Below, piece after piece: positions 1 to 64,000 of a stretch of DNA of 64,000 bases. Under the pieces are notes generated by a model that had not been told where the DNA came from, did not search any database, and saw only the letters and a program-made list of their open reading frames with translations. Source of the stretch: Macrostomum lignano (lineage: Eukaryota); the NCBI GenBank assembly GCA_002269645.1, contig NIVC01003678.1, positions 1-64,000 on the forward strand, in the 5' to 3' direction. Within the stretch, counting starts at the first letter, position 1. Every line of letters starts with the position of its first letter. The position numbers and the translations under genes are program-made.

Positions 1-894
1 TCATGCTTTGTCTTCTTCCTTCCTCCTACTGTTTTTCCTTGATTATTTTAACTTTTCTTTATTAGTTTGTTTTATTAATTAAGTTTGCGATCCTATAGTT
101 AAATTTAGCACCCTGGCATGCTGGAACATTGATTTTGTCAGTGCATTGCTCTCTATTGCATAAATAAAGTTACCATCTCTTGTCAACTAATAAAAAATTA
201 ACCCGCCATTAAACTCTAATAAACAATATTAAATTTGCTGCTTCACTTCCTTATCAATTAACTGAAGCCTTCGCTAGTCTATATTAAGTCATTTGCCCGT
301 GGGGCGTAAAATAACCAAGTTCTCGACTCAAAGAAAGTCTGAGACTTCATACGCAAATTACGGTGGTGGCAGCTCTACCCTACTAAAAATAAGCAATTCA
401 GCAATTTCAACGCGTAATTTCTATGGTCAAAAGCTCCGGTGTCTACTATCTGAACAACCATGCTATTCTAACGACCACTCTGCTACGATCACGACTACTA
501 TCCCCCCGGACTTGAGGAACCTGGCAGTCGGAGTAACAAAGGAGAAAAGCATCCAATTTATTCTGTGAAATTTTCCAGCTTTACAAGTGCAGAGACAATG
601 CAGGCGGCAATCCAAATGTGGAATTCGCCCCACCTCACTGGTGTCGTCAACTAATTTCAAAACTACCTATTCCAAGAAAAATCTTTTCTCTGCCCCACCT
701 CAATATTTGTGATATAAATCCTTTTACTTAAGTTAACCAATTTTAGTTTTGTAAAATCTATGTCCAATAATATGTAATAGGTCTCAGTTTTACAATGAAA
801 TTTCCTAAAAAATATTATAAATATTTCCTATACTCAATAGATTTTGTATATTTTGTTTGTTTTAAAGAGTAAATTATAGTAGAAGAAATAGGCC

Positions 895-1230
895 CTAGCC
901 CTAGCACAACTTTGGTAAGTCTTTAGGGTTAGGCCTATTATAGACACTATCACAACTTTTGATAGTAGCAATTGAGATTTAAAGAGAGGGGTTTGAGGCT
1001 TGAGCCCTTTGACAACTTGGTGCTAGCTTTAGGATTAAGTGATATTAGAGAAGTAAGTAACCCCCTATATCAACTTGGTGACTGATAGTGGGTGATTGTT
1101 AAAGAGAGAAATTAGACCCCTATGTCAACTTGGTAGCATTGCCATTAGTGGAATTTTAGAGAGAGTAGAAGTACAACCACTATTACAACTTGGTGGCTTA
1201 CTTAGTGGTGGAATTAAAGTCAACCCTATG
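895..1230. repeat. Degenerate ~55-60 bp tandem repeat with CAACTT(T)GGT core
   Basis: Motif caacttggt(g/a) or a variant recurs about six times at roughly regular spacing between ~905 and ~1195. Confidence 0.4.
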
Positions 1231-2222
1231 TCAAATCTATCATTTTTAGCTTTTTATCCTTTAGGCCCCTATCTATGAATAAAAATATCCAAAATGGTAA
1301 AACCTTTGCAATATAGCCTAAAAGACAGTTTTGACCTAAAATGCATGGGGTGGAGACCACAGGGACCACATAAAAAACATTTGTTGCCAATTTTTGCTAT
1401 AGCCTACGGCTTTAATTCCTTTTTCCTCTTGTAGTAGCTAGACATAATTATTTAGCATATATTAAAGTTGTTTCTTGACAAGGGGCAAAATTTAAGCTAA
1501 TCTGTTGAAAAGTAAAAAGAAAAACAGTGATAATTTTGTCAAAATTTCAACTATGCATATTGGCAATTCACCCTGGCAAGTCGCCCTCACTAAAGTTCCT
1601 AACAATAATTGTTTCTAGAGTATTTCATTACATTAGATTAGATATTACTATTAGATTAGAAGAAGATATTTAGTATGCGCCATGAGCATGAGGTATGTAG
1701 TTGTACTATTGAGCTAGCTCCATCTATGTCAGTGTTCTCATTTGTCTGACGCTCTAATCTGCATGTGTACCCCTTGGAAAATACGAAGCGAATATTTCTT
1801 CTTGAAACCAACACTATCGCGCAATTCTTCTATGACTAGTTTAAATAATTAAAATTAAGTTGATGTCAGATTTTGATGACAAATGATGCTTTTCAAATTA
1901 GCGCTGAATACGATTTGCATAGAAAAACGAAGCAAGTAGAGAGACGATAGGAGCACTTATTAGATATTCTTAGAAAGACAAATATTTTGGTGCTATAATT
2001 CGGTTTTGTTGTAACTGTAAAAAATCACGATTAAACCCTAACAGACATATTTTATAGTTATCGTGCTTTGTAACAATCTGATTAACATGTTAATTTACAA
2101 TGTTACATTTATTATTCTAGTTATTCCCAGTGGCTACGCCGATGCAGGCGGGGCAGAGGGGCTGCAGCCTCCGGGTCACCATGCACCCTCCTAGCTCCCT
2201 GGGGGCCGAGGGGTGACCATCC

Positions 2223-2955
2223 TGTGACGTTGCTAGTTTAAGTGGTCCCGCAAAAGGGCCGTTGGACTGTAGTTTCCCTTGCTATTTCTCATTTTAATTT
2301 CTCCAATAGTTTATTTTAACGTTTACTTGTAGTAGCGTGCAAATAATCTGTATCAACTGCTAATTCACTGTGTATTTGGTAGGCCTTGCGCTCGTCTGTG
2401 AATTTTGGCACGATCGATAATTTCAAGTTCTCTCGCCAGCCAATGAAACTCTCCGTGTTTTATGCTACCCCCTTTTGCGCTCCTTATTAACCCCCCGTCT
2501 GGCGGCGGGCTGGGTTTTTCACTTTCGTTCCTTCTTTCTCTCCTTTCCTTCCTTGCGTTTTCTCTCTCTTGCCTTCTCTCCGTGCCTGCCTTATCTCTCG
2601 CCACGGCCCACCCTGTCTGGGCCCGTCTCGCCAGCCAGACCTGTTTACGCCTTTCCACTGCCAGTCTATTCTCCTAGTGCCACTGCACTGTTTGCTCACT
2701 GCCATCATTCGCCACTTGGGATCACCTTCATCGTGCTCAACCGCCTTCAACTTAACTCAACTTATTGTTGCGCTGCCGCCAGTGCCCAGTACAGTAGTCC
2801 ACTATATTGAAACTGTTAACCTTTGTGTAAATCTGACTACTACTCAAATAAACAAGCCTACGGCCAACTTGTTGCCACGATATTGCCAGTGCTACCGCTA
2901 CAAACCGCCGTGTTGTCTCAACTAGTATTTCTTCGTCACGACAAAACACGTGACA
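2223..2955 (+). mobile_element. Solo LTR (733 bp) with 4-bp TSD
   Basis: Termini TGTGACG...CGTGACA (TG..CA, 6/7 inverted match). ATCC direct repeat at 2219-2222 and 2956-2959. CCAAT at 2440 and AATAAA at 2847 suggest + orientation. No coding capacity. Confidence 0.7.
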
Positions 2956-4229
2956 ATCCTCCCATCCTCCGTGGGATGACCAACCATAGTTTTTTAGTAT
3001 GCGTTTTTGTGAGATTTAAGCGTAATGCCGTTGCTCTAATTCTAAAAATTCGCTGGAGGAGGGGGTGACCAGCCAAACCACCGCCCCCTCCGAATCGGAG
3101 GTGCTGGGCCGCCACGAGCATCCCATAATCCATTTACTGGACGTCGTCTTTGTGCGAGATGTGCTTTCGCTGATTTGCTCTTTTTGCGCAGAGGGACAGC
3201 GTTTTGTAATTTGAGAGTCAACTTTTTAACGGATTACAGTAGTAGTTTATACATATGGTAGCTATCTGGCCTTGTACATCAAGCAGTACATTATCGAGAG
3301 TAAATAGTGTATCGACAATACTAGGCATGAAACTACTAGGAAAATTAAGCGACAGCTGCTATGAGACTACAACTGAGCGCTTAAGGTATGATTTTTTATG
3401 AGCCGATACTGCATCCTGCATGCTCGTATTGCCGCTATAGAATTAGCCCTTTACTACATGTAAGTTGACTCGAAACGAGGAGGCTGAAATGCAAGAAATT
3501 ACATGTATAGCTAGTCCATCCGCAGGAGGATGTCTTACAAAAAACAACCACGTGTATTAGTGTATACTATTTGCGATTCATACATACATTAAATTTTTCT
3601 GGGTTTCACTTTCATTGTTGCATAGACTGTCTAATAGTACATTTAAAATCGCTAAAAACAAAAATGGTTATAGTCTACAATAAAGGTCCGAGATTGAAAT
3701 TATGTACGAGCTATACGTAAGATTGTAATTTTCTTGCTTGTACCCATGCATAGCGCATGTACTAAAGTGGAAAAAATATTAATCAAATAACTTTTAAAGA
3801 TGAACAAACAACAAAAAATCTAATATTTGTTTGAATCAAAATTAACCGAGTGTATGTATACTCGCATATATAATTTGCTACGGACTTGATGCAGGAAAAG
3901 TCATTGTTGATATATTTTAGTTGGACGTTGATTTTAGTTATCGATAATCTTGGGCGGTTGCAATAGCAGGCAGAAACTCTTAAAGTGACACGGCTGCAGA
4001 CTGAAAACAAATTATGTTGATACTGGAATTTTCCACTGACCAGATAAAGCATGCTCTAAACTGAACCTTTGAGGAAATCGGCCTTCAAATCGTAGACTCA
4101 TGAAATTAAGTGTTGTTTTTCCAAACATGCGACATCTGACCAAAAACAAACATTAAGGGCGCTTCATCGCTTTCTAGCAATAAACTTAAGATTTCTCATC
4201 TTGTGTGTTGTGGACTTACGAAACTATAA

Positions 4230-4956
4230 AAAACACTGTTTTAGCACAATCAAACCTAGACACACTGTTTTACCACAGACAAAACCATAGACACACTGTG
4301 ACTGCAGTTTTAACCAAAGACAAAACCATAGACACACTGTTTTACCATAGACGAAACCGTCAACACACTGATTTACCATAGACATACCATAGACAAAACA
4401 GTAGACACACTGTTTTACCACAGACAAAACAATAGACACACTGTTTTACCACAGACAAAACCATAGACACACTGTTTTACCACAGACAAAACCATAGACA
4501 CACTGTTTTACCATAGACAAAACCATAGACACACTGTTTTACCACAGACAAAACCATAGACACACTGTTTTACCATAGACAAAACCATAGACACACTGTT
4601 TTACCATAGACAAAACCATAGACACACTGTTTTACCACAGACAAAACCATAGACACACTGTTTTACCACAGACAAAACCATAGACACACTGTTTTACCAC
4701 AGACAAAACCATAGACACACTGTTTTACCACAGACAAAACCATAGACACACTGTTTTACCACAGACAAAACCATAGACACACTGTTTTACCACAGACAAA
4801 ACCATAGACACACTGTTTTACCACAGACAAAACCATAGACACACTGTTTTACCATAGACAAAACCATAGACACACTGTTTTACCACAGACAAAACCATAG
4901 ACACACTGTTTTACCACAGACAAAACCATAGACACACTGTTTTACCATAGACAAAA
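4230..4956. repeat. 31-bp minisatellite (GACACACTGTTTTACCACAGACAAAACCATA)n
   Basis: Period 31 read directly; about 22 copies, degenerate at the left edge. Confidence 0.95.
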
Positions 4957-5041
4957 CGCCACAAAGCTCAGTGTTACATATATAGTTTCAGATGAGATCT
5001 CCAGTTTCCTTGCTTGGCTCAGCCGCATCACCAGTTGGCTG

Positions 5042-9349
<4,308 letters not shown>

Positions 9350-9572
9350 GTTGCTGGCGCTGCGAGGCGAGAGTTTTAGGCACCGAGTTTTCATTTTGTT
9401 GTTCGACTTCAATACCGAAAATCTTGCCACATTTTCGCAAATTTCACTGGTTCAATTCTGTCCCATGGCACCACATTCTTGCTTCTCAGTGATGTTTTCT
9501 AATTGACTTGCTGGTTTTGTTCTTGCTTTAAGATTTCTGTCTTTTCTTGCTTATGAGTACGTAGCTCGATAC

Positions 9573-9621
<49 letters not shown>

Positions 9622-9624
9622 TAG

Positions 9625-9705
<81 letters not shown>

Positions 9706-9777
9706 GTCTGTCTGTCTCTCTGTCTGTCTGTCTCTCTGTCTGTCTCTCTGTCTGCCTGTCTGTCTGTCTGTCTGTCT
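9573..9777. repeat. (TCTG)n microsatellite
   Basis: Direct reading. Confidence 0.95.
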
Positions 9778-10261
9778 GAATCTCAGGCTGTTTCTAAGAA
9801 ATCGGGAAGCGGGAAACAGTGAATCTCCGCCCTCCGCCAGACCCGAGTCTGCTGCGGGGGATTAGGACCGGATGACGGGCTGGGAAAGATTAATGGGATT
9901 CGCCAGCCACCCGGAGGGCAGCTGGAGCATTTCCTGTTGTGTTCTGAAATCGCCAAGCAACAAGACGAGACGGCGGCATCCAACTTGAGGGAGAAGGCGA
10001 GCGCCAGGGGATCAGTCTCGGGCGCCCGAAGCCCCAGTTCGCTTTCGGGGATTCGACGGCCGCGCAAAGCTTTCTTTAGCTTTGGATGGCTGCGAGTTCA
10101 TTGTAGCGCCAAAATCTCACGACTCTTACGGCTCTGGAATCTGGCATCCTGCTTTCTTAGAAAATGAATTGGAGATCTGGAGTTCTTGACTTGTAATTGC
10201 TTCGTAGATTAAGAATTCACAACTCTGAGTATAAATTTGAAATCTGAATTTGAAATCTGAA

Positions 10262-11015
10262 TTTGGGATGCGGGATGTGGGATTCGGGATGCAGGATTCG
10301 GGATGCGGGATTCGGGATGCGGGATTCGGGATGCGGGATTCGGTATGCGGGATTCGGGATGCAGGATTCGGGATGCAGGATGCGGGATGCGGGATTCGGT
10401 ATGCGGGATTCGGGATGCGGGATTCGGGATGCGGGATTCGGGATGCGGGATTCGGGATGCAGGATTCGGGATGCGGGATTCGGTATGCGGGATTCGGGAT
10501 GCAGGATTCGGGATGCAGGATGCGGGATGCGGGATTCGGGATGCAGGATTCGGGATGCGAGATTCGGGATGCGGGATTAGGGATTCGGGATGCGAGATGT
10601 GGGATTCGGGATGCAGGATTCGGGATGCGGGATTCGGGATGCGGGATTCGGGATGCGGGATTCGGGATGCGGGATTCGGGATGCGGGATTCGGGATGCGG
10701 GATTCGGGATGCGGGATTCGGTATGAGGGATTCGGGATGCAGGATTCGGGATGCAGGATGCGGGATTCGGTATGCGGGATTCGGGATGCAGGATTCGGGA
10801 TGCGGGATTTGGTATGCGGGATTCGGGATGCAGGATTCGGGATGCAGGATGCGGGATTCGGGATGCAGGATTCGGGATGCGAGATTCGGGATGCGGGATT
10901 AGGGATTCGGGATGCGGGATGCGGGATTCGGGATGCCGGATTCGAGATGCAGGATTCGGGATGCGGGATTCGGGATTCTGGATTCGGGACTCGGGATTCG
11001 GGATACGGGATTCGG
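10262..11015. repeat. (GGGATTC/GGGATGC)n heptamer array
   Basis: Direct reading. Confidence 0.95.
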
Positions 11016-11312
11016 GAGATAAGCTACATGCAGACGCAATGTAACATGTATAATGTATTTCATATCACAGCCTTGAGCTACAGTCATCCCTCTTGAATTT
11101 CCTATACTATTGACTTAACAAACTGAAATCGGAGATAACTGCTGCTGATCAACACCCTGCAGATAAAACCTGTGATTTTGGTGGCCTCTGGCCTGCAATC
11201 AGCAGTGTGCTGCCTCGGATAATCACTGCTTCTGGCTCTGGCAACTGTTAATTGTAGCCTAGTGCGGGGAACCACGTGAACAACCTGTTTCCTAGAAATA
11301 GTCGGCCGACAC

Positions 11313-11514
<202 letters not shown>

Positions 11515-11729
11515 CCGACGGAGAAATAGCTTATATTCAGCTTTGGGGCGGCTGTTTTTTTCAATTTTCGCCGTTTCGGTTCAACAGACGGAACGCATCT
11601 GGTGGGGCAAACAGATCGAATTTCCATCGGTTCAATTTCCGCGATTTTAACCCGAATAAAATAAAAGACTCAAAATATCGGATTTTTATCGTAAAGTTCC
11701 AGATCAAGAACGGCAAAGCCTAAATCGGA

Positions 11730-12734
11730 GCCAGATCCATAATCCCAGATCCCAGATCCCAGATCCCAGATCCCAAATCCCAGATCCCAAATCCCAAATC
11801 TCAAATCCCAGATCCCAGATCCCAAATCCCAGATCTCAAATCCCAGATCCCAAATCCCAGATCCCAAATCCCAGATCCCAAATCCCAGATCCCAAATCCC
11901 AGATCCCAAATCCCAGATCCCAAATCCCAGATCCCAAATCCCAGATCCCAAATCCCAGATCCCAAATCCCAGATCCCAAATCCCAGATCCCAAATCCCAG
12001 ATCCCAAATCCCAGATCCCAAATCCCAGATCCCAAATCCCAGATCCCAAATCCCAGATCCCAAATCCCAGATCCCAAATCCCAGATCCCAAATCCCAGAT
12101 CCCAAATCCCAGATCACAAATCCCAGATCCCAAATCCCAGATCCCAAATCCCAGATCCCAAATCCCAGATCCCAAATCCCAGATCCCAAATCCCAGATCC
12201 CAAATCCCAGATCCCAAATCCCAGATCCCAAATCCCAGATCCCAAATCCCAGATCCCAAATCCCAGATCCCAAATCCCAGATCCCAAATCCCAGATCCCA
12301 AATCCCAGATCCCAAATCCCAGATCCCAAATCCCAGATCCCAAATCCCAGATCCCAAATCCCAGATCCCAAATCCCAGATCCCAAATCCCAGATCCCAAA
12401 TCCCAGATCCCAAATCCCAGATCCCAAATCCCAGATCCCAAATCCCAGATCCCAAATCCCAGATCCCAAATCCCAGATCCCAAATCCCAGATCCCAAATC
12501 CCAGATCCCAAATCCCAGATCCCAAATCCCAGATCCCAAATCCCAGATCCCAAATCCCAGATCCCAAATCCCAGATCCCAAATCCCAGATCCCAAATCCC
12601 AGATCCCAAATCCCAGATCCCAAATCCCAGATCCCAAATCCCAGATCCCAAATCCCAGATCCCAAATCCCAGATCCCAAATCCCAGATCCCAAATCCCAG
12701 ATCCCAAATCCCAGATCCCAAATCCCAGATCCCA
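11730..12734. repeat. (CCCAGATCCCAAAT)n 14-mer array
   Basis: Near-perfect period 14, about 70 copies. Confidence 0.95.
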
Positions 12735-13139
12735 GCTGTCATAAATACGAATTGAGTTACCAGTGGGAATGCACTTCAATAAATGCATTTGAGCAGCCAA
12801 AATTCGCTCAAGGATGGAGCGGGAGGCGGGCAGGATTCTAACAGGTTTTGAATCCTAAAATGGCTACAGCGTAGCACTCAAGGTGGAATGTTGCACTGCA
12901 AAGTACTTTGAACTACGAGACAAGCGGTTCGCTACTGGCATTGATGAATAAAAGTGCTTGGAGAAAGTGAAGCGGCAGCTGCAGACTTCTCAGACAATGT
13001 GAAATTCTTTAGCTGACTGACGGACTGAGGGCAGGCTGTCAATGAAGTTTTAAGTTGGCAAATTGCAATAGGGTTTAGCTTCTGATTTAAACAGCACTTT
13101 GGGTTTGAAAGGCCAAAAAAATTGTCCTAAAAAAGCTTA

Positions 13140-13860
13140 AAAATCCTCTCCGCACTTTTTCCGCCCCCAAAATCCACCCGCCCTTAATATCCGTCCCCTC
13201 CCCCAAATTCCACCCCCAATCCCCCCCGAAATCCGCCCCCTAAATCCGCGATACCAAAATCCGCCTGCAAAATCCCCCAAACTCCACCCTTAATATCCGC
13301 CCTCAAAATCCGCCCCTAAACTCCGCCCTTAATATCCGCCCCTCAAAATCCGCCCCCAAACTCCGCCCTTAATATCCGCCCCTCAAAATCCGCCTCCAAA
13401 CTCCGCCCTTAATATCCGCCCCTCAAAATCCGCCCCCAAACTCCGCCCTTAATATCCGCCCCTCAAAATCCGCCCCCAAACTCCGCCCTTAATATCCGCC
13501 CCTCAAAATCCGCCCCCAAACTCCGCCCTTAATATCCGCCCCTCAAAATCCGCCCCCAAACTCCGCCCTTAATATCCGCCCCTCAAAATCCGCCCCCAAA
13601 CTCCGCCCTTAATATCCGCCCCAAAAATCCGCCCCCAAACTCCGCCCTTAATATCCGCCCCTCAAAATCCGCCCCCAAACTCCGCCCTTAATATCCGCCC
13701 CTCAAAATCCGCCCCCAAACTCCGCCCTTAATATCCGCCCCTCAAAATCCGCCCCCAAACTCCGCCCTTAATATCCGCCCCTCAAAATCCGCCCCCAAAC
13801 TCCGCCCCTATTATCCGCTCCCAAATTTCGCCCACAAAATCCACCCCGAAATCCACTCTC
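13140..13860. repeat. 40-bp C-rich minisatellite (CTCCGCCCTTAATATCCGCCCCTCAAAATCCGCCCCCAAA)n
   Basis: Period 40 in the core with degenerate edges. Confidence 0.95.
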
Positions 13861-14870
13861 AACTCAACGTCCGGCCTGAAACTTGGGCTTTAAAATGTTC
13901 TGGGACTTTAAAATCGGCTGTATAAAATCCGTCTCATAATCCGCCCCCTAGTGGCAACACCCGAAAAAACCCGCTATCAAAATCCGCTCTTCTTTTTCAC
14001 TTTTCAGTTTGCGCACTACCCAAGAGAAAGAGGGCAAGCAAGGCTGCTGGGGTCACCCAGCCCTGTTGAATGCAGCCATTTGACACCAGCAGCATGCAAC
14101 ACATGCGGCCGCCCACACCAGCCCTCCAAATATGTGCAATTTATCTGGCACTTCGGCTGACCATGCGACAGCGAGCGACTCTCTGCATGCGCGACTGGCA
14201 AATCCCCCGAATCCCCAGTGGAGTAGGGGAAAAGCTGTGGAAATTCTCCCAGTCCGGCTGCTAGGAGCAACCTCAGTCATTCTGGGGCCCGCGGGCGAGA
14301 GACAAATTCAGAAAAAGTTCAAGCATCCATCATTGAAGAAACTTACATGCGGAGCCCGGCGACTCTCGGCGAGAGCTGAGAATATTTCTTAAAAATGTCT
14401 AAGGGTGAAGCGCCTAGCTACGAGGCTTCCAGTTGGGCATTTATAACCGAGCTGGGGTTGCTGGGGCGTGGGTTCTGAAGCGCGGAGGAGGCGTGGGCGG
14501 CGGTAACCGGAATTGCGTCATGCGCATCTATTGAGACAGAGAGAGTGAGAGATGAGGGGATATCCAACGAAAATCCACATCGCATGAAGGTGTGGGGGGG
14601 AAGTGGCGGCCGCCACCACTGCTGCTGCAGACTTGCATGGGCCAATAGCGAGCCTTGGGGTCTCCAGACAGGCGAGACAGATGAAGCAGTTCCGAGGTGC
14701 TCTCGGACAGCTGGCTGGGATTCGACAGTCGAGACAGATGAGGCCGGATCTGGATCTGGAGATGGGAAAAGCTAAGAGTTCTACTGCCCAATCTGGGATC
14801 CCACAGGACTCCTATTGGCCGCTGGTGTGGCCTCAATCTTAATCCCCCTTCGTATTCTCCCATTCTATGA

Positions 14871-15484
<614 letters not shown>

Positions 15485-15936
15485 TCACTCGCCCTTAAAA
15501 AGTTAATTTCTCAACGAAGCGTGAAATAAATTTATTGAATCAGCGGAGCAGCTCAAAAACTTCAAACCTGTTAGAGATGGCAGTACAGTAGCATGCGAAC
15601 AATAACGTTTCTAATTGAGATGCATTCAGGCGTTAATTTGCCTCTAGAAGCAGCAAAAAAACTTGAGCAGAGAGCTTCTAATTAAACTTTCAGTCACAGG
15701 CGCCCCGGTTCTGATTTGATTCGGTCTGCATGACTTGAATCAATAAGAAGCCGGTGAGCTCTGCAACACGAACTCACTGGCATGACTACCCGGTCTGGCC
15801 TCTGAATAAGTCTGCTGCTTCGGGGTGACGCTGGGAAAGATTGAAATTTGCATGATAAACAGGCCAGGTAGAGAATGAAATATTTTGTCTGTTGACCTGG
15901 CCGAGCAATGGCTGACAGAGTTCCTGGGATGGGGCT

Positions 15937-16896
15937 CACTCACTGACTCACTGACTCACTCACTCACTCACTCACTGACTCATTCACTCACTCATTCACT
16001 CACTCACTCACTCACTGACTCACTGACTAACTCACGCATTCACTCACTCACTCACTCACTCACTCACTCACTCACTCACTCACTCACTCACTCACACACT
16101 GACTAACTCACTCACTCACTCACTCACTCACTCACTCACTCACTCACTCACTCACTCACTCACTCACTCACACACTGACTAACTCACTCACTCACTCACT
16201 CACTGACTCATTCACTCACTCATTCACTCACTCACTCACTCACTCACTCACTCACTCACTCATTCACTCACTCACTCACTCACTCACTCACTCACTCACT
16301 CACTCACTCACTCACTCACTCACTCACTCATTCACTCATTCACTCACTCACTCACTCACTCACTCACTCACTCACTCACTCACTCACTCACTCACTCACT
16401 CACTCACTCACTCACTCACTCACTCACTCACTCACTCACTCACTCACTCACTCACTCACTCACTCACTCACTCACTCACTCACTCACTCACTCACTCACT
16501 CACTCACTCACTGACTCACTCACTGACTCACTCACTCACTCACTCACTCACTCACTCACTCACTCACTCACTCACTCACTCACTCACTCACTGACTCACT
16601 CACTCACTCACTCACTCACTCACTCACTCACTCACTCACTCACTCACTCACTCACTCACTCACTCACTCACTCACTCACTCACTCATTCACTCATTCACT
16701 CACTCACTCACTCACTCACTCACTCACTCACTCACTCACTCACTCACTCACTCACTCACTCACTCACTCACTCACTCACTCACTCACTCACTCACTCACT
16801 CACTCACTCACTCACTCACTCACTCACTCACTCACTCACTCACTCACTCACTCACTTACTCACTTACTCACTCACTCACTCACTCACTCACTCACT
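15937..16896. repeat. (CACT)n microsatellite
   Basis: Direct reading. Confidence 0.95.
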
Positions 16897-17359
16897 AGTT
16901 TAAATTATACTGAGCCACTCTGCAGCAGCACTAACACAATGCAGTTGCACAGTACAAACCAGCAAAAACGGGTATTTAGTCAGCCAAATATTTCAAGCCT
17001 CACAAGCAGACACGATAGAATTCTCATTGTTCTCATTTTAGCACGAGAACAGGTGGCCCCCTGAAGCAGTCGGCTGCTTCCATTGTAATCAAAATTTCAT
17101 GCCGCGCGAGAATTCGAAAGTGGGCACTCAGACTTTATTCAATATTGCTGCCAATCCACGCGTTCCTATTGTGAGCGGAATGCGAGATGAAATCGAAATA
17201 CAATTTTCTGAACAATTTTGCGTCACTTCTCCAATGAAGCTCGTAGGAACTGTTTGGATTTCTGCTCTTCATCTCCTATGATTTGCTGCTTGGAGCTGAT
17301 TTTGATTTTGTTCAGATTATTTATGCTGACTTGTGAGAGACCCAGAGAATAAATAAAAT

Positions 17360-17600
17360 AGAGAGGGAGAGAGGAGAGGGAGAGAGAGAGAGAGAGAGAG
17401 TAGGAGAGAAGGAGAGAGAGAGAAAGAGAGAGAGAGATGGAGGGGAGATTGAGAGGGAGGGAGAGAGGGGGGAGAGGGAGAGAGGGAGAGGGAGAGACGG
17501 AGAAAGAGAGAGGGAGAGGGAGAGAGGGAGAGAGGGAGAGGGGGAGAGGAGAGGGGAAGGGGGAGAGGGAGAGAGGGAGACAGGGAGAGAGAAGGAGAGA

Positions 17601-17660
<60 letters not shown>

Positions 17661-17715
17661 GAGAGAGGGAGAGGGAGAGAGGGAGAGGAGAGAGGGAGAG
17701 GGAGAGAAGGAGAGA

Positions 17716-17802
<87 letters not shown>

Positions 17803-17864
17803 GGAGAGGGAGAGAGGGAGAGGGAGAGAGGGAGAGGGAGAGAGAAAGAGAGAGAGAAAGAGAG

Positions 17865-17902
<38 letters not shown>

Positions 17903-17908
17903 GAGAGA

Positions 17909-17967
<59 letters not shown>

Positions 17968-18110
17968 GGAGAGGGAGAGAGGTAGAAAGAGATAGTGGGA
18001 GCGGGATAGTGGGAGAGGGAGTGGAAGAGAGAAGAGGGAGAGAGGAAGATTGGAGTGGAGGGGGTAGAGGGGGAGAGAAGAGGAAAGAGGAGAGGGAGAG
18101 AGATGTTGGT
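17360..18110. repeat. (GA)n/(GAGAGG)n purine tract
   Basis: Direct reading. Confidence 0.95.
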
Positions 18111-18178
18111 GAGGTGAAGAAGGATCAGGACAAAACTGTTTCAAACCCATCTAAATAATTTTGACCCCAAACGCCAGG

Positions 18179-20099
18179 CATAGAATTCTAGATAACTAAC
18201 TGGAAGCGAAGGCTTTTTTGGGGGGCGGACACAACCGGGCCGAGTGGGAGCCTGCATGTTTTCTGGCTGCCTTATTCAACACTAATGTTTTCACTAATAA
18301 TTGGCTGCTGTTATTAAGAGTAATATTTAATTCTTTAAGTTTATTTTTTTAATTAACAAGTCAGTGCTTATTAAGAGTCACTAAAGGTATTTGTGACATA
18401 TCTTAACAAAACTAATATTTTTGCAAAGCCGCAAAGTAAACACATAGGATCAGTAAAAAATCATAGTATGAACATAAATTAGCTGCTTAATCTAATCTAT
18501 GAAGAAGATGCATCGCGGTACCATCGCCACTGCATCGCGGTACTTTCCGGCGATCGATTTCACCTGATGCATCGCGGTCAAACTCGACGATTTCGTCGAG
18601 TCTCTTCCTGCCGACCGTCGAACGCGCCCAGCGCCAGCTGGACCAGCTTGTGAGCGTTGCTGCGAGCGTCGGCCTGGGGGTCAACACGCAGAAGACCGTC
18701 GTGCTTCGAATACCGAGACGCTGACAGGCAGGTGTCGAAGCTTCCGCACTGTCAGCAGTTCGTCTGCCTCGGCGGTCTGCAGACCATGGTGCTTGATGTT
18801 CCAGAGGACCTAGCACGTCGCCGTGGACTTGCTTGGGTTGCCTTCCGTTTCGTGAGGGCTGTCCTGCAGTCCGAGGCCCTGCCTGACCGCCAGAGGGCGG
18901 CGTTGTTCAAGGCGGTGATCGAGACCGTCCTGTTGTACAACACCGAGACCTGGACACTGACGGATTCGCTCGAACAGCAGGTCAATGCGGCGCACGCTGG
19001 CCTGTCTTTAAGATCGGCTGCGAGCACGTCAACAATGCGGGCTATATCGCCGCACTGGCCTGTCCCTTCCCAGCAAACTTTTGCGCCGTCCACGACTCCA
19101 GCTGGCCACATCATCCGAGCCGAGTCCTAAAGTCCACAGCCGGTGCAGGAAGTGCTGCTGCTGTCGCTGCAGGCACCCTACCGGCGGGGACAGGCACGCA
19201 GTCTGTGTTTCGTCGACTTCTTGCCGGCTAATGCCGGCGCCCCGGACTCTGCCGGCGGTGCGGCCGGCGGTTCGCGCCCAGGCCCTGAAACGTGCGACGT
19301 TGTCCTTGTCTCTCATGACCATGACTCGCTGGAATGGCTGACAGCGCATTTTGTTGTTGTATGGAGGGCACACCGGCACACCATCATTCCTTATTCAGAG
19401 TGTCGCTGTTTCTCCTGCGCTCACTAAGAATATTGTGACGTTGTGTGAAAATCGGTGGCAATAAAGTGCAACGAGCACAGTTGAGATTCTGTCCTGGGTT
19501 GGTAGTTTACCCTTCGAATTCGTTGCGACCACTCTTCAAATAGTTGAAAATCATGCAAAGGAAGCACATGAGAAAATATTCTGCTTTCTGCTCCTGAAGA
19601 TTGAACCGCTGGATTTTTATTTGTAGTTGCATATCCAGATCCAGACCTGTAGTTGTAAGCTGCGTATTTATAAACAATTCTTTTTCTCTGACTATAGTCT
19701 CTGATATAGCATGCATCATATCGAATCTTTATAAATTTTTCATTTAGGGTGAAGTGGAGAAGGCATCCTCAAAAGCATGCGAGCAAATGTACACCCAATG
19801 TGCATGCGTTCAGCTTTCAAGTGGGGGGCCTGTTACCCCGTGTGCATCACAGACAAAGAAACAGCACTGATTTACCGGGGATCTTCCTTCCCCTCCGAAG
19901 GGTTTTTCTCCTGTCTAGGACAAAAAACTTCCAAGCCTTGTGAAGAGCCTGCCCACCTCAAACCCCGCTTAGTCAGTGGGACTGAGATAGGGAAAGGCAG
20001 GCCGTTTAAACAAGCTAAAATGACTCGGCCCGGTTGTGTCCGCTTTCGACCCACGAAAAAGTGAGCCTTCTCTTCCAGTTAGTTATCTAGAATTCTATG
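18179..20099. mobile_element. Non-autonomous DNA transposon, P-element-like (1921 bp)
   Basis: Perfect 28-bp TIR CATAGAATTCTAGATAACTAACTGGAAG (36 bp with one mismatch). 7-bp TSD CGCCAGG at 18172-18178 and 20100-20106. A second inverted 21-mer GCGGACACAACCGGGCCGAGT lies subterminally. CATAG start plus 7-8 bp TSD fits the P superfamily. No transposase. Confidence 0.8.
18605..19360 (+). mobile_element. Degenerate 5'-truncated RTE-like non-LTR retrotransposon fragment nested in the P-like element
   Basis: Clear similarity to the 3' part of the element at 31781-33287 (AALFKAVIETVLLYNTETWTLTDSLE; VQEVLLLSLQAPYRRGQAR). Frameshifted; ends in TTGTTGTTGT. Confidence 0.85.
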
Positions 20100-21219
20100 C
20101 GCCAGGAGTGAGGGTGTCATGCTGATTTATGGACGGGGGAAAATTGCTTTCCAAAACACGGGGATTCGAATGCATTTTCTGGAGCGGGGGCGGACCGAGC
20201 CATCCGATGGAAAATTGAGATCTCCCAGAGAGGGTTACTGGCTCCATCTTTCCTCAGCTCCAGCTTCTCTTCTATCGATTCCCTGGGCGGGGCAGAGCGG
20301 GGCTAAATTGATATTTATTATATAAATCATATCAAACTTGATCCTAGTGGCTGTTCATCCCTAATGGTGCTGCAATGGATCAGTTTCATAGAATCTCTTA
20401 TGGCTCGCTTTTCTCCCTATTAAAGTTCTGCCTTCGGCCTGAGGAATATAAATATATATGGGCCTGGCGTTCACGGATTGTTGAGAGAAATGTCATTTGA
20501 AGGCCGAAATATTTAAATTTATTTCAAACTTACTTCATGTTTAAGTCTGTGAGTCACAGCCTGCGCTTCTGGGATAATTCTGCTCATACAATATCTCTCT
20601 CTCATCTCTGTGCCTTGGAGGTTGGTCCCCATGGCTGCTAATCAGCATCAAGGCCACAGTCACAGTTTTCATTATTCTTGCACACAAACTAGCTTGTACA
20701 TGATTTGTCCATCTCTCAATTCTTTGCTGAGCAGCTTGAGTCGGCACAGCCTCCCCTATGATCCATGAGCTTGACTCTGGGGCGATGCAAACTGCCTGCA
20801 GATTGAGAGTCTTGACCGGCAATGCATGCATAACCATGAGAGCCGGGAGAGACAGAAGGGGAACTGCAGGACTTAATGGGATTGAGTTGCAGCAGCAACG
20901 GAATGAGATTAGCATTCGTTAGGGGATCGCAGATGGGATGGCGGGCGGCCGCTGTGGTGCGATGGCGGGGGCGGCTGATGGAGCCTTGCCAGATCGATCT
21001 TGTCGGGGACAAATGTCCAGTCACTCACTGCTTCTCAGCTGCTTTTCCCTTACGAGCTGATTCTCTGAGAGATCCGAGTCAAGTTAAAGACCGCGACTCC
21101 AGGGGGACGCGGCTGGGTCTTGTAGCTTTTAGCTTTCCCCTGAAGAATCTAAGGTGAAAGTATCAATAAATTCAATAAATTAAAGCGTTAATCAACTTCA
21201 TTAAAGCTCATATTGGGGA

Positions 21220-21700
21220 GACAGACCATAAACACAATTGGTGAGGCAGACCACAGACACAATTTGAGGCAGACCACAGACACAATCGGTGAGGCAGACC
21301 ACAGACACAATCGGTGAGGCAGACCACAGACACAATCGGTGAGGCAGACCACAGACACAATCGGTGAGGCAGACCACAGACACAATCGGTGAGGCAGACC
21401 ACAGACACAATCGGTGAGGCAGACCACAGACACAATCGGTGAGGCAGACCACAGACACAATTAGTAAGGCAGACCACAGACACAATCGGTGAGGCAGACC
21501 ACAGACACAATCGGTGAGGCAGACCACAGACACAATCGGTGAGGCAGACCACAGACACAATTGATAAGGCAGACCACAAGACACAATTGATAAGGCAGAC
21601 CACAAGACACAATCGGTGAGGCAGACCACAGACACAATTAGTAAGGCAGACCACAAGACACAATGGCTAAGGCAGACCACAGACAAGGGAGGCTTACCAC
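21220..21700. repeat. 25-bp minisatellite (GGTGAGGCAGACCACAGACACAATC)n
   Basis: Period 25. Confidence 0.9.
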
Positions 21701-21744
21701 AAACTCAAGAGAGAAAGACAGAGACAATGGAGGGGGGACCTCAG

Positions 21745-22050
21745 ACACAAGGGGAACAGATCATAGATACAAGGGGAACAGATCATAGACACAAGGGAAA
21801 CAGATCATAGACACAAGGGAAACAGATCATAGACACAAGGGAAACAGATCATAGATACAAGAGGAACAGATCATAGACACAAGGGGAACAGATCATAGAC
21901 ACAACGGAGACCATGCAATTACAGACACAAGACGGATAGACAGATCACAGACACAAGGCAGACAGATCACAGACACAAGGCAGACAGATTACAGACACAA
22001 GACGCGCAGATTACTGACACAAGGAAGGCAGACCTCAGACACAATAGGGA
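21745..22050. repeat. ~22-bp minisatellite (ACAAGGGAAACAGATCATAGAC)n, degenerate
   Basis: Direct reading. Confidence 0.8.
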
Positions 22051-22349
22051 GACAAACTACAGATTAATAAAGTAAGCCAAAGCCAAAAAACCAGTAACGC
22101 CAAACTCACTCTGACATTGAAACAAGCGTTCAGCTCTACTGACAGTAGCATAATTTGAAACATATTTCAAGCGTTGACTAAATGATCGTCTATGGTCGGG
22201 TGGGGTCGGGGGCAGCGGATGATACGAGCTAATGAAAGAAAGAGTGTCATAATATAAGCGAGCAACGACGCTTGTAAACTACCAAAAAATCCTCAGACAA
22301 ACAATTGTTTTAATAACAATAGATACAGCAAGCAAGCAATAAACTTGGC

Positions 22350-23497
22350 ATGGACGAGCAGAAACGGAAGGAGCTGGAGAACAAAGCCATCGATCTGATG
22401 CGCAATGTGGCCCAGCGGAAGAACCTGTTCCAGCTCAGAGAGGGCGACGGGAGGCTGGGCTCCATCGATCGTCTGATGCCGGATTTTTATGCCATATTCA
22501 GCAGCAATTCCAGGCTGGCCTACATGCAGCAATGGAGCACCTTCGAGACCATCATCATTGTTGGTGAGGCCGGCTGACTGCTTGCGTAATCACAGGCGTG
22601 TTTGGGCACTGATTTGTCATTTTCAAAATAGTCTTCGTTTTAAACAAATCAATCTGCCATTTTTAAAACTATTACCAATCTGCCATTTTTCAATATCAAA
22701 CTGCCATTTTTTGAATATCAATCTGCCATTTTTGAATACCAATCTGCCATTGTTCAATATCAAACTGCCATTCTTTGAATATCAATCTGCCATTTTTTAA
22801 ATATCAATCTGCCATTTTTGAATATCAATCTGCCATTTTTGAATATCAATCTTCCATTTTTTCAATATAAATCTGCCATCTTCAATACCAATCTGCTATT
22901 TTAAATAACAATTTGCCATTTTCACTATAGATCTGCCATTTTTAAATAACAATTTGCCATTTTCAACATCAATCTGCCACTTTTCAATACCGATCTGCCA
23001 TTTTTAAGAAATCAATTTGCCATTTTCAACATCAATGTGCCATTTTTTCAAAAATCAATCTACCATTTTAACAAAACAAATTGCCTTTTTCAATTTCCTT
23101 ATTTTTAATCCGCCATTCTCAAAGCCAGCCAAGCCAAAGCACTTCCACCCGCCCGCAGTGCCCATGGCGGTGCTCCTGCTGGCAGCCCTCATCAGCATCA
23201 GCAGCAAGCTCGCCCAGATCGCCCTCGACCTGCTCGTGTCGCTCTCCGTCAGCTGCTCGCACATCTGGCAGCACGGCGTTCACCTGTCGCAGCAGACGGC
23301 ATCCGCCGACAACGACAACAGAAGCGGCAATGGGCGGGAGCTGCCGCCGCCGCTGCGCATGATTCGTTGGCTGGACGACAAAGGCGTCGCCAGTGCCTGG
23401 GACGTCATGCGGCTGCCGCGGCCGGACAACCGGGCTGAGCGGCTGCGCCAGCTGGCCAGCAGCTTGAGGCGGATGCGCGAGGAGCGAAATGCGCTGC
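22350..23497 (+). CDS. Orphan spliced gene, two exons visible, probable membrane protein
   Basis: Exon 22350-22563 (ATG, G|GTGAG donor, phase 1) joins exon 23159-~23497 (CGCAG|TG acceptor) in frame: ...WSTFETIIIVVPMAVLLLAALISISSKL... GC3-rich codons. Likely GTACGT donor at 23498. No family recognised. Confidence 0.65.
22640..23100. repeat. Degenerate ~21-bp intronic repeat (AATATCAATCTGCCATTTTTG)n
   Basis: Repeated ATCTGCCATTTTT core. Confidence 0.8.
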
Positions 23498-23579
23498 GTA
23501 CGTTGCTAGGGGGAATTTGGAAGCAGAAACTGGGGGGGGGGGTGCGGAAGCAGAAATTGGAGGAACGTAAAAGCCGAGA

Positions 23580-24530
23580 ACTGATCACCCTGATCAAACT
23601 GAGAACCCCTGATCAAACTGAGGTCACCCTGATCAAACTGAGATCACCCTGATCAAACTGAGATCACCCTCATCAAACTGAGGTCACCCTGATCAAACTG
23701 AGATCACCCTGATCAAACTGAGATCACCCTCATCAAACTGAGATCACCCTGATCAAACTGAGATCACCCTGATCAAACTGAGAACCCCTGATCAAACTGA
23801 GAACCCCTGATCAAACAGGTCACCCTGATCAAACTGAGATCACCCTGATCAAACTGAGAACCCCTGATCAAACTGAGGTCACCCTGATCAAACTGAGATC
23901 ACCCTCATCAAACTGAGATCACCCTCATCAAACTGAGATCACCCTGATGAAACTGAGATCACCCTGATCAAACTGAGATCACCCTGATCAAACTGAGATC
24001 ACCCTGATCAAACTGAGGTCACCCTGATGAAACTGAGATCACCCTCATCAAACTGAGATCACCCTCATCAAACTGAGATCACCCTGATGAAACTGAGATC
24101 ACCCTGATGAAACTGAGGTCACCCTGATCAAACTGAGACCACCCTGATGAAACTGAGATCACCCTGATCAAACTGAGATCACCCTGATGAAACTGAGAAC
24201 CCCCTCATCAAACTGAGATCACCCTGATGAAACTGAGAACCCCCCTCATCTAACTGAGACCACCCTGATGAAACTGAGATCACCCTCATCAAACTGAGAT
24301 CACCCTCATCAAACTGAGACCACCCTGATGAAACTGAGATCACCCTCATCAAACTGAAATCACAATCATCAAACTGAGACCACCCTGCTCAAACTGAGAT
24401 CACCCTCATCAAACTGAGACCACCCTGATCAAACTGAGATCACCCTGATCAAACTGAGATCACCCTGATCAAACTGAGAACCCCTGATCAAACTGAGAAC
24501 CCCCTGATCAAACTGAGATCACCAGCATCA
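23580..24530. repeat. 20-bp minisatellite (CACCCTGATCAAACTGAGAT)n
   Basis: Period 20, about 47 copies. Confidence 0.95.
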
Positions 24531-25342
24531 AAGCAATCATACGCTGTAAAAACTTCTTCAAATGCTTGCAGAGAAACGCCGCAGCATACTGAAGGAGGGC
24601 CCACCGGATCATCGGTAGCCACAGAGACAGTCCAGATTTACAACTGCGCGTAAATCATTAAGATTAACAACCTTGATTATTAACAGGCAATTTCTAATAT
24701 TTAAAGACAACGCGCAAAACATACTACTTTTAAATTAAGTGAGTAGAAAAGTATGGGAATTATTTGACTTTTTTGCAGTAGTTGAATATATATGTATATT
24801 GAAGTATGAATTTATTTATTATTTATGCAATATATTTACAGAGACACAAAACAGCTGATAACACGATCTTGAGTGTGTGCAATAGGCATATTTACGCTAC
24901 ATAGCTGGGGACACTGGATGAGTAGTATATAAAGGATATTAAAGAATGGCCAGTCTTGTGTTAATAGATGTACAGAACGAAGTTTCAGATTCAACATTTT
25001 AAACAATCATACAGGCAGCATGGACAGGTGAGAGAGTAAAATATTATTAATAATAAAAATAACAATAGGGGTCACTCCGGGTCAAATGTAAAATGAATTA
25101 GGCAACTGTGTAAAAATAGGAGTCAAAATGGTGATAAAGTAAATAATGCTTGATAATAAACTAATTAGGTAATTACATTAATTAAAAAGGACACCAATTG
25201 CAGAGTAATTACGCATAATATATATACACAAACGTAAACAATAGATAAACATATGCCAGGGCTGTTGCCAAAGTACTTGAAATTTTAGCCACAACTCCAT
25301 CCAGCCAACTTGCTGAGAGGAATGCAGTGCAGTGCAGGCACC

Positions 25343-25648
25343 AATAACAATAACAATTGATTTCATCTACCCCAGTTGGGCGATATATGCAACCGACAGC
25401 TCAGCCGCAGCTATTGCGCGGCGCTTCTGAAGGCTGTCTACGGCTGTTCAGTCCAAGGACTGGGGGGTCGCCACACACCATCAATTACCCCAGCTAATGC
25501 TGACACCCATTTTACAGCTGGGTGAACTGAAGCAATGCAGAGTTAAGTGCCTTGCTCAAGGACACAAATTGTTCCGAGTGGGATCGGGAATCGAACCCCC
25601 AACCTTCAAATCGTGAATCCGATGCTCTAGCCACTAGGCTACAGACCC
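25343..25648 (-). mobile_element. tRNA-derived SINE with CORE-like central domain
   Basis: Minus strand reads GGGTCTGTAGCCTAGTGG (A box) ... GGTTCGATTCC (B box, 25587-25597), then TGTGTCCTTGAGCAAGGCACTTAAC...GTAAAATGGG (CORE-type), then a (TTATTG)n tail. The 3' acceptor stem is broken, so this is not a functional tRNA. Confidence 0.8.
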
Positions 25649-26520
25649 TCTATGGGATCAAAGAAGATCCAACAGCACTTCAGTCTGACAACAGTGACGG
25701 AGACCACTCAATTCACCACCATTCAATGGAGCAGATGCGCAAGGAGTTGCGACTGAAATCTCAGCTCATCTGGATGTCCAAACTTGTATGCAACAGACCT
25801 CATACTAATATTAATTAAAGTGCTATTTATCACTGTGCAGTAAGCAAAATAATGATACATCAATTATTAGGCATTCAATGAAACTCCCCAAAAAATGTTA
25901 TCTTGCTGCCAACGAACTGACCGAGAGGACGCGGACGCCTAAGAAGATAGAAAAGATATATAACAGGAGAAATATAACAACAATCAGAGGAATATATACA
26001 ATAGCTAATAGTTAATGAATTGACAAACAAACTAGGTAATCGCGTACTTCCCCCTTCAATAGCTTGCAAAGATGCCAAGGTCAATAACAATAAATCACAC
26101 TTCATTAACGCCAAGCAGAGCCTCTAGCGGCATCTGAAGCAAAATAGCGACTCTCCTGTGCAAAAGCAACCAGCGATTCAGATGTTACATGAATAAAAAC
26201 AGCAAGTAAGAGTAAAAAAAGATGGCTACAAACAAACACGAGAGACAGATATTAATGACAAAATCTCCCTTTGACAGGGGGGGGGGGAGTTGGAGCGGCA
26301 GAAACAAGGGGGAGAGGGAGGAGACAGGTCAATGCAGGGAGCAGCTGCCGATCAAAACAGTTACAAAAAAACGGTAAAGTAATGCAATATTACGTCCTTA
26401 TAACAGTCTCCAGGGCGGGTAAGCGCGCTGAGTGAGTGAATGAGTCAGTATAATATGTGCTGCTGACTTTTCAAGACAATATCATGCAAAAACTAGTTAA
26501 AGCAGCAGATATAGAATAGC

Positions 26521-29500
26521 TTATACTTCCGCGTCAGCATCCTTGGGCCAGGTGATGTCGAGATTGTCAGACTCCGGATGCAGAGTGTAGAATCCAACCA
26601 TGTCGGCGGCGGCAGCGGCGGCGGTCAAGGCGGATTTGCGCGAACTGGACGCCACGGCTCCCGTCGCGGCGGGGGGGCTGGCGGAGGCGGCAGCCCCTGC
26701 AGCGGCACCGGCGGATGTAGCAGCGGTTCCGCCGCGACCGTGATGCCGGCAGTAGGTGTGGTCGGCGTAGGGCAGAGCGTAGGGCACGGGAGTGTCGGAC
26801 CAGAGGCTGGCGGAGGTGGCTGCGGCCGGCTGCCTGGCAGCCCGGCCCGGCCCGGACGGCCGGACGGCGGCGGCTTTGCGACGTCGGCGACGACCTGCGG
26901 CGTTGAGCGCTAAGTCGAGCGTTACGCACTGGCGCATGCGGCAGCGCTGCCGCTCCAGCAGGCGATTCCTGCCGCCGTATTTCGGCATGTCCAAACAGAA
27001 GTCGCAGCGGCCGCAGTCGCTGACCCGAAGGCAGGGCGCGCACCGGCCGCAGCGTCTGGCAGCTGGGCCGTCGCCAGCGCCGCCAACGCCCAACCCATCG
27101 TCAATGTCGTCATCGTCCAAATCCGAGTCGTCGGAGTCGTCGTCGTCGTCGGAGATGCCGCGCCGATGATCGTCGTCGGTCTCGGTGGACGAAGCGGCCG
27201 AGGAGCGGCTGCGGCGCTCGGCGGGCAGCAGAAGGTCCTCCGCCTGCGGCAGCCCGAAATCGTCTTCGTCCTCATCCTCATTGGCATTGGGCACCAGCGC
27301 TGGCATCGACGGCTGTTGCTGCTTCCGTGAGTTTTTTGTTGCCTGCTGTTGTTGTTGCTGCTGCTTGCCGGCACTGGCGGCCCGGCGGCCGCGCTTCTTG
27401 GGCTCACCAGCCGGAGCGGCGGCGTTAGAAGCGGCAGCAACTGCAGCGGCCTGTTTAGAAGTTGAATCGGTGGTCGCCGCCGATTTTCTCTTTCTTCCTC
27501 TGGCTGGCGGAGTCGGCGCCGATGCCGCTGCTGCCGCCTCGGATGCCCGCTTGCGCTTGGCTGCTGGCTGGCCGCTGTGATTAGCGCCGGATTTTGAAGC
27601 CTTCGCAGAACTGGCCGCAGCGGTTTTCTTGTCCTCGGAGCCGGCCTGCTGGGACTGGCCGCGCTTCCGGGAGGCTGAGCCAGTCTGAGCGACGGCAACC
27701 GGCGCCCGGCCTTTCTTATACTGAATAGCCAAGCCCGGATGCTTTTTCAAGCACTTTGAACAATAGAACTTGTTAATAGCGGCCGCGTCCTTCGAGCTGA
27801 CCCCGATGCAGTCGCCGTGGTACCACTCCTCACATTTGTCGCAGGCGATCATAAATCTGTCAATGTCGGTAGATCGGCACACGCACCAGGCCTGCAGGTC
27901 GCTAGAGGCTGAGGAGGCCGACTTCTTTTTTGAAGCGGCTGTACCGCCGCCGCCGCTCTGTTGCCGCTGCTTGCTGGCAGCGCCGCGTTTCTAAGAAAAG
28001 GGAGAAGCGAAGGACATTATGAAGCTGTAGAGTTGAGGAGATATCTAATGAGACAATTGAGCCACTATTTGCATAGTTTACCTAAAAACTTTATTAGAAT
28101 TGTCCATTAAAAACAATCAAGAAGTGTTTTGATTGTTACAGAACATAACTATTAGACCAAAGAAAAATTATTACTTAAGGAAAAAAGGACAATCAATTAA
28201 GGATTTGTTTATCTTTTAACTAAGTTGCATAGCTGGTGTTATTTAACAGGTTGTGCACATGTAATGACCTAGTAATAATTCACAACCATAGGTTATTGTG
28301 ATGCAATGCCAGAACCAGTATTATCCAATAAAAAGCAGGCCTATAAGAACATTAATAATACAACTGTACTTTTTACTGTACAGAGACTAATAAGATTTTA
28401 AAGTTACTTTTTGTGTTTTTATTGCATTTGATAACTGTTATGTGCCTAAGTAAAAAGACACTCCTACTTTTGAATATTGGTAAATATAATTTATTGATAC
28501 AAAAGGGTCTAATACAACTAAAATAGCCAAAACCTTTACAACAAAACAATAATAGCAAGTCCTAATTCTAGAACAGTGTTCCCACTCAGCAACCTTCATT
28601 TTTTTGTGCCAAGCCATTCATTTTTGCGCCATGGATATTTTTTGCACCACTATCACTCTTTACCTCTAAGGCTATAATGTAGTATGATGCCCATTGAGAC
28701 ATTAAAAACACTCAAATACCTAATATTCATGCATCTCAATCATAAATCATCCAATTTTTGATGAGATAAAACACTACAACTTGGCAAAAAATGGGTCAAA
28801 AAATGGCAACAACAGCATGGGCATCAGACTATTAATTTCTCTAAATCAAAATTGCAATTATAAAACATATTAGTTTCTAAAAAAGCATCCAAAAATGCGG
28901 AAAGGGTTACAATTTAGGCACAAATTTTCCACATTTTTAGATTTGCATTGAACTTTATTAATTATGCATTCACGCCATATTGCCTCATTTTCAGGCATGG
29001 TACAAATTTGTGCCAAAGTGGGAACACTGCTCTAGAATACATAAGAAAGGCTATAAAAATAGATTTGTAATTATAATTAAGCATATTAAAGGTTGGTACT
29101 TGACTAGGGGTAACAAAAACTAATCTTATTAAAGACTAATAATTTAGTAGGATTTTTAAAGTTATTTTTAAGTATTTTTTCTATTTTATTTGATTTTAGT
29201 GGCTGTGGAGGCAATAAAGCTAACCTAAAAAGTAAAAAAAGATTTTGCAAAAGTTTTAAGCATATATATTATCAAAGACTGGTTAAAAATTAAAAAATTA
29301 TATCGACTTTACATTCCAGTATCAGGAATATATGCTTATATACCACTGTACACTAAAATAAAATTTCCCTTCCTACGACCTAGCTTCTATATGCAAATGG
29401 ACTTAAGCAAATTTAGCAAAAATCTTGTCAAATTAGGAAATAGAATAATTCAATCTAATCTATAGCTTATTAATTCTTTTGGTACAATGGCACTTATATG

Positions 29501-31106
29501 ACAATGCATATATATATTAAATTTCCTTTTCAATCAAGTTTGTTTTATGTATTATTTATCCAGTACTTTTTAAATATGCTTTAGTTTCTTAGATATGTTT
29601 GTTTCATTCTTAACGATGCATGATGTCTATTTTAATCAAACATTTTTCTATCAAATGTCATGTAAGAGTTTAGTAGCTAGAGTCTTAAGGCATCTCTTTG
29701 CCATAGAAATCTAAATGTATCAATTGATAGTACTTCTATTCTGATTTACATTTTTTGCAACAGAAATACACTCATGCCCACCTTATACTTAAGTTTAAGT
29801 CATGTGTTACACTATTAACAAAGGGAATAGGGGTTGGTCTAATAGAAAGCTTATATTTAAAGCCTTGGTTATAATCAATAAATCTGACTTAAAAGCCTTG
29901 TTGCTGAATTTGCTAGATTGTTGCCGAATTTACTTTCAACAAATTTGTTGTATTAAAATTGTTAAAATGTTTAATTTGTTGAGTATATCAAATTTCTATT
30001 GCCAAATTTGTTTATTACCAAATTTGCATATATCTATAATAAGGTTATTAGCATCTTAAATTTTTAGGTTTTATTGAAGTTTATATTGCTAAAAATTATT
30101 GTAGTTTATTTAATTCTAAGTTCTTCAAGTATTAATTCAATGCAATTTATTTAGAAAAATATTACTTCTATACCATTTATTTAAATCTAGGTTATTTTTA
30201 CATTTTTGATAGTCATCTTAGGTTTAAGGTTTAGCCTTCTAAACCTAATAATTTTAAATTTAGAGGTTATGCTTTTCAAAATAATTATGTTTTAGTATCA
30301 CAATTGATAGTTTTAAAAAGCCACAATGTCATAGACTCATCGCCATAGAACATGGATACCACACTTTGGATCATGTAATATACACAAAAAAATTGGACAT
30401 GTATTGGCCTTGCATGCCAAAAGTAGTTGTGCACCATTGGTGTGCATCACTCCTAAGAAAATAGTATGCGTGCACACCTAGCATATGGACTTAATAAAAT
30501 CATGCAAAAGAGCTATTGTGAAGTAGAAAAAAGATGATAACAAAATAGCTAAACAAATATTTGCATGTATTGAATTTCCACTGTAAATACTATCTCCAAA
30601 TAAGCATAAAAAATCTAAATATTTGCCAAAAAGGGTTTATTATGCAACTTAAAAAAAGTCTTTTATTGTCACAATGTCAAAGTCATTAATTGTTGCAACA
30701 CTGACATAGTTTTGAGAATGGGCGTGCACTCAATTTTTTTGGCATGCATTTGTAGTTATTGAATTTTTGTTTGGGCGTGCACCCAGCATGATCCGGACTA
30801 TGGCATAGATAGGCCCTATGATTAAAAATAGAAAAATTAAGTTTGAGCGAAGTGGGAGTCAGAAAATCGCATAGCAATTATATTTGCTACACAGAAATAT
30901 ACAAAATGACAGGAGACAAAATAAAAAGTGCTTACAGGTTTAACATGGTTTGCAATAATTAAATTCTCGGACGGATCCTCTTTCTTAGTGGACTTTTTAC
31001 TCGCTTTTGTGTTGTCCTGATTCTTTGCTCGAGTTGGTACTGTATTGTCCTTGGCATTTTTAGTTGGACTTCTAGATTTATTGTTTCGAGAGCTTGATCG
31101 AGTCAT
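26521..31106 (-). CDS. CXXC1: PHD-finger + CXXC zinc-finger protein, CFP1/CXXC1-like (C-terminal part not seen)
   Basis: Large exon 27990-26527 (TTTTCTTAG acceptor, phase 0) encodes a C4HC3 PHD (WCVC...CDKCEEWYHGDC...FYCSKC) and a CXXC finger (CGRCAPC..DCGRCDFCLDMPKYGG...RCRMRQC). Probable first exon 31106-30936 (ATG, CCT|GTAAG, phase 0). The exon ends either at a GTATAA donor (26526) or at a stop (26521). Confidence 0.8.
28574..29029. mobile_element. hAT (Buster/Charlie-type) MITE, 456 bp, in CXXC1-like intron
   Basis: 13-bp TIR CAGTGTTCCCACT. 8-bp TSD TTCTAGAA/CTCTAGAA (7/8) with central TA, typical of Buster-type hATs. Confidence 0.8.
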
Positions 31107-31780
31107 TTTTACTTGATAATAATAAAAAACTGATAAAACATACCTAAAAGTAAAAGTATCACTTAAGATTTGTATAATACATCTGTAACAGCATTGTGCA
31201 GAAACAGAAACGGTAGAGTAAATTCTAACAATTACAAGTTTTGAATAAAAACACCTGCATTGGTTAGAAGACGTTGATATTTTTTAAAGTCGTTATTTAC
31301 GATTACTTTAACGTTCTTTGCTTGATCAAAATAATATTAGAGCAAAGCTAAAAATAAGAACAATAAAGGTCTTTAAAAATTCAAAATTCAGATTGCAAAA
31401 AGGAGACCTTTTTATAATATCAGAATATATCACCAATATGCTCTTACAAGCACAGGTACATGCATGCGTTTTCCGGCAGTGAAGCACAGATGCATGCATA
31501 AAGTCTAATTTTTGAACGGTCCTGCGTCCCTAAGGATTATGGCAACCGTGAACGAGTTAGGTAGTGACTTCAATTTTTTTCGACCAGCTGTTGCCTCTTA
31601 TTGCATCGATGTAAAGCCGACGTATAACGTTTTTAATTGTCGGAAAATGAAAAAATACTTGCTTTTAATTGGCCATTCAGCAAAATTAACATTAATATAT
31701 ATTACGCTGAATGCGTCGCCTGACGTCGGATTTCTTTACGGGGTGCTTCAATTCTGTACCATACAGGCATTCACATATAT

Positions 31781-33287
31781 AACAACAACAACAACAGAGT
31801 ACGCTGTCAGTTCGCAAAAGCAGCGTCAGATGGCGCGCTTCGAAGCTTGGGCGCGAACAAAGGCCGCACCGCCGGCAGAGTCCGGGGCGCCGGCGTCAGC
31901 CAGCAGACAGTCGACGTAGCGCCGAGTCCTCGCCTGTCCCCGCCGGTAGGGTGCCTTCAACGTAAGTAGGAGCACCTCCTGCACCGGCTCCGGACAGTAG
32001 GCCTCAGCGCGGATGACGTGGCCTGCCAGCTGGAGTCGCCGACGGCGCAGCAGATCGCTAGGACGGGCCAGGCCGGCGCGATGATAGAGCGCCGTGTTGG
32101 TGACTCGCTCGTTGCCGATCTTGAAGGCGGCGCTCAGCAGGCCAGCGTGCGCCGCGTCGACTTGAGCCTCGAGCGAGTCTGTCAGCGTCCAGGTCTCGGC
32201 GTTGTATAACAGGACGGTCTCGATCACCGCCTGGAACAGCGCCGCCCTGGAACAGCGGCGGTCCGGTAGGGCCTCGGACTGCAGGACTGACCTTATAGAA
32301 CGAAAGGCAGCCCAGGCAAGTCCTCGGCGACGCCGCAGATCCTCGCGGACGTCGGGAACCAGACCGCCAAGGTAGACGAACTGCTGGCATCTTGGAAGCT
32401 CACTCGCCTGTCCGTTAGCGCCTCGGCAGAAGATTGCAGCCTCGGTGTCGTCCGGCACGCATAGCACGACGGTTTTCTGCGTGTTGACCACCAGGCCGAC
32501 GCTCGCCGCAACGGCAACCAGCCTATCCAGCTGTCGTTGGGCGCCCTTGACGGTCGAGGACAGCAGGGCAAGGTCATCGGCGTAGCCAAGCACGCTGAGC
32601 CGTCTCTCCGGTTGGCGTCGACCCACGCGTCGCCGCAGCAGGAAGCCGTCGTCGTTGGAAGGCAGAGCAGTCCGTAGCACCCAGTCAAGCACCAGAATAA
32701 ATAGGAACGGCGCTAGCGTATCTCCCCAGAGCACCCCGGAGGATGTCTCGAAGAAATCCGATAGGCCGTCCGGTGTTGAGACAGCAGCCGTCGTGCCGTG
32801 GTACAGCGCCATGACAGCAGAAATCAGCAGCTCTGGCACGTTGTACGCACGGAGCACCTCTGGGAGCGCGTCCCTCACGACCGAGTCAAAGGCCTTCCTG
32901 AAATCGACGAAGATCAGGATTAGGGTCAACTGGCGGATGTGCGCCTCCTCGATGACTCGCCGAAGAGCCAGGATCTGCGTCACTGTGCCGCGATGGGGCC
33001 GGAATCCGTTCTGCTCAGGCCGCAGGTAGGGGTCCAGCACAGGCTGTAACCGCGATAGCAGCATGTGGTTGAACAGCTTCGCGGCGCAGGACTGTAGGCA
33101 GATGCCTCGATGCTCCTCGAGCTTGGTGGTGCCCGGCTTCTTTGGAATGGCGACGATGTGCGCCGTGGTCCATTCGTTTGGCGCCACCTCACCGGAAAGC
33201 ACGCGGTTCATCACTCTGGCGACCTCAGTGGCCACGCAGTGGATCCGCAGCGCCTCGGTGGGTAGTGACGAGCGCCTCGGTGGGTAG
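31781..33287 (-). mobile_element. 5'-truncated RTE-like non-LTR retrotransposon with open RT ORF
   Basis: ORF 31826-~33265 has RT motifs (IPKKPG..HRGICL, EQNGFRPHRG, FVDFRKAFDSV, GVL(W)GDTLAPFLF, YADD, FVYLG). No endonuclease. (TGT/TTG)n 3' tail at 31781-31795. The ORF-track start at 33304 lies outside the element. Confidence 0.92.
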
Positions 33288-33772
33288 CAATATATGTTGC
33301 ACATCTACACATTTTACATGTACCAAGAAGGACCAATCTGTAGTAACTGCAGGATCGACGTACGTAAAACTCAAAGATCGTGTAAATTTTTACGAGGTTG
33401 ATAATCCGGGAAAAAACACTGTGGAGACGACAGGAAAAATCAATTTTTTCATCCCAAAATCTATGATTGAATTTGATCTGAGGCAGTGAATATTAATTAC
33501 CATTTTAGCGTGCACATGTTGATATAGTTGTGCAGTGTGAGAAGTTTCATTTTTATATTTTTTCATCGCCCAAGCCAAGTTGAGGATACGATCACAAGTG
33601 AAATTTTTGTTTTGTTCCTCAAGAAGCATGCAGCAAAACTTAAAAATGAAACTTTCAGTCTACACAACAACAACAACATGAAACAACAACAACAACAATA
33701 ACAACAACAACAACAAAGTCTATTTGTCAGCCAAGTCAAGCGTCTCGGGATGATGTGACCTACTACTAGTTG

Positions 33773-34130
33773 CTAGCTGGAGTCGCCGACGGCGCAACAG
33801 GCCGGTGCGGCGATGGAGTGCCGCATTGGTGATATGCTCGTAGCCGATCTATAGGCGGCGCGCAGCAGGCCAGCGTACGCCGCATCGACCTTGCTGTTCG
33901 AACGCATCCGTCAGCGTTCCAAGGTCTCGTCGTTATACAACAGGACGGTCTCGATCACCGCCTGGAACAACGCCGCTCTCTGGCGGTCAGGCAGGACCTC
34001 GGACTGCAAGCCGTCCGGAACGGAAGGCAGGCCAGGAAATTCTACGCGGCGACGACGTCGCAAGTCCTCACGAACATCTGCTGGCCCCAGACCGCCGAGG
34101 TAGACGAACTGCTGACAGCGCGAAAGCTCG
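33773..34130 (-). mobile_element. Degenerate RTE-like fragment, with a (CAA)n tract at 33664-33717 nearby
   Basis: Nucleotide similarity to 32025-32400 (gctggagtcgccgacggcgca; aacaggacggtctcgatcaccgcctggaac). Confidence 0.8.
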
Positions 34131-35318
34131 TCACTACAAAACTATATAATATACAAACATTAACATGTCGTGAAATATGTTAAATTAAAGAAATGGTCAT
34201 ATCCTCAATCCTCGATCCTCAATTGCAATCATTGGTTTTGTGATTAACATTTTTTCCTATCTTCAGAGTATATTTTTCCAGTAAACCGTCTTAAAACTTT
34301 ACACGATATTCGAGTTACGTCCTGTTATGCTACAGTGAGTGCTCCTTGAGTGTTACACGTGCACATGTGTAAAGTCCACCGCGAGACAGAAGCAGCCAGG
34401 GTAAGGGGAGCTGCAACTCCCAATATATAGGCTGATAAAAATTATGGCGCCCATTCACGACATCTGCAGGTGCTGGTCGCACCCCCGTGTTGACGATCTC
34501 GATACTTTATTTAATTTAACGTACATATGGAAGATGTGTACAGATGCTATGGCTGCTGTCATGCTCTTCCACTGACTACATCGTCTGTTTTTTTGTTTAA
34601 ATACTGTACATATTTATTTTTGTTAGACGTGAATGTGATATAATTTACATTTCAGTACATGTCAATGAAACAAAAACACACAATATATCTGCAGTTTCAC
34701 AAAACCGCGGCCGGATTTGCAGGTAAAATTGAGAATAATAAATTTTAAAGAAGGATTAAGCTACTTTAGAAATTTCAGGCTCAAATATATCACTCTGTTA
34801 AACATCGATTCCATGATTTAATGTACGGTGTGTGCAAAAATGTCAAGTTCCCTTTTTAATTGTTCTGCATTTTTGTAAATTGAACCAAACAGAGCTGAGA
34901 GAAGATTTTGATTGTACTTCAAAAGCAAATCTTTTCTTGGAATGCAATGTACAGGCGCTCTTATCTAAAGAAATGGCGCTGCATATATTTGATCAAAATT
35001 AATTTATACACAAGATTAACAACACGTATACTCTACTTACAGTAATACGGTATGAAAATCTGCAAAGCTTACACAGTTTTGGCAGTACAAAAATTACAAA
35101 ATTTGCGAAAAATATCTTTAGTTGTAGATTAATTTTTACTCTCAATTCACTAGCTATTATCTGGAGATTTAATCTCTGGGGATTAACTCTCAGTGGCTCA
35201 GGGAGCCTAAAATATGAGATTGGAGGCAATCCAAAACGACATTAACTGACACAGTTAGCTACATAGTAAAAAATAGACATGCGTAGCAACATGTAACGCT
35301 TCATAAGTATGTAAATTG

Positions 35319-35542
35319 ATTTGAAGGCCGATCGATTTCTTTGAGAAAAGCTATCGTTTCACAAGTTATGAAACCGCCATCCATAGTTACAGGCCAATAA
35401 AATTTAGATAGTTTGGGTCATATACAACGGTTTAAAACTCGTCCTAAATTATTAAAAATGACTTTGAGAAGTTACGGAAGGTCATTTCAACCAGGTACTG
35501 ATCTTACTAATGCATTTTGTAGTCAAAAATCGGCCTTCAAAT
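35319..35542. mobile_element. Possible small MITE
   Basis: 14-bp inverted repeat ATTTGAAGGCCGAT/ATCGGCCTTCAAAT. The same end sequence also occurs near 4080. No TSD established. Confidence 0.35.
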
Positions 35543-35615
35543 ATTTACTATGAATTAAGAAATGTAGTCGAGTGTTAAAAATTACTAAAAATAGTAGTAG
35601 TAGTCTTTAAAGAAA

Positions 35616-38600
35616 TCAACTATCATTCGAACCTGTGAGTTTGCCAGCTGGACTTGCAACAATGTGAATACCGTGTTCCTGAAGCACCTGCTCCACAATC
35701 ACGTGATTGTTGGCTCGGGTGCTCACAATGCGCTCTGGCAGGTCGCCTCCTATACCGGCTGATGTGCGGCTGCCAAACTGCAAAGTTGAGAACTTCTTTT
35801 TTATAAATTTTATAAAATACACATCGCACTTTGTGACAGGTACTGAGAGACTACATGGCACTCTGTGACAGGCACACTGAGAGGCTGAATCACACTCTGT
35901 GACAGGCACACTGAGAGGCTGAATCACACTCTGTGACAGGCACACTGAGAGACTGAATCACACTCTGTGACAGGCACACTGAGAGGCTGAATCACACTCT
36001 GTGACAGGCACACTGAGAGGCTGAATCACACTCTGTGGCAGGCACACTGAGAGGGCTGAATCACACTCTGGACAGGCACACTGAGAGGCTGAATCACACT
36101 CTGGACAGGCACACTGAGAGGCTGAATCACACTCTGTGACAGGCACACTGAGAGGCTGAATCACACTCTGGACAGGCACACTGAGAGGCTGAATCACACT
36201 CTGTGACAGGCACACTGAGAGGGCTGAATCACACTCTGGACAGGCACACTGAGAGGCTGAATCACACTCTGTGACAGGCACACTGAGAGGCTGAATCACA
36301 CTCTGTGACAGGCACACTGAGAGGCTGAATCACACCACTCTGGACAGGCACACTGAGAGGCTGAATCACACTCTGTGACAGGCACACTGAGAGGCTGAAT
36401 CACACTCTGTGGCAGGCACACTGAGAGGGCTGAATCACACTCTGGACAGGCACACTGAGAGGCTGAATCACACTCTGTGAAAGGCACACTGAGAGGCTGA
36501 ATCACACTCTGTGACAGGCACACTGAGAGGCTGAATCACACCACTCTGGACAGGCACACTGAGAGGCTGAATCACACTCTGTGACAGGCACACTGAGAGG
36601 CTGAATCACACTCTGTGGCAGGCACACTGAGAGGGCTGAATCACACTCTGGACAGGCACACTGAGAGGCTGAATCACACTCTGTGGCAGGCACACTGAGA
36701 GGGCTGAATCACACTCTGGACAGGCACACTGAGAGGCTGAATCACACTCTGTGACAGGCACACTGAGAGGCTGAATCACACTCTGTGGCAGGCACACTGA
36801 GAGGGCTGAATCACACTCTGTGACAGGCACACTGAGAGGCTGAATCACACTCTGGACAGGCACACTGAGAGGCTGAATCACACTCTGGACAGGCACACTG
36901 ACAGGCTGAATCACACTCTGGACAGGCACACTGAGAGGCTGAATCACACTCTGTGACAGGCACACTGAGAGGCTGAATCACACTCTGTGGCAGGCACACT
37001 GAGAGGGCTGAATCACACTCTGGACAGGCACACTGAGAGGCTGAATCACACTCTGGACAGGCACACTGACAGGCTGAATCACACTCTGGACAGGCACACT
37101 GAGAGGCTGAATCACACTCTGTGACAGGCACACTGAGAGGCTGAATCACACTCTGTGGCAGGCACACTGAGAGGCTGAATCACACTCTGGACAGGCACAC
37201 TGACAGGCTGAATCGCACTTTGTGACAGGTACTGAGAGACTACATGGCACTCTGTGACAGGCACACTGAGAGGCTGAATCACACTCTGTGACAGGCACAC
37301 TGAGAGGCTGAATCACACTCTGTGACAGGCACACTGAGAGGCTGAATCACACTCTGTGACAGGCACACTGAGAGGCTGAATCACACTCTGTGACAGGCAC
37401 ACTGACAGGCTGAATCACACTCTGTGACAGGCACACTGAGAGGCTGAATCACACTCTGGATAGGCACACTGAGAGGCTGAATCACACTCTGTGGCAGGCA
37501 CACTGAGAGGGCTGAATCACACTCTGTGACAGGCACACTGAGAGGCTGAATCACACTCTGGACAGGCACACTGAGAGGCTGAATCACACTCTGTGACAGG
37601 CACACTGAGAGGCTGAATCACACTCTGGACAGGCACACTGAGAGGCTGAATCACACTCTGGACAGGCACACTGAGAGGCTGAATCACACTCTGTGACAGG
37701 CACACTGAGAGGCTGAATCACACTCTGTGACAGGCACACTGAGAGGCTGAATCACACTCTGTGACAGGCACACTGAGAGGCTGAATCACACTCTGTGACA
37801 GGCACACTGAGAGGCTGAATCACACTCTGGACAGGCACACTGAGAGGCTGAATCACACTCTGTGACAGGCACACTGAGAGGCTGAATCACACTCTGTGAC
37901 AGGCACACTGAGAGGCTGAATCACACTCTGTGACAGGCACACTGAGAGGCTGAATCACACTCTGTGGCAGGCACACTGAGAGGGCTGAATCACACTCTGG
38001 ACAGGCACACTGAGAGGCTGAATCACACTCTGGACAGGCACACTGAGAGGCTGAATCACACTCTGTGACAGGCACACTGAGAGGCTGAATCACACTCTGT
38101 GACAGGCACACTGAGAGGCTGAATCACACCACTCTGGACAGGCACACTGAGAGGCTGAATCACACTCTGTGACAGGCACACTGAGAGGCTGAATCACACT
38201 CTGTGGCAGGCACACTGAGAGGGCTGAATCACACTCTGGACAGGCACACTGAGAGGCTGAATCACACTCTGTGACAGGCACACTGAGAGGCTGAATCACA
38301 CTCTGTGACAGGCACACTGAGAGGCTGAATCACACCACTCTGGACAGGCACACTGAGAGGCTGAATCACACTCTGTGACAGGCACACTGAGAGGCTGAAT
38401 CACACTCTGTGGCAGGCACACTGAGAGGGCTGAATCACACTCTGGACAGGCACACTGAGAGGCTGAATCACACTCTGTGGCAGGCACACTGAGAGGGCTG
38501 AATCACACTCTGGACAGGCACACTGAGAGGCTGAATCACACTCTGTGACAGGCACACTGAGAGGCTGAATCACACTCTGTGGCAGGCACACTGAGAGGGC

Positions 38601-41567
38601 TGAATCACACTCTGGACAGGCACACTGAGAGGCTGAATCACACTCTGGACAGGCACACTGAGAGGCTGAATCACACTCTGGACAGGCACACTGACAGGCT
38701 GAATCACACTCTGGACAGGCACACTGAGAGGCTGAATCACACTCTGTGACAGGCACACTGAGAGGCTGAATCACACTCTGTGGCAGGCACACTGAGAGGG
38801 CTGAATCACACTCTGGACAGGCACACTGAGAGGCTGAATCACACTCTGGACAGGCACACTGACAGGCTGAATCACACTCTGGACAGGCACACTGAGAGGC
38901 TGAATCACACTCTGTGACAGGCACACTGAGAGGCTGAATCACACTCTGTGGCAGGCACACTGAGAGGCTGAATCACACTCTGGACAGGCACACTGAGAGG
39001 CTGAATCACACTCTGTGACAGGCACACTGAGAGGCTGAATCACACTCTGTGGCGGGCACACTGAGAGGCTGAATCACACTCTGGACAGGCACACTGACAG
39101 GCTGAATCGCACTTTGTGACAGGTACTGAGAGACTACATGGCACTCTGTGACAGGCACACTGAGAGGCTGAATCACACTCTGTGACAGGCACACTGAGAG
39201 GCTGAATCACACTCTGTGACAGGCACACTGAGAGGCTGAATCACACTCTGTGACAGGCACACTGAGAGGCTGAATCACACTCTGTGACAGGCACACTGAC
39301 AGGCTGAATCACACTCTGTGACAGGCACACTGAGAGGCTGAATCACACTCTGTGACAGGCACACTGAGAGGCTGAATCACACTCTGGACAGGCACACTGA
39401 GAGGCTGAATCACACTCTGTGACAGGCACACTGAGAGGCTGAATCACACTCTGTGACAGGCACACTGAGAGGCTGAATCACACTCTGTGACAGGCACACT
39501 GAGAGGCTGAATCACACTCTGTGGCAGGCACACTGAGAGGGCTGAATCACACTCTGGACAGGCACACTGAGAGGCTGAATCACACTCTGGACAGGCACAC
39601 TGAGAGGCTGAATCACACTCTGTGACAGGCACACTGAGAGGCTGAATCACACTCTGGACAGGCACACTGAGAGGCTGAATCACACTCTGGACAGGCACAC
39701 TGAGAGGCTGAATCACACTCTGTGGCAGGCACACTGAGAGGGCTGAATCACACTCTGGACAGGCACACTGAGAGGCTGAATCACACTCTGGACAGGCACA
39801 CTGAGAGGCTGAATCACACTCTGTGACAGGCACACTGAGAGGCTGAATCACACTCTGTGACAGGCACACTGAGAGGCTGAATCACACCACTCTGGACAGG
39901 CACACTGAGAGGCTGAATCACACTCTGTGACAGGCACACTGAGAGGCTGAATCACACTCTGTGGCAGGCACACTGAGAGGGCTGAATCACACTCTGGACA
40001 GGCACACTGAGAGGCTGAATCACACTCTGTGACAGGCACACTGAGAGGCTGAATCACACTCTGTGACAGGCACACTGAGAGGCTGAATCACACCACTCTG
40101 GACAGGCACACTGAGAGGCTGAATCACACTCTGTGACAGGCACACTGAGAGGCTGAATCACACTCTGTGGCAGGCACACTGAGAGGGCTGAATCACACTC
40201 TGGACAGGCACACTGAGAGGCTGAATCACACTCTGTGGCAGGCACACTGAGAGGGCTGAATCACACTCTGTGACAGGCACACTGAGAGGCTGAATCACAC
40301 TCTGTGACAGGCACACTGAGAGGCTGAATCACACTCTGTGACAGGCACACTGAGAGGGCTGAATCACACTCTGGACAGGCACACTGAGAGGCTGAATCAC
40401 ACTCTGGACAGGCACACTGAGAGGCTGAATCACACTCTGGACAGGCACACTGACAGGCTGAATCACACTCTGGACAGGCACACTGAGAGGCTGAATCACA
40501 CTCTGTGACAGGCACACTGAGAGGCTGAATCACACTCTGTGGCAGGCACACTGAGAGGGCTGAATCACACTCTGGACAGGCACACTGAGAGGCTGAATCA
40601 CACTCTGGACAGGCACACTGACAGGCTGAATCACACTCTGGACAGGCACACTGAGAGGCTGAATCACACTCTGTGACAGGCACACTGAGAGGCTGAATCA
40701 CACTCTGTGGCAGGCACACTGAGAGGCTGAATCACACTCTGGACAGGCACACTGAGAGGCTGAATCACACTCTGGACAGGCACACTGACAGGCTGAATCA
40801 CACTCTGGACAGGCACACTGAGAGGCTGAATCACACTCTGTGACAGGCATACTGAGAGGCTGAATCACACTCTGTGGCAGGCACACTGAGAGGCTGAATC
40901 ACACTCTGGACAGGCACACTGAGAGGCTGAATCACACTCTGTGACAGGCACACTGAGAGGCTGAATCACACTCTGTGACAGGCACACTGAGAGACTGCAT
41001 CACACTCTGAGACAGGCACACTGAGAGACTGCATCACACTCTGAGACAGGCACACTGAGAGACTGCATCACACTCTGAGACAGGCACACTGAGAGACTGC
41101 ATCACACTCTGTGACAGGCACACTGAGAGGCTGCATCACACTCTGTGACAGGCACACTGAGAGGCTGAATCACACTCTGTGACAGGCACACTGAGAGGCT
41201 GAATCACACTCTGTGACAGGCACACTGAGAGACTGCATCACACTCTGTGACAGGCACACTGAGAGACTGCATCACACTCTGTGACAGGCACACTGAGAGG
41301 CTGCATCACACTCTGTGACAGGCACACTGAGAGGCTGCATCACACTCTGTGACAGGCACACTGAGAGGCTGCATCACACTCTGTGACAGGCACACTGAGA
41401 GGCTGCATCACACTCTGTGACAGGCACACTGAGAGGCTGCATAACATTCTGAGACAACCTACAGGAACTTTATCAACAAAAACTACATAAAAAGTGCTGT
41501 GGGTTGGTGATATCTGCAGCACTTTCAATACTCTTATTATTTTATGATCTGAATTTATTGAGTTCAT
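35616..41567 (-). CDS. Possible two-exon 88-aa ORF spanning the 34-bp satellite
   Basis: 41567-41463 (ATG, CCT|GTAGGT donor, phase 0) joins 35777-35616 (TTGCAG acceptor, phase 0). No homology recognised. Confidence 0.25.
35822..41450. repeat. 34/32-bp satellite array (CTCTGTGACAGGCACACTGAGAGGCTGAATCACA)n, ~5.6 kb
   Basis: Period 34 with a 32-bp variant; higher-order blocks of about 1.8 kb. Confidence 0.97.
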
Positions 41568-41975
41568 TATTTTTACAATCAGCGTCTACTTTGTTTTATT
41601 AGCGCGTATACAAATTTTTTATTACTAAATTGAATGCTGCGAAATCTATAGGCCATAAAACACCCACTTATTTGAGCATGATTTACAATTGTCTGATATA
41701 ATACATATCTTATTATACTATCGGAATACTTTTATAAGAAGGGAGAAGGGTAATATAGCAGCTTTACTCTAGCATTGTAATTTATATATATATATATATG
41801 AGCTCAGGCTAACCGCTCACAATTCCCACAGTCTCCCATCTTCCCCGTCTAGCTTATAAGTAAAACCAAAATATGGCATATTTGAAGCCTGTATAAGTTT
41901 GCTCACACTGCACTACTTTGCTCACACGCTCTGCACAGACGGGCGGAATTTGAAGAGCCAAGTCAGTAATTCACT

Positions 41976-43470
41976 CCCAGTGCCCCTCCCAGTGCCTCTC
42001 CCAGTGCCTCTTCCAGTGCCTCTCCCAGTGTCTTTCCCAGAGCCTCTCCCAGAGCCTCTCCCAGTGCCCCTCCCAGTGCCTCTCCCAGTGCCTCTTCCAG
42101 TGCCTTTCCCAGTGCCTCTCCCAGTGCCTTTCCCAGTGCCTCTCCCAGAGCCTCTCCCAGTGCCTCTCCCAGTGCCTTTCCCAGTGCCTCTCCCAGTGCC
42201 TCTCCCAGTGCCTTTCCCAGTGCCTCTCCCAGTGCCTTTCCCAGTGCCTCTCCCAGTGCCTCTCCCAGTGTCTCTCCCAGTGCCTCTCCCAGTGCCTCTC
42301 CCAGTGCCTCTCCCAGTGCCTCTCCCAGTGCCTCTCCCAGTGTCTCTCCCAGTGCCTCTCCCAGTGCCTCTCCCAGTGCCTCTCCCAGTGCCTTTCCCAG
42401 TGCCTCTCCCAGTGCCTCTCCCAGTGCCTCTCCCAGTGCCTTTCCCAGTGCCTCTCCCAGTGCCTCTCCCAGTGTCTCTCCCAGTGCCTCTCCCAGTGCC
42501 TCTCCCAGTGCCTCTCCCAGTGCCTTTCCCAGTGCCTCTCCAGTGCCTCTCCCAGTGCCTCTCCCAGTGCCTTTCCCAGTGCCTCTCCCAGTGCCTCTCC
42601 AGTGTCTCTCCCAGTGCCTCTCCCAGTGCCTCTCCCAGTGCCTCTCCCAGTGCCTTTCCCAGTGCCTCTCCCAGTGCCTCTCCCAGTGCCTTTCCCAGTG
42701 CCTCTCCCAGTGCCTCTCCCAGTGCCTCTCCCAGTGCCTTTCCCAGTGCCTCTCCCAGTGCCTTTCCCAGTGCCTCTCCCAGTGCCTTTCCCAGTGCCTC
42801 TCCCAGTGCCTCTCCCAGTGTCTCTCCCAGTGCCTCTCCCAGTGTCTCTCCCAGTGCCTTTTCCAGTGCCTCTCCCAGTGCCTCTCCCAGTGCCTTTCCC
42901 AGTGCCTCTCCCAGTGCCTTTCCCAGTGCCTCTCCCAGTGCCTTTCCCAGTGCCTCTCCCAGTGCCTCTCCCAGTGTCTCTCCCAGTGCCTCTCCCAGTG
43001 CCTCTCCCAGTGCCTCTCCCAGTGCCTCTCCTAGTGCCTCTCCCAGTGCCTCTCTCATTGCCTCTCCCAGTGCCTCTCCCAGTGCCTCTCCTAGTGCCTC
43101 TCCCAGTGCCTCTCCCAGTGCCTCTCCCAGTGCCTCTTCCATTGCCTCTCCCAGTGCCTCTTCCATTGCCTCTCCCAGTGCCTCTCCCAGTGCCTCTCCT
43201 AGTGCCTCTCCCAGTGCCCCTCCCAGTGCCTTTCCCATTGCCTCTCCCAGTGTCTCTCTCAGTGCCTTTTCCAGTGCCTCTCCCAGTGCCTCTCCCAGTG
43301 CCTCTCCCGGTGCCTCTTCAGTGCCTCTCCCAGTGCCTCTCCCGGTGCCTCTTCAGTGCCTCTCCTAGTGCCTCTCCCAGTGCCTCTTCCGGTGCCTCTC
43401 CCAGTGCCTCTCCCGGTGCCTCTTCAGTGCCTCTCCCAGTGCCTCTCCCAGTGCCTCTCCTGGTGCCTTT
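41976..43470. repeat. (CCCAGTGCCTCT)n 12-mer array
   Basis: Direct reading; the PVPL/SASP/QCLS ORFs are artefacts. Confidence 0.95.
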
Positions 43471-43944
43471 CCCAGGACCTCCCACATGCGAATGTTCGTC
43501 AGCTCGCCAACAAACACAATTCTTCATCATTTGGCATGCAGAGAGCCTGTGTCTGAGCTGCCACGCAGTCTCTTGAGGGCTCACGGTCGTCCAAGAATAT
43601 TATATAAGCAACACGCGACCTTGGCACTCACTGCGTATTGCAAAAGAGAAATTGGGAGACAGAGAGAAGGGTGCATTAATTATTCGTAAGCTGACCATTT
43701 GCAGCCCTATATGGATTCGTGCACTGCATCTTTAGGATTAAGCTAATGATAGCATTTTGTTGCGGAGGCTGACCCTTGTCAATATTATCAAGGAGGGAGC
43801 AGCCTTGGGGACTCTCTCCGATTTTGGCTTCCGTGCTGCTGTACTTTTAGTTTAATAGCATGCGAGCTTAGGGACTTCCGGTATTTTTCCATTGCAGCCA
43901 ATGGCGCGTTTATGGTGAATTTCACGGACTCATTAATCTTCAGT

Positions 43945-44790
43945 TTCAATCGGTCATAATCCTTCAATCAAATCGGTCATAACTCACCAATAAAACCGGT
44001 CATAATTCCCCAATCAAATCGGTCATAATTCCGAGTCAAATCGGTCATAATTCCCCAATCAAATCGGTCATAATTCCGAGTCGAATCGGTCATAATTCCC
44101 CTATCAAATCGGTCATAATTCCCCAATTGAAATCGGTCATAATTCCCCAATCAAATCGGTCATAATTCCGAGTCGAATCGGTCATAAATCCCCTATCAAA
44201 TCGGTCATAATTCCCCAATTGAAATCGGTCATAATTCCCCAATCAAATCGGTCATATTCCCCAATCAAATCGGTCATAATTCCCCAATTGAAATCGGTCA
44301 TAATTCCCCAATCAAATCGGTCATATTCCCCAATCAAATCGGTCATAATTCCCCAATTGAAATCGGTCATAATTCCCCAATCAAATCGGTCATAATTCCC
44401 CAATTGAAATCGGTCATAATTTCCCAATTGAAATCGGTCATAATTCCCCAATCAAATCGGTCATATTCCCCAATCAAATCAGTCATAATTCCTAGTCAAA
44501 TCGGTCATAATTCCCCAATCAAATCGGTCATAATTCCGAGTCGAATCGGTAATAATTCCCCAATCAAATCGGTCATAATTCCGAGTCGAATCGGTCATAA
44601 TTCCCCAATCAAATCGGTCATAATTCCGAGTCGAATCGGTCATAATTCCCCTATCAAATCGGTCATAATTCCCCAATTGAAATCGGTCATAATTCCCCAA
44701 TCAAATCGGTCATAATTCCCCTATCAAATCGGTCATAATTCCGAGTCAAATCGGTCATAATTTCCCAATTGAAATCAGTCATAACTTCCA
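43945..44790. repeat. ~22-24-bp minisatellite (AATCGGTCATAATTCCCCAATCA)n
   Basis: Direct reading. Confidence 0.9.
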
Positions 44791-45520
44791 TAGTTCTCCA
44801 ATTCAAATCGGTAGAACCACATGACCTACACGACTCACGCTAGCTAGTACCACAAGCCAATGTTTTATAGTACAAAATGTACTCTATCTCACGCCCCAAC
44901 CCGATTCCCTGCTGTCACTGGGCAGAGCCTTCCGCAGTATTACCTATGGGAACGAGGTGGAAAGCGGAAATTAAAATCCTACATTTAACTCCCAATCCGA
45001 CAAGTCAGCAAATTTTTGCACTTTAAAAGAAGCAGCTTGCAAAATCGATTGCTTCAAAACTTGTTGACGGGAGGACAAAGTTAATTAACGGGTGAGCATG
45101 GACTCCAGGCTCTGCAGATCAGCTGCCCAGAGTTTAATCCAAACACAAGTTCAGTTTCTGTCTTTAACTAAACATTTAGACAGAGGAAGCTGCGGTTGCT
45201 ATGGTTACCACTGTTTGCGCAAACGCGATTTTAGCCAAACCAAGAGTAAAATACCTCAATTTTATTAAATTAAAGGTCAAGTAGGAATCATAGAACACCG
45301 ATTTGGAATTATTTAGATGAAAGGGTCAAAGCTGGAACACTGAAAACGGAGCCGTAGGACTGACCAGTAAAAGTACAACTTTTCGACGCAGAACTTGGGA
45401 GTTGAATAAATTTAAGGACTGGACTCGTGATACTGGGGTGGCAAAATTGAGAGCAAATACGTTTTTTGATACTCGACAAAAGTGCAAACAGACAGGCAGG
45501 AATACTGAGAGGCGGATAGA

Positions 45521-45601
45521 CAGACAGGCAGACAGGCAGACAGGCAGACAGACAGACAGGCAGACAGGCAGACAGGCAGACAGGCAAACAGGCAGACAGG
45601 C

Positions 45602-45634
<33 letters not shown>

Positions 45635-45637
45635 GTC

Positions 45638-45702
<65 letters not shown>

Positions 45703-45793
45703 GGCAGGCAGACAGGCAGACAGACAGACAGGCAGACAGGCAGACAGGCAGACAGACAGACAGACAGACAGACAGGCAGACAGACAGACAGGC

Positions 45794-45826
<33 letters not shown>

Positions 45827-45941
45827 GGCAGACAGGCAGACAGGCAGACAGGCAGACAGGCAGACAGACAGGCAGACAGGCAGACAGGCAGACAGACAGA
45901 CAGACAGGCAGACAGGCAGACAGGCAGACAGGCAGACAGGC

Positions 45942-45974
<33 letters not shown>

Positions 45975-46097
45975 GGAAGACAGGCAGACAGGCAGACAGA
46001 CAGACAGACAGACAGACAAGCAGACAGGCAGACAGACAGACAGACAGACAGACAGGCAGACAGGCAGACAGACAGACAGACAGACAGGCAGACAGGC
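45521..46097. repeat. (CAGA/CAGG)n microsatellite
   Basis: Direct reading. Confidence 0.95.
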
Positions 46098-46864
46098 AGT
46101 CTTACTCTCTTCCTGTCCGCAGTCAGGACAGGCAGGCAGCCGCCAGTCTCCGCTGAGGCTGGCGAAGAGCCGCAGGCCGAGGCCGCCGCAGCAGCGATGG
46201 AGGCGGCGAAGGAGGCTGAGCCTGGAGCGGCAGTAATTTGTCTGAAAATTTCAAAAGTCGCAAATTAATTACGTTTACGAGCTAAAATGTTAAAGAAAAA
46301 CAATTTTGCAGTTTCTAAGCTTCAGGAATTTTCCCGCAAAGAAAATACTTAATTAACCAATTTATGCGAATTCAAACCCAAAAACACCGTAAACAGTAAA
46401 CGGATTGGGAATTATTGCTGTGCCGAGCTGTTAGGCTGATAAGGAACGGAAAAGCATTCTTCTATTCATTTTTTAAAGTGCATTTTAACGGCTTGCGGTG
46501 CGGCCGATGTGGGATATCTGGGAGAATGGGAGATCGCGAACAGCGGGGGGGGGGCCATTAGCCGTTAGGCCAGGGGGCAGCCGCAGGAAGCCAGAGTGTT
46601 GGCTTGTATAGGGCAGGAGCTGGTAGCACAGATTGCTCGTAGGCGGTTCCTCTTGGCGATGATTTGGCTACAGGAATTAATGCCAGCCCCGTTGCTGCCC
46701 CGGGTTACAATAGAGCATGAACTGCTTGGCAGACTGATTGAAATCTTGGGCGGAGCTGGGCTGCGTGTGCGCAAAGTGCAGCTCGCATGCTTGTATGCTT
46801 CATAAATGCAGTGGTTGGCTGCAGTGGCAGCAGTCTGAAGCAATGAGCGAGAATAGGTGGACTG

Positions 46865-47385
<521 letters not shown>

Positions 47386-47947
47386 ACTGTCTCCTCACAG
47401 TCGGGCAGGCAGCTGCCAGTCCCAGCCGGGGCGTGTCTAATTAACGGGCTCAGCGAGAAGGAATTAAAATTGTTAACACAGGGAACTGCACTCCAAGCCT
47501 GCAGCCATAGCAGCCGAGCTGTGCCAGCAGGCATCAATACGCCATGCGGATATTGATAATCAATGGCAGAGAACACTTGGCCTGACAAAAAACCAATGTC
47601 ACGAAAGCTCTGTCCTGCATGCATGTGCTACCGCCTGCTAGATAAACTTTTTTTTCGCCAGTTTCATTCTCTTTGTTCGATCCTGTATCTGATGCAGAGC
47701 AGCCCGGCTCGCTAGCTCACTCTCTGCCTCAATTGATCTTTCATTGTCTGGCGTCAATTCAGTCTTCGTCCAGAGAACGCTGAAAATTAATTTATGCTAA
47801 ACAATAGAAGTTCAATTTCAAGCAAACCGTTTTGAGGTGAGGATTGTGTCACACTTTATTGTCAGTCTCTTTCCTTTTTTCTACGTCTTTCTCCCCTTAT
47901 CGACCCTAAGGACTACTCACTTGAGTTGTCCTTGATCGCCCCCTGCT

Positions 47948-48660
47948 CACATCTCCCTCCCTCTCCCACATCTCCCTCTCTCACATCTCCCTCTCTCACA
48001 TCTCCCTCTCTCACATCTCCCTCTCTCACATCTCCCTCTCTCACATCTCCCTCTCTCACATCTCCCTCTCTCACATCTCCCTCTCACATCTCCCTCTCTC
48101 ACATCTCCCTCTCTCACATCTCCCTCTCTCACATCTCCCTCCTCTCTCACATCTCCCTCTCTCACATCTCCCTCTCTCACATCTCCCTCTCTCACATCTC
48201 CTCTCACATCTCCCTCTCTCACATCTCCCTCTCTCACATCTCCCTCTCTCACATCTCCCTCTCTCACATCTCCCTCTCTCACATCTCCCTCTCCTATCTC
48301 CCTCTCTCACATCTCCCTCTCTCACATCTCCCTCTCTCACATCTCCCTCTCTCACATCTCCCTCTCTCACATCTCCTCTCACATCTCCCTCTCTCACATC
48401 TCCCTCTCTCACATCTCCTTCTCTCACATCTCCCTCTCTCACATCTCCCTCTCTCACATCTCCCTCTCTCACATCTCCCTCTCTCACATCTCCCTCTCTC
48501 ACAACTCCCTCTCTTACATCTCCCTCTCTCACATCTCCCTCTCTCATATCTCCCTCTCTCACATCTCCCTCTCACATCTCCCTCTCATATCTCCCTCTCT
48601 CACATCTCTCTCTCACATCTCCCTCTCTCACATCACCCTCTCTTTTCTTCTCTTACATCT
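47948..48660. repeat. (ACATCTCCCTCTCTC)n 15-mer array, copy 1
   Basis: Period 15. Confidence 0.95.
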
Positions 48661-49134
48661 CCCTCTCTCGCCTTGGTCTCACCCCTCAGCCTCTCATTCT
48701 TCCCTTTCATAACTCTTCCCTCCATCACTCTCCATCTCTTCTATCTCATTTGTAATCCATTTTTGCGTTCGACTATATTCTTGTTGTTTACGCACCAGCC
48801 TCTCGGCTCTTCATCATTCAACGCACATGGCTCCCCCAATAATTTCTCCGGATAAAAAAGTCTCCTGCTGCTCATGCTGTCCATGCAGGAAGAGCGCCAG
48901 GACAGGCAGACATCAGCGGCCGCAGCAGCAGCAGCAGAATGCAGATCAAAAGATATTGACAGCATATGGATAATTTCTCCCTCCCATGGCCAGCCCCTGC
49001 AGCTGGGTCTGCTGCCCCGGAAAACAGTTTTTGATCCCCACCCCAACCCCCGATCATCAAACCGGGCTTCCTCTCAGTTGGGCCCGATTTTTTCCCTCAG
49101 ATAAAAGCACTTCCATATATCACACCGCGCCTCT

Positions 49135-49715
49135 CCCTCCTCTCCCTCTCTCCCTCATCTCCCTCTCTCACATCTCCCTCTCTCACATCTCCCTCTCTCC
49201 CTCATCTCCCTCTCTCACATCTCCCTCTCTCACATCTCCCTCTCTCACATCTCCCTCTCTCACATCTCCCTCTCTCACATCTCCCTCTCTCACATCTCCC
49301 TCTCTCACATCTCCCTCTCTCACATCTCCCTCTCTCACATCTCCCTCTCTCCCTCATCTCCCTCTCTCACATCTCCCTCTTTCACATCTCCCTCTCTCAT
49401 ATCTCCCTCTCTCACATCTCCCTCTCTCATATCTCCCTCTCTCACATCTCCCTTCTTTCTCACATCTCCCTCTCTCACATCTCCCTCTCTCACATCTCCC
49501 TCTCTCACATCTCCCTCTCTCATATCTCCCTCTCTCACATCTCCCTCTCTCACATCTCCCTCTCTCACATCTCCCTCTCTCACATCTCCCTCTCTCACAT
49601 CTCCCTCTCTCACATCTCCCTCTCTCATATCTCCCTCTCTCACATCTCCCTCTCTCACATCTCACTCTCACATATCTCCCTCTCTCACATCTCCCTCTCT
49701 CACATCTCCCTCTCG
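49135..49715. repeat. (ACATCTCCCTCTCTC)n 15-mer array, copy 2
   Basis: Same unit as 47948-48660. Confidence 0.95.
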
Positions 49716-50319
49716 CATACAGTCCCCAGCCCAATTTCATCTGCCTGACTGCCGATGGAGATTCCCGCTGTTCGGCTTTTTTTATTGTCGACATGCAGGT
49801 GCGCGAGTTTGGGACTCTGGCTCTGGCCTAATCAGCAGCCTGTCTGTCCGACTGCGCCTGCGATCGATAAATATTGTTCTTATACTAGCTGCTGATGGCT
49901 GTAATATCCTGTCTGTCTTGGCCTCTACTCAGTCAGTCAGTAATTCAGTCAGTCAGTCAGTCAGGCTGTCTGCCTGCCTGTCTGTCTGTCTGTCTGCCTG
50001 CCTGTCTGTCTGTCTGTCTGTCTGCCTGTCTGTCTTAGTGTCTGTCTGTCTGTCTGTCTGTCTGTCAGGTTTTCTATCTGTCAGGCTGTCTATCTGTCCG
50101 GTTTTCTATCTGTCAGGCTGTCTATCTGTCAGGCTGTCTATGTCTATCTGTCAGGCTGTCTATCTGTCAGGCTGTCTGTCTGTCAAGCTGTCTATCTGTC
50201 AGGCTGTCTATCTGTCAGTAAGTCACTTGCTATGCTTATATTGCCCTCTATGATCTTCTGTCTCTCCAAGATCCTTCCTTTCGCAATGAGTCCTTTACCG
50301 GGCACTCTAAATTTACTAG

Positions 50320-51362
50320 CCGAGACAGTGGCAGTACCGGTGCCAGATCAGACGGCCAGCACCTGTGCAAGGGCAATGCTCGAGGAGTGGGTCTGTCACT
50401 ACGGAGCCCCAGGGACAATCCACTCGGATCAGGGAGCCAATTTCGAGTCGCAATTGCTCGGCCAGCTGTGCGAAAGTCTGAATATCCGAAAGACGCGTAC
50501 GACCGCCTATCACCCCTCTGGAAACGGCCAAGTGGAAAGCTTCAATAAGACGCTGACTGCAGTGATCCGGGCGCACCTGGTGAAGGAGCCGGATCAGAGG
50601 CGGTGGGACGAATTCGTTGCCCCGGCGCTCATGGCGTATCGCTCCAGTGTGCACCGCGGCACCGGCCTTTCACCCTTCTTCCTTCTGCATGGTCGCGAGA
50701 TGTCTCTGCCAGTTGACTTGGGAGTGGCGCGCCCACTGGACATCGAACCGTACTGCGAGGAAGTCCAGAACCTGCGGGAGACGCTCGTGGAAGCCCATCG
50801 GGTGGTGCGTGAGAGAATAACGTCATATCAACGAGTGCAGAAAGACTGGTACGACCGGAAGGTGAAGGGTCGAGAATTCGTGGCTGGCGACGAGGTGTTC
50901 GTCTACAACCCCGTGTTGAAGGCCGGTGCCAAAGCGAAGCTCCACTCACCCTGGACCGGACCTGCCGTAGTTCTCGAGAAGCTGTCGGAGACGCGCTATA
51001 GGATTCGACAGGAAGGTCGACGGAAGCCGATCAAAGTGGTGCACTTTAACAACCTCCTGCCTCGATACCGGAAGTACCCAGTCGACGGCACCGGTGGCCC
51101 TCGGCGTCCTGCACCAAGGAGGTACCACCCAGGTCCTGCTCAAGAGACGGAATCCGTCAGGGAGGACTCGCAGGAATCAGACGATGAGGATGAGGAGCGA
51201 TGGTGGCGACATTCCGGGCGGGTTCGAGAGGAGGGAGAACCAATGGATGTGCAGCAGCCAGGAGTGCAGCCGCAGCCGGAAGCGCCAGTTGAAGTCATCG
51301 AAGGTCGACCCCAGAGGGATCGAAGGGTTCCGCAGCGTTATGGAACGCCCGTGTATTATTAA
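50320..51362 (+). pseudogene. 5'-truncated Gypsy integrase (core + GPY/F-like C-terminus)
   Basis: IHSDQGANFES (second D), KTRTTAYHPSGNGQVESFN (E), ALMAYRSSVH..TGLSPF, WTGPAVV..VVHFNNL. The HHCC zinc finger and first catalytic D are missing; the ORF-track N-terminus from 50232 is flanking DNA. Confidence 0.9.
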
Positions 51363-51390
51363 GAGCGGACGTGAGTGCGTGCGCAGTGTC

Positions 51391-51755
51391 GCGTCATCTC
51401 CTGCGTCATAAATAATTGGTTCGAAGCATCATTCGCGTCATCTCCTGCGTCATAAATAAGTGGTTCGAAGCATCATTCGCGTCATCTCCTGCGTCATAAA
51501 TAATTGGTTCGAAGCATCATCCGCGTCATCACCTGCGTCGTCAACATTTGGTTCGAAGCATCATCCGCGTCATCACCTGTGTCATAAATAATTGGTTCGA
51601 AGCATCATCCGCGTCATCTCCTGCGTCATAAATAAGTGGTTCGAAGCATCATTCGCGTCATCTCCTGCGTCATAAATAATTGGTTCGAAGCATCATCCGC
51701 GTCATCACCTGCGTCGTCAACATTTGGTTCGAAGCATCGTCTGCGTCATCACCCG
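51391..51755. repeat. 44-bp tandem repeat inside the retroelement (GCGTCATCTCCTGCGTCATAAATAATTGGTTCGAAGCATCATTC)n
   Basis: Period 44, about 8 copies, directly after the integrase stop. Confidence 0.9.
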
Positions 51756-51923
51756 CGTTATTGAAAACTGGGCTCGTGTTATTGCCTCTGCTTCACAAAC
51801 AAAAATATATATTTCCCCTCTTAAGGCCCGTCAGGGGAGGTCCCACCTGCCCAACCCTGCCATCAGGGATGAAGGATCGGCGCCCCAAAGAGGCTCGAAG
51901 GAACCATTGCCCTGCTCTCAAAA

Positions 51924-52841
51924 GTGAGTCGTGGTTGTTGCAGGCACTGCTTTCCGGGCATAGACCTCTACGCCGAGTTTGGTGTCAGCCCCTTCGCGAC
52001 GGAGGAGGAGCTGCGACGTGCGTACCGCCGTGAGAGCCTGCGACGGCACCCCGACAAGTGTGGACCCGGTGGAACGGAGAATTTCCAGAGGCTGCAGCAT
52101 GCGAGTGCGGTCCTGCTGTGTCCGTTTCGACGAGCGCTGTACGACCGGTTCGGGCAGGATGCCGTTAGCAACCCGCTCGAGTGCGCCCGGTATTTTGTCC
52201 CGCCGGATGGGATGTGCGTCCCGGAGGAGTTTGTCGTAACGATTGAAGACGAAACAGAAGAGTCAGACGAGGACAGGGAGTCGGAAGGAAGCGAGCGTGG
52301 TGGTTGCGGCGGCGAGGAGACTGCTCAGAGCTGCTGTGAAATCACGCAGTCAGAGGAAGAAGAGCTCTTGAATGAATCCGACGGCGAAACTTCGATGTCA
52401 GAAGACGAACCGGAGCTCGTCATCGACCAACGGGAGTCGCCAGCGTGGCTGATGAGGAGCGAGCCGAGTACCGAGGTGGAATACACCTGGAGCGGGGAGG
52501 CAACGCAGCGAAGAGCTCGAATCCGGTCGGAGCTTCGGCACGCTTTGTTGTCGGGGAGTCCAGCTGCGATGTTCCGGCTTTTGACTGAAATGGTGGGACT
52601 GTGCGGCAGCGAGCGGCTGGATCATCGACGCGAAATCGCCGAGCTTTTGGCTCAGACTGTCAAGTTCATTCTCCGTGACATCAGCGCCAAGTGTCGGGGT
52701 CATGCTCGGCGTGTCTGGCGGCGGCCTGCCTTCAAGCGAAGCACTCGGTTCGTCATGAGTGTTGCGATCCCTCAGTTTGAACTAATCGTCGGAGGACGCG
52801 TGTTGGGGTTGTTGCGCCGGGCGGCGGAGGTGGCGGTCTAG
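51924..52841 (+). CDS. Retrotransposon accessory ORF: N-terminal J-domain (DnaJ/Hsp40, HPD intact), acidic linker, basic helical C-terminus
   Basis: 51963-52154 encodes DLYAEFGVSPFATEEELRRAYRRESLRRHPDK...ENFQRLQHASAVLLCPFRRALYDRFG, matching all four J-domain helices. HPD at 52047-52055. The frame is open from 51873 but has no ATG before the J-domain (the track start is GTG). Confidence 0.85.
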   Translation: MSRGCCRHCFPGIDLYAEFGVSPFATEEELRRAYRRESLRRHPDKCGPGGTENFQRLQHASAVLLCPFRRALYDRFGQDAVSNPLECARYFVPPDGMCVPEEFVVTIEDETEESDEDRESEGSERGGCGGEETAQSCCEITQSEEEELLNESDGETSMSEDEPELVIDQRESPAWLMRSEPSTEVEYTWSGEATQRRARIRSELRHALLSGSPAAMFRLLTEMVGLCGSERLDHRREIAELLAQTVKFILRDISAKCRGHARRVWRRPAFKRSTRFVMSVAIPQFELIVGGRVLGLLRRAAEVAV

Positions 52842-52959
52842 GGGGTTCTGGGGCAGGATGCCAGGGCGGGCAAGAGACCTTCACTCCTTCATTTCATCCC
52901 ATCTCTCATCTGATCGTCGTTGTGATCCCTCTGTTTGGCACTGGGAGCGGCCCCGAAGG

Positions 52960-53640
52960 AAGGGCGGGGAACACTCTCGGCCATGCCCGGCGTTCTCGGT
53001 CGCTGCCCGGTGTTTTCGGCCGCTGCCAGTCGTTCTCGGCCGCTGCCCGGCATTCTCGGCCGCTGCCCGGCATTCTCGGTCGCTGTCCGGCACTCTCGGC
53101 CATGCCCGGCGTTCTCGGTCGCTGCCCGGTGTTTTCGGCCGCTGCCAGTCGTTCTCGGCCGCTGCCCGGCATTCTCGGCCGCTGCCCGGCATTCTCGGTC
53201 GCTGTCCGGCATTCTCGGCCATGCCCGGCGTTTTCGGCCACAGCCCGGCATTCTCGGCCGCTGCCCGGCATTCTCGGCCGCTGCCCGGCATTCTCGGCCG
53301 CTGTCCGGCACTCTCGGCCATGCCCGGCGTTCTCGGTCGCTGCCCGGCATTCTCGGCCGCTGCCCGGCATTCTCGGCCGCTGTCCGGCACTCTCGGCCAT
53401 GCCCGGCGTTCTCGGCCATGCCCGGCGTTCTCGGTCGCTGCCCGGCATTCTCGGCCGCTGTCCGGCATTCTCGGCCATGCCAGGCGTTCTCGGCCGCTGC
53501 CCGGCATTCTCGGTCGCTGTCCGGCATTCTCGGCCATGCCCGGCGTTTTCGGCCACAGTCCGGCATTCTCGGCCGTGCCCGGTGTTCTCGGCCTGTCCGA
53601 CATCCTCGGCCCCTGTCCTGCGCTCTCGGCCGCTGCCTGA
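52960..53640. repeat. CpG-rich ~20-bp modular repeat (CTCGGCCGCTGCCCGGCATT)n in the element 3' UTR
   Basis: Direct reading; includes a ~122-bp higher-order duplication. ORFs in all six frames reflect lack of stop codons. Confidence 0.9.
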
Positions 53641-53725
53641 CACTCTTGGTCTCTTTCATTCAGTTTCATTTCATTACATTTTTTTTTCATTTTCATTCAG
53701 TCAAAGCGCGTCGTTTTCTTTTTTT

Positions 53726-53736
53726 AGGGGGGAGGG
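53726..53736 (+). other. Polypurine tract
   Basis: AGGGGGGAGGG preceded by a T-run and immediately followed by TGTTGT. Confidence 0.9.
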
Positions 53737-54142
53737 TGTTGTGACCTGTGTCACAGTGCTCCCCTGGTGCAAGTGCACTTTGATAGTTGTTGACTTTGGT
53801 AGTTGATTATTGTTACCCCCCCCCCCGGCTCAAGCCAGTCTGGAGCTATGAGCCCTTTGGCTGAGCCTCTGCTCTCTTTCTCTCTCTCTCTCGCCTTGGC
53901 TGTTTAGCCCTTTGGCTAGCCGTGCTGATTGGCTGGGCCTCTGCTCTCTCTCCCTCTCCCTGGCCGTGCGCGCTTCCACCCTCCCCTCGCCGCAGCCAAT
54001 CAGCTGTCAATCAGCTCCATTGTTTAAGCCCTTTCTCCCCCCCCTTGTTTGCGCCCCTGCCCCTTTTTACTCGTTATTTAAGGCGACGCTCAGACCCCGC
54101 CCCTTTTCTCACCGTGCCTGCGCCCCATTTGCGCCCACCGCG

Positions 54143-54151
54143 ATAAATAAA
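54143..54151 (+). promoter_or_regulatory. Overlapping TATA-like box / AATAAA poly(A) signal of the LTR
   Basis: ATAAATAAA lies ~28 nt upstream of TCAGCCG (Inr-like, 54168-54174) where the SL starts. It is the only AATAAA I see in the LTR. Confidence 0.6.
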
Positions 54152-54171
54152 CGAACGTGACCAGCGATCAG

Positions 54172-54215
54172 CCGTAAAGACGGTCTCTTACTGCGAAGAC
54201 TCAATTTATTGCATG
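54172..54215 (+). other. Genomically encoded copy of the flatworm spliced-leader exon inside the LTR
   Basis: CCGTAAAGACGGTCTCTTACTGCGAAGACTCAATTTATTGCATG matches the Macrostomum lignano SL as I recall it. It has a 5' CCGT-AAAG-ACGG hairpin and the flatworm-type TTGCATG 3' end. It is not followed by GT, so this is not an SL RNA gene. Confidence 0.85.
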
Positions 54216-54336
54216 CCTGCGGCCTTCCCGTGTATGAGTGCTATAATCGACCCGGCCCGGTAAGCTGTCGAGACAATTGCCTGTGTTCCTCGGGGTCGCT
54301 CTCCTGATCTCTCTCTCTCTCACTCTCTCCTCAGTC

Positions 54337-54540
54337 TGACTCACCAGGCTGTCGAGTGGCCGACCGCCCGCAGCCCTCTCTCTCTTCCTTGACTCACCAG
54401 GCTGTCGAGTGGCCGCCCGCCCACAGCCCTCTCTCTTTTCCTTGATTCACCAGGCTGTCGAGTGGCCGACCGCCCGCAGCCCTCTCTCTCTTCCTTGACT
54501 CACCAGGCTGTCGAGTGGCCGCCTGCCCACAGCCGCCCCT
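54337..54540. repeat. 53-bp tandem repeat x4 in the LTR downstream (U5-like) region
   Basis: TGACTCACCAGGCTGTCGAGTGGCC at 54337, 54390, 54443 (TGATTCA variant) and 54496. Confidence 0.9.
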
Positions 54541-55273
54541 CCCCTCTCTCTCGACTTCTCAACCTTGACCTCCCCCCGAAGTGTCCGTACGCCTCGGGGT
54601 CGCCGATCGAGCTCGTAAGCCCTGGGCAGTCTAGTACCCGAACCCCGACACCGCTACCCGTCGCCCAACCCGGCCGTGCCAGCGAGGAAGGGGGATACAA
54701 CATATGCTCAAGCTCGAATGGCCTCCTTCACTCGCCTTCCGCTGCAGACGCTGACTCCCATTTCCATCTCCCCTATAATTGCATCACTTGCTTGAACAGC
54801 TTTCAACTTAAGGCTCCACTCGCAGAGTCCAATTCGACTCAGCCAGCAGCCAGAGGCGCATTGGGCAGCGCCTCTCGGTTTAAGCCGGCATTCCCGATCC
54901 ATCTTAGCGGCTGCCGGCAGACCGGCCGATCGGCAAGGGCGCTGCTGGATTAGCCATGAGCTGATGCGCCTAGCTCTCTTCCCGGCTCTCTGCATCAATC
55001 TTCTCCTATACTTTATTTTCTTTTTTATAATGAAATTAGAATTAAAATGAACCCCTTTCATGCATTGCTGTGACGCTGTGACAATAGAAGATGAGAAGAT
55101 ATTATATTGAGCATCCTTCCTCGATTTCGTGTAGATCGACTTAAGACCCTCAGATAGAACAGGTGGATTTCACTAGATCTCACGAATGGATAAATAGGAA
55201 AAATCGGTATTTCATGACTCGTTCGTCCTCGGGTTTTAGCATTGGTTCTGTTGTTTTGGCTTGAAGCAAATAC

Positions 55274-56070
55274 TCACCCGATGAGTGCAGCAGAGTCTCC
55301 TCTACCCAAGCTCCCGGCACGACTATCGAACCCTGGACAGGCACCGGACAGCACGCTCGAGCAGTCGGATTGTCGGCGCCAGTTGGAGACGAGTAGAGGC
55401 GCCGGTAGCGACAGGGGCGACGCCTGCTGAGATGGCTGCGAGCTTTGATGATGATACACTGCAGGCTGCAGCTGCTGTGGTGGCGGCGGTGGCGGCGGTG
55501 GCGGCGTCTCCGGAGACGATCTGCGCTCCATGAACAGCCGATCCTCAGCGACCGACTCCCAGTCCAAGGCGTCGCATTTCAGGCAGAGACTCAGTCTTAA
55601 AGTTGAATTGTCCAGCCGCTGGTTGGGACTGTATGGCGTGAGAATGAAGGCTCGCTGCTCGGGCTGGTTGAGGCAACCGATCCCTGCGAGATGGATGTTC
55701 ACAAAGCCGAGCTTAGAGAATGATCGGCCGCCTTTCTCTTCCTTTCTAACTGAGACGCGAATTGTTCCGGCTGGTAGGCGGCAGCTGAACTGCAACGGCG
55801 GCTCGTAGGGCTCGCCGGAGTCACCGTTGCCATTGGTTACTGCGCTGCAGTCGGTGCCGGACCACGTGACCCGATTGTCGCGAATCTCGCGCCGGCTTGA
55901 GTACCGGCAGAACTGGCCACCGCTCAGTAGGCGAACCTTTGCAAACAGTACCCATTGCTAAGGGTGACACCTTCCATGCCATTTAGAGTTAGCTCGACGT
56001 CACATTTATACTGCTGGCGCTTAGCACTAGTTCGGGATTCATTTGAAGCGTGACGCACGCAACTGAACAT
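55274..56070 (-). CDS. FAM102A: FAM102/EEIG-family NT-C2 domain protein with a 1-nt frameshift at ~55952
   Basis: ATG at 56070. KRQQYKCDVELTL..VTLSNG/VLFAKVRLLSGGQF..SSRREIRDNRVTW..IRVSVRKEEKGGRSFSKLGFVNIHLA..RLDNSTLRLSL parallels FAM102A (NGVLFCKVRLLDGG..RVSVRKELKGGKAYSKLGF..RQDNSILKV). A G|GTGAGT donor near 55276 suggests a further exon. A-vs-B paralogue assignment is not possible. Confidence 0.8.
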
Positions 56071-56688
56071 ATCCTAAGTTATTTAGACTGGCTAATCAAA
56101 CTATGTGGAGCCATTTCCTCTGCTGTCTAGCTGTCTTGTGGCTTGAAGAATCAAAGATTCCATAATTTAGCTTGAGATTGTTTAGATGAATCTCTGAATC
56201 CTAGCTTTCGTTGGATAGATTTAGAAAATTAAAAAACGCGAAATGAATTTATTTATATCCAATCATGTTTATGGATTTAGAAACGTTTCTTCCAGACAAT
56301 TGTTAGAAAGGAAATCTAAATCTAAGACTATTTTAAAGACGGTACAATGTTTTTTCGTTTAGGCCTGCTTCGGTAACAACGAGTGCGGTACGAATCTTGC
56401 TTTTAGTACTGTACAGCTGTATCTCGGGCTCGAAATTTAAAAGTCCGCCTTTATAGCTACTGATTTGTTTTAACAAATAATCAAAACAAAGAGTAGCATA
56501 ATTTAAAAGTATTTCTAGTGCGTTTGGTTTAAATATTTTTATACAGTTTTTAAATTTGATACATACCAGGAACATACCTTTAAATAATAAACAAGATTTC
56601 TTGAAAAAGAGTTTGATTTTCATTGAGTCTGAAAAATCACTAAATTGTTTCATTCAATAGCCGAATATGATCGAGCAATACAATAAAT

Positions 56689-56856
56689 ATGCCACTTCGA
56701 GAGCCAACACCTGAGCAGGAGGCGAGGATTTTTAAGCTTTTTAAGAAGCTAGACGTAACAAATGATGGAAAAATCAGTACCAGCGATTTGAAAATAGCTC
56801 TACAACAGCTAAAAATTCCAACTTTTCCTGGACAAAAGGATGAACAATTTGCTGAG
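56689..56856 (+). CDS. First coding exon with EF-hand, probably a Ca2+-binding mitochondrial carrier (SCaMC/SLC25A23-25 type)
   Basis: MPLREPTPEQEARIFKLFKKLDVTNDGKISTSDLKIALQQLKIP contains a canonical EF loop DVTNDGKISTSD. GAG|GTAACC donor. No downstream exons found in the window, so the family call is tentative. Confidence 0.6.
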
Positions 56857-57666
56857 GTAACCAAGCTTAAATGTTTATCTTGATAATCTTGAAACATTAG
56901 TAGTTACTGTAAAAGCTGCTTATTGACTTTTCTGGCTAGCAGTTGTGGCATTTATGACTAAAGACAAAGTTGTAAAACTGTTTTATGTATTAGGCCTTAG
57001 GAAGTTAGGGTTAGGATCTTCTCTGGTCTGGTATAGCATAGGGGCATTTAACTCATAATAGGTCACCTAAAATATATAATCTATATATGCCTTGCATGAA
57101 ATATGCTTTTAGACACATTTTTTTCAGGGTATAATTGAATGAATTCGTGTCAATTAGATAATAGTTTTTAATAAATTAAATTTAATAAATAAATTAAAAA
57201 TAATTAATATTCTAAATAACACTTTAGGCCTACCATAATTAATGATAAAATTTTAGTCAATATTTTTTGATAATTTTTAATGAGCTTAAAACATTAAGTT
57301 TTAAATTAGAAAAAGGCTAAAAATTAACAAAATTAATCTATTATTTTAAATTTTAACTAAATCTCATAAATGCAATTTTTACTAGATTTTTAGCACTATT
57401 GCATATTATTAGTGCTCTATACTATATATATACACTTGTATGTCAATAAACAAATTGTGTAAGACTTGGCAACACAAATTTTTATTTTAGCTTCATGCAT
57501 TATGCATATGTTAAAATATTTTCCCACTCATGCGTATCACTTTCCTGAGTGTGGACAGATAGAAAGGTAATAGACAAAATAAATGTTTAATATCTATTTT
57601 TATCTTAGACCTATTTTATATGTTTATCAGTATTCTTATCTTTATATTTGACATGCCTATCAAGGG

Positions 57667-59729
57667 CCATAGTCAGGAAGGTGGCCTCTGAGTAGGGGGC
57701 GACCGGGACGGCCAAAGTCGGGCCCGGGTCGGGCCCGGGAATGAGGACTCGGGCCCGGGTCGGGCCTCGGGAATTCGGGACAAGATCTTTAAGACAGCTC
57801 AATAATTGGAAAAAAATCATAATAAATCTTAATACTTTTAGCATATGCGGATTACTATTAAATATATAATAAATATATTAATATATTAAATCTAATATAA
57901 TATTAAATGTATAATAAATATATGATAAACATTAAATATATTATAATATATAAATATATTAAATATATAATAATATATAAATATAATATATTATATTAAA
58001 TATATAATAAATATTATTTTTATTTAATACATTAGTTAAGACTTCAGAATAGATAAGAGTTACATTAAAAGACTTAATACTCAAATATCAATATACTCAA
58101 TAGTTCAAATTCAATGTCACTGTGTGGCACAAGTACTGTGTGTGTGCCAGTGACAGTGACACTAACACTTAACAGGCAGTGAGGTAGGCAAGCAGGCACT
58201 GCGGTAGTGCAGCTGGCACTGGCAGTGGCAGTAAGCAAAAAGAAGAAAAGCTGAAGCATTAAGTGTAAGGCACTTGGCATTGGAAGCAGTAAGGAAGTAA
58301 GAACCAAATCAATTGATTGATTCTTTTATTTGAATTTTTAGTTTCTTTACATAGCTTCAATGTAAAGAGCCATGTACACAGTCAGTATTCAGTAAGACAA
58401 CAAGACAAGACAACAGAACAGAACACAAGTGAAGTGACAACACAACACAACACTCAACTGTCTCAACAGAACAGGCAAACAGACAATGGAAATACAAGTA
58501 ATTAGCTGATACCTGCCTACCTGCTCACCTACCTACCTAAACGAATATGATTACGAATACGATACTGAGTCTACAACTACAACTACCTACGAATACAATA
58601 CAAATATGAACACGATTACAAACTCTGATAGATAGCAAACTTCTTGGAAAAATGGTAGCCTTGGCCCTTAATAGGTACTTCTTGGAACGTAAATAGGAAA
58701 TGTTATTTACAAAAGCTTAAAAATGACAAATCAACTTTTTAAAGAATCATATTTTTGCTTTTAGGCTGCAGCCTGCAGCGTGTAAAGTGGAATCAATATT
58801 GCATCAACTATGTTTTAATTTTATCTTCCTGGAAAAAATCCGATCTTCCTGGAAAGTGGAAACTGGCTGTGGCTGACGCTCACGGTCACAGACACTCACG
58901 CTTAGAGCCTACTACGAATCAATGATATTGCTACTTCACATCATATCATCTATTACTATTACTGCAGTCGTGCAGTGCTTGAGTCTTGAGTGCTGATGCA
59001 ATGCTTAACTGAGTGTTGTGCTGTGCTGTGAATAAAAATAATTTTATTCTTATTTGCACGCAGTTAGTGCCTTTAGGGAAAAAAGACTTGTCCCGATTTC
59101 CCGACTTTTTTAGGGTCGGGCCCGGGCCCGGGTCGGGCCACGATTTTGGTCGGGATTCCCGACTTTTCGGGCCCGGGCCCGGGACTGGGTCGCCCCCTAC
59201 CTCTGAGGGGGAAAATTCCTGCGCACACAAAGGGTCTCGGCGCACATTGGCGCACAAGTGTGGGGCACACAAGGGGTCCTTGGTGCACTTGGCGCACAAT
59301 CATAGCGCACACTGAGGTCCCTAGCGCATGTGGCACATAATTGCGGCACATAAGGTCCCTGACATGCATGAAAATTGTAATGCAAATTAACAATTTTACG
59401 TAAAATAAAGGAGATTTGTATAGTCTAGAAAATCAGTGATAAACTTTTTGTTTCTTTAAAATTAACAGTAAATAAAATTAGTATAAATTATCGCTAAAGA
59501 TGTAAATTTTGCATTATTCTATTTATAGGTATAATTTAAGTTTGTTTAAAATGAAAATATGCGTAAAATTTTAAAAAGGCTTTTCATACAAAGGCCTTTC
59601 TTAGAAAACTACTCGTGACGAGTGGCGCACAGATGGCGCACAGACAGCACACAAATGGCACATAGATGGCACATAAATCGTCCCAAAAAAATTATTCCAG
59701 CTCATACTGTGCCACCTTCCTGACTATGG
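57667..59729. mobile_element. Non-autonomous DNA transposon (~548 bp once the nested element is removed)
   Basis: 19-bp TIR CCATAGTCAGGAAGGTGGC. 8-bp TSD ATCAAGGG/AACAAGGG (7/8). Internal TGGCGCACA motifs. Confidence 0.75.
57693..59199. mobile_element. Non-autonomous hAT element (1507 bp) nested in the previous element
   Basis: 12-bp TIR TAGGGGGCGACC. Perfect 8-bp TSD CCTCTGAG (57685-57692, 59200-59207). Subterminal GGGCCCGGG/GTCGGG repeats at both ends. Confidence 0.85.
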
Positions 59730-59893
59730 AACAAGGGTTTTTCTTTGTCTAACTAGGCTTTATAAAAAAAAGTAAGGTCCTATCTTACTCTGTAGTAAAT
59801 TTTCTACCTAAGGCAATTTTTTGCTTTAGTTTAGAAGGTCATATTTCTAAATGGTCATATAAATAAAGCTTAAGATCAACATTTATGGCGAAA

Positions 59894-59931
59894 ACCAACG
59901 CGTTTCAACCCATTAGGGCCGTCCTCAGGGT
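59894..59931 (-). ncRNA. Second minimal hammerhead ribozyme copy (inverted arm)
   Basis: Reverse complement of the + copy, with stem II loop TAAT instead of TAGT. Confidence 0.7.
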
Positions 59932-59954
59932 ATATTTTATCACTGAACAAAACT

Positions 59955-60170
59955 TTTCAGGCAGAGACTCAGTCTTAAAGTTGAATTGTCCAGCCGCTGG
60001 TTGGGACTGTATGGCGTGAGAATGAAGGCTCGCTGCTCGGGCTAGTTGAGGCAACCGATCCCTGCGAGATGGATGTTCACAAAGCCGAGCTTAGAGAATG
60101 ATCGGCCGCCTTTCTCTTCCTTTCTAACTGAGACGCAAATTGTTCCAGCTGGTAGGCGGCAGCTGAACTG
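59955..60170 (-). pseudogene. 216-bp duplicated fragment of the FAM102-like exon (source 55577-55792)
   Basis: 213/216 identical. All three changes are G>A on + (two at CpG); one creates Gln>TAG. Confidence 0.95.
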
Positions 60171-60200
60171 ACGTATCACTTTCGTTCAGTGATAAAATAT

Positions 60201-60238
60201 ACCCTGAGGACGGCCCTAGTGGGTTGAAACGCGTTGGT
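60201..60238 (+). ncRNA. Minimal type I hammerhead ribozyme (PLE pLTR type)
   Basis: ACC-CTGAGGA-C-GGCCC-TAGT-GGGTT-GAAA-CGCG-TT-GGT: CUGANGA and GAAA core, stem II hairpin, palindromic ACGCGT stem III, predicted GUU site at 60233-60235. Confidence 0.75.
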
Positions 60239-60629
60239 TTTCGCCATAAATGTTGATTTTAAGCTTTATTTATTTGCTATTAATTAAGCAAGCAACTCTA
60301 CCACAAATGGTCATATATTCTTTAAATCTCTAAGGTAAAAACTTTAATAAGCCAAAAAAATAAAAAAACAGTGAAATAACTAATAAAAATAAGTGTTTTT
60401 TCTTTAACAAACAAAAATTCTGTATAAAATAAAATGCAAAGAATATAAAAACTATATATAAGTTATTAAAATATATCTAAATATCTAAAACTATGTATGA
60501 AATGTAGCCATGTATGCAATGTTTTTCATATGCTTTCTTTGATTGTTCTTTTTAATTTTTTCATAAATTTTTGACTCCTTTTTTGACAATTTATCCAATT
60601 ATTGTGGATGTTAATAGATCGGGTCCATG

Positions 60630-60900
60630 AGACTTGCCCGCAGGCGAACTGCCCGCCGAGATTTGCCCGCAGGAGATTTGCCCGTCGAGATTTGCCCGCC
60701 GAGGTTTGCCCGCAGAGATTTGCCCGCAGTGCATTCTGCCCGCAGGAGATTTGCCCGTCGAGATTTGCCCGTCGAGATTTGCCCGTCGAGATTTGCCTGT
60801 CGAGATTTTCCCGCAGAGATTTTCCCGTCGAGATTTTCCCGTCGAGATTTTCCCGTCGAGATTTGCCCGCAGAGATTTGCCCGCAGAGATTTTCCCGCAA
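60630..60900. repeat. 13-15-bp repeat array (GAGATTTGCCCGTC/GCA)n, possibly subterminal repeats of the MULE element
   Basis: Direct reading. The link to the MULE element is inferred from proximity only. Confidence 0.8.
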
Positions 60901-61997
60901 TGCAGTTTTAATCTTGCAAAAATCGACTTATACTTATCGAAATTATTTACCTGCCAGATTTCAACCGTGTGAATCTGAAACTTTTACTGCCGCAAATGCA
61001 TAAGATATTTCTTTGGCATTCCGCAGACACCTCAAATTTCCTTTCTGCTAAATTACTGTAGCCTGTTCTATAATCTTTTGTAGCAGCAATTTTTTGCTGG
61101 TGGAGCAGCTCACATAGCTTGTCGCATATTTTAATAAGGTAATGACTTTATTTTTCCCTTGACAGAACCGCACAATACAATAGCTATTTTTGTACATTCA
61201 CTTGGCAAAAAGTAGAACAAGGTATTTAAGCGTCGCAAGTCAAAAGATGGTGAGGCTGTAGGTATCATTGGCATTAATTGCGAATTAACAGGTTCAACAG
61301 CGATTGTACAATCACTATGCATGCATAATACAAGCGAAAATGAATTGCAGTAGGTAAATTAGCAATTTTCACTCTACTTAGCTCACACATTAACGGAATT
61401 TAGCACCCCTAAGGAGCAAATCTTCCGATGTGCAGCGCCAGCACATCCATTTGATCCTTCCCTATTCATTCCCTTTCAATCAAGTCCTTGGGTTCAATTA
61501 CTTAAAACAACTTTGTACTCTACTGCATTTTTCACTTTGCATTCGCTTAACGATAACTTTTGATTGAGCAATAATGAAAACAATATGAAAATGATTGACC
61601 AATTGTTAACATTTACTGTGCATCGCAAGACAGGAACAGGTGGATGACGGAGTACATGGCAACAAAAGCATTCAGTGATACAGTTACAATGGCAACCTAC
61701 AAGAGGAAGGGAAGGGAATGGGGAGGAGGGGTGAGTTGTTATGTAGGCAGAAGACTGTGGGTTCACTGAACTTCTCTGACCTAACCAAATTTCAGAAACT
61801 AGAAGCAACCGCAGTGCTAAATACGAGGGTTTAAAGTGCACAAAGTGAATGCCTTTGCGAATCCCATGGAAGCGGGAACTATTACAGTATTATATAGGCC
61901 ACAATGAAACTAGAGCACAGAATATTAAATTTATTGCTTCTTAGTGTAGTGCAGCAAGAAACCAAAATTGTAAGGATAGCTACCGTTGTCAATCAGA

Positions 61998-63437
61998 TCA
62001 CTTCTTCAAATGGTGAGCGATGCCCCTCAGGTAGGAACGCAAAGGAAAGTCAGCAGGCAGACCGCCACCTTCGACGTTCCAACGCTGCGTGACGCGAAGA
62101 AGCATCGCGTTGCTCTGCACGTATCTCTTCCGCTCCTTCGGTGCTTCACTAGCGTTGGCTCGCTGCATCAGCAGTGCCTGGTGTTCGACTTCCTTTTTGA
62201 GGTCCTTCATGAGCCGAAAAACATTCGGATTGCTGCAACCCAGAATTGACTGGAACCTCCTATGCCAGGCTTCAACTGCGTTGTTCGTGCGATGAAGTCC
62301 ATTCAAAGTTCGCTCACGAACATTCCAAATTGAAGGTGAGAATCGAGGCTGCCGTCTTCCTCCGCCAGGAAGTCGATGGCCGACCCACTGGGCTTCAAAA
62401 TAGTCTGCTGTTGAAGCCATCTCCGCAGGAAAGTCAGGCAGCATTATTAACTCATCAAATGCTGCTGGAACACTATTAATAGGCACAAAGGCCAAAGCAG
62501 AAAGGCAACGCAGCCAGACGGACATCTCGCCATCTTCTTCAATCTGACGCTTTAATCCCTCAGCAACTGCTCTTCTGTACACGCACTGAACGAGGTGAAA
62601 TAGACAGCCTGTTGACTCGATGCCAAAGACATGCTGAACAGCATTCATGTTAGCTCGCTCAAAATCTGACATCCAGCGAAGTGGCCTCATGTTCGGCGCC
62701 AATTGATGCAGAGCCTCGTAAAATCGACAGTACGTTGCTTCGGTCTTGTTGGGTAGCAATGCGTAGATGAGTGGTCTTATGAAGCCTTGAAGTTCGGCAT
62801 GCACTGTCACCAGTTGAGCGAACAGTGGCGGCGAGGCATCGAATGTGCCGTCCGAGAAGAAATCTGTCGCCAATTGCAGGGCTTGAATGTTATCCTCGCT
62901 ACCGAAGATTAAAATTCGATTGTTGTCCTGTCCGGAGTCATGCAGCAGAAACAGTGCTCCGTTGTTGAATTGAAATTCTTCAGGTATAATGAGCTCGGCT
63001 CGATTGAGCGGCTGTACTGGAAGACCTTGGTGCGTTTGACGAACATCTTGAACTTGCCGCTTTAATGCGCTTTGAGATGGAAGGGCTATGCCTGCACACT
63101 CAGACAGCCCATTTGTGTGTTCCATGACGATATTTGCCGTCGAATTCACGGTGTTCCTGGCATCCGATTTAATCTCCCGAAGAGCCTCAAGAACTTGGAA
63201 TCGAGAGCCGTCAGGTCCGTGATTGTGGTCATTCAGCTGTCGCACTTTAAAGCCATTCCGGATGTGGATTCGAGCAGGACATGATCCCAAGCGCCGTTCT
63301 TCACACTGCCAAAATGACACCTCTTCGTCGACCAGGCTAGTTCTTTCAAGTGTAAAGTAGTAGCCTTCGCAGGCTGCTTTGCGCTTCCCACGAATTGTTG
63401 CACTAAAGCGCACAGCGATGGGAGGAGCTGCTTCCAT
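61998..63437 (-). CDS. Mutator-like (MULE) DDE transposase with N-terminal FLYWCH domain, 479 aa, uninterrupted
   Basis: FLYWCH: GYYF..FWQC..CPARI..HNH. MULE core: SDGTF, MSDFE, CLFH (CxxH), RTNNAVEAWH. No matching TIR pair found inside the window. Confidence 0.92.
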   Translation of the reverse strand: MEAAPPIAVRFSATIRGKRKAACEGYYFTLERTSLVDEEVSFWQCEERRLGSCPARIHIRNGFKVRQLNDHNHGPDGSRFQVLEALREIKSDARNTVNSTANIVMEHTNGLSECAGIALPSQSALKRQVQDVRQTHQGLPVQPLNRAELIIPEEFQFNNGALFLLHDSGQDNNRILIFGSEDNIQALQLATDFFSDGTFDASPPLFAQLVTVHAELQGFIRPLIYALLPNKTEATYCRFYEALHQLAPNMRPLRWMSDFERANMNAVQHVFGIESTGCLFHLVQCVYRRAVAEGLKRQIEEDGEMSVWLRCLSALAFVPINSVPAAFDELIMLPDFPAEMASTADYFEAQWVGHRLPGGGRRQPRFSPSIWNVRERTLNGLHRTNNAVEAWHRRFQSILGCSNPNVFRLMKDLKKEVEHQALLMQRANASEAPKERKRYVQSNAMLLRVTQRWNVEGGGLPADFPLRSYLRGIAHHLKK

Positions 63438-64000
63438 GTGGTCTGCTTGTTATTAACGTTGTCTTGAAATTCACTTTATATATGTAGAGTTGTCGCAGTC
63501 TAACTTGACCAGACTAAAGTTGAATACACTAAGCAGTAAGGAAGGGCAGTGTATTTATATATTATAGGAGATAACAGGGGGTTGAGAGAAAGGAGGGGTG
63601 GGCAAAGAGAGGGGTTGGGTTAGGAGGCGCGATCAAAGGAATGAGGGGCACGCAAGACAAGAAGGAGGCTAAAGGGGTGGGGTGCCTGCAGCCAATCAGA
63701 AAGAGAAGAGAGAATGAGAGACCCAGACCCAGACCCAGAGAGAATGAAATCCAGACAGATTTTATGGACATTTTATCGAAGACTGGGAATTGAGATATAG
63801 GGGTCCAGGATAGAATTAGCGAGAAAGAATCACATCAGACTTTGTTTACACTGCTTTCTGGATCTTTAGCGAGGAGTTAATAAGCAGGTCTTTAAATTTC
63901 ATTAAATTTGTTATATAGATAAGCCAGCTGCCCGTCGCCACATGCACAAGGCGATGTTTTTAGAAAATGCTCTGCATACTCATACTCTATGTAAGGGCCA

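Follow-up and report, generated by a model that had tools for sequence, protein, structure and literature searches.

How a J-domain protein can be made from the third open reading frame (ORF) of a retrotransposon that seems to offer it no start codon is the question raised by the window considered here, a 64,000-nucleotide stretch of the Macrostomum lignano genome (GenBank assembly GCA_002269645.1, contig NIVC01003678.1, positions 1 to 64,000, forward strand). An open frame at positions 51873–52841, located after an integrase C-terminus, encodes a DnaJ domain (hereafter, J). An earlier note had proposed that this frame is expressed in the manner of env, from an RNA spliced between a donor in the 5′ LTR and an acceptor just upstream of J, and that translation starts at the AUG terminating an LTR stretch that resembles the host spliced leader (SL), such that the SL mimic and the J ORF form one system. 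We examined this proposal by comparing the window with 20 loci fetched by J, 20 fetched by reverse transcriptase (RT) and 15 more; the protein search recovered J ORFs at 34–60% identity.

A truncated member of a young Ty3/gypsy family

The element in the window is a 5′-truncated copy of a young Ty3/gypsy family, here called family A, whose third ORF encodes a J-domain protein. The truncation lies within the integrase, leaving the copy without 5′ LTR, gag and RT. Its features are as follows.

50326..51362, + strand: 3′ portion of pol with the integrase core and C-terminus (Pfam rve and Integrase_p58_C; homology to full copies from 50326 on)
51390..51760, + strand: tandem repeat of about 79 nt in the pol–J spacer (from sequence and spacer lengths; borders approximate; copy number differs between elements)
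51869..51871, + strand: ATG out of frame relative to J, inside the predicted intron
51936..51943, + strand: predicted acceptor site of the splice, with the family's J start codon 16 nt further on (shift in identity between families A and E; acceptors at the J start in other families)
51944..52841, + strand: predicted coding part of exon 2, comprising 1 nt, a 5-codon linker and the 293-aa J protein
51960..51962, + strand: site of the J ORF's own start codon, absent in the window copy (Met-1 invariant in 5/5 aligned families)
51963..52145, + strand: J-domain, HPD at 52047–52055 (PF00226; fold matches are J-domains)
52970..53640, + strand: tandem array of 19/20-nt units within the 3′ untranslated part (repeat family D19; borders approximate)
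53726..53736, + strand: polypurine tract (PPT)
53737..54702, + strand: 3′ LTR, TGTTG...CAACA (5′ and 3′ LTRs 98.6–99.9% identical within 11 full copies)
54075..54080, + strand: TATTTA, predicted TATA box (similar placement in other J families)
54146..54151, + strand: AATAAA, predicted polyadenylation signal
54171..54213, + strand: SL-like stretch of 43 nt, its start 19 nt beyond AATAAA and at the predicted R/U5 border (SL AUG missing in the family)
54214..54219, + strand: cluster of 5 substitutions private to this copy, completing the SL ATG; likely polishing artefact
54234..54259, + strand: conserved exon-1 ATG; 8 codons plus 2 nt (phase 2); a 307-aa form is predicted to start here
54260..54265, + strand: predicted splice donor GTAAGC, to be used in full copies, from their 5′ LTR (intron of about 5.7–5.8 kb)

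Family A is a young Ty3/gypsy LTR retrotransposon with some 20 near-identical copies, in which the J ORF is mostly intact. The J region has 22 matches at 94–100% identity in the assembly, the window counted, and 2 more at 74%. LTRs of full copies are about 970 nt long, the primer-binding site (PBS) is present in 10/10 and a 4-bp target-site duplication in 7/10 (the remaining three being two copies in tandem arrays and one mismatch). Together, TG...CA LTRs, PBS, PPT and target-site duplication place the family in Ty3/gypsy; the PBS presumably fits tRNA-Lys. Gag with a zinc knuckle and a pol order PR-RT-RH-INT were found in full copy L002 as well as in three other J families. An Rfam search gave no match, including none to SL RNA.

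The J-bearing families constitute one branch in the RT tree (support 100/99), separate from the J-less outgroups Q, R and S, and J-less members within this branch look like losses. J is missing in a recently moved relative (L102, LTRs 99.5% identical) and has also been lost in L104, L117 and L118. Its absence from recently moved relatives, along with the lack of an HPD motif in family H, indicates that J is dispensable in cis. The near outgroup Q (L114) begins like Mlig-id38, a family filed as Gmr1/Osvaldo in the portion of PMC12801592 covered here; the RT tree itself held no reference elements. Six further loci (L137–L141 and L143) were dropped as elements, since they have no pol or LTR and resemble host DnaJ genes; L144, in which no pol match was found, is mentioned only in passing. 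A heat-shock link was also discarded: no canonical HSE was found in any J-family LTR (16 loci), and the LTR matches were confined to the J-less L114.

Start codons in the window and in other copies

All the coordinates on which the splicing proposal was built are present in the window, namely, an ATG at 54213, the donor GTAAGC at 54260 (47 nt, phase 2), the acceptor AG at 51942–51943 and a branch-like CTCAA at 51917. The phases of donor and acceptor match, and the arithmetic yields a protein of 314 aa (15+1+298). The statement that the J ORF has no ATG of its own is correct for the window, where the first Met of the open frame is at aa 114 and a non-start codon occupies 51960–51962, but not for the family: the matching codon is ATG in all 19 other copies covering the J start, including L004, the duplicate of the window locus. 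Similarly, the SL-terminal ATG is there in the letters of the window but is missing from all of the 41 further LTRs of the family in which the 33-nt SL core is present. The premises of SL-AUG initiation are hence private to the window copy, which refutes that model for the family.

The conserved in-phase candidate initiator is instead a second ATG, at 54234, located 21 nt downstream of the proposed SL ATG. Exactly one equivalent ATG, 26 nt before the donor, was found in 54/55 occurrences (overlapping fetched stretches being counted separately). Its context is weak, that of the J ORF's own ATG strong. The alternative put forward in the same note, that ATG 51869 joins the J frame if the A4 run at 51920–51923 is really A3, did not hold up: the run is equally long in the 18/18 copies printed. 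We rejected this ATG as the J start, given that it is out of frame throughout the copies and lies in a region of low identity between A and its sister family E, upstream of the acceptor.

Origin of the SL-terminal ATG

The 35-mer at 54181–54215 of the window equals the published M. lignano SL (PMC8629364, as given in the part of that paper covered). The 33-nt core of the SL occurs 84 times in the assembly. At 41 of these sites it is not followed by TG, and all 41, each of which was read, are family A LTRs. Besides the window, there are 42 TG-ending sites; none of the 29 read is a family A LTR, and the 13 left unread are on contigs with SL RNA gene arrays. The SL-like 43-mer as a whole matches the leader exon as present in those arrays, and three runs guessed to be RNA contain contigs of very high depth on it.

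Over 4.4 kb of element, the window differs from L004 by 5 substitutions at scattered places; another 5 fall within 54214–54219, a cluster with a chance of about 5e-11 at that background. At host genes, SL overwriting was encountered in both of the two cases tried: the last 13 nt of the acceptor are replaced by the SL tail, at equal length, in two of three homologous copies, and the third copy has a normal acceptor in each case. Polishing of a published M. lignano assembly involved RNA-seq, according to the part of PMC5730564 covered. Such same-length swaps at host acceptors are the trace expected if RNA reads carrying the SL were used for polishing. For this reason, the ATG at 54213 that ends the SL is probably an assembly-polishing artefact. 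It is unlikely that this ATG is real, having arisen by recent gene conversion from SL-bearing cDNA, with expression otherwise as described below. SL pieces do integrate in flatworm genomes (covered part of PMC12582326), other SL-bearing repeats exist in the assembly, and L004 differs from the window at scattered bases, all of which would be compatible with conversion; nevertheless, equal-length SL swaps of the same kind are found at host acceptors in the same assembly and, even if real, the ATG belongs to a 3′ LTR that is orphaned and follows J, a place from which it would be unable to initiate J.

Initiation at the SL's own AUG, by which the same splice would produce a 314-aa protein and tie the SL mimic to the J ORF, agrees with the letters of the window and with the fact that flatworm SLs end in an ATG able to serve as a start (PMC12582326, part covered). 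Against this stand the terminal ATG in 0/41 other LTRs and the J ATG in 19/19 other copies, the lack of a 5′ LTR from which the window copy could splice, and the occurrence of SL overwriting elsewhere in the assembly. Moreover, among the J families read, SL-like sequence is confined to family A, which lends no support to a functional link between the mimic and J. SL-AUG initiation of the J protein is not supported, and we regard it as extremely improbable.

Splice sites and start codons among J families

The J-carrying families compared share 29–36% protein identity. A GT(A/G)AG donor is found 144–234 nt after TATTTA in 9/9 J families with the LTR read; in shuffled sequences, GTRAG arises by chance between TATA+140 and TATA+240, an interval picked after seeing the data, at 0.065–0.205 per family. 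Among the J-less outgroups, GTRAG is lacking in the LTRs of Q and R, and S has two GTGAG. On the acceptor side, YAG directly precedes the J ATG in B/B2 (4/4), C (4/4), K (1) and D (4/4), AG is 1 nt before the J ATG in G (2/2) and 7 nt before it in H (3/4 read). No ATG is present from TATA to donor in the LTR exons that were read in B, C, D and H; in G, upstream ATGs run into stops, save one in a 3′ LTR (L034).

Families E and F deviate from this arrangement in the supply of the start codon. In F, the J start has no ATG, but TG follows the acceptor at the Met-1 position in 7/8 copies, the remaining copy being without a start, and A precedes the donor in all three LTR types, such that the junction would build an ATG. 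A before the donor is also found in B and G and is not special to F. In E, a Leu codon replaces the ATG at the J start (3/3), and the LTR exon has a single phase-2 ATG, 23 nt before the donor, in 5/5 LTRs. Compared with A, the exon-1 ATG of E is in the same phase, and its distance to the donor differs by 3 nt, which keeps the frame.

Sequence identity between A and E changes at both predicted splice sites: at the acceptor, it is 13–14/39 on the intron side versus 28–30/39 on the exon side, and at the donor 11/14 before versus 12–13/39 after. The 5-codon linker has retained its length between the two families and shows third-position changes. In every lineage read, AG is retained next to the J start, with the neighbouring spacer unalignable. 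The acceptor of A has a weak pyrimidine tract (8/17). The comparison provides good support for the view that start-codon supply co-varies with the splice sites: the ATG may directly follow the acceptor, be formed across the junction or be provided in phase by the LTR exon. Family E relies on the last of these.

A few individual loci merit mention. L019, a member of family E, holds both the phase-2 LTR ATG and the ATG-less J start. An open out-of-frame ATG was seen by eye 74 nt before the donor in the decayed L134, and the 3′ LTR of L034 has an open out-of-frame ATG before the donor too. The LTR of L102, of family E, carries an earlier GTAAGA, 75 nt after TATA. L036 and L136 no longer have the J start.

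RNA evidence and routes of expression

The J stretch is present in 20/24 sequencing runs, the RNA status of which was guessed, and contigs from 4 of the 24 were aligned to copy L014. Among the joints listed for the contigs of these four runs, which drop minor forms, there is neither a joint of LTR donor and J acceptor nor an SL joint at the J acceptor. In each of three runs guessed to be RNA, a single contig crosses the acceptor unbroken and represents the unspliced form. Three joints listed start at the SL end and reach matches 20–22 nt long or unsized, away from the acceptor; we take these to be chance matches of host SL mRNAs. One of the three is near the J C-terminus, with no AG before it, and does not fit this reading well. 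The window's two private variants are in no contig of the four runs, and such contigs drop rare variants.

As regards the env-like splice, the comparative signal hence goes far beyond the 1-in-3 phase match from which the proposal had started, but its junction is absent from the contigs of four runs. On balance, we consider it likely that ORF3 is expressed through a splice of this type, from the 5′ LTR donor to the acceptor at 51943. Two other routes bear on the same data. Host SL trans-splicing at the acceptor could release J in an operon-like manner from read-through RNA or from RNA started at an internal promoter in the pol–J spacer, where there is an AT-rich TATA-like run at about 51803–51815. 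About 30% of M. lignano genes are trans-spliced, with an enriched acceptor motif (T/C)TNCAG (PMC8629364, part covered) that most J acceptors fit, and the route would be workable in families with ATG directly after the acceptor. However, this route would yield no J protein in E and F, where the J start has no ATG and that of the SL would not be in frame; the conserved LTR donor and the phase-2 exon-1 ATG would be left unexplained, and no SL joint at the acceptor was present in the four runs' contigs. As the main route, trans-splicing is therefore improbable, but it could be a minor one beside the LTR splice in A.

Without any splicing, J might be translated from the ATG that it has itself, on RNA that is unspliced or initiated internally, the splice-like motifs being remnants or serving poly(A) suppression; in some retroviruses, 5′ polyadenylation can be suppressed by the LTR donor. 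The unbroken passage of contigs across the acceptor and the strong context of the ATG in A speak for this possibility, which nonetheless fails in E and F, where the J start offers no ATG, and is at odds with the retention of AG beside the J start in every lineage read amid an unalignable spacer; we judge it somewhat less probable still than trans-splicing. Trans-splicing of the SL would miss the J frame in E and F, which leaves cis-splicing from the LTR as the sole model that fits all lineages.

The J protein

The Pfam DnaJ profile (PF00226) matches the J ORF of the window with an E-value of 1.4e-12. The product is a class C type J-domain protein, with a J fold and HPD but no G/F or zinc-finger region, H being the exception without HPD. 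The HPD motif is invariant in 5/5 aligned families (A, B, C, D and G) and is also kept in 5/5 outside relatives covering the N-terminus. Between C and K, 25 synonymous and 13 replacement codons differ in 80. The J-domain is followed by an acidic, disordered linker and a five-helix C-terminal domain; searches of PDB, BFVD, Pfam and ESM Atlas with this domain (model pLDDT 89.6) gave nothing significant. Among proteins of 161–513 aa, no annotated homologue of the family A J protein was found at E <= 1e-20, and there is consequently no annotated N-terminus to compare.

The maximum 19-residue hydropathy of six J proteins is 1.04–1.49, with no membrane segment, and there is no furin motif in A; judging from these features, the ORF3 product is not an Env-F-like protein. 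A chromodomain is carried by the family D element, which hints at the nucleus. Tentatively, the J protein might recruit host Hsp70 via its HPD to a client held by the C-terminal domain, most plausibly Gag/RNP or a chromatin complex.

Proposed mechanism and its significance

Overall, the best explanation, to which we assign a probability of roughly 0.7, is that the window holds a truncated Ty3/gypsy copy of a family that expresses J from a spliced subgenomic mRNA, joining the 5′ LTR donor to 51943, and that the SL ATG is an artefact. Transcription would start about 30 nt after TATTTA. The unspliced RNA would serve for gag-pol and packaging, and a minor spliced RNA would drop about 5.8 kb, thereby placing a short LTR exon ahead of J. 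Ribosomes could then initiate at the LTR ATG 54234, yielding 307 aa despite its weak context, or scan to the J ORF's own strong-context ATG, yielding 293 aa. The protein may bring host Hsp70, via HPD, to the Gag/RNP of the element or to a chromatin complex. As for the SL-like 43-mer at the R/U5 border, an SL-bearing 5′ end may have been captured at first-strand transfer; the AUG-less SL piece in exon 1 would then be a recent acquisition of family A that is not needed for J expression. By analogy with the use that polyomaviruses make of the T-antigen J-domain, one could go further and imagine a clade of flatworm LTR elements encoding their own Hsp70 co-chaperone on a spliced RNA to remodel the particle or a host silencing complex, with the AUG-less SL of family A letting its RNAs pass as trans-spliced host mRNAs; this is speculative and rather unlikely as a whole.

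LTR elements with a spliced third ORF have been described before; J-domain cargo was not found in the literature searched. If the mechanism is true, a transgenic-ready animal model offers a chaperone recruiter that is encoded by an element, and the J families would represent a natural series with three start-codon solutions around one splice. There is also a practical warning, in that SL-bearing RNA reads appear to have overwritten genomic sequence in the assembly, an effect that can create fake SL-AUG starts and erase acceptors.

Comparison with known systems

The T antigens of polyomaviruses have an N-terminal J-domain that contains HPD and leads into an acidic stretch, and in this respect resemble the J proteins described here, both being encoded by mobile genetic elements. 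They differ in that LxCxE is absent from 10/11 J proteins checked and in the C-terminal domain, which is unrelated and has no significant fold match.

In the literature searched, no J-domain ORF3 was found in LTR elements: the query 'Macrostomum + DnaJ + retrotransposon' returned 0, with the earlier M. lignano LTR classification and Cheng 2006 outside the scope, and in the supplement of PMC12801592, of which 2/13 places were seen, 'DnaJ' is in an expression table only. The 43 nt shared with the leader exon link family A to the arrays of the M. lignano SL RNA gene (PMC8629364, part covered). In contrast to that gene, the family has no terminal AUG, the donor is 45 nt further on rather than adjacent and nothing else of the SL RNA is present; on these grounds, the stretch does not qualify as an SL RNA gene.

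Host-derived, non-env ORF3s, typically expressed from spliced messages, are known from LTR elements of bdelloid rotifers (PMC5408684), but their cargo is an esterase, exonuclease or env, and 'DnaJ' occurs 0 times in that paper. A further case is CERV of the Caenorhabditis elegans element Cer1, a non-env ORF in the interval that separates pol from the 3′ LTR of a Ty3/gypsy element, which encodes an accessory protein made from a spliced mRNA (PMC10309623). As described in the covered part of that report, CERV uses gag-frame exons, has no J-domain and has been shown to act in RNA export, whereas the role of J is a prediction. Finally, the env-F genes of errantiviruses offer a parallel in expression. 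In the ZAM/Beagle and springer subclades, a short peptide-coding first exon and a start codon split by the junction have both been described (PMC12992720, part covered). Here, the cargo is a soluble J-domain protein instead of a fusion glycoprotein, the donor is inside the LTR and the splice is predicted rather than sequenced; yet the two systems share a third ORF after pol that is, or would be, spliced to an upstream exon, with the peptide exon recurring in A and E and the split start in F.

Spliced leader sequence in the LTRs and in the genome

In the long terminal repeats (LTRs) of family A, the Ty3/gypsy family of the window's own element, the piece resembling the M. lignano spliced leader (SL) starts 19 nt past AATAAA and immediately 3' of CA (window 54146-54213, from AATAAA to the last base of the piece). 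The copies fall into two variants at the 5' end of this piece, and the SL-like region is absent from both LTRs of one full-length copy (L010). Full or decayed SL sequence also occurs in other repeat families (L073-L083, L094, L095; L149, L151, L154; L047, L092, L150, L156). The SL RNA genes are arrayed at 11-20 kb spacing, with upstream contexts of two different types (L063-L070, L153, L157-L159, L163-L167).

In each of two host gene sets, an SL tail stands in place of the acceptor in two of three homologous copies (L121 and L123, as against L122; L127 and L128, as against L129). These swaps are probably RNA-polishing artefacts, and many of the 91 matches from the SL sequence search of the genome assembly (G000) may be of the same acceptor-overwriting kind.

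Element arrangement and the pol-J spacer

GTAAGC, the motif of the predicted LTR donor, occurs again in U5 at window 54615; lying in phase 0 behind stop codons, it is incompatible with the J frame. The 79-nt repeat at window 51390-51760 is rich in TGCGTCA, which resembles a bZIP site, and the pol-J spacer of family C contains similar motifs. Positions 1-49900 of the window consist mostly of micro- and minisatellite arrays. Elsewhere, elements lie in tandem, head-to-tail with a common LTR (L011/L012, L007, L013, L035).

Variation at the J position

Two related elements carry additional features:

L105:6616-8907, second RT-like ORF 3' of pol, family G relative
L027:6513-7499, chromodomain (PF00385, E 1.4e-12) in the linker of the family D J protein

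The former is probably a nested insertion where J would be. The family H J protein (L110-L113, J start near 6564-6573) is degenerate, without the HPD motif, and has an extension of about 300 aa, of which a separate downstream ORF in families F and N may be a counterpart. Relatives of the J ORF were also found in other assemblies (P0006, P0007, P0008, P0010, P0011, P0153); in P0008, the residues LLQ preceding the Met look like a read-through acceptor similar to those of families C and D.

Follow-up and report, generated by a model that had tools for sequence, protein, structure and literature searches.

A J-domain accessory gene after pol in a clade of Ty3/gypsy retrotransposons of the flatworm Macrostomum lignano

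DNA viruses are known to make use of J-domains, and the stimulation of Hsp70 by a J-domain with an HPD motif is established J-protein chemistry. The polyomavirus T antigen combines an HPD J-domain with targeting motifs, using LxCxE, and turns Hsp70 on host complexes. Accessory genes of this sort may reveal the host process that limits a mobile element. It was reported that LTR retrotransposons of bdelloid rotifers harbor non-envelope ORF3s encoding a GDSL esterase and a DEDDy exonuclease, which are captured genes located after pol, gained and lost in a family-specific manner, described as usually being translated from spliced messages, and including a nuclease-fold domain; DnaJ has 0 occurrences in the available text of that study (PMC5408684). 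The Ty3/gypsy element Cer1 of C. elegans produces, from a spliced mRNA, the accessory protein CERV, which is needed for the export of genomic RNA and for which no J-domain is described in the part of the paper available (PMC10309623). On the host side, the Arabidopsis J-protein SILENZIO works with the methyl-CpG readers MBD5/MBD6 and with Hsp70 on the chromatin of transposable elements (PMC8616336).

The window analysed here, a stretch of 64,000 nucleotides, comes from M. lignano, a flatworm in which transgenesis is available (PMC12801592), and contains a gypsy element with a J-domain reading frame, hereafter ORF3, downstream of its integrase. As in the bdelloid elements, this is a captured non-env gene after pol with family-specific gains and losses, but, unlike them, the flatworm ORF3 keeps one J-domain and one helical core throughout its clade and gains further modules. 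CERV, likened to ORF3 by description, is also accessory to a Ty3/gypsy element, and ORF3 is predicted to come from a spliced mRNA as CERV does; however, the RNA-export role of CERV has been demonstrated, whereas ORF3 is known here from sequence alone. The T antigen shares with ORF3 an HPD J-domain encoded by a virus or mobile element and joined to a targeting motif, which in ORF3 resembles a SUMO-interacting motif (SIM). It belongs, however, to a DNA virus and carries a helicase, which ORF3 does not, and no LxCxE motif was found in any element protein examined, so that the likeness stops at "J-domain plus targeting motif"; no viral structural match was found for the C-terminal domain of ORF3. 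Like SILENZIO, the proposed ORF3 product would be a J-protein tethered to repressive marks, with an Hsp70 partner, at transposon sites. SILENZIO is host-encoded and repressive, and its reader is a separate protein, whereas ORF3 is element-encoded and, in one family (F), has a reader-like domain fused to it. Non-env ORF3s were thus already known in LTR elements, and what appears to be new is a J-domain as a standing gene of an LTR retrotransposon clade, since no report of a J-domain ORF in LTR retrotransposons was found in the open-access literature searched. The available main text of a study on M. lignano LTR elements has no mention of Hsp40, J domain, chaperone or ORF, and in its available supplements DnaJ appears solely as an annotation of transcript clusters of the host (PMC12801592).

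The window copy and the families that carry ORF3

The element copy in the window is a 5′-truncated relic that retains only its 3′ LTR. Its match to an intact copy (97.5% at the DNA level) sets in at position 50326, inside the integrase, whose remnant forms the end of pol (50326–51362, plus strand like all features of this element; rve and Integrase_p58_C matches; stop at 51362), and no 5′ LTR, gag or reverse transcriptase (RT) of its family, designated A, was found elsewhere in the 64,000-nt window. The spacer that follows contains a 44-bp tandem repeat of 8.2 copies (51390–51750, TRF; 4.4–5.4 copies in two sister elements), located inside the predicted intron. Downstream are an open frame of 305 codons (51924–52841), a 20-bp tandem repeat of ~34 copies (52975–53637, TRF), the polypurine tract (PPT; 53726–53736) and a 966-bp 3′ LTR with TG...CA ends (53737–54702), which is 96.7–99.0% identical to the 5′ LTRs of intact family-A copies. 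The sequence-only reading of this locus had described such a frame between the integrase stop and the PPT, flanked by element-internal repeats, and was right in both respects.

It had also taken the frame to be an integral part of the element, and the rest of the genome agrees. A genome protein search with the ORF (150 matches listed; 231 candidates, 129 scored) gave, among the matches listed, 14 full-length ones of at least 98% identity, the window included, and then groups at 60–33%; the C-terminal half of the integrase was present in 28 of 30 loci around the top matches. Twenty loci of ~15 kb each were taken for inspection, of which 16 had the ORF immediately after pol; of the other four, three were host DnaJ genes and one (C17) was a broken relic. 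Families A (that of the window), B, C, D, E and F were distinguished, with subfamilies A2, B2, C2, D2 and F2, and their ORF3 proteins are 30–36% identical to that of family A. A further family, G, whose ORF3 combines the C-terminal domain with a J-domain that is degenerate, was found by RT search at five of 19 further RT-bearing loci, and the genome contains additional G copies. Three of the same 19 loci (L112, L113, L118) represent family H, in which neither a J-domain nor a C-terminal-domain match was found; here, ~1.2 kb of unrelated sequence replaces ORF3 between integrase and PPT, and at L113 this stretch contains an antisense frame of 205 codons. ORF3 is located after the integrase and before the 3′ LTR in seven families, A–G.

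These carriers are Ty3/gypsy LTR retrotransposons. Their intact LTR pairs have TG...CA termini and are 98–99.9% alike in A, B, C and F, a PBS directly follows the 5′ LTR in intact elements (presumably tRNA-Lys-like in A–C and tRNA-His-like in D and E), 4-bp target-site duplications were observed at three sites (C620, C236, C1138), and a gag with a CCHC knuckle precedes a PR-RT-RH-IN order, with a pol frame of 1332 aa in C1686. In an RT-RH tree of 26 rows, families A–H formed one clade (UFBoot 98), with H as sister to G (UFBoot 100), and the RTs of the carrier families are 55–64% identical to that of A. The id38-like locus L124 fell in the sister group of this J clade, and it is the only marker of the Gmr1/Osvaldo cluster in a tree that holds no GyDB reference rows. 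Mlig-id38 has been placed in that cluster of the M. lignano Ty3/Mdg4 families (PMC12801592); both its published LTR (supplement 5 of that study) and the published spliced leader (SL; PMC8629364) match this genome. As far as the available text goes, the J-bearing families are probably among those counted in PMC12801592. In the sister families (id38-like, L123, L125), long pol frames were present and no ORF3 was found. The simplest reading of this distribution would be a single old capture followed by loss in H, and the nested position of H, without ORF3, suggests that the gene is dispensable or supplied in trans. The J-protein gene appears old, selected and modular, and young families with and without it coexist in one genome. 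One D-family element (G000:C441 328001–342000; L051–L052) lies amid AT-rich long ORFs, which on impression only look like a large DNA element.

Composition, selection and origin of the ORF3 protein

The J-domain of the window copy (51963–52145) was located by PF00226 (residues 14–74, E 1.3e-12; score 48.1 bits, with the cut-off at 27.8) and by structural alignment of its model, which matched solved J-domains with a best Z of 10.1 and an rmsd of 1.3 over 69 residues. It is complete and presents an intact HPD at 52047–52055, as had been read from the letters. Matches to PF00226 are above the cut-off in families A–F and below it in G. In alignment A3, the HPD was kept in eight of nine N-terminal regions with a full J-domain and in one partial region; the one region without it belongs to a broken copy. 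It is also present in all five relatives from outside this genome that span the domain. The ORF3 of family G, a frame of 558 aa, contains neither HPD nor SIM-like motif; since G keeps the gene (whole-ORF dN/dS 0.32) without HPD, Hsp70 stimulation would not be required in every family. The domain is of the four-helix type with HPD between helices II and III, a class C Hsp40 feature. Classes A and B are marked by a G/F region and a DnaJ_C domain, and no Pfam match to DnaJ_C or to a zinc finger was obtained in the six family proteins.

In the AlphaFold model of ORF3, the J-domain with a short helical extension is followed by a disordered acidic linker (52251–52478; pLDDT <50 at model residues 98–173; 31 D/E versus 4 K/R) and by a five-helix C-terminal domain (52494–52838; 23 K/R versus 10 D/E), so that both residue counts and model bear out the acidic linker and basic helical C-terminus reported earlier. 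The five-helix domain is conserved and common to the families, and its Arg/Gly-rich loop contains a near-invariant Arg and a common Trp (alignment A2). Modelled alone by AlphaFold, it reached a pLDDT of 91 and a pTM of 0.82. Foldseek gave no match at E <0.001 for this domain in PDB and BFVD; the best match in the VIA comparison (Z 8.7, rmsd 3.0 over 88 residues) lies within the helical-bundle background; a PDB sequence search with the C-terminal profile retrieved only designed helical proteins and weak matches; and a search of the ESM Atlas, at low recognition, produced no usable match. This domain is hence a well-folding module for which no known match was found.

The C-terminal profile was also searched against 1.84 billion representative proteins. 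Ten matches were obtained, comprising two M. lignano gene models, six Logan/JGI proteins (184–351 aa) and two repeat proteins, the latter regarded as false, and among these 1.84 billion representatives no cellular protein beyond the ORF3 family matched the domain. A seventh outside relative was recovered from a protein cluster. The seven (P0004–6, 8–10, 13) are known here as proteins alone, and no genomic locus was found for P0009; five of them carry an HPD J-domain and one also a chromodomain. A single-protein search of 5.8 billion proteins returned only generic DnaJ, and a profile search of the same proteins returned one M. lignano model. No exact sequence of the six family proteins was found in the protein collection. 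When metagenome and viral contigs were scanned with the profile, the loci retained (the best 80 of at least 240 and the best 80 of at least 206) matched through the J-domain alone, and none of the matches extended into the C-terminal domain.

Other modules vary among the families. A hydrophobic core with an acidic flank is the pattern of SUMO-interacting motifs, and a SIM-like stretch of this kind, recognised post hoc, is found in the window at 52224–52265 (FVVTI, then acidic residues). The motif occurs in 11 of 17 family proteins against 3.1 expected from shuffles, with a pattern set after seeing the data and 17 sequences that are related to each other; a stricter first pattern matched five of the 17 and missed family A. 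The six proteins without it include all three chromodomain proteins (F, F2 and P0010), and E and the outside relative P0009 have neither module. A predicted complex between host SUMO and a 32-residue linker peptide of the window scored 0.36 versus 0.05 for the best control; at least 83% of contacts were shared between runs, and the partner pLDDT was at least 54. The mark for this score was reached by 51 of 78 solved pairs and 2 of 108 mismatched pairs, peptides being outside the calibration, and a score of at most 0.60 at the passing mark was seen in five of the 78 solved pairs and in all four mismatches that passed. As SIM–SUMO complexes have already been solved, the score may come from model memory, and the prediction lends weak support to the possibility that the linker peptide binds host SUMO. 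The host presents single-exon SUMO genes in several copies, some of them as inverted pairs on one contig (L162–L168).

A chromodomain (PF00385) was identified in the ORF3 linker of family F (E 9e-9) and of P0010 (E 7e-13), and F2 aligns to F across this region; in both F (L073:261-1238) and P0010, it sits in the linker and not on the integrase. A TatD-like domain was added in D (E 8e-8, above cut-off) and in G (E 9e-5, below cut-off), the extensions lying at L115:4799-6472 and L116:1824-2366 (minus strand). Compared with a solved TatD, G carries Arg in place of the His in IIIHN and Ala in place of the Asp in ETDAP, positions that we take to be metal-binding residues. Judged by these substitutions, the domain of G is a likeness of fold only, with an incomplete metal-binding His/Glu/Asp set. 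In some D copies, the J and helical parts have been deleted and the TatD-like piece alone was kept.

Nei-Gojobori comparisons between subfamilies indicated that ORF3 is under purifying selection. The dN/dS of the J region was 0.10–0.11 in six of seven comparisons, dS being saturated in the seventh (F/F2), that of the C-terminal region was 0.09–0.26 in five of five, and that of the whole ORF was 0.23–0.32 in all three comparisons of close variants (B, E, G). The 14 copies of family A differ by eight non-synonymous and six synonymous variants, which alone carry little signal. Against the closest of 16 host J-domains, those of the elements show 38–47% identity. In a J-domain tree, from which a motif filter had dropped six of 22 host loci, the element domains stood apart from the host domains at only UFBoot 79, with no donor pinpointed; one further genome search for J-domains scored the best 150 of 336 candidates. 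The gene is thus multi-copy and clade-wide rather than confined to one copy, at most 47% identical to any of the 16 host J-domains compared rather than nearly identical to a host DnaJ, and conserved by selection rather than decaying neutrally with dN/dS near 1, and for these three reasons the element-encoded accessory J-protein of the sequence-only reading holds.

Two other J-domain observations concern this genome. A 1449-aa single-frame protein with an N-terminal HPD J-domain is present in at least five copies (L109–L110, G000:C575); it is unrelated to ORF3 outside the J-domain and may belong to another mobile element. Row 695 of supplement 2 of PMC12801592, in the part available, is a mildly heat-induced cluster annotated "DnaJ domain, score 65.2", a value close to the Pfam score of family C (65.3).

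Predicted splicing and candidate functions

The earlier description of the ORF as intronless is probably wrong. The first codon of the frame, at 51924, is a GTG inside a predicted intron, and the stretch would correspond to coding exon 2 (51944–52841) of a spliced message, an open frame whose phase fits that of an exon in the LTR. The predicted 3′ splice acceptor, ending in TTGCAG (51928–51943), is identical in 23 of 23 family-A loci holding exon 2, and A2 has CATTGCAG in the corresponding place. Predicted coding exon 1 and its donor occupy 54234–54265 (ATG at 54234 to 54259, 26 nt, phase 2; donor GTAAGC, 54260–54265). In the window, this exon is visible in the 3′ LTR, and it would operate from the 5′ LTR, absent here. 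The LTR of A contains a predicted ATG exon of 26 nt and that of A2 one of 23 nt. Each of the two is in frame and ends in phase 2, and their peptides are alike, although the synonymous sites of A and A2 are near saturation. A GTRAG donor-like site was found in seven of seven LTRs tested, 155–240 nt after the first TATA-like box, against a chance of 0.15–0.34 per LTR in a search interval chosen after the fact; such a site is also present in the LTRs of G and of H. YAG directly precedes the ATG in B, C and F, as it does for 27 of the 640 ATGs that served as background from six element bodies. In G, an acceptor-like site lies 6 nt ahead of the ATG, and E is less clear; D1 has no ATG of its own, and its predicted donor-acceptor junction would create a start codon. 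A short LTR exon is hence predicted to supply the start codon in A, A2 and D. Such an exon would leave the internal Met free to vary: codon 51960 is Ile in the window and Met in 19 of 20 distinct acceptor-holding copies of family A (23 loci, three of them duplicates), A2 has Leu where A has an internal Met, and the window frame has no ATG ahead of the J-domain. The ORF3 protein would accordingly be translated from a subgenomic RNA that has been spliced.

Contigs of four sequencing runs were aligned on an intact copy (L111:100-7480). They cover ORF3 and cross the acceptor unspliced in four of four runs and the donor unspliced in one listed piece, and no donor-to-acceptor joint was found among the pieces listed. 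Rare forms are lost from contigs, so that this is no evidence that the joint does not exist, and the element requires unspliced RNA as its genome. Joints at position 581 of the intact copy correspond to spliced-leader ends of other RNAs. No spliced retrocopy was found among the 23 family-A loci. At least half of the words of the ORF are contained in 18 of 24 listed sequencing runs, none of which is recorded as RNA, their RNA status being guessed.

The explanation that we tentatively favor is that ORF3 is a selected accessory gene whose product works inside the nucleus as an adaptor: it would deliver Hsp70 to silencing complexes marked by SUMO or heterochromatin on the element, and loosen them. 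The LTR donor would be spliced to the acceptor that precedes the J-domain, the HPD J-domain would stimulate host Hsp70, the SIM-like motif or, in family F, the linker chromodomain would do the targeting, the basic C-terminal domain would bind nucleic acid or chromatin, and the silencing of the element would be relieved. The sequence-only reading had suggested Gag/Pol assembly or counteraction of silencing, and the SIM-like motif, the chromodomain and the TatD-like fold fit a task in the nucleus connected with silencing better than they fit assembly. As the SILENZIO precedent is a repressor, anatomy does not show in which direction ORF3 would act. With a transgenic host and families with and without ORF3 side by side, active counter-silencing by animal LTR elements, through Hsp70 and SUMO, becomes testable.

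The main rival, itself rather unlikely, is that ORF3 acts instead in the manner of Rev or CERV, binding unspliced element RNA through the Arg-rich C-terminal loop while Hsp70 remodels the RNP for export or stability. Rev has an arginine-rich motif that the ORF3 loop may resemble, the C-terminal domain being basic, with its near-invariant Arg and common Trp in that loop; the tandem repeats flanking ORF3 in A and A2 could be binding sites, and the degenerate TatD fold could bind nucleic acid. The expression logic would also be that of CERV of Cer1 as available in PMC10309623, but B, D and F have no spacer repeats, and chromodomain and SIM-like motifs suit chromatin better than RNA export. More unlikely is a private replication co-chaperone that would put Hsp70 to work on Gag, Pol or the integration complex, in folding, particle assembly or uncoating, and in which the chromodomain of F would aid target choice. 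The conserved HPD agrees with such a role, the hepadnaviral RT and several viral capsids depend on Hsp40/Hsp70, and an element-specific adaptor is plausible given RTs only 55–64% identical to that of A. However, long pol frames without ORF3 are found in id38-like elements, L123, L125 and the nested family H, G keeps ORF3 without HPD, and the TatD-like and SIM-like additions would be left unexplained.

A global effect, in which ORF3 would divert Hsp70 from HSF1 or from piRNA-loading chaperones and thereby raise stress transcription or weaken the small-RNA defence, is improbable. In this host, LTR elements exploit the heat-shock response, and a heat-induced family, Mlig-id38 (PMC12801592, as available), corresponds to L124, which belongs to the group that is sister to the J clade. 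Against this, no canonical HSE was found in any A–F LTR examined, the matches being two just upstream of a host DNAJB-like gene and one in id38; id38 itself has no ORF3 match, and a global decoy needs no conserved C-terminal domain or chromodomain. We consider it very improbable that a host DnaJ mRNA was recently and passively transduced and does nothing for the element. Some host DnaJ genes have long single-exon frames, which makes capture mechanically easy, but the best identities of 38–47% to the 16 host J-domains, a C-terminal domain with no cellular match beyond the family among the 1.84 billion representatives, dN/dS far below 1, and carrier RTs that differ by ~40% all argue otherwise. 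An env-like entry protein is the least credible of all. ORF3 does occupy the env position, as had been noted, and its predicted spliced expression is that of env, but the product is not env-like: the top 19-residue hydropathy is 1.08–1.49 in six families, below usual membrane segments, Pfam matches are limited to the J, chromo and TatD families, and the model is soluble and all-helical.

A spliced-leader copy in the family-A LTR

The 3′ LTR of the window harbors a copy of the host spliced-leader exon (54171–54215), identical in 45 of 45 nt to the SL RNA gene L154 and containing the 35-nt SL as given in the available text of PMC8629364. A TATA-like box starts at 54144, 27 nt ahead of this copy, and transcription would be predicted to start where the copy begins. 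The exact 32-nt SL pattern had 86 genomic matches, and the 30 loci inspected were 18 family-A LTRs, seven SL RNA genes and five other sites; the SL core was found in none of the loci of other families examined. In sister family-A LTRs, the match ends two bases earlier, so that they do not hold the AUG of the SL, and the window form is unique in the genome. The window copy alone keeps the terminal AUG, in frame with predicted exon 1 (54171–54215 of the window compared with L131–L153).

In the four runs mentioned above, summed depths of 28,000–132,000 were reached in one LTR bin, with adapter ends. This peak is explained by the copy of the host SL exon and suggests that the four runs are RNA. 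No report of an SL inside an LTR was found among the literature titles listed. If true, a spliced leader built into an LTR would be a separate case of RNA mimicry. A broader version of the reading favored here, in which a chromatin-targeted Hsp70 recruiter (HPD J-domain, new helical domain, SUMO motif or swapped chromodomain) would strip silencing and the SL copy would disguise the family-A RNA, is possible but doubtful.

Isolated genomic SL copies followed by unrelated sequence were observed at L133, L138, L139, L140 and L152, like retrocopies of trans-spliced mRNAs. Two of these isolated copies start at the same base as the LTR copy, which suggests that the true SL is ~45 nt, longer than the published 35. 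Elsewhere in the window, frames labelled by eye on the minus strand include a PHD-finger protein exon (26524–27990), a non-LTR RT frame (31829–33304), a C2-like exon (55277–55957) and a FLYWCH/Mutator-like transposase (62001–63449), and tandem repeat makes up ~36% of the window.

What the first reader, a model, noticed from the sequence alone, without database searches (positions are those of the whole stretch)
54143..54215. LTR retrotransposon hard-codes the host spliced leader at its predicted transcription start
Seen: inside a well-defined LTR (PPT + TGTTGT...ACAACA), the 44-mer CCGTAAAGACGGTCTCTTACTGCGAAGACTCAATTTATTGCATG starts about 28 nt after ATAAATAAA and right at an Inr-like TCAG. 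It is followed by CCTG, not by the GT donor or Sm site of a real SL RNA gene. Established: flatworm mRNAs receive an SL exon ending in AUG by trans-splicing; this sequence matches the M. lignano SL as I recall it. Inference: element transcripts would begin with an SL exon without needing trans-splicing, mimicking host trans-spliced mRNAs, possibly for translation, stability or evasion of silencing. It could have been fixed in R by reverse transcription of a trans-spliced element RNA. I know of no description of an SL built into an LTR. Such copies would also confound SL-based calls of trans-spliced genes.
Basis: partly seen in the sequence, partly recalled or inferred. Interest (0 to 1): 0.95.

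Follow-up and report, generated by a model that had tools for sequence, protein, structure and literature searches.

The report
Spliced-leader exon fossil inside a retrotransposon LTR
A complete, intron-less copy of the Macrostomum lignano spliced-leader exon sits in the terminal repeat of a broken Ty3/gypsy retrotransposon; it is a real fossil of reverse transcription of a trans-spliced RNA, but nothing shows that it marks the transcription start or is a family-wide adaptation.

Summary
Window 54172-54215 equals the published 44-nt M. lignano SL. Compared with two genuine SL RNA genes I recovered (L009, L011), the match is 45 nt (54171-54215). It starts at the G before CCGT and stops exactly at the exon/intron junction, with no GTAAG donor, stems or Sm site. 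It is therefore RNA-derived (spliced), not a piece of an SL RNA gene. It lies in sense orientation in a 966-bp LTR-like unit (53737-54702; polypurine tract, TGTTGT...ACAACA), downstream of a truncated integrase and a J-domain ORF.

The window holds only this one LTR; the element is 5'-truncated, with no 5' LTR. The only other copy I could reach (Mlig_3_7 scaffold, L001) is the same insertion, and there the last two SL bases, including the AUG, are different. ATAAATAAA contains the LTR's only AATAAA, 20 nt before the SL, and a second TATA-like box (TATTTAAG) lies 68 nt further upstream. The SL therefore fits the R/U5 border at least as well as the transcription start. That is the product expected if strong-stop cDNA made on a trans-spliced element RNA jumped non-homologously to the RNA's 3' end. 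No tool here could map the TSS or test other family members.

The parts
50232..51362 (+). C-terminal two-thirds of a Ty3/gypsy integrase ORF, truncated at its 5' side by (GTCT)n/16-bp arrays
   Evidence: Pfam rve and Integrase_p58_C. tblastn with 17 longer relatives aligns only from about 50244/50325 onward. 100% identical to M. lignano BOX15_Mlig030754g1.
51924..52841 (+). J-domain (DnaJ) ORF between integrase and LTR; an accessory ORF of the element lineage
   Evidence: Pfam DnaJ 1.3e-12. Full-length relatives at about 34% identity. The order integrase then J-domain also occurs in P0125 and in L012.
52975..53637 (.). 20-bp tandem array (about 34 copies) in the 3' untranslated part of the element
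   Evidence: TRF
53726..53736 (+). Polypurine tract AGGGGGGAGGG abutting the LTR start
   Evidence: Sequence. A distant relative (L003) likewise has AAGGGAGGGGA next to its 3' LTR.
53737..54702 (+). 966-bp LTR-like unit, TGTTGT...ACAACA; the presumed 3' LTR
   Evidence: Sequence. No second copy in the window. Same unit with the same flank in L001.
54075..54082 (+). TATTTAAG, an alternative TATA-like box; it would place the TSS near 54105-54110
   Evidence: Motif scan; inference
54143..54151 (+). ATAAATAAA: TATA-like, and also the only AATAAA (54146-54151) in the LTR, 20 nt before the SL
54171..54215 (+). Complete intron-less copy of the SL exon (G plus the 44-mer)
   Evidence: 100% identical over 45 nt to the exon of SL RNA genes L009 and L011. 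Homology ends at the exon/intron junction and one base upstream of CCGT.
54214..54219 (+). Cluster of 5 differences in 6 nt between the window (TGCCTG) and Mlig_3_7 (ATCGAT), at the SL 3' end
   Evidence: It is the only base substitution between the two versions from 52790 to 54912.
54260..54264 (+). GTAAG, a consensus cis-donor-like site 44 nt after the SL
   Evidence: M. lignano donor motif GT[G/A]AG (PMC8629364). Its use is not shown.
54337..54534 (.). 53-bp tandem repeat (3.7 copies) inside the LTR; one unit fewer in L001

Best explanation
The 45-nt segment is a relict spliced leader: a DNA copy of the mature SL exon, embedded in the sense strand of the 3' LTR of a 5'-truncated Ty3/gypsy-type element of M. 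lignano. It entered through RNA. An SL-trans-spliced transcript, most simply the element's own RNA trans-spliced in its 5' leader, was reverse-transcribed to its very 5' end.

Such an RNA lacks the 5' R. Its minus-strand strong-stop cDNA therefore could not make the homologous first jump and was joined non-homologously to the 3' end of a genomic RNA. That yields an LTR of the form U3 - R - SL - (rest of U5).

On this reading, TATTTAAG (54075) is the TATA box and R runs from about 54106 to 54170. AATAAA (54146) is the poly(A) signal, and the SL is the first sequence of U5. The SL would then lie about 65 nt inside the transcript rather than at the cap, and is probably a neutral fossil.

Shown: identity to the SL, exon-exact boundaries, absence of the intron, orientation, and position relative to AATAAA. 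Inferred: the strand-transfer mechanism, the R/U5 assignment and neutrality.
For: The SL is identical to the published leader.

Against two real SL RNA genes the homology is exactly 45 nt. It ends at the splice donor and one base before CCGT, and there is no similarity in the upstream or intron sequence. The real genes fold into three stem-loops with an Sm-like site, all absent here; Rfam finds nothing in 52-57 kb.

The LTR context is coherent. An integrase ORF, a J-domain ORF, a polypurine tract and TG...CA termini all lie on the + strand, and the integrase-then-J-domain order recurs in relatives.

The only AATAAA in the LTR ends 20 nt before the SL, and no poly(A)-signal-like hexamer follows the SL. 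The SL 5' end therefore coincides with a predicted RNA 3' end.

Trans-splicing of a Ty3/gypsy transcript is documented for C. elegans Cer1 (PMC3315495). Genome-encoded SL relicts from retroposition are documented in dinoflagellates (PMC6050394, PMC5585692).

The SL 3' end, including the AUG, differs between the two available versions of the locus, which argues against constraint on the leader.
Against: No TSS or poly(A)-site data could be consulted, so the R/U5 assignment rests on motif spacing alone.

A jump onto a polyadenylated 3' end should leave an A-run. At most one A (54170) is present.

The U5 implied is unusually long (about 530 nt).

The LTR 3' boundary is unconfirmed: there is no second LTR, no TSD and no empty site.

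The sequence upstream of the presumed acceptor does not match the M. lignano trans-splice motif [T/C]TNCAG.

Only one insertion was examined.
Confidence: 0.45

Rival explanations
1. ATAAATAAA is the TATA box and transcription starts at 54170-54172. Element RNAs therefore begin with a built-in SL and mimic trans-spliced host mRNAs, to the benefit of translation, stability or escape from silencing.
For: TATA-like motif 21-29 nt upstream, TCAG at -4 to -1 and a GC box (CCCCGCCCC, 54097-54105) about 70 nt upstream. The copy includes the whole exon from its likely first base. The position next to this motif is unlikely by chance.
Against: The same motif is the only poly(A) signal in the LTR and none follows the SL, so R would be about 10 nt or less. 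Normal LTR replication offers no simple route that places a captured 5' leader directly after U3: a non-homologous 3' flap on strong-stop DNA cannot be extended (inference from the retroviral strand-transfer model). The AUG and last base of the SL are not conserved in L001. A Pol II start would give an m7G cap, not the TMG cap of real SL RNA. Only one truncated copy is known.
Confidence: 0.2
2. One-off insertion after, or unrelated to, element replication. A short cDNA of the 5' end of some trans-spliced RNA was patched into this LTR copy, for example by double-strand-break repair or LINE-type template switching. It is not a property of the element family.
For: In L001 the SL is flanked by an 8/9 direct repeat, CGATCAGCC ... 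CGATCGGCC, resembling a target duplication. No other family member could be found: the next integrase in 5.8 billion proteins is only 39-50% identical. RT-bearing non-LTR elements are nearby (RVT_1 ORF 31826-33304).
Against: The flanking repeat is not significant (9% of random positions in L001 score as well) and is absent in the window version. The inserted piece would have to be exactly the exon with nothing downstream of the splice junction, which is unusual for a cDNA fragment. The coincidence with AATAAA + 20 nt is left unexplained.
Confidence: 0.2
3. Chimeric retrocopy. An RT copying a trans-spliced host mRNA reached its 5' end and switched to the 3' end of an element RNA. The 'LTR' would then really end at R (54170), and everything from the SL onward would be a host mRNA copy.
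For: It explains the junction at the predicted poly(A) site and the 5' truncation inside integrase. Template-switch chimeras are known for LINE-1 (own knowledge).
Against: No ORF with a family match, no poly(A) tract and no TSD lie downstream of the SL. The region carries a 53-bp non-coding tandem repeat. It ends in ACAACA, the inverted complement of the LTR start.
Confidence: 0.08
4. Assembly or polishing artefact that introduced leader sequence into genomic contigs.
For: The two versions differ precisely at the SL 3' end. Both assemblies may draw on the same PacBio data (PMC8629364).
Against: The SL is present in two separately assembled versions, with identical surrounding sequence. Genomic libraries contain no cDNA. 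43-45 nt of perfect SL embedded in unique flanks is not a polishing-scale change.
Confidence: 0.02

Closest known systems
Relict spliced leaders (DinoSL relicts) in dinoflagellate retrogenes
   Same: A genome-encoded copy of a trans-spliced leader with no SL intron. It marks reverse transcription of a mature trans-spliced RNA (PMC6050394, PMC5585692).
   Different: Those relicts sit at the 5' ends of retroposed host genes, often stacked, in a protist. Here a single complete leader sits inside the LTR of a retrotransposon in an animal, with no retrogene body, poly(A) tail or TSD.
SL-gene-specific non-LTR retrotransposons (SLACS, CZAR, CRE in trypanosomatids; NeSL-1 in C. elegans)
   Same: A physical association between a retroelement and spliced-leader sequence.
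   Different: Those are non-LTR elements that insert into SL RNA genes, so the leader belongs to the target. Here the flanks are not an SL RNA gene: no intron and no upstream homology. The element is a Ty3/gypsy LTR type.
Trans-splicing of LTR-retrotransposon transcripts (C. elegans Cer1)
   Same: It shows that a Ty3/gypsy RNA can receive an SL (PMC3315495), which is the precursor my model requires.
   Different: In Cer1 the SL is added to a subgenomic spliced mRNA, and no DNA copy of SL1 in the LTR is reported.
Host-sequence capture and aberrant first-strand transfer in retroviruses and LTR retrotransposons
   Same: Non-homologous template switching during reverse transcription builds foreign sequence into the element (own knowledge of retroviral transduction).
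   Different: Classical transduction captures coding sequence internally. Here a 45-nt non-coding leader lies at the presumed R/U5 border.
LTR-initiated transcripts that use trans-splice acceptors (Echinococcus ta-TRIM solo LTRs)
   Same: Interplay between flatworm LTRs and the SL trans-splicing system. An LTR donor can replace the SL (PMC4558846). This LTR also has a GTAAG 44 nt after the SL.
   Different: ta-TRIM LTRs do not contain the SL. Use of the donor here is untested.

Membership tests
SL RNA gene | SL exon sequence | tested here: met
   45/45 identical to the exons of L009 and L011
SL RNA gene | GT splice donor directly after the exon | tested here: not met
   The exon is followed by CCTGCGG (window) or replaced at its last 2 nt by ATCGATCGG (L001). 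Real genes have GTAAGAC.
SL RNA gene | Intron with stem-loops and Sm-binding site | tested here: not met
   L009 and L011 fold into three stems with AUUUUUAG. There is no homology downstream of the exon in the LTR and no Rfam hit.
LTR of a Ty3/gypsy LTR retrotransposon | Polypurine tract abutting a TG...CA unit with terminal inverted repeats | tested here: met
   AGGGGGGAGGG | TGTTGT ... ACAACA, 53726-54702. The 3' end is supported only by a 6-nt motif.
LTR of a Ty3/gypsy LTR retrotransposon | pol (integrase) upstream in the same orientation | tested here: met
   rve and Integrase_p58_C ORF 50232-51362
LTR of a Ty3/gypsy LTR retrotransposon | Second, near-identical LTR with PBS and target-site duplication | tested here: not met
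   No second copy in 64 kb. The element is truncated in integrase. TSD and PBS therefore cannot be examined.
LTR of a Ty3/gypsy LTR retrotransposon | Multiple dispersed family copies | not testable with these tools
   No M. lignano genome is searchable by DNA. The only other copy (L001) is the same insertion. The closest other integrase is 39-50% identical.
Relict SL from retroposition of a trans-spliced RNA | Leader copy bounded by the RNA 5' end and the splice junction, without intron | tested here: met
Relict SL from retroposition of a trans-spliced RNA | Retrocopy hallmarks downstream (intronless gene body, poly(A), TSD) | tested here: not met
   No family match, poly(A) tract or significant flanking repeat
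SL-gene-targeting non-LTR retrotransposons (SLACS/NeSL) | Insertion at a fixed site within an SL RNA gene | tested here: not met
   Flanks of the SL copy show no SL RNA gene sequence on either side
   No RNA 5'-end or 3'-end data are reachable. Motif geometry is ambiguous.

The most novel reading that the evidence does not exclude
An active M. lignano Ty3/gypsy family carries the host SL exon in both LTRs so that its Pol II transcripts start with the leader. This would make element RNA look like trans-spliced host mRNA to the translation or small-RNA surveillance machinery.
Probability: 0.1. Interest if true: 0.85.

Novelty: new variant of a known kind. Interest (0 to 1): 0.5.

Why it matters
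If confirmed in the genome, this would be, as far as I could find, the first animal example of a spliced leader fixed in the DNA of an LTR retrotransposon. It would show that a trans-spliced retroelement RNA (or a template switch onto one) can complete reverse transcription and integration. It would also provide a datable molecular fossil of that event.

In practice, such copies create genome-encoded SL matches. These can mislead SL-read-based calling of trans-spliced genes and the annotation of SL RNA genes in Macrostomum. If the leader proved to be cap-proximal and conserved across a family, it would be a new kind of host-mRNA mimicry by a transposon. The present evidence does not favour that reading.

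Tried and rejected
- Second LTR in the window: none (blastn; repeat finder dominated by satellites).
- Rest of pol upstream: absent.
- Protein search with the J-domain ORF in the word-indexed database: no hit.
- Composite peptide query (SL translated in both open frames, LTR ORFs and the downstream gene's N-terminus), meant to find other genome-encoded SLs and homeologous loci: nothing at E<=10, and the search was wasted.
- Distant relatives P0002 and P0005: ENA metagenome contigs with 167-nt LTRs, no SL, too distant to align LTRs.
- IMG/VR: no SL and no integrase relative.
- Rfam: no family over the LTR.
- Supplementary LTR family consensus sequences of PMC12801592: not held.
- TSD-like repeat around the SL in L001: not significant.
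- 3' ends of the five SL-bearing transcript contigs as a yardstick for AAUAAA spacing: no poly(A) tails, uninformative.
- HSE and [T/C]TNCAG motifs in the LTR: none.
- A fuzzy-regex scan timed out and was replaced by blastn-short.
- I first thought the two SL RNA genes showed compensatory changes. The alignment shows none, and I withdrew the idea.

Full report
**1. What is there**

The 44-mer CCGTAAAGACGG...TTGCATG occurs once in the window, at 54172-54215 on the + strand. None of 100 dinucleotide-preserving shuffles contains it. It is letter-for-letter the consensus trans-spliced leader reconstructed from M. lignano transcripts (PMC5173321). It also contains the 35-nt SL used by Ustyantsev and Berezikov (PMC8629364). 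The organism is confirmed: the integrase ORF 2.8 kb upstream is 100% identical to M. lignano protein BOX15_Mlig030754g1.

**2. Independent yardsticks for the leader**

A scan of JGI metagenome contigs for a 27-nt SL core returned six contigs.
- Five are transcript-like. The leader sits at the extreme 5' end and is joined after ...GCATG to five unrelated mRNAs.
- The sixth (L009) holds a genuine SL RNA gene...CTTTG|CCGTAAAG...TTGCATG|GTAAGACACC..., followed by two further hairpins that bracket AGUAUUUUUAG.

A scan of GTDB genomes found a second SL RNA gene next to a U1 snRNA gene (Rfam 151.7 bits). It lies on a contig misbinned into a Flavobacteriaceae MAG (L011). The two genes share the exon and the fold.

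Aligned with them, the LTR matches over exactly 45 nt, window 54171-54215. The match begins at the G that precedes CCGT in both genes and ends at the exon/intron junction. There is no similarity upstream or in the intron. The copy therefore derives from a spliced RNA and not from SL RNA gene DNA. It is not an SL RNA gene, and Rfam finds nothing in the region.

**3. Context**

All of the following lie on the + strand, in this order:
- The C-terminal two-thirds of a Ty3/gypsy integrase (50232-51362; Pfam rve and Integrase_p58_C). Its N-terminal part and all upstream pol and gag are missing, cut off by simple arrays.
- A 44-bp array.
- A J-domain ORF (51924-52841).
- A 20-bp array.
- A polypurine tract, AGGGGGGAGGG (53726-53736).
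- A unit that starts TGTTGT at 53737 and reaches ACAACA at 54702.

The integrase-then-J-domain order recurs in distant relatives (P0125, L012), so the 3' part of the element is coherent. That makes the LTR reading good, with three limits. There is no second LTR in 64 kb. There is no PBS or TSD to examine. ACAACA alone is a weak end marker, because the motif occurs about 0.5 times per kb in the window.

**4. The only other accessible copy is the same insertion**

The Mlig_3_7 scaffold NIVC01001446.1 (L001) is collinear with window 46904-57692 at about 98% identity, and it shares the flank after ACAACA. From 52790 to 54912 the two versions differ only by homopolymer indels, one 53-bp repeat unit and a cluster of 5 changes in 6 nt at 54214-54219. 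The window reads TTGCA TGCCTG CGG; L001 reads TTGCA ATCGAT CGG. L001 therefore carries 43 of the 45 SL bases and lacks the AUG.

The flank beyond 54912 is about 1.2% diverged, so these are two haplotypes or duplicates, not one sequence. I cannot explain the clustered change. It does show that the 3' end of the leader is not conserved.

**5. Transcription start or R/U5 border?**

That motif contains the only AATAAA of the LTR, ending 20 nt before the SL. No poly(A)-signal-like hexamer follows the SL inside the LTR.

An LTR element needs an R region between its TSS and its poly(A) site. With the TSS at 54171, R could be only about 10 nt. A second TATA-like box, TATTTAAG at 54075, with CCAAT motifs about 80-100 nt further upstream, would start transcription near 54106. 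That gives a conventional R of about 65 nt, ending where the SL begins.

This layout, U3-R-SL-U5', is also what the retroviral strand-transfer scheme predicts in one specific case. Strong-stop cDNA made on a trans-spliced genomic RNA, which has lost its 5' R, would be joined end-to-end to the 3' end of a genomic RNA. The resulting element would remain replication-competent.

There are weaknesses in my reading:
- At most one A lies at the junction where a poly(A) remnant would be expected.
- The implied U5 is long.
- No acceptor motif is seen.
- No RNA end data were available.

I therefore hold the R/U5 placement at about 0.45 and the TSS placement at about 0.2.

**6. Other rivals**

- In L001 an 8/9 direct repeat (CGATCAGCC/CGATCGGCC) brackets the SL. 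This could mark a patch insertion. It could also mark the few bases between a trans-splice acceptor (CAG|CGATC) and the poly(A) site. But 9% of random positions score as well, so I give it little weight.
- A LINE-type chimeric retrocopy would explain the junction and the 5' truncation. It lacks any gene body, poly(A) tract or TSD downstream.
- An assembly artefact is unlikely, because two assembled versions agree.

**7. Comparison with what is known**

Genome-encoded leader relicts from retroposition are well known in dinoflagellates (PMC6050394, PMC5585692). A Ty3/gypsy transcript receiving an SL is documented for C. elegans Cer1 (PMC3315495). Flatworm LTRs interacting with trans-splice acceptors are described for Echinococcus ta-TRIM (PMC4558846). 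SL-gene-targeting non-LTR elements (SLACS, NeSL) are a different thing, since here the flanks are not an SL RNA gene.

Searches of the M. lignano trans-splicing, genome and LTR-retrotransposon papers, and of the wider library, found no report of an SL inside an LTR. I class this as a new variant of a known kind: a relict SL in a new place and phylum.

**8. Verdict**

Location in an LTR is probable (about 0.8). A built-in cap-proximal leader that mimics host mRNAs and is hard-coded in a family is not shown, and on motif geometry it is the less likely reading.

The decisive data already exist publicly for M. lignano but were out of reach here. They are a genome-wide BLAST of the LTR, and the 5'-end and poly(A)-site read tracks.

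Noticed in passing
window 51924-52841 (+); L012 1228-2157: A J-domain (DnaJ) ORF lies between integrase and the 3' LTR. Relatives at about 34% identity over the full length also follow an integrase (P0125: Integrase_p58_C then DnaJ; L012: integrase ORF 48% identical, then the J-domain ORF). This points to a retroelement lineage that encodes its own J-domain protein.
   Followed up: partly
window 54214-54219 vs L001 13935-13940: Five of six bases differ (TGCCTG vs ATCGAT) exactly at the SL 3' end. Otherwise there is no substitution between the two versions across about 2.1 kb. The cause is unknown: a multi-nucleotide mutation, a conversion or a polishing error.
   Followed up: partly
L011 (JAGQZA010000190.1) 1121-1283 and 1589-1700: A contig filed in a 'Flavobacteriaceae' MAG carries a U1 snRNA gene (Rfam 151.7 bits) and a Macrostomum-type SL RNA gene. 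It is eukaryotic (flatworm) contamination of the bin.
   Followed up: yes
L009 (Ga0302322_100095745) 615-725; L005-L008, L010 (Ga0316592): JGI 'metagenome' contigs contain a genuine Macrostomum SL RNA gene and SL-capped mRNAs. These samples therefore hold flatworm nucleic acid and could be mined for more copies of the LTR.
   Followed up: partly
window 4000-50200: Nearly continuous blocks of different tandem arrays (periods 4, 8, 9, 11, 12, 14, 15, 20, 23, 25, 31, 34, 44 bp and others), some recurring at distant positions (e.g. 11.2 kb and 45.4 kb; 9.5 kb and 49.9 kb).
   Followed up: no
window 31826-33304 (-), 26521-27882 (-), 61998-63437 (-): Other mobile-element or domain ORFs: an RVT_1 reverse transcriptase, a PHD plus CXXC zinc-finger ORF, and an intact-looking FLYWCH plus MULE transposase ORF of 479 aa.
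   Followed up: no
window 57693-59199 vs L001 ~17951: The window carries about 1.5 kb of extra, partly AT-rich repeat sequence relative to Mlig_3_7. Flank divergence rises from about 0.2% to about 1.2% beyond 54912, suggesting mosaic haplotypes or duplicates.
   Followed up: partly
window 54260-54264 and 56689 onward: A consensus GTAAG donor lies 44 nt after the SL, and an EF-hand mitochondrial-carrier gene starts 2 kb downstream on the same strand. An LTR-to-gene fusion transcript, as seen for Echinococcus ta-TRIM, is conceivable but untested.
   Followed up: no
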